Shown: piece after piece, positions 1 to 18,150 of the stretch
Numbering within the stretch: the first letter of the stretch is position 1
Layout: every line of letters starts with the position of its first letter
Source: Okeania sp.
Lineage (GTDB): Bacteria; Cyanobacteriota; Cyanobacteriia; Cyanobacteriales; Microcoleaceae
Direction: 5' to 3'
Assembly: GCF_035285525.1 (NCBI RefSeq)
Contig: NZ_JAYKGW010000015.1
Location: 1-18,150, forward strand
DNA: 18,150 nt
The notes under the pieces: generated by a model
Database searches by the model: none
What the model was told of the DNA's origin: nothing
Seen by the model: only the letters and a program-made list of their open reading frames with translations
Translations under genes and position numbers: made by a program

Positions 1-53
1 AAGGAAAAGCAGAAGGAAAAGCAGAAGGAAAAGCAGAAGGAAAAGCAGAAGGA
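1..53 (+). repeat. 12-bp tandem repeat AAGGAAAAGCAG x4.4 inside the coding region (encodes GKAE repeats)
   Basis: Perfect 12-nt periodicity read directly from nt 1-53. The array may continue upstream of the window. Confidence 0.9.
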
Positions 54-242
54 CGTTTATCCGAAGCGATCGCTTTTGTGATGCGTTTACTGAAAAAAAG
101 ATTTCCAAACATTCCCAGTACCATAAATAGTCAAATTGAAGATTTATCTATTGAAGATTTAGAAAGTTTAGGAGAAGATTTATTAGATTTTCAAAGTATA
201 GAAGATTTAGAAAGTTGGTTAAATTCTCGCTACTCTAATTAG
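1..242 (+). CDS. 3' fragment (5' end cut by window edge) of a DUF4351-type protein, the C-terminal module seen on Rpn/PD-(D/E)XK putative-transposase family proteins
   Basis: The frame starting at nt 3 is open to TAG at 240-242. It reads (GKAE)x4-GRLSEAIAFVMRLLKKRFPNIPSTINSQIEDLSIEDLESLGEDLLDFQSIEDLESWLNSRYSN*. The other two forward frames hit stops within 80-110 nt. The LL.KRF...I..LS.E.LE.LGE.LLDF.S..DLE.WL pattern matches my memory of DUF4351. Confidence 0.6.
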   Translation, partial: GKAEGKAEGKAEGKAEGRLSEAIAFVMRLLKKRFPNIPSTINSQIEDLSIEDLESLGEDLLDFQSIEDLESWLNSRYSN

Positions 243-258
243 GATTTGCTGAAAAAGT
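235..258 (+). repeat. 24-bp perfect direct repeat CTAATTAGGATTTGCTGAAAAAGT (second copy at 503-526)
   Basis: Identical 24-mers at 235-258 (spanning the DUF4351 stop codon) and 503-526. Related AATTAGGAYTTGCTGA motifs occur at about 3161-3176 and 11987-12003. Confidence 0.85.
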
Positions 259-826
259 CTTCTTGCTATTTTTAGGGAGTAGGGAGTAAACCCACCCCTA
301 ACCCTTCCCAGGAGGGGAAGTCAGTAGGAATAGAAGTTAAAGATGAATTAGCTGGAAGAATTATCTTTTAATTTTTCTGCTAAATGTGAGCCTTTTGTCC
401 TAACTTTTTTGACCTTTTTGACCTAAAAGTTACTACTTTTTTCCAACAAACAAGTTGCTAAAACCTTTATCTCTAAAGACTTTTATATTTATTCAGCCAG
501 CCCTAATTAGGATTTGCTGAAAAAGTATGTTAATGAAAGAAGGGAACAGGGAACAATTTAAACTATCTGCTATGGTCAAATTTTCGGCAAGGATACTAAA
601 TAATCTATAAATCAGACTAACTAAAAGGTCTATGGAAAGTCAGAAGAATATAGATATAATTATTTGTCAATCCCACCACCTGAATAGCTGCTTCAATTCT
701 AAATTCTAAATTATAAATTCTTACGAATTCTACAAAAAGGTCTGTCTCAATCAGATATTCTTAAAAAATAGCTCCTCTAGTTCATTTTAGATAGCTTTAT
801 CTATCATTTTTATGTTTTTTCTATTT

Positions 827-931
827 TTCCCTCTTCCCTCTTACTTCTTCCCTCTTACTTCTTCCCTCTTAATTCTTCCCTCTTAATTCTTCCCTCTTAC
901 TTCTTACTTCTTCCTTCTTCCTTCTTACTTA
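827..931 (+). repeat. STRR-type heptamer tandem array (15 units: TTCCCTC / TTACTTC / TTAATTC / TTCCTTC)
   Basis: Strict 7-nt register from 827 to 931, ending 50 nt upstream of the kinase ATG. The same CTTCTTA/CTTCCTA family recurs at 14515-14540, 14589-14612 and 14857-14993. Confidence 0.9.
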
Positions 932-980
932 ATTCAACCATCTATAACAAACATTTATAAAATTGGTATAAGATTGCTAT

Positions 981-2807
981 ATGAGTTATTGCTATAATCC
1001 TACTTGTCAAAAACCTCAAAACCCAGACAAAAATAAATTCTGTCAAAGTTGCGGAGCTAAACTAATTCTAAGAGAACATTATCGCCTCCTAAAACCAATC
1101 GGAATTGGCACATTTAGCCGGACATTTTTAGCAGTTGATGAAGATATTCCTTCCCAACCAATTTCTGTAATTAAACAATTTTTACCAATAGCTACTCCCG
1201 GCAAAAATTCAGTACAAAATATCAATGAAATAGAAAAAGCATCAACATCATTTCAGAGAGAAGCATTACAATTAGATAAACTCGGAAAACATCCCCAAAT
1301 TCCCAGTTTATTAGCCTACTTTATTGTCTCATCCTATCAATATTTAGTTCAAGAATATATACAAGGAAAAAACTTACTTCAAGAATTAAAAGAAGAAGGA
1401 ACATTTGACGAACAAAAAATTAGACAATTTCTCAGAGAAATACTCCCTGTCTTGCAATTTATTCACAAAAATCAAGTCCTGCATCGCGACCTGAAACCAG
1501 AAAATATTATTCGTCGTGGTGCTGATGAAAACGAATATCACTGGAGCGGAAATTTATGTTTAGTCGGTTTCGGTGCTGCCAAAGCTATTTCCACTAATCC
1601 CAAAGTCAACAGTTTTACTGTCATTGGTTCCCCAGAATATACAGCTCCAGAACAGCTAACAGGTCAACCCGTATTTGCTAGCGATATTTATAGCTTGGGA
1701 GTTATTTGTATTCATTTAATGACTCAAGTTGACCCCTTCGACTTGCGTCACGGTGAAGAATGGTTATGGCAACAACATATACCCAGACCTGTGAGTACAT
1801 CCTTGAGTAATATCATTAATAAAATGCTAGAAGTCTCTTTGTCCCAACGTTATAGTTCAGTAGAAGAAATTTGGCAAGACTTAATGCAAACAACAGCAAG
1901 TTCTTGGGAAGCATTAGAAAGTTTAGAAAATAATGGTGACAAAGTGAGAACTGTAGCATTTAGTATTGATGGTCAAAATCTCGTAAGTGGTGGTGAAGAT
2001 AATAATATTAAAGTCTGGAGTCTGGGAACCGGAAACGCTCCTCAGATTTTAGGAGGTTGGATGTTCAGTCATTCGGGATGGGTGCAGGCGATCGCTTTTA
2101 GTCCGGACGGTCAACTCCTAGTGAGTGGAAGTAATGACAATGCGATCAAGATTTGGAACTTAGGTACTGGAAAGTTGATGCGCACTTTGGGAAACTGGTT
2201 TGGTCAAGACTGGGGTGCTGTACAGGCGATCGCTATTAGTAAAGATGGTCAAATATTGGCTAGTGGTCATGGCGACAAAACAGTAAAAGTCTGGTATCTC
2301 AACAGTGGAAAAATGCGGGGATTTTTGAAAGGTCATACTGCTTGGATCGAGTCGGTTGCTATTAGTCCCGATGGCAAGGTATTGGTAAGTGGAAGTGGGG
2401 ATAAGACGATTAAATTATGGGATGTGGAAACTGGGAAGTTGTTGTTAACTTTGACTGGTCATACTGATATCGTTCGGAGTGTAGCGATCGCTCCTGATAG
2501 TCAGATATTGGCAAGTGGTAGTAGTGACAATACTGTGAGGTTGTGGCAGTTAGCAACGGGAGATTTATTGGGAATATTGCAGCATCCCGATGGAGTGAAT
2601 AGTGTTGCTATTAGTCCTGATGGTTTGATATTAGCGAGTGGGTGTCGGGATGGGAATTTGTATTTATGGAATCCTTATACAATGGAGGAGATCGCAGTAT
2701 TGAGTCAAGAGGCAGTAGTGAATGCGATAACATTTAGTGTGGATGGTCAAATGTTGGCAGCCGGTTGTGGGGATGGAAGTGTCGGTGTGTGGCAAAGGGT
2801 GAGATAA
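981..2807 (+). CDS. Ser/Thr protein kinase-like protein with N-terminal Cys4 zinc ribbon and C-terminal WD40 beta-propeller (about 7 repeats); DFG motif degenerate (GFG)
   Basis: 608-aa ORF. Zinc ribbon: CYNPTCQ...CQSCG. Hanks kinase motifs: GIGTFSRTF glycine loop, VIKQF lysine, HRDLKPENI catalytic loop, SPEYTAPEQ. Then recurring V.AIA.SPDGQ.LxSGSxDxTIKxW WD40 units from about aa 315 to the end. Confidence 0.9.
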   Translation: MSYCYNPTCQKPQNPDKNKFCQSCGAKLILREHYRLLKPIGIGTFSRTFLAVDEDIPSQPISVIKQFLPIATPGKNSVQNINEIEKASTSFQREALQLDKLGKHPQIPSLLAYFIVSSYQYLVQEYIQGKNLLQELKEEGTFDEQKIRQFLREILPVLQFIHKNQVLHRDLKPENIIRRGADENEYHWSGNLCLVGFGAAKAISTNPKVNSFTVIGSPEYTAPEQLTGQPVFASDIYSLGVICIHLMTQVDPFDLRHGEEWLWQQHIPRPVSTSLSNIINKMLEVSLSQRYSSVEEIWQDLMQTTASSWEALESLENNGDKVRTVAFSIDGQNLVSGGEDNNIKVWSLGTGNAPQILGGWMFSHSGWVQAIAFSPDGQLLVSGSNDNAIKIWNLGTGKLMRTLGNWFGQDWGAVQAIAISKDGQILASGHGDKTVKVWYLNSGKMRGFLKGHTAWIESVAISPDGKVLVSGSGDKTIKLWDVETGKLLLTLTGHTDIVRSVAIAPDSQILASGSSDNTVRLWQLATGDLLGILQHPDGVNSVAISPDGLILASGCRDGNLYLWNPYTMEEIAVLSQEAVVNAITFSVDGQMLAAGCGDGSVGVWQRVR

Positions 2808-2837
2808 TGGATAATTGATAATTGATAATTGATAATT
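2803..2837 (+). repeat. Heptamer tandem repeat GATAATG + GATAATT x4
   Basis: 7-nt register read directly. The first unit overlaps the kinase TAA stop codon (2805-2807). Confidence 0.9.
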
Positions 2838-2963
2838 AAGGGTTGCTGATTCAATGTTCTTATACCATTTCGACCTGATGTTGCGCTTAATAAAAGGTAA
2901 TAGTTGTTTAAAAATTCAGGTCTAGGTTAGAGTTATTGTTCTTAGTGCGATTTTTTGGGAACC

Positions 2964-3125
2964 GTGCATCCTGCTCCCGGGGGTTTACCTCACCATGATA
3001 GACCTAGAAACCCGGTTTCTTAAAGAAACCGGGTTTCTTTGTGCAGTTGGAAATAATAGAAGTGGAATGGGCATCCTACCCGTCCCCAAAAATTAGGCAC
3101 CGGCAAGATTCCCCCATACACAAAA
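2964..3125 (+). repeat. Composite small dispersed repeat, copy A (GCATCYTGCTCCC block, TACCTCACCAT block, perfect 15-bp-stem palindrome AGAAACCCGGTTTCT-TAA-AGAAACCGGGTTTCT at 3006-3038, then GGGCATCCTRCC..GTCCCCAAAAAT..GGCAAGAT block)
   Basis: Collinear with copy B at 4899-5071 in the same orientation. The blocks resemble the very small mobile repeats/MITEs known from Nostocales genomes. Confidence 0.8.
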
Positions 3126-3183
3126 CTATTTTCTTCCAGTCGCAATGACTTGGATATAGTAATTAGGACTTGCTGATTAAATC

Positions 3184-3293
3184 AGGACTTACGCAGAAAC
3201 TGGGTTTATCAACAAAATCTCGTGGTTTGAACTGAATCCAGAAACCCAGAAACCCGGTTTCTCAAAGAAACCGGGTTTCTTTGCGTAAGTCCT
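3184..3293. mobile_element. 110-bp MITE-like element with 12-bp perfect terminal inverted repeats (AGGACTTACGCA ... TGCGTAAGTCCT) enclosing another GAAACCCGGTTTCT/AGAAACCGGGTTTC palindrome
   Basis: TIRs at 3184-3195 and 3282-3293. No coding capacity. A degenerate relative lies at 6554-6656. Confidence 0.7.
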
Positions 3294-3437
3294 ATAAATC
3301 TCAAAGCATTTTTTAAGCTCCATTATCTTTTCTTAAATTTTCTTTCGTGATAACCTTAAATTATAATTAAAATGTTGATTTTTTTTTCAACACAATTACA
3401 ATAGTCAACCGTAGACATAATCTAGATAGAGGCATCT

Positions 3438-4619
3438 ATGGCAAAATTCAATTTCAAGAACTTCGATAAAATATCCAAGTTAACTCTAAACGGTAGCGCA
3501 GCACAAGAGGGGAGCCAAAGTCTTCTACGCTTGACAAATCAAAATTCTAATGCTCAGTGGGGCAGCGCTTTTTTCTCCAAACCTATCAAGATTACTGAAA
3601 ATACCTCTTTTGAAACATACTTCCAGTTTCAAATTTCTAAATCACCTTTCGATGACGTCCAAGGTTTGGTCTTCATGCTCCAAAACGATCCCAGGAAGGA
3701 TAATACTCTAGGCGAAAGTGGAGCAGGATCCCTTGGATACAGAGGTATCTCCTCAAACATAGGTATAGAATTTGATACTAAAGACACTAATTATGGTAGT
3801 GAGTATGACGATCCTGGTGACAATCACATTGGACTTAATAAAAATGGGAATCTCGGATCTTTAGATTTTGTTGAAGCCAACCAAGATATGGATAGTGGCA
3901 ATGTCATTCATGCTTGGATTGACTATAATGGCAAAAATGATAAGCTCGAGGTTTTTCTATCCAGTACCGACCAGAAGCCACGAAATTCACTATTTTCAAG
4001 CAAAATAGACCTTAAGGATACTGTTGGTAAAAGAGCTTATGTAGGGTTCAGCGCTGCAACAACCGACTTCGAGAATGGTAATATAGACATCCTCCAATGG
4101 AACTTTTCCTCGGAAGAGGAGGGTAGCTCCAAACCTACAAAAAGTATCAACGGCAACAATGGCAATAACCGATTAACAGGAACTAAGAATAGCGATCGCA
4201 TCAACGGCAAAGGGGGTAAAGATATCCTTACTGGTGCTGCTGGCAACGATATTCTCACTGGTGGTAACGGAGCAGACGACTTCCTTTTCGGCGGTAACAA
4301 ACCCTACAGCCAAAAAAACTTGGGCACCGATAAAATCACCGACTTTCAACCAGAGGTTGACGAAATAATCCTCGAACGCGATGTTTTCATCACCCTCCGC
4401 AGTAAAGCAGGAGAAGGATTTAGCATCAATCGCGAATTTGATATCGTCAAGAACAAACGCGCCGTTGCCAACTCTGTCGCTGATATCGTCTACGACCGCT
4501 CCACTGGAGATTTATACTACAACGCCAATAGCGCCCTCAGTGGTTTTGGTGGTGGCGGTAAATTTGCCACCTTAGAAGGAGCGCCCAATATTAGCGAGTC
4601 TGATTTTGTGCTACAGTAA
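3438..4619 (+). CDS. Secreted-type calcium-binding protein: N-terminal L-type (legume-like/ConA-fold) lectin domain fused to RTX GGxGxD nonapeptide repeats
   Basis: 393-aa ORF with GAGG 5 nt upstream of the ATG. Lectin-like pattern: LNGSA..LRLT..QWGSAFF, F.FQI, LVFMLQ, IEFDT, DNHIGLN, HAWIDYNG..LEVFL, YVGFSAAT. RTX repeats at aa ~237-285: GNNGNNRLTGTKNSDRINGKGGKDILTGAAGNDILTGGNGADDFLFG. No N-terminal signal peptide is visible. Confidence 0.85.
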   Translation: MAKFNFKNFDKISKLTLNGSAAQEGSQSLLRLTNQNSNAQWGSAFFSKPIKITENTSFETYFQFQISKSPFDDVQGLVFMLQNDPRKDNTLGESGAGSLGYRGISSNIGIEFDTKDTNYGSEYDDPGDNHIGLNKNGNLGSLDFVEANQDMDSGNVIHAWIDYNGKNDKLEVFLSSTDQKPRNSLFSSKIDLKDTVGKRAYVGFSAATTDFENGNIDILQWNFSSEEEGSSKPTKSINGNNGNNRLTGTKNSDRINGKGGKDILTGAAGNDILTGGNGADDFLFGGNKPYSQKNLGTDKITDFQPEVDEIILERDVFITLRSKAGEGFSINREFDIVKNKRAVANSVADIVYDRSTGDLYYNANSALSGFGGGGKFATLEGAPNISESDFVLQ

Positions 4620-4703
4620 GCAGAGTAGATTCCACCGCGCGTAAAATCTTGCGTCGAGAATGTTGTTTTCCACTTACAGCGGTTTTCATTTTGGTAAACC
4701 ATA

Positions 4704-4741
4704 GTAGGGACCTTGCATAACAAAAATGCTAACGTCCCTAC
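4704..4741. repeat. Palindromic dispersed repeat GTAGGGACCTTGCAT-loop-ATGCTAACGTCCCTAC; possible terminator for the lectin-RTX gene
   Basis: About 13 of 15 bp pair, with a 7-nt loop, followed by AAAATTTT. The same family occurs in inverse orientation at 12185-12222. Confidence 0.55.
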
Positions 4742-4898
4742 AAAATTTTGGCTATGCTGATTTTGATTTAATAATTCTTTGAGGTTTAATCAGCAACCCA
4801 TCATTATCTTTTCAAGGTAAACAGTAGTGGGAGCATCTTGCTCCCTTACTAAATGAGGGAACACTTAACTGGGAACAGGGAACAGTTTAAACTATCGG

Positions 4899-5071
4899 AG
4901 CATCTTGCTCCCTTACTAAATCAGGACTTACTGTACCTCACCATTGATACACCCAGAAACCGGGTTTCTTCAAGAAACCCGGTTTCTTTGTGCAAATGTT
5001 TCATCGCCGGTATGGGCATCCTGCCTGTCCCCAAAAATCAGGAACGGGCAAGATCCCCATTCCACAAAATT
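4899..5071 (+). repeat. Composite small dispersed repeat, copy B (same block order and orientation as 2964-3125)
   Basis: GAGCATCTTGCTCCC, TACCTCACCATTGATAC, the CCCAGAAACCGGGTTTCTTCAAGAAACCCGGTTTCTTTGTGCA palindrome and GGGCATCCTGCCTGTCCCCAAAAATCAGGAACGGGCAAGAT all align by eye with copy A. An extra GGAGCATCTTGCTCCCTTACTAAAT unit sits at about 4829-4853. Confidence 0.8.
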
Positions 5072-5091
5072 GCTTCTATATTAATGGAGGA

Positions 5092-5754
5092 CTAACCAAT
5101 TTTATACTCCTGAATTCTAACTTCTGATGTCATAAATAATGCTCGATATACAGGTTGATTTTTAGCTAAAGTTGCCTTTTCTCTTTCTGATAAAACAGGC
5201 AAAATATTTTCCTTTAACCAATCATTAGAAGTTCGAGAAAATGAACTATTTTTTGAGAAGCGATCGCACATTTCTTTGGCTACTTTTTCTACATCAGAAT
5301 GTAAAAAAATTTCTCCTCCCACTGTTAAATAATTTGCTAAATCTTCAACTAATTTTGGTTGTACAACTCGACGGGTTTGATGACGTCTTTTAAACCAAGG
5401 ATCGGGAAATAAAATAGAGACTCTTTTTAATATTCCTTTTGGCAAAGAATCAAATATTTCTGCTAGGGAAATATTCGCATTACAAAACAAATAATGCAAA
5501 TTATTTAAACCTTGTTCATCTCGCAAATTATTAGCTTCTATAACTAAAGGTTCTCGTATTTCTAAACCTAGAAAATTCCACTCAGGTTCTACCTGTGCCA
5601 TCTGCCATAAAAATCTACCTCTAGCACAACCAATATCCAAATGTAATGGTTTGTTCATATCTGTATAAATACCACTCAAATTAGGAATCTTTATTGACTG
5701 TTGATATCTGCTAGATAAAGGATTAACGTGCTGTCTAACTCTTACTCTTGCCAA
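5092..5754 (-). CDS. trmB: tRNA (guanine-N7)-methyltransferase
   Basis: 220-aa ORF. It has the [10 protein letters not shown]-terminus, [13 protein letters not shown]-binding motif, [14 protein letters not shown] motif and GGEIFLHSD, all characteristic of TrmB. Confidence 0.9.
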
Positions 5755-5994
5755 AATTTAAACCTCCATTATTTTAAGCATTTAGCTATTAGCCGTCAGC
5801 TTTCAGCCCTCTACTTCTCTAAAAGAAACTCCCCAACGGAAGACTCTTTATAATAATCTAATTTTGTCATCTTTTTGGATAAGAATGAATTCAGAAATTA
5901 GGGATAAAGTAAATGTCATGTCAGTTATCGGTTATCAGTTAGTTTTCTACATAGGAACTGTTAAGGAAGTTTCTCCAGTGAAAAGGCAATAAAA

Positions 5995-6060
5995 TTAGGA
6001 ATTTCCATTTTTATCAATGGCTAAATTAGAAATGGGAGAAGTATTACTAACAATAATCAT
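5995..6060 (-). pseudogene. Truncated stub of a DUF3368/PIN-like toxin gene (partner of the UPF0175 antitoxin)
   Basis: ATG at 6060-6058 overlaps the UPF0175 TGA stop in a 4-nt ATGA junction. It reads MIIVSNTSPISNLAIDKNGNS*. The first 15 aa match the usual DUF3368 start (..VSxTSPLxxLAxIG..), then it stops after 21 codons. Downstream frames are broken and run into GATAAC heptamers. Confidence 0.5.
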
Positions 6061-6302
6061 CGCCAGGGTTCCTTTTGTAATGTTTTGAGGTCTTCCTGAA
6101 ATTCTACTACGTCGTAATGAACACAAATTCTACGATCGCTGATTAATTTCTGAAATTGCATTCGGTGTATTCCTAGCAACTCACTAGCTTTACCTAAACT
6201 GATTTTTTCTTGTTGAAAAAGCATCATCAAAATTTCTACTAATAATTGATCTTCTGACAAGCCACTTGCTTGTAGAATTTGATCTGATATTAATAAACTC
6301 AT
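6057..6302 (-). CDS. UPF0175-family antitoxin-like protein
   Basis: MSLLISDQILQASGLSEDQLLVEILMMLFQQEKISLGKASELLGIHRMQFQKLISDRRICVHYDVVEFQEDLKTL fits the UPF0175 pattern (helix-turn-helix-like SLGKA..L.G..R..F). The ORF is open to an upstream ATG at 6326, which would add 8 aa. Confidence 0.75.
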   Translation of the reverse strand: MSLLISDQILQASGLSEDQLLVEILMMLFQQEKISLGKASELLGIHRMQFQKLISDRRICVHYDVVEFQEDLKTLQKEPWR

Positions 6303-6553
6303 TGTTATTTGAAAATTAATTAACACTGCTGAAGGCTAAAGTCTATGACAACTGCATCTATAAAACTAATACAAAGACTCACATAACCTGACAATCCAAT
6401 GTTTACTTCCTGCTTCTACTGAGCCATTCGTTTGTATGAGAATTAAGTAAATATTGATAATAATCAAGATAATTGAAATTCATATTATTAACTCAAATCA
6501 ACAATAACACTATTCTCTAATAGTTAGAGTTTTTTGGCAAGATTTATTTACAT

Positions 6554-6656
6554 AGGACTTACACGGGAGGAACCTGGTTTCTAGGATAAATCCTTGTTTT
6601 GAGCAATAGACATCTACGCTCGTACCGGGTTTCTGGGTTCACATGGCTTTAGTCCT
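6554..6656. mobile_element. Degenerate MITE-like element of the AGGACTTAC...AGTCCT family
   Basis: Ends AGGACTTACAC (6554-) and TTTAGTCCT (-6656). Internal GGAACCTGGTTTCTAGG and GTACCGGGTTTCTGGG blocks resemble the element at 3184-3293. It lies in the divergent spacer upstream of the heterocyclase. Confidence 0.5.
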
Positions 6657-6821
6657 GTTACATTTTACGAACCTCTAGGTTAAAGCTACTCAGGGATTAT
6701 TTTTAACTTTTAAATTGTACATAGCGCTATAATACTTGTTTGGTGTCATTCCATGCTTTGCTTTGCTGCGCAATGCTAACGCGAACAACCAAACTTACAT
6801 AATTAACTAAAATAATTTATA

Positions 6822-9128
6822 ATGTCAAACCCACAAATCAAGCCCCACTATCGCATCGAAATTATCGAACCCAAACACGTTTACCTCCTGGGAGAAAATT
6901 CTACCGAGACCCTGACTGGAGAATTTTATTGTCAGCTCATTCCCCTATTAGATGGTCAACATACCTTTGAAGAAATCTGTCAAACGTTAGCAGAAATAGT
7001 AAACCCAGAAGATGTCGAATATCTTCTTAACCATCTCCAAACCAAAGGTTATTTAACCCAAGCAACCCCCGAACTATCCCCACCTGCTGCTGCATTTTGG
7101 TCATTACTCAACGTAGAACCTCAACTCGCTGCCGACTTTCTCCAAAAAATCACCGTTTATGTCGCCTCAGTGGGAGAAACAACCACAGATTTATTAATCG
7201 AAAGTTTGACCGCAGTAGGTATCAAAACTAAACTTTGGGAAGACTACCCACTCACGTCAGATCGCAACGCATTATTAGTTGTTCTCACCGATGACTACCT
7301 CCAACCACAACTGGCAGAAATCAATAAAGCTAACGTCTCAGCTAACCAACCTTGGTTATTAGCAAAACCAGTAGGCAGTTTGCTGTGGTTAGGTCCCATA
7401 TTTGCACCAGATATAGGATGTTGGGAATGTTTGAGTCAACGTTTGCGCGGACATCGAAAAGTAGAAGCTACGGTTTGGCGACAAAAACAAAAATCTATTG
7501 CTTCTAGTACGACCAAAAGAAAAGTTTCTGGATGTTTGCCTCCTCCTGCTGTTTTCCTCCCTTCAACTTTAGCAACTGCTATCAATCTCATCACCACGGA
7601 AGTTGCCAAATGGATAGTACAACAAAGTGGGGTGGAAATGCCCTACTTTACCACTCTTGCTGGCAAAGTAATTACTTTCAATCAAGCTAACCTAACCACA
7701 GAGACTCACTTTTTGAGTAAACGCCCCCAATGTCCAGCTTGTGGAAATCCCAAATTACTCCAAGAAATGTCTTTTTATCCTCTTACTCTCACCAGTCGGA
7801 AAAAGCATTTTACCACAGATGGCGGTCATCGCGCTGTTACTCCCGATCAAACAACCAAACGCTACGAAAAATTAATCAGTCCCATTACTGGAGTTGTCAG
7901 TGCATTAGTGCGAGTTTCCGAGCCTGAAAATCCTGTGGTTCATACTTACACTGCTATTCATGGTTTTGCTATAGCTAAAAATTTGGATGCTTTGCGTCCT
8001 TCCCTACGTCATCAAAGTGGAGGTAAAGGTAAAACTGATCGCCAATCTAGAGCTAGTGGTTTTTGTGAAGCGATCGAACGTTATTCGGGAATATTCCAGG
8101 GAGACGAACCTCGGAAAAAGTCAACTTTAGCTGATTTGGGAGATCGAGGTATTCATCCAGAAAAAATTCTGCATTTTAGTCTGACGCAGTATGCTAATCG
8201 GGAGAAATTGAATGCTAACTGTAAAGTAGAGCATGATTGGATTCCCCAACCTTTTGATGCCCGTCAAAAAATTGAATGGACTCCAGTGTGGTCGCTGACG
8301 GAGCAGAAACACAAATATTTGCCTACTGCTTTTTGTTATTATGGTTATAAATTGCCCAAAAAGCATAATTTTTGTGCAGGTGATTCCAATGGTAACGCTG
8401 CGGGAAATACCATAGAAGAAGCAATTTTGCAAGGATTTATGGAATTAGTGGAGCGCGACAGTGTAGCGATTTGGTGGTATAATAGTTTGCAGCGTCCGGG
8501 GGTAGATTTAGCCAGTTTTGACGATCGCTATTTATTAGAATTGCAAAAATTTTATCGAAAAAATCAGCGGGAGTTATGGGTGTTGGATTTAACTACAGAT
8601 TTAGGAATACCTGCTTTTACTGCCGTTTCCCGTCGAGTTGAAGGAGAATATGAGCGAATTATTTCTGGTTTTGGAGCGCATTTTGACCCCAAAATTGCCA
8701 TTCTGCGAGCAGTAACGGAACTCAATCAAATTGGATTGGGAATGGATCGGCAAGAGATTAGTCAGATGGAGGAAGGGATGCAAGAATGGATGATGACAGC
8801 AACTGTAGCAAGTCATCCTTATTTAGCTCCTCATCCAGAAATACCTGCTAAGGTTTATGGAGATTATCCGCAACTTTGGAGCGATGACATTTATAATGAT
8901 GTTTTGACTTGTGTGAAAATTGCTCAAGCAGCAGGAATGGAAACTTTGGTATTAGATCAGACTCGTCCGGATATTGGGTTAAAAGTAGTTAAGGTGATCG
9001 TGCCTGGGTTGCGTCATTTTTGGTCGCGGTTTGGCAAAGGAAGGCTGTATGATGTTCCGGTGAAAATGGCTTGGTTATCTGAAGCATTGTCAGAGGAGCA
9101 GATGAGTTCAATACCGATGGTGCTTTAA
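6822..9128 (+). CDS. PatD/TruD-type cyanobactin heterocyclase (fused E1-like/RRE leader-binding domain + YcaO cyclodehydratase domain)
   Basis: 768-aa ORF. N-terminus QIKPHYRIEIIEPKHVYLLGE..LTGEFYCQLIPLLDG, VVLTDDYLQP, QPWLLAKPVGSLLWLGPIF. Two CxxC pairs (C200/C203, C304/C307). YcaO motifs SGGKGKTDRQSRASGFCEAIERYSGIFQGDEPRK, DSNGNAAGNTIEEAILQGFMELVERDSVAIWWYN, VLDQTRPDIGLKVVKVIVPG, GRLYDVPVK. These match my memory of PatD/TruD/LynD along the whole length. Confidence 0.9.
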   Translation: MSNPQIKPHYRIEIIEPKHVYLLGENSTETLTGEFYCQLIPLLDGQHTFEEICQTLAEIVNPEDVEYLLNHLQTKGYLTQATPELSPPAAAFWSLLNVEPQLAADFLQKITVYVASVGETTTDLLIESLTAVGIKTKLWEDYPLTSDRNALLVVLTDDYLQPQLAEINKANVSANQPWLLAKPVGSLLWLGPIFAPDIGCWECLSQRLRGHRKVEATVWRQKQKSIASSTTKRKVSGCLPPPAVFLPSTLATAINLITTEVAKWIVQQSGVEMPYFTTLAGKVITFNQANLTTETHFLSKRPQCPACGNPKLLQEMSFYPLTLTSRKKHFTTDGGHRAVTPDQTTKRYEKLISPITGVVSALVRVSEPENPVVHTYTAIHGFAIAKNLDALRPSLRHQSGGKGKTDRQSRASGFCEAIERYSGIFQGDEPRKKSTLADLGDRGIHPEKILHFSLTQYANREKLNANCKVEHDWIPQPFDARQKIEWTPVWSLTEQKHKYLPTAFCYYGYKLPKKHNFCAGDSNGNAAGNTIEEAILQGFMELVERDSVAIWWYNSLQRPGVDLASFDDRYLLELQKFYRKNQRELWVLDLTTDLGIPAFTAVSRRVEGEYERIISGFGAHFDPKIAILRAVTELNQIGLGMDRQEISQMEEGMQEWMMTATVASHPYLAPHPEIPAKVYGDYPQLWSDDIYNDVLTCVKIAQAAGMETLVLDQTRPDIGLKVVKVIVPGLRHFWSRFGKGRLYDVPVKMAWLSEALSEEQMSSIPMVL

Positions 9129-9192
9129 GAAGGCAGAAGGAAAGAAAAGGTTAGAAGGGATAATTCTTGTGGGATGGGCATCCTACCAGTCC

Positions 9193-9287
9193 AAAAATAC
9201 AGCAGATTCCACTTTGGTGAGGTACACCTACCTACGCGAGCAAAAGGCACAGTTCCCGAAAAATAGCACTGAATCTGCTGTATTTTT
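9193..9287. repeat. 17-bp perfect inverted repeat (AAAAATACAGCAGATTC ... GAATCTGCTGTATTTTT) with a 61-nt loop between convergent genes
   Basis: Arms at 9193-9209 and 9271-9287. It is preceded by a GGGATGGGCATCCTACCAGTCC dispersed-repeat block (9171-9192), and the loop contains GGTGAGGTA (reverse complement of the TACCTCACC block). Confidence 0.8.
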
Positions 9288-9288
9288 G

Positions 9289-9807
9289 TTAAAAAACTTT
9301 ATAAATAACTGCTCCTGTTTCTGGGTGATTTTCCATTTCAACTAATCCCTGTAGATATAAACTTTTTAACAGTTCTTTCACTTCTGGTACAGTTTTATTT
9401 GTGGCAATAATACAATCTGCTATAGAAATTCCCTCTGGATGTTTCTTTGCCAATTCAAGAATAATTTGTGTGTCCGATTTGGGAGGATTTTTTTCTAAAA
9501 TCCTCTCTATTTGTTCCTGGGGTAAATAATTAAAAATATCCCCAGAATCTAATCGCTTCTTCAGCATTTTCAGATTTTTCTCTTCTACCATTCCAGGAAT
9601 AAAAAATAAATCAAAAAATTGACCTATCCCTAATAAACCTAAGGTACCTAACCAGATAGTGCCTGTGAAATATTTACCCGAATAAAATCTATGTAATCCA
9701 CAAATACCGAAAAAACTAGAACACCATAAAAGGTAAGCCATACCTGTATTTCTAGTTTCATCTATTTGACGTACTTTAGAATTATCAACAATTTTAGATT
9801 TGTTCAT
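9289..9807 (-). CDS. TM2 domain-containing membrane protein with a C-terminal soluble (winged-helix-like) domain
   Basis: 172-aa ORF. AYLLWCSSFFGICGLHRFYSGKYFTGTIWLGTLGLLGIGQFFDLFFIP is a typical two-helix TM2 domain. The assignment of the C-terminal ~90 aa is a guess. Confidence 0.75.
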   Translation of the reverse strand: MNKSKIVDNSKVRQIDETRNTGMAYLLWCSSFFGICGLHRFYSGKYFTGTIWLGTLGLLGIGQFFDLFFIPGMVEEKNLKMLKKRLDSGDIFNYLPQEQIERILEKNPPKSDTQIILELAKKHPEGISIADCIIATNKTVPEVKELLKSLYLQGLVEMENHPETGAVIYKVF

Positions 9808-9825
9808 TTTTTGAGTTCCTATTTC

Positions 9826-9860
9826 AATAATGGATAATTGATAATGGATAATTGATAATT
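9826..9860. repeat. Heptamer tandem repeat (AATAATG GATAATT GATAATG GATAATT GATAATT)
   Basis: 7-nt register read directly. It starts 19 nt upstream of the TM2 gene start codon (minus strand). Confidence 0.9.
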
Positions 9861-10104
9861 ACCTCTCCTTAAAAGGAAGAGTATTAAATAAAAGGAAAAA
9901 ATTTATTTTTCTTGGTCGATTAGAAATGGTTAGAGAACCCATCCATCTCACCCTACAGGAAGCTCCGCTTTTCATGTCTGCTCAAGGGCCGAAAAGACCG
10001 TTTTTTCCTTTTTAAAGGGGAAGCTTCAAGGCGCGAATTATTTCATTATTTACATTATTAATTCGGTAAATAAATATAAGATTCGATATAAATTTTCAAT
10101 TTTA

Positions 10105-11193
10105 CTAGCTGAACTTACAGACCAAACTAGCATCTATATTTTCTACCTTAGCACAACCACTCAATGCCATAGCCACATCTAATTCACTACTCAATAACTC
10201 CAACAAATGCCGCACTCCATTTTCTCCATCCACCGCTAACGCCCACAAAACCGGACGGCCAACTAAAACTGCTTTTGCTCCCAATGCCAAAGCTTTCAAA
10301 ATATCTGTACCTCTGCGAATCCCCCCATCCATCAACACATCCACCTTATTTCCTACTGCTGCCACTACCTCTGGAAGAGCATCAATAGTAGCGATCGCTC
10401 CATCTAACTGTCTACCACCATGATTAGAAACAATAATTCCTTTGGCTCCATGTTCAACTGCTCGAATAGCATCATCTCCCCGTAAAATTCCTTTCACTAC
10501 TATAGGTAATGATGTCAATGACTGCAACCATTCAATATCTTGCCAAGTCAGAGCTGAATCGAGTTGATGAGCAAAATAAGTAAATAATCCAGACTCATCT
10601 TCTGTTTCCGGAATTTCTAAATTTGCCATTGAGGCTAAATTAGCTAATTTCAGATTAGATGGTAAAGTAAATTTATTTTTTCGGTCTCGTTCCCTAACAC
10701 CTAAAATTGGTGCATCAGCTGTCACACATAATGCTTGATAACCTGCTGCTTCTGCTCTTTCAACTAAAGCACGAGTCAGGGAGCGATCGCGATGCACATA
10801 GAGTTGAAACCACAAACTTCTGGGTACATCGGCCGCTAATGCTACATCTTCTAAAGTTGTGTTTGACATGGTACTTAATACCATTGTTATGCCTAATTCT
10901 GCTGCTACTTTTGCTGTTGCTAATTCTCCTTCTGAATGCGCCAAACATTGAAATGCCATAGGAGCAATTAAAATCGGCATTTTGATTGGTTTCCCCAAAA
11001 TTTTGGTACTTAAATTTCGTTGACTAACATCCACTAACATTCGTGGTCTAAGTTTATATTTTGCATAAGCAGTACGATTATCTCGCAAAGTAATTTCATC
11101 CCAAGCACCACTAGCATAATAATCTAGTACGATTTGAGATAAATATTCTGGAGCTAAAGATTCATACTCAAACAGATTAATAGGTTTGTTCAT
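10105..11193 (-). CDS. FMN-dependent alpha-hydroxy-acid oxidase (L-lactate oxidase / glycolate oxidase family)
   Basis: 362-aa ORF with family motifs: PILIAPMAFQ, LSTMSNTTLEDV, WFQLYV, VTADAPILGVRERD, PIVVKGIL, IIVSNHGGRQLD, DGGIRRGTDILKALALGA. Confidence 0.9.
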   Translation of the reverse strand: MNKPINLFEYESLAPEYLSQIVLDYYASGAWDEITLRDNRTAYAKYKLRPRMLVDVSQRNLSTKILGKPIKMPILIAPMAFQCLAHSEGELATAKVAAELGITMVLSTMSNTTLEDVALAADVPRSLWFQLYVHRDRSLTRALVERAEAAGYQALCVTADAPILGVRERDRKNKFTLPSNLKLANLASMANLEIPETEDESGLFTYFAHQLDSALTWQDIEWLQSLTSLPIVVKGILRGDDAIRAVEHGAKGIIVSNHGGRQLDGAIATIDALPEVVAAVGNKVDVLMDGGIRRGTDILKALALGAKAVLVGRPVLWALAVDGENGVRHLLELLSSELDVAMALSGCAKVENIDASLVCKFS

Positions 11194-11281
11194 TAGATTG
11201 ATAAAATAAAATTATTTATCTTAAAAATACATCAAATCTTTTCCTTCTGCCTCCTACCTTCTGCCCCTCTTTCAAAGGGGG

Positions 11282-11302
11282 GATAACTGATAACTGATAA
11301 CT
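11282..11302. repeat. Heptamer tandem repeat GATAACT x3
   Basis: Read directly. It lies 19 nt downstream of the stop of the 200-aa gene (minus strand). Confidence 0.85.
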
Positions 11303-11320
11303 GAATTTGGCAAATCCTAA

Positions 11321-11923
11321 CTACTGACAATAAGATATGGCATAGAGAGCGATCGCTAAACTTAACCTTACTTGTTCAACTTCAGATAAATCATACCAAT
11401 CAGCAGATTCTATGGTTGCCAAAGTTTTTTCTACCGCATTATTTTTATCTCCACGCATGGAATAAGCAAGGGGACGCGCCATTACTTCTAAATCTTCTAA
11501 ATCCCAACCTGGTAAAACTTCATTAACACAATGTACTAATTGATCTGAGAGAGATAAAGTGGAACCTAAACGATTCACTTGCTCAACGATATTAATCGCA
11601 ATTTTCCCTAAGTTGTTAAGTAAATTATGGGGAGCAAGGCCGACAAATTTTTGATGTAAAGCATTCTGAGTATCAATAACTAACCAAAGTTTATCTGTGT
11701 GCCTATAAAAATTTTGGCAGGTGGAATTTATTTCCGCATCACTGAGTAAATTAGATAATGGTAGCTCTTGTTCGAGAGAATCAAAGTAAGAATCTGACTC
11801 TGGTGCTTGAGGATTCCAAGGATAAGTATTATCGTCTAAAACAATGGTACTTAAGAAGTCTAATTCTACCTCAGTAGAGGCATCATCAAGAGAAAGTTGA
11901 GAAGGAGAATGTTGATTATTCAT
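11321..11923 (-). CDS. Hypothetical protein, acidic N-terminal half, no family recognised
   Basis: 200-aa ORF with no competing frames and codon usage like its neighbours. Same strand as, and downstream of, the CHAT-FHA gene. I recognise no motifs. Confidence 0.6.
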   Translation of the reverse strand: MNNQHSPSQLSLDDASTEVELDFLSTIVLDDNTYPWNPQAPESDSYFDSLEQELPLSNLLSDAEINSTCQNFYRHTDKLWLVIDTQNALHQKFVGLAPHNLLNNLGKIAINIVEQVNRLGSTLSLSDQLVHCVNEVLPGWDLEDLEVMARPLAYSMRGDKNNAVEKTLATIESADWYDLSEVEQVRLSLAIALYAISYCQ

Positions 11924-12184
11924 AATTTTATTCCTAGTATATATTATTAATTAATAATGCATAATTAATAATGACAAATATCTCTAAATTAGAGTTTGCT
12001 GATTAAATATTAAAGGATTAACAAATATAAGGTTTCAGTAAATTTAAGTCCTCAAAAAGTACCAGCTTTTCGGTTAAAGTGAGCAGGAAAAGTGAGAATT
12101 TTGGGCTAACGCGAGTTAGAAACATTAAGGGACTATTTATTATCAACTACGAACTCTTCTATAACCCCCATTTCTTCACACTCT

Positions 12185-12222
12185 GTAAGGACGTTCGCAT
12201 TTTTGTCATGCAACGTCCCTAC
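12185..12222. repeat. Palindromic dispersed repeat (GTAAGGACGTTCGCAT-loop-ATGCAACGTCCCTAC), same family as 4704-4741 in inverse orientation
   Basis: Its reverse complement aligns with 4704-4741 with a few substitutions. Confidence 0.7.
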
Positions 12223-12266
12223 TCCCTATTTCCTACCTTGGCAAAAAGAGTTTTTCACCAAACCCT

Positions 12267-12301
12267 AATTATTAATTATTAATTATTAATTATTAATTAT
12301 C
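12267..12301. repeat. Heptamer tandem repeat AATTATT x5
   Basis: Read directly. It lies about 35 nt downstream of the CHAT-FHA stop codon (minus strand). Confidence 0.9.
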
Positions 12302-12336
12302 CACTATTTTACTACTTACTTAGCTACAGGAATAAC

Positions 12337-14034
12337 TTAGTTATTTCCGTAATCTACCTTTGATTGACTACTTATTTCTTCTGTTGTCTCAATCACAAAT
12401 TCAAAAGCTTGACCTTGAGAACTGCCAAATTTTAACAATGATCCTGAACTTATAGCCACCTCATCACGATGTATTCTTTGCCAATTATCAGACTGATAAA
12501 TTAAAGTACCAAAACGAGAAATGTCTCGTAAAAAATAAGTGGGTTCAACTTCTTCATTTGGTAAGTAACGACAAAAAATTTCTGCGTGTTTTTGGGAAAC
12601 CCACCGCTCCGGAATCTCTACATCATTTTCTGGAGAACGCCCCACTTTAATTGTCCCAAACCAAATTGGCCAAACTTGATTATGATCATTTCGAGAACGT
12701 AAAAAAGCTCTAAAAGTATAACTACCCATCCAAGTCGGAGAATTAGTAGGTAGTTGAGTTACTAATTCATCAAATACTTGTACTAATTGACCATTAAATT
12801 CTGGGTGCATATACAAAACTGGTAATGTCCAAGCTGGTTGATTAAATTTGTAGAGAGTTAATAATTGTTGTCTTGCTACTGTTACTGCTTGATCTATCAA
12901 CATTCCCTCTATCAAACTTTGAGCCAAAACTTGAATAAAACTTAAAGCTTCCCGATCAGCAATTTCATCTCGCATCCCCAAAACAGCAGGTACTCCATGA
13001 TGAATTAATACTTCTACTAGACTACTGCGTGGTATTACTTTTACTTCACCAGAAGATAGATTTTCTGTAACAGGTTGCGCTCCCCAGCAAGCATTGAATA
13101 CTGCTAGGGTTACTCCATTACGAACTAAAATTTGGGCTAACTCGGTACCATTAAGGGTGGTGTCAGGTGCTAAAAATAGGCAGCCTCCATCTGGACCTGG
13201 TTTACCGTGACCAGCATAGAATAGAACATTATATATTTTTTTATCTAAATAGGAAATTAATTCTTCTGGAGTGGGCTGAATTAGGGTATCAACTCTACAA
13301 GGAATAGTAGGATTAGGTTTAGGTGGATTAGGATTGGGGATATTTTGAGGTGTCAAAACCTCTATTAGTTGGGCTACCTCTTTTTCCAGTTTTAATTGGG
13401 ATTGATGGCCATTAGTTGTGAGGAATTGCCCTTTGGAGGTATTTTCCCCAATTACTAATAGAATATTCAGAAATTGGGAAGGTTGTTGATTTCGTAAGGG
13501 ATTAACATCACTGGTGGTACGACTGAACAAAATTTCCCGATTTAGAGAAAAGGCAGGTAAAGCGACTCCTGGTTGCATAATTTCCCAGGGTAGGGCAATT
13601 AATTCTGGTTCGCGAATATCTAATCTTACTCTTAAGGGCAGTTTTTGGCCAATGGCAATACCTTGACTTTGGTGTAAACTATCAGCGATTTCTCCTTGAA
13701 ATAGCCACTGCCAAATGCTGATGCCTAGATTTTGCATTAAGCGGGTGGTAATGTTGATTTTGACGCCAGATTCGGGGTCTGGATGAATATTTGTGGTAGA
13801 CTCTGAGTCAGGCTGAGCTGTACCAATAGGAATCGCAGGTAAATTTTCGGGAGAGAAGACTTCTAACCAAGTTTGCCAAGCTTGTGATAAGGTTTCTGGC
13901 CATACCTGGTCATGGTGGACATATCCCCGTTGCAAAGGAGCTTGCATTACCCAGGTGGCAAAATGATTAGTTTCTGGGATGTTCAGACGGGCGATCGCTA
14001 TACTTAAGCAGGGACTTTCTGGAGGGAAAGGCAT
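12337..14034 (-). CDS. CHAT-domain (caspase-like) protease fused to a C-terminal FHA phosphothreonine-binding domain
   Basis: 565-aa ORF. CHAT hallmarks: LPWEIM, VLFYAGHG (His276), AVFNACWG (Cys316), VLGMRDEI. FHA hallmarks at aa ~455-545: IKVGRSPENDVEIP..WVSQKHAEI....YFLRDISRFGTLI......I.....I..GSLLKFG. Confidence 0.85.
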   Translation of the reverse strand: MPFPPESPCLSIAIARLNIPETNHFATWVMQAPLQRGYVHHDQVWPETLSQAWQTWLEVFSPENLPAIPIGTAQPDSESTTNIHPDPESGVKINITTRLMQNLGISIWQWLFQGEIADSLHQSQGIAIGQKLPLRVRLDIREPELIALPWEIMQPGVALPAFSLNREILFSRTTSDVNPLRNQQPSQFLNILLVIGENTSKGQFLTTNGHQSQLKLEKEVAQLIEVLTPQNIPNPNPPKPNPTIPCRVDTLIQPTPEELISYLDKKIYNVLFYAGHGKPGPDGGCLFLAPDTTLNGTELAQILVRNGVTLAVFNACWGAQPVTENLSSGEVKVIPRSSLVEVLIHHGVPAVLGMRDEIADREALSFIQVLAQSLIEGMLIDQAVTVARQQLLTLYKFNQPAWTLPVLYMHPEFNGQLVQVFDELVTQLPTNSPTWMGSYTFRAFLRSRNDHNQVWPIWFGTIKVGRSPENDVEIPERWVSQKHAEIFCRYLPNEEVEPTYFLRDISRFGTLIYQSDNWQRIHRDEVAISSGSLLKFGSSQGQAFEFVIETTEEISSQSKVDYGNN

Positions 14035-14347
14035 TCAATTTTTTTATATTGTTATTATTATTATTCTTAATTTACTTGAATATATTTATATTTATGTGAG
14101 TTTATCTATCTTGAGGAAAGAGGAAGTAGGGAATAGTAGACCAACGCAAGTAAGATACTGGTACTGAGAAGGATTGAGCTATCCGTAATTTAAAGTTAAT
14201 GTAGGAGCGTTTTTGTATAGGGAATGCTCTACTTTCCATGTCGCGCAGCGAAAATGCCTATTCGCCACTACATTATTACTGTGATTAAAGAAAAGAAAAT
14301 TAGGTGATTTAGTTTTGTCTAGATATTTATTCATATTAGCTATTGGT

Positions 14348-15052
14348 AATTAATCTAAGGATATTACAGCAGTTTTGGCTTGTTATAAAGTAGATAATAC
14401 AGTTTTAGGCAATAGGCAAAAAAATATTCATTCTATCATTATTTTTCTCTCACGGAAAGTATAAGTAGTTTACTATATCTCATAAGAACGGGAAGCGCAA
14501 TTAGATAAATTTTCCTTCTTACTTCTTACTTCTTCCTTCTCTAACAAAAAATGTGGAATTTGAGAAAATATAATTGGTATTTTTTCCTACTTCTTACTTC
14601 TTAGTTCTTCCTTTTATAACAAAAAAATGTGGAATTTGAGAAAATATAGTTGGCATTATAAAAAATCTCAAAGTCCAGTTAGGAATTAATCTAAGGATAT
14701 TACAGCAGTTTCGGCGCGTTATGAGGTAGATAATATTCATAGTTTTAGGCAATAGACAAACAATATTCATTCCGTCATTCATTATTTTTCTTTTACGGAA
14801 AGCATAAGTATTTTACTATACCTCATAAGAACGGGAAGCACAATTGGATAATTTTTCCTTCTTACTTCTTACTTTTAACTTTGGAATTTTAACTTCCTAC
14901 TTCTTACTTTTAACTTTGGAATTTTAACTTTGGAATTTTAACTTCCTACTTCCTACTTCCTACTTCTTACTTCTTACTTTTAAATTTTGACTTCTCTAAC
15001 AACAAATGTGGAAATTGACAAAATATAATTGGCATTTTTTCCTATCCTTATT
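14348..15052 (+). repeat. Tandem duplication of the upstream region plus 5' end of the 660-aa membrane-protein gene (unit offset 336 bp; start-codon block present three times)
   Basis: 14348-14515 aligns with 14684-14852, with scattered substitutions and small indels. The block CTAACAAnAAATGTGGAAnTTGAnAAAATATAnTTGGnATT occurs with its ATG at 14551, 14627 and 15006. Heptamer tracts of different length separate the blocks. Confidence 0.9.
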
Positions 15053-16988
15053 TACTTTTATAATTCTTGGTTCATTCATTACCAGAGGGTATACTTTTCC
15101 TGTGGGAAATCATTATACTCACGTTCCTCAAATCAAATCAATGTTGAATCCTGGACTCTATAATAATGATTACTATGTTCAGGAAATGTTGCAGTTTACT
15201 CCTAGATATTACTATCAATATTTGGTTTATTTGTTGAGCAAAATTACTGGCAATATTTATCTCGCTTATTTGATTTTTTATCTAACTTCATTTATTAGTT
15301 TTATCTGGGGTTTATCTGCCATAAGTAAAATTTTTACTCCTTCCAAATTATCAACAGCAGTTTTAATTTTTCTGAGTCTAACATCCTACACATTAATTGG
15401 ATATTTAGAACTTTTTCCTAATACTCCCATTCCGGCAACATTTGCCATGAGTTTCACAGTTTGGGGGTTTTATTTTTGTTTTCGCCAAAGATGGATAATT
15501 GGTTATTTATTTTTTGGCATTGCTTCAATTTTACAATTTTTGGTTGGTGTTTTACCGGGAGTTATGATGATTCCTATTATGTTAATTGAAGTGATAAAAA
15601 ATCAGAATATTAAACAAGTTAACTCTTTGGAAAAATTCAAAAATTTTACTAAATTGATTTTTTCAGTGATTTTGCCGTTAGTTATTTGCTTGAGTTTTGC
15701 TTGTTTAGTTTATCTACCAATGGTATTAACTGGAACAACTAGCACGGATCAATTAACCAATGAAGAATTTGTCTTTATCTATGGTTGGGTTAGAAATCCT
15801 CATCATATTATTCCTGCTTATTGGCATTGGCAAAGTAGGTTAGATTTTATCTGTTTTATTTTGGGTGGTTGTCTGTGTATTCACAAAATTGATATTCTTA
15901 AATCGGAAGATTTACAGCAGTCGAGAACAGAGAAAAAAATTTCCCACATTTCCCCTTTTCCCAAAAATCAAGGAACTAAAAAAGATTTAATTTTGACTGA
16001 CACAAAAGGTTTAGATAAATGGAAGTTTTATTTAATTATTGCTGAGTCAATTTTGGCTTTGTTTTTAGGTTATATTTTTCTGGAAGTTTACCCCTTAGCT
16101 TTATTTGCTAAATTACAGTTGGCAAGAACTGTTCCTTTGGCTCAATTAATAATATTTATTGCTGTAGGTATATTGGTTGATCAGTTATATCAACAAAGAA
16201 ATTTAGGGGTTGGTTTACTTTTGATAATTTCTCTAATTTTGCCTGTACCTTATCAGGGAATTTGCTTTTTTATCTTATCATTAGGATTATTTTTTATGGA
16301 GAAATGGCGCTACAAAATAATAGCTTGGTTCCTTCTGTTAGGAGGATTAATATTTTACTTGTTACATCCACCGATGAATTTAATTATTAATCGTTTGTTT
16401 ATGATGCCTGGTTTATTTTTGGTCTTAGTATTTCCGTTTATTTTAGATGAGCTTGACCCAGGAATCGCTCTGAAAAAATTAATGACTTATAGTTTAGCGA
16501 TCGCCACGACTTTATTATTTATTTTAGGATTATTTGAAGCATTACCAGGAAAAATTTTACAGGTATTTAACCAACAGGTAAAATTTAACAGAGTTCCACA
16601 AAATGAGGTTACGAAATTAGCTTTAAGATTTAGAGAAATTAGCGATCAAGATGATGTAATTTTAATTCCTCCATTTGTGTCAAATTTTCAATTTTTTTCA
16701 GAGAGAGCAGTTATTGTTGACTTTAAACATTTTCCCCAAACAGATAAAGGAATTAGACAGTGGAAAAATCGAATGGAAGATGTTTTTGGCGTTCCTTTGA
16801 ATGATAAATTAGCAGTAGGATCGATGGAAATTTTGTTTCCACAACAGACAGGAAAAGAGTTAGTTAATGTGGCGAAAAAATATGGAGCTAAATATATTTT
16901 GACTATGGTTAAATGGCATGGAGATATTCAGGGAAAAGTTCTTGATAAGGAGGGAAAATGGGTGATTTTTCAGATAAATTCTGATTAG
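15006..16988 (+). CDS. Large polytopic integral membrane protein of unknown function (many TM helices plus a ~130-aa C-terminal soluble domain; GT-C-like topology is only a guess)
   Basis: 660-aa ORF. Hydrophobic segments run throughout aa 1-520. There is a hydrophilic insert at aa ~295-335 and a soluble C-terminus (aa ~530-660). No catalytic motif recognised with confidence. Confidence 0.75.
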   Translation: MWKLTKYNWHFFLSLFTFIILGSFITRGYTFPVGNHYTHVPQIKSMLNPGLYNNDYYVQEMLQFTPRYYYQYLVYLLSKITGNIYLAYLIFYLTSFISFIWGLSAISKIFTPSKLSTAVLIFLSLTSYTLIGYLELFPNTPIPATFAMSFTVWGFYFCFRQRWIIGYLFFGIASILQFLVGVLPGVMMIPIMLIEVIKNQNIKQVNSLEKFKNFTKLIFSVILPLVICLSFACLVYLPMVLTGTTSTDQLTNEEFVFIYGWVRNPHHIIPAYWHWQSRLDFICFILGGCLCIHKIDILKSEDLQQSRTEKKISHISPFPKNQGTKKDLILTDTKGLDKWKFYLIIAESILALFLGYIFLEVYPLALFAKLQLARTVPLAQLIIFIAVGILVDQLYQQRNLGVGLLLIISLILPVPYQGICFFILSLGLFFMEKWRYKIIAWFLLLGGLIFYLLHPPMNLIINRLFMMPGLFLVLVFPFILDELDPGIALKKLMTYSLAIATTLLFILGLFEALPGKILQVFNQQVKFNRVPQNEVTKLALRFREISDQDDVILIPPFVSNFQFFSERAVIVDFKHFPQTDKGIRQWKNRMEDVFGVPLNDKLAVGSMEILFPQQTGKELVNVAKKYGAKYILTMVKWHGDIQGKVLDKEGKWVIFQINSD

Positions 16989-17044
16989 TAGAGGCTTGAT
17001 TTATCAGTTATAATTACAATTATTGCTATAGTATCTAGCTAATA

Positions 17045-17071
17045 GGTTGGGTTTCCTTCCTCAACCCAACC
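17045..17071 (+). terminator. Hairpin GGTTGGGTT-TCCTTCCTC-AACCCAACC downstream of the membrane-protein gene; may equally be a copy of a common cyanobacterial dispersed palindrome
   Basis: Perfect 9-bp stem and 9-nt loop, 57 nt after the stop codon. No U-tract follows. Confidence 0.35.
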
Positions 17072-17110
17072 ATAAAACCAAAAACAATCAGGCACGTTTT
17101 CGATTTCATT

Positions 17111-17172
17111 GTCAAGAATTAAAATTCTTGGCTAATAGTTTAAGTCATCTTTAGATGACTAAATTAAATAAG
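17111..17172 (+). repeat. Structured ~60-nt dispersed repeat, copy 1 (two hairpins: CAAGAAT-TAAA-ATTCTTG and AGTCATC-TTTA-GATGACT)
   Basis: Aligns with 18039-18100 and with the window-truncated copy at 18125-18150. Confidence 0.8.
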
Positions 17173-17407
17173 GGTGTTAATGCTAAGAGTTGAGTTTCTA
17201 ATTCTTTAAGAGTCATGTAGGAATCCTATTTAAGTTGTAATATTTTTCTGGCAGTTAGGGGTCAGGAATCAAGATTCAAAATGTTAAAAGTTTTCTGCTA
17301 AAATTATATTATAGTAATTAATTTTACCTGAAAGTTTGTACTACTGGACTACGCATTGTATAACAATTAAAATTTACCACAAAATTATTGAATTAAGATA
17401 AAATTAT

Positions 17408-17975
17408 ATGCCAAATCTCACAGTTAAAGACTTGGAAATTTTGCAAGGTACTCTAAGTCAAGCAGATTTAGATTATCAACTAGAATTAGAGGAAGGAAAT
17501 ATAATTAGTTATGAATCCATCAGATATTGTTTCTAGTGAAGTTGGCGCTCGGTTAACGAGGCTATTAGGTAATTGGGTTGAGCCACGTCGTCTTGGAAGT
17601 TTGTTTGATTCTAGTGGTGCTTTTATTCTTCCTGATAATAATCTCAAAGTTCCTGATGTTTCTTTTGTTCGTGCTAAACGTCTCAAAAAAAGTGTTCGTT
17701 ATTTTGGAGAATTAACGCCTGATTTAGTAGTAGAAATTAAATCTCAAAGTGACAGAATTAAACCTTTGGAAGAGAAAATTAAGAAGTATTTAGAATTAGG
17801 AGCAGAAGTAGAAATATTGATAGACCCAGACAAGCAAATAGTTATAGTTTATGCTGCTAATGGTGAAGAAATTCAGTTTAAAAATGGAGATGATTTGACT
17901 ATTCCTGAATTATTTGGTGAGTGGGAATTACCTATTGTTGAACTTTGGCGGCCTGTGTTTGATGAAGAGGAATAA
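17408..17975 (+). pseudogene. Uma2-family (DUF820) restriction-endonuclease-like protein, interrupted by a +1 frameshift at about 17507
   Basis: The ORF from ATG 17408 reads MPNLTVKDLEILQGTLSQADLDYQLELEEGNII, then goes out of frame and stops at 17530-17532. The ORF 17511-17975 continues MNPSDIVSSEVGARLTRLLGNWVEPRRLGSLFDSSGAFILPDNNLKVPDVSFV...DLVVEIKSQSD...LGAEV.ILIDP, typical of Uma2. Removing A17507 gives ..EEGNIIVMNPSD.., the usual Uma2 junction, and a single 188-aa ORF. Confidence 0.7.
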
Positions 17976-18038
17976 ATTTGCTGGCAAATTTTCCATATAA
18001 TATACAGCAATTGCGATTTAATTATACCAGCTTACCTA

Positions 18039-18100
18039 GTCAAGGATTAAAATCCTTGGCTAAGAGCTTAAGTCATTTTTAGATAACTAAATTATCTATT
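18039..18100 (+). repeat. Structured ~60-nt dispersed repeat, copy 2
   Basis: GTCAAGGATTAAAATCCTTGGCTAAGAGCTTAAGTCATTTTTAGATAACTAAATT aligns with copy 1. The first hairpin is kept through a compensatory A-T to G-C pair change. Confidence 0.8.
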
Positions 18101-18124
18101 TTTCTTCTTATTCAAAAAATACTG

Positions 18125-18150
18125 AAAAGATTAAAATCCTTGGCTAAGAG
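18125..18150 (+). repeat. Structured dispersed repeat, copy 3 (cut by window end)
   Basis: AAAGATTAAAATCCTTGGCTAAGAG is identical to copy 2 over the last 22 nt of the window. Confidence 0.7.

Follow-up and report, generated by a model that had tools for sequence, protein, structure and literature searches.

The DNA analysed here, referred to as the window, is a complete contig of 18,150 bp from Okeania sp. which carries one intact gene for a cyanobactin heterocyclase of the PatD/LynD/MusD type (the D gene; 6822–9128, forward strand, ATG start, 768 aa) and lacks intact genes for precursors, proteases or tailoring enzymes. The D protein is a single polypeptide in which a winged helix-turn-helix/RRE, an E1-like and a YcaO cyclodehydratase part are fused, and it shares with LynD, TruD, PatD and MusD both this three-part architecture and the matches to YcaO and leader-binding models. 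In particular, Pfam locates the N-terminal winged helix (PF21084) at residues 5–79 (114 bits) and the YcaO domain (PF02624) at residues 401–731 (334 bits, profile positions 2–325 of 325), and the NCBIfam models identify the leader-peptide-binding domain at residues 176–359 (TIGR03882, 139 bits) and a SagD-type protein (TIGR03604, 261 bits against a cut-off of 219). An earlier reading of the window, made from the sequence only, had proposed a PatD/TruD/LynD-type enzyme and named PF02624 and the TIGRFAM models as a check; the identity is borne out by these scores and by full-length matches to the solved structures of MusD (7u58, 1047 bits), LynD (4v1t, 1040 bits) and TruD (4bs9, 999 bits), which cover residues 5–766 at about 60% identity (59% for LynD). 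The loss of conserved catalytic residues, given in that reading as a sign of a relic, is not observed, all 118 columns that are invariant among 123 homologues being kept, among them the EAIERY and ELVERD motifs, the residues E416/E419/R420 and E541/E544/R545 and the CxxC pairs C200/C203/C304/C307. The conserved acidic residues presumably bind ATP and Mg, as we take to be the case for YcaO enzymes in general. By its sequence, the window gene is a bona fide cyanobactin heterocyclase of a lineage specific to Okeania and Dapis; it is open and catalytically plausible, and its product could well be an active enzyme.

The C-terminus deserves separate consideration, as a proline-rich PxPxP motif is described at the C-terminus of azoline-forming YcaO proteins (PMC12338566). 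Read directly from the ORF, the window protein ends in ...EEQMSSIPMVL, with one proline as previously reported, and differs from LynD and TruD, which end in NPTPMPF. The doubt about activity that had been attached to this tail is weaker than first supposed. SSIPMVL, in which the central proline alone is retained, is unique among the 123 homologues, but strict PxPxP tails are a minority in this family, in which NPMPMVF occurs 42 times, NPTPMPF 21 times and NSMPMVF seven times, and the aligned tail of solved MusD reads only ...NPIS; therefore, the motif is not a strict criterion of membership. NSMPMVF is the tail of the Okeania clade and is found also in copies lying inside intact clusters, so that the unusual tail of the window protein appears to be mostly clade-typical and was largely rejected as a sign of inactivation. 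Within cyanobactin heterocyclases, the PxPxP tail appears to be an unreliable marker of activity.

Downstream, the D gene converges with a TM2 gene (9289–9807, reverse strand), followed by a gene resembling FMN-dependent lactate oxidases/dehydrogenases (10105–11193, reverse strand), both as described before. The convergent spacer between D and TM2 (9129–9288) contains a perfect 18-nt inverted repeat (9192–9209 and 9271–9288), and a unique non-coding spacer without precursor-like ORFs extends upstream of the gene from the breakpoint at 6319/6320 discussed below (6320–6774). The regions adjoining D had been said to hold no ORF longer than about 20 codons, which is incorrect: there are ORFs of up to 33 codons in 6327–6821 and of 30–58 codons in or overlapping 9129–9288. 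None of these longer ORFs resembles a leader-bearing precursor, and the claim that no such precursor is encoded beside D holds. Nucleotide homology between the window gene and its Okeania and Dapis orthologues is limited to about 6775–9140 and ends at the gene borders, starting about 40 nt 5' of the ATG and stopping 5–12 nt past the stop codon.

The absence of precursor, protease and tailoring genes near D was confirmed, as regards intact genes, by tblastn, a precursor HMM and Pfam. With three Okeania precursors as tblastn queries, no PatE-like sequence was found in the six frames of the window (best E 0.15, inside D); the precursor HMM matched none of the window ORFs of at least 25 aa, and Pfam and NCBIfam scans of two ORFs of 80 and 58 aa were empty. 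No remnant of PatA, PatG, PatB, PatC or PatF was detected in the window, Peptidase_S8 is absent from all of its ORFs, and tblastn with Okeania PatA, Okeania PatG and LynG gave no protease-domain match, the sole match of LynG being that of the end of its oxidase domain to the relic described below. The 6.8 kb upstream and the 9 kb downstream of D are free of other cluster genes, and D is not surrounded by an A-B-C-D-E-F-G operon like that of the lyn cluster. Transposon-like terminal repeats flanking the gene were searched for and not found, and a promoter and terminator scan around it performed no better than on shuffled sequence.

The upstream flank had been read as a decayed UPF0175/PIN toxin-antitoxin pair, an interpretation that overlooked an oxidase relic, a toxin stump and the deletion of a precursor gene. 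In fact, this flank is the remnant of a cyanobactin cluster, because it holds a relic of a ThcOx-type azoline oxidase and the deletion scar of a precursor and a DUF3368 toxin. About 120 nt are left of the oxidase (5805–5941, reverse strand), with codons 1–23 (5928–5860) joined out of frame to codons 453–475 (5873–5805); about 1.28 kb between the two has been deleted. By blastn the relic matches two segments each of the sister loci L021 (6626–6678 and 7960–8047) and L019 (5281–5333 and 6615–6699) at 86–91% identity; in both loci the stand-alone oxidase gene is intact, whereas it is not encoded intact in the window. The L021 oxidase, a protein of 475 aa comprising PF22767 ThcOx, HTH_57 and Nitroreductase, recovers the relic by tblastn with E values of 1e-5 and 2e-4. 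The adjoining spacer (5968–6018) shares homology with the stretch that immediately precedes the L021 oxidase gene (8050–8103; 78% over 54 nt, E 9e-7). Position 6018 is the junction of a deletion of about 1.23 kb (L021 8104–9334), which took out a precursor gene together with the greater part of the gene for the DUF3368 toxin.

Of the PIN-like toxin only the first 14 codons remain (6019–6060, reverse strand), 100% identical by tblastn to residues 1–14 of the 161-aa L021 protein that Pfam assigns to DUF3368, and the UPF0175 antitoxin beside it (6057–6326, reverse strand; PF03683, 75 bits) is intact. The decayed UPF0175/PIN pair reported upstream of D is thus decayed in its toxin and not in its antitoxin, which is 86% identical to its orthologue over all 81 residues and 89–92% identical in nucleotide sequence to L021 9335–9636, L019 11016–11239 and L020 190–496. 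In the A/G/Ox locus of Okeania SIO3I5 the UPF0175 orthologue sits between precursor genes; furthermore, L020 and L021 are collinear for 1086 nt through UPF0175 into a precursor gene, and the window shares the UPF0175 part only. These alignments indicate that a rearrangement breakpoint is at 6319/6320, beyond UPF0175. The whole series of oxidase end, oxidase start, spacer, toxin stump and antitoxin is collinear with L021.

Close orthologues of D are found in Okeania and Dapis at 78–91% identity, with those of SIO3I5, SIO2C2, SIO2D1 and Dapis BLCC M229 at 87–91% and 768–769 aa. They have in common with the window gene the lineage, the length and a largely clade-typical tail, and differ in having PatE-type precursors within about 2 kb, A, G and oxidase genes in the genome, and a replacement/silent ratio of about one third of that of the window gene. 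A PatE-type precursor (TIGR03678/PF19155) lies 0.2–2.2 kb from D in every close orthologue with enough flank. In Okeania SIO3I5 (GCA_010672085.1), D and two such precursors are on contig 195, and contig 158 has the order ThcOx-E-TA-E-PatA-tnp-E-PatG, with a fourth E listed for the contig; in Okeania SIO2C2 (GCA_010692625.1), contig 111 has the order D-TAs-PatG-E-tnp-E-PatA and contig 91 carries ThcOx, E and TA. Split clusters are therefore normal for the genus, as shown in these two genomes, and the precursor genes are numerous and dispersed, six being listed in SIO3I5. The Okeania and Dapis precursors consist of a leader MxKKNIxP..PVIR, LSEENL, the core and C-SYDGDD, as exemplified by an Okeania precursor (L002 or L021) reading ...GLAPLIEIPGVDPWDLAGVC-SYDGDDAE. 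The proteases of the sister loci were typed against LynA and LynG: the Okeania PatA-type protease is 58–68% identical to LynA, and the PatG-type protease, of 702 aa, aligns only with the part of LynG from residue 695 onwards and has no oxidase domain. A LynA search that returned no Okeania protease among the 120 matches listed was rejected as evidence of absence, the Okeania PatA lying below the 68% floor of that list. In the sister genomes, the recovered loci contain a single oxidase copy. A later stage of decay within the genus is seen in O. hirsuta, whose D is cut to residues 228–395 and lies beside a truncated 47-aa precursor. In the literature searched, we came across no work dealing specifically with cyanobactin clusters of Okeania or with orphan D genes.

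Among known systems, a close parallel to this organization is offered by the tri (trichamide, Trichodesmium) and thc (cyanothecamide, Cyanothece) pathways, whose oxidase is a separate protein instead of a domain of PatG (PMC5108345). The Okeania sister loci likewise combine a 475-aa stand-alone protein of the ThcOx type with the 702-aa PatG-type protease, and the T. erythraeum precursor is about 54% identical to those of Okeania. In contrast to tri and thc, the Okeania loci are broken up by numerous toxin-antitoxin modules and transposases and may occupy two contigs, and in the window only D is intact. The window locus appears to descend from a tri/thc-type pathway, with its oxidase no longer encoded.

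Selection on the window gene was assessed against its orthologues. Pairwise dN/dS is 0.17–0.24, far below 1; therefore, much of the divergence arose under purifying selection. The lineage-specific changes amount to 49 replacement and 24 silent in the window gene and to 9/14, 8/14 and 2/6 in the three closest sisters, a replacement/silent ratio about three times that of the sisters (Fisher p = 0.002–0.004) that is meaningful only as a comparison between lineages, singleton counting understating synonymous changes in all of them. Arithmetic on the pairwise distances gives a dN/dS of about 0.28 on the window branch versus about 0.10 for SIO3I5/Dapis. The window protein deviates at 6 of 232 columns conserved in at least 97% of the homologues, compared with a median of 1 and 0–2 in the sisters, and carries seven substitutions at columns conserved in at least 95% (R71H, T198I, E213K, L219W, K398Q, G750A and N762S); N762S is the sole change of N762 among the 123 sequences, the column being invariant in the other 122. 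The gene evolves under clearly relaxed constraint, although the raised ratio could instead reflect adaptation.

From these data, the D gene of the window is probably the surviving heterocyclase of a tri/thc-like cluster eroded at this locus, with no other gene of it left intact there; its orphaned appearance would be due to deletions and a rearrangement that took the neighbouring cluster genes. As expected from its family membership, its RRE/winged-helix N-terminus would bind a PatE-type leader and its YcaO domain would use ATP to cyclodehydrate Cys residues of the core (in some enzymes Ser/Thr) to azolines, the usual target in the Okeania/Dapis lineage being the Cys directly before the SYDGDD macrocyclisation signal. 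The ancestral pathway would have comprised D, several E genes, a PatA-type protease, an oxidase-less PatG-type macrocyclase and a stand-alone ThcOx, spaced by toxin-antitoxin modules and transposases and perhaps split over two loci. Two clean deletions would then have gutted the oxidase gene and removed the precursor gene with the adjoining toxin gene, and the breakpoint past the surviving UPF0175 antitoxin would have joined this remnant to D. The gene would now be either marginally used, on precursors encoded elsewhere, or at the first stage of loss. The sequence-only reading had listed a relic of a lost cluster among its options, and this is the option favoured by the two deletions, the breakpoint and the relaxed constraint on D. 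The situation looks like ordinary gene-cluster erosion and not like a new stand-alone system.

Other contigs of the window genome may hold intact A, G, Ox and E genes, as in SIO3I5, and it is possible, if rather doubtful, that the cluster is split and fully functional, with D acting in trans on a PatA/PatG/PatE set, perhaps with another oxidase, and with the adjoining relics as debris of one duplicated or redundant segment. The two-contig arrangement of SIO3I5 and SIO2C2 and the dispersal of Okeania precursors are in keeping with this, as is an open D reading frame that keeps all invariant residues at a dN/dS of about 0.2; moreover, a pathway without oxidase can still yield thiazoline cyanobactins, the trunkamide pathway being the non-oxidised exception (PMC5108345). 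Such a gene is, however, at odds with a replacement/silent ratio threefold that of sisters in intact clusters and with changes, found in no other homologue, at positions that are elsewhere invariant or nearly so; the sole oxidase sequence seen in the contig is destroyed, and the loci recovered from sister genomes have one oxidase copy, and the flanks of D are empty of cluster genes over the distances given above. A more speculative view, to which we give a small probability, is that Okeania may run a distributed pathway in which D and small sets of precursors are scattered modules, with toxin-antitoxin pairs beside each that perhaps stabilise them, and one A/G/Ox set serves them all in trans; the window gene would then be a retained trans-acting enzyme, its fast evolution and unique tail reflecting tuning to changed precursors and not decay.

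A heterocyclase kept on its own for a peptide or protein other than PatE, with the excess changes as adaptation, would account for a raised replacement rate in a preserved ORF and for a tail and an N762S change found in none of the other homologues. Nonetheless, no candidate substrate gene lies near D, the seven substitutions are scattered and not concentrated in the leader-binding domain, and the pattern of change is that predicted by relaxed constraint, with advanced decay seen in O. hirsuta. All orthologues sit with classical PatE-type precursors, which leaves the unconventional substrate suggested earlier unsupported, and we consider this neofunctionalisation very unlikely. That the orphan state is unreal, a chimeric contig having joined D to unrelated flanks, is conceivable for a draft or metagenome-type assembly of a genus rich in short dispersed repeats, but an independent Logan assembly (SRR19514071, a 3.2-kb contig) matches window positions 6631–9850 at 100% across both borders of D, and a random chimera would not give relics in the order of L021; an assembly artefact is scarcely credible.

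A comparable case of damage is the piricyclamide (pir) cluster of Microcystis aeruginosa NIES843, which rearrangements have left fragmented and inactive in a genome rich in mobile elements (PMC3428304). In that cluster, IS insertions account for the damage and all the genes are present, whereas the window locus was damaged by deletions and has lost most of its cluster genes. For genome mining, the window gene is a caution that a RiPP enzyme gene which stands alone and looks flawless may be all that is left of an eroded cluster and is not necessarily a new stand-alone system, the proof of erosion lying in short relics (about 40 to 140 nt) visible only against sister genomes. Okeania and Dapis offer a series of decay, from intact clusters riddled with toxin-antitoxin modules and transposases, through the D-only remnant of the window, to the D fragment of O. 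hirsuta. Furthermore, the cyanobactin pathways of these marine mat-formers are routinely split across loci, and cluster-calling software will under-report them.

The heterocyclase gene D (window 6822-9128, forward strand) starts with ATG, spans 768 codons and ends in ...EEQMSSIPMVL, exactly as placed by the sequence-only reading. That reading had also recognized a PatD/TruD-type enzyme and proposed profile searches, which identified D as a member of the cyanobactin heterocyclase family: an N-terminal winged helix (Pfam PF21084, 114 bits), a TOMM leader-peptide-binding domain (NCBIfam TIGR03882, 139 bits), a complete YcaO domain (PF02624, 334 bits, profile positions 2-325 of 325) and the SagD-type model TIGR03604 (261 bits, cut-off 219), with end-to-end alignments to the solved structures of MusD (7u58, 1047 bits), LynD (4v1t, 1040 bits) and TruD (4bs9, 999 bits). 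The protein is 88% identical to its orthologues in Okeania SIO3I5 and Dapis BLCC M229 and 87% to that of SIO2D1; the SIO2C2 copy shares 91% of nucleotides, an abundant environmental form is 85% identical, and orthologues in SIO2B3, SIO1I7, SIO2C9 and SIO3B5 reach 78-80%. This tight clade stands above a plateau of about 60% identity that holds LynD and hundreds of other cyanobactin heterocyclases.

The neighbours had been correctly described: a UPF0175 gene (6057-6326), a TM2 gene (9289-9807) and a lactate oxidase gene (10105-11193; FMN-dependent lactate oxidase/dehydrogenase-like by Pfam/NCBIfam), all on the reverse strand. The claim that D lacks a nearby precursor, protease or tailoring gene also holds, with zero PatE-like precursors in all frames of the window (tblastn and a precursor HMM) and no protease, PatB/C or prenyltransferase remnant in it; the other pathway genes are absent from the 18,150-nt contig. 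The flanking spacers (6327-6821 and 9129-9288), said to hold no ORF longer than about 20 codons, do contain ORFs of 24-33 and 30-58 codons, none of them precursor-like. Further genes of the window, encoding a 4-Cys-prefix Ser/Thr kinase fused to WD40 repeats (981-2807), a legume-lectin domain protein with RTX repeats (3438-4619), a HetF-like CHAT and FHA protein (12337-14034) and a Uma2-family endonuclease (17511-17975), are unrelated to cyanobactin synthesis.

Between the convergent D and TM2 genes lies a perfect 18-nt inverted repeat (9192-9209 and 9271-9288) with a 61-nt spacer, whose portion 9197-9243 is 89% identical to the Okeania locus L009; the repeat could serve as a bidirectional terminator or represent a small mobile element. 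Short dispersed repeats of 35-150 nt (9820-9968, 4674-4743, 725-863, 12184-12218 and 14857-14930), among them a tandem 14-mer (9827-9854), recur with 77-97% identity at many unrelated positions in other Okeania loci and are probably genus-specific miniature repeat elements.

The ancestral pathway is found in sister genomes. SIO3I5 (GCA_010672085.1) carries D and two precursor (E) genes on contig 195, and ThcOx, E, a DUF3368/UPF0175 pair, E, a PatA-type protease, transposases, E and a PatG-type protease on contig 158, which has no D gene. SIO2C2 (GCA_010692625.1) combines D, three toxin-antitoxin (TA) modules, a PatG-type protease, E, a transposase, E and a PatA-type protease on one 14-kb contig, with ThcOx, E and a TA module on another. 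By BLASTP, the 657- and 734-aa Okeania proteases are PatA-like with 58-68% identity to LynA, which is why they are absent among the LynA matches listed (down to 68%); the 702-aa proteases are PatG-like and lack an oxidase domain, since LynG aligns with them only from residue 695. The thc and tri (Trichodesmium) pathways are known to combine a stand-alone oxidase with an oxidase-less G protease (PMC5108345), and the Okeania sister loci resemble them in both respects; therefore, the D lineage has an ordinary cyanobactin pathway, albeit loosely strung out, rich in transposases and TA modules and in some cases divided between loci. TA modules (DUF433/ParD-like, PIN, DUF3368/UPF0175 and 23S-rRNA-IVP proteins) and transposases (PD-(D/E)XK and IS605 OrfB) separate cyanobactin genes in Okeania and Dapis (L002 2470-4742, L021 6607-19360, L022 1380-12928 and L008 7612-10000); the TA pairs may stabilise cluster fragments or may just mark a plastic region.

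A search with a small HMM, seeded with three precursors from Okeania, placed a PatE-family gene at 0.2-2.2 kb from D wherever the flank of a close relative was long enough, among others in SIO3I5 (two copies), SIO2B3, Dapis, SIO3B5, SIO1I7, SIO2C9 and, as a truncated copy, O. hirsuta. Two of the three seeds exceed the NCBIfam TIGR03678 cut-off, all three match Pfam PF19155, and alignment with LynE gives the classical layout: a MxKKNIxPxxxxPVIR leader, the LSEENL recognition sequence, a variable core and, right before SYDGDD, a Cys. No subtilisin-type protease occurs within 10 kb of D among these precursor-bearing loci. The first impression from protease-free D loci, a genus-wide module of D and E only, was overturned by the precursor-family search.

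Four Okeania species share a near-identical precursor (L003 12765-12950, L009 2695-2880, L010 13414-13599 and L013 13063-13248), alike even in the normally hypervariable core (...APQGARRNRPYRC-SYDGDAD, basic, with a single Cys); each copy is followed by a conserved 123-139-aa ORF and an opposite-strand ABC-2 permease gene, an arrangement which suggests a conserved product, possibly with its exporter. The precursor at 786-1022 of the Logan contig L020 (SRR25569772), adjoining a UPF0175 gene 89% identical to that of the window, has a normal leader and ends in ...DNCGDYSFDNCGDYRF without the SYDG macrocyclisation signal; either the copy has decayed or its repeated core is an unusual one.

The window shares nucleotide homology with the orthologous D loci only over about 6775-9140; in each of them it ends 3-47 nt before the ATG and at most 12 nt past the stop. 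Beyond this, the next 500 nt upstream correspond, as fragments in collinear order, to the A/G/Ox locus of SIO3I5 (L021, contig 158): the ThcOx 3' end (5821-5873, L021 6626-6678, 91% identity) and 5' end (5854-5941, L021 7960-8047, 88%), the spacer upstream of ThcOx (5968-6018, L021 8050-8103, 78%), and the first 14 codons of DUF3368 with the whole UPF0175 gene (6018-6319, L021 9335-9636, 89%). At the protein level, on the minus strand, ThcOx residues 1-23 (MTFTLSLISEFILIQKDDKI...) and 453-475 (...LDYYKESSVGEFLL) are recognisable, DUF3368 residues 1-14 show 100% conservation and all 81 residues of UPF0175 align at 86% identity; the L021 proteins were verified as ThcOx (PF22767, HTH_57 and Nitroreductase) and DUF3368. 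Relative to L021, about 1.28 kb of the oxidase-gene interior is missing, as is a further 1.23 kb (L021 8104-9334) with a precursor gene and almost all of the toxin gene. On the right side of UPF0175, the window diverges at 6319/6320 from both L020 and L021, which are mutually collinear over 1086 nt reaching the precursor gene; about 455 unique nt, a conserved leader of about 40 nt and D follow. With an oxidase relic, a lost precursor, the stump of a toxin gene, an antitoxin gene and a breakpoint lined up beside D, the supposed decayed TA pair is thus what can still be seen of a cyanobactin neighbourhood that has collapsed; of the pair itself, the toxin is reduced to 14 codons and the antitoxin is intact.

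Assembly error is a highly improbable source of this picture, an independent Logan assembly (SRR19514071) reproducing 6631-9850, both D borders included, at 100% identity.

In an alignment of 123 family members, D retains all 118 invariant columns, including the acidic YcaO motifs EAIERY and ELVERD and the four Cys of two CxxC pairs. Pairwise dN/dS to orthologues is 0.17-0.24, so D has historically been mostly under purifying selection and bears no mark of a dead gene. All the same it is an outlier, departing from consensus at 6 of the 232 columns conserved in at least 97% of sequences (median 1, nearest sisters 0-2), ranking fourth of 123; changes at columns conserved in at least 95% are R71H, T198I, E213K, L219W, K398Q, G750A and N762S, the last being the sole change at position 762 in the whole set. 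Counted only where all other clade members agree, lineage-unique replacement/silent substitutions number 49/24 in the window, 9/14 in SIO3I5, 8/14 in Dapis and 2/6 in the SIO2C2 copy (Fisher's exact test, p=0.0023 for the full length and p=0.0036 when SIO2C2 is included and the N-terminal 459 codons are compared), absolute values being biased by this singleton method and only the contrast between lineages meaningful. The replacement rate on the window lineage is elevated, with branch dN/dS of about 0.28 against about 0.10 for SIO3I5 and Dapis, estimated by arithmetic on pairwise distances rather than a likelihood fit; the contrast corresponds to constraint relaxed about three-fold, or else to some adaptive change, in the one copy that has lost its neighbours by deletion. 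The environmental D on L004 (ENA k141_444193, 2712-5021; a cluster of 181 member sequences), 85% identical, has a ratio between these values (40/29; p=0.055 in comparison with the sisters), and no precursor was found on its 6-kb contig; this could be a second copy orphaned independently.

The single proline of the tail had led the sequence-only reading to call for a check of activity. For YcaOs that form azolines, PxPxP is the motif cited as canonical (PMC12338566). The C-termini of LynD and TruD read NPTPMPF, and in the aligned tail of solved MusD only ...NPIS is visible; among the 123 heterocyclases, NPMPMVF is commonest (42), followed by NPTPMPF (21), NSTPMPF (10) and NSMPMVF (7). NSMPMVF is the tail of the whole Okeania clade, also of copies within intact clusters; therefore, loss of the outer prolines is a lineage trait and hardly evidence of inactivation. 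Within the final seven residues the window carries three changes of its own (N to S, M to I, F to L), in keeping with the general excess of replacements.

By analogy with LynD and TruD, D would bind the precursor leader through its RRE and catalyse ATP-dependent cyclodehydration of the Cys preceding SYDGDD. The sequence-only reading had left a trans-acting enzyme, a split cluster and a relic side by side. The deletions, the breakpoint at 6319/6320 and the raised replacement rate favour the relic, and we consider it rather probable that D is the survivor of an eroded cluster, under relaxed constraint and at most marginally used; on this view, a cluster that was once complete or split would have eroded to the present state. 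That D acts in trans as an ordinary member of a split cluster which still functions, as the divided sister loci and its complete set of invariant columns might suggest, is a tentative and less probable reading, and recruitment to a new substrate, the unconventional option of the earlier reading, is very unlikely.

O. hirsuta PAB10Feb10-1 represents a later stage of the same process: its D (L016 62-918, 81% nucleotide identity to the window) comprises residues 228-395 only, so the YcaO half is missing, and is followed by a precursor truncated to 47 aa (P0268). Records of this peptide on 12 contigs under the label 'MULTISPECIES [Okeania]' show that the relic is widespread. A fragmented, inactive cyanobactin cluster is documented in Microcystis NIES843 (PMC3428304). 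In Moorena bouillonii PNG5-198, heterocyclase homology in two pieces about 2 kb apart (L015 7543-7989 and 9999-11059) suggests that its D gene is disrupted too.

The family of D is already well known and its orphan state has a conventional explanation; the finding leaves the established picture of RiPP biosynthesis unchallenged. The lessons are practical: PxPxP is not diagnostic among cyanobactin heterocyclases, cluster erosion is betrayed by small relics, and the cyanobactin pathways of Okeania are split and riddled with TA modules.
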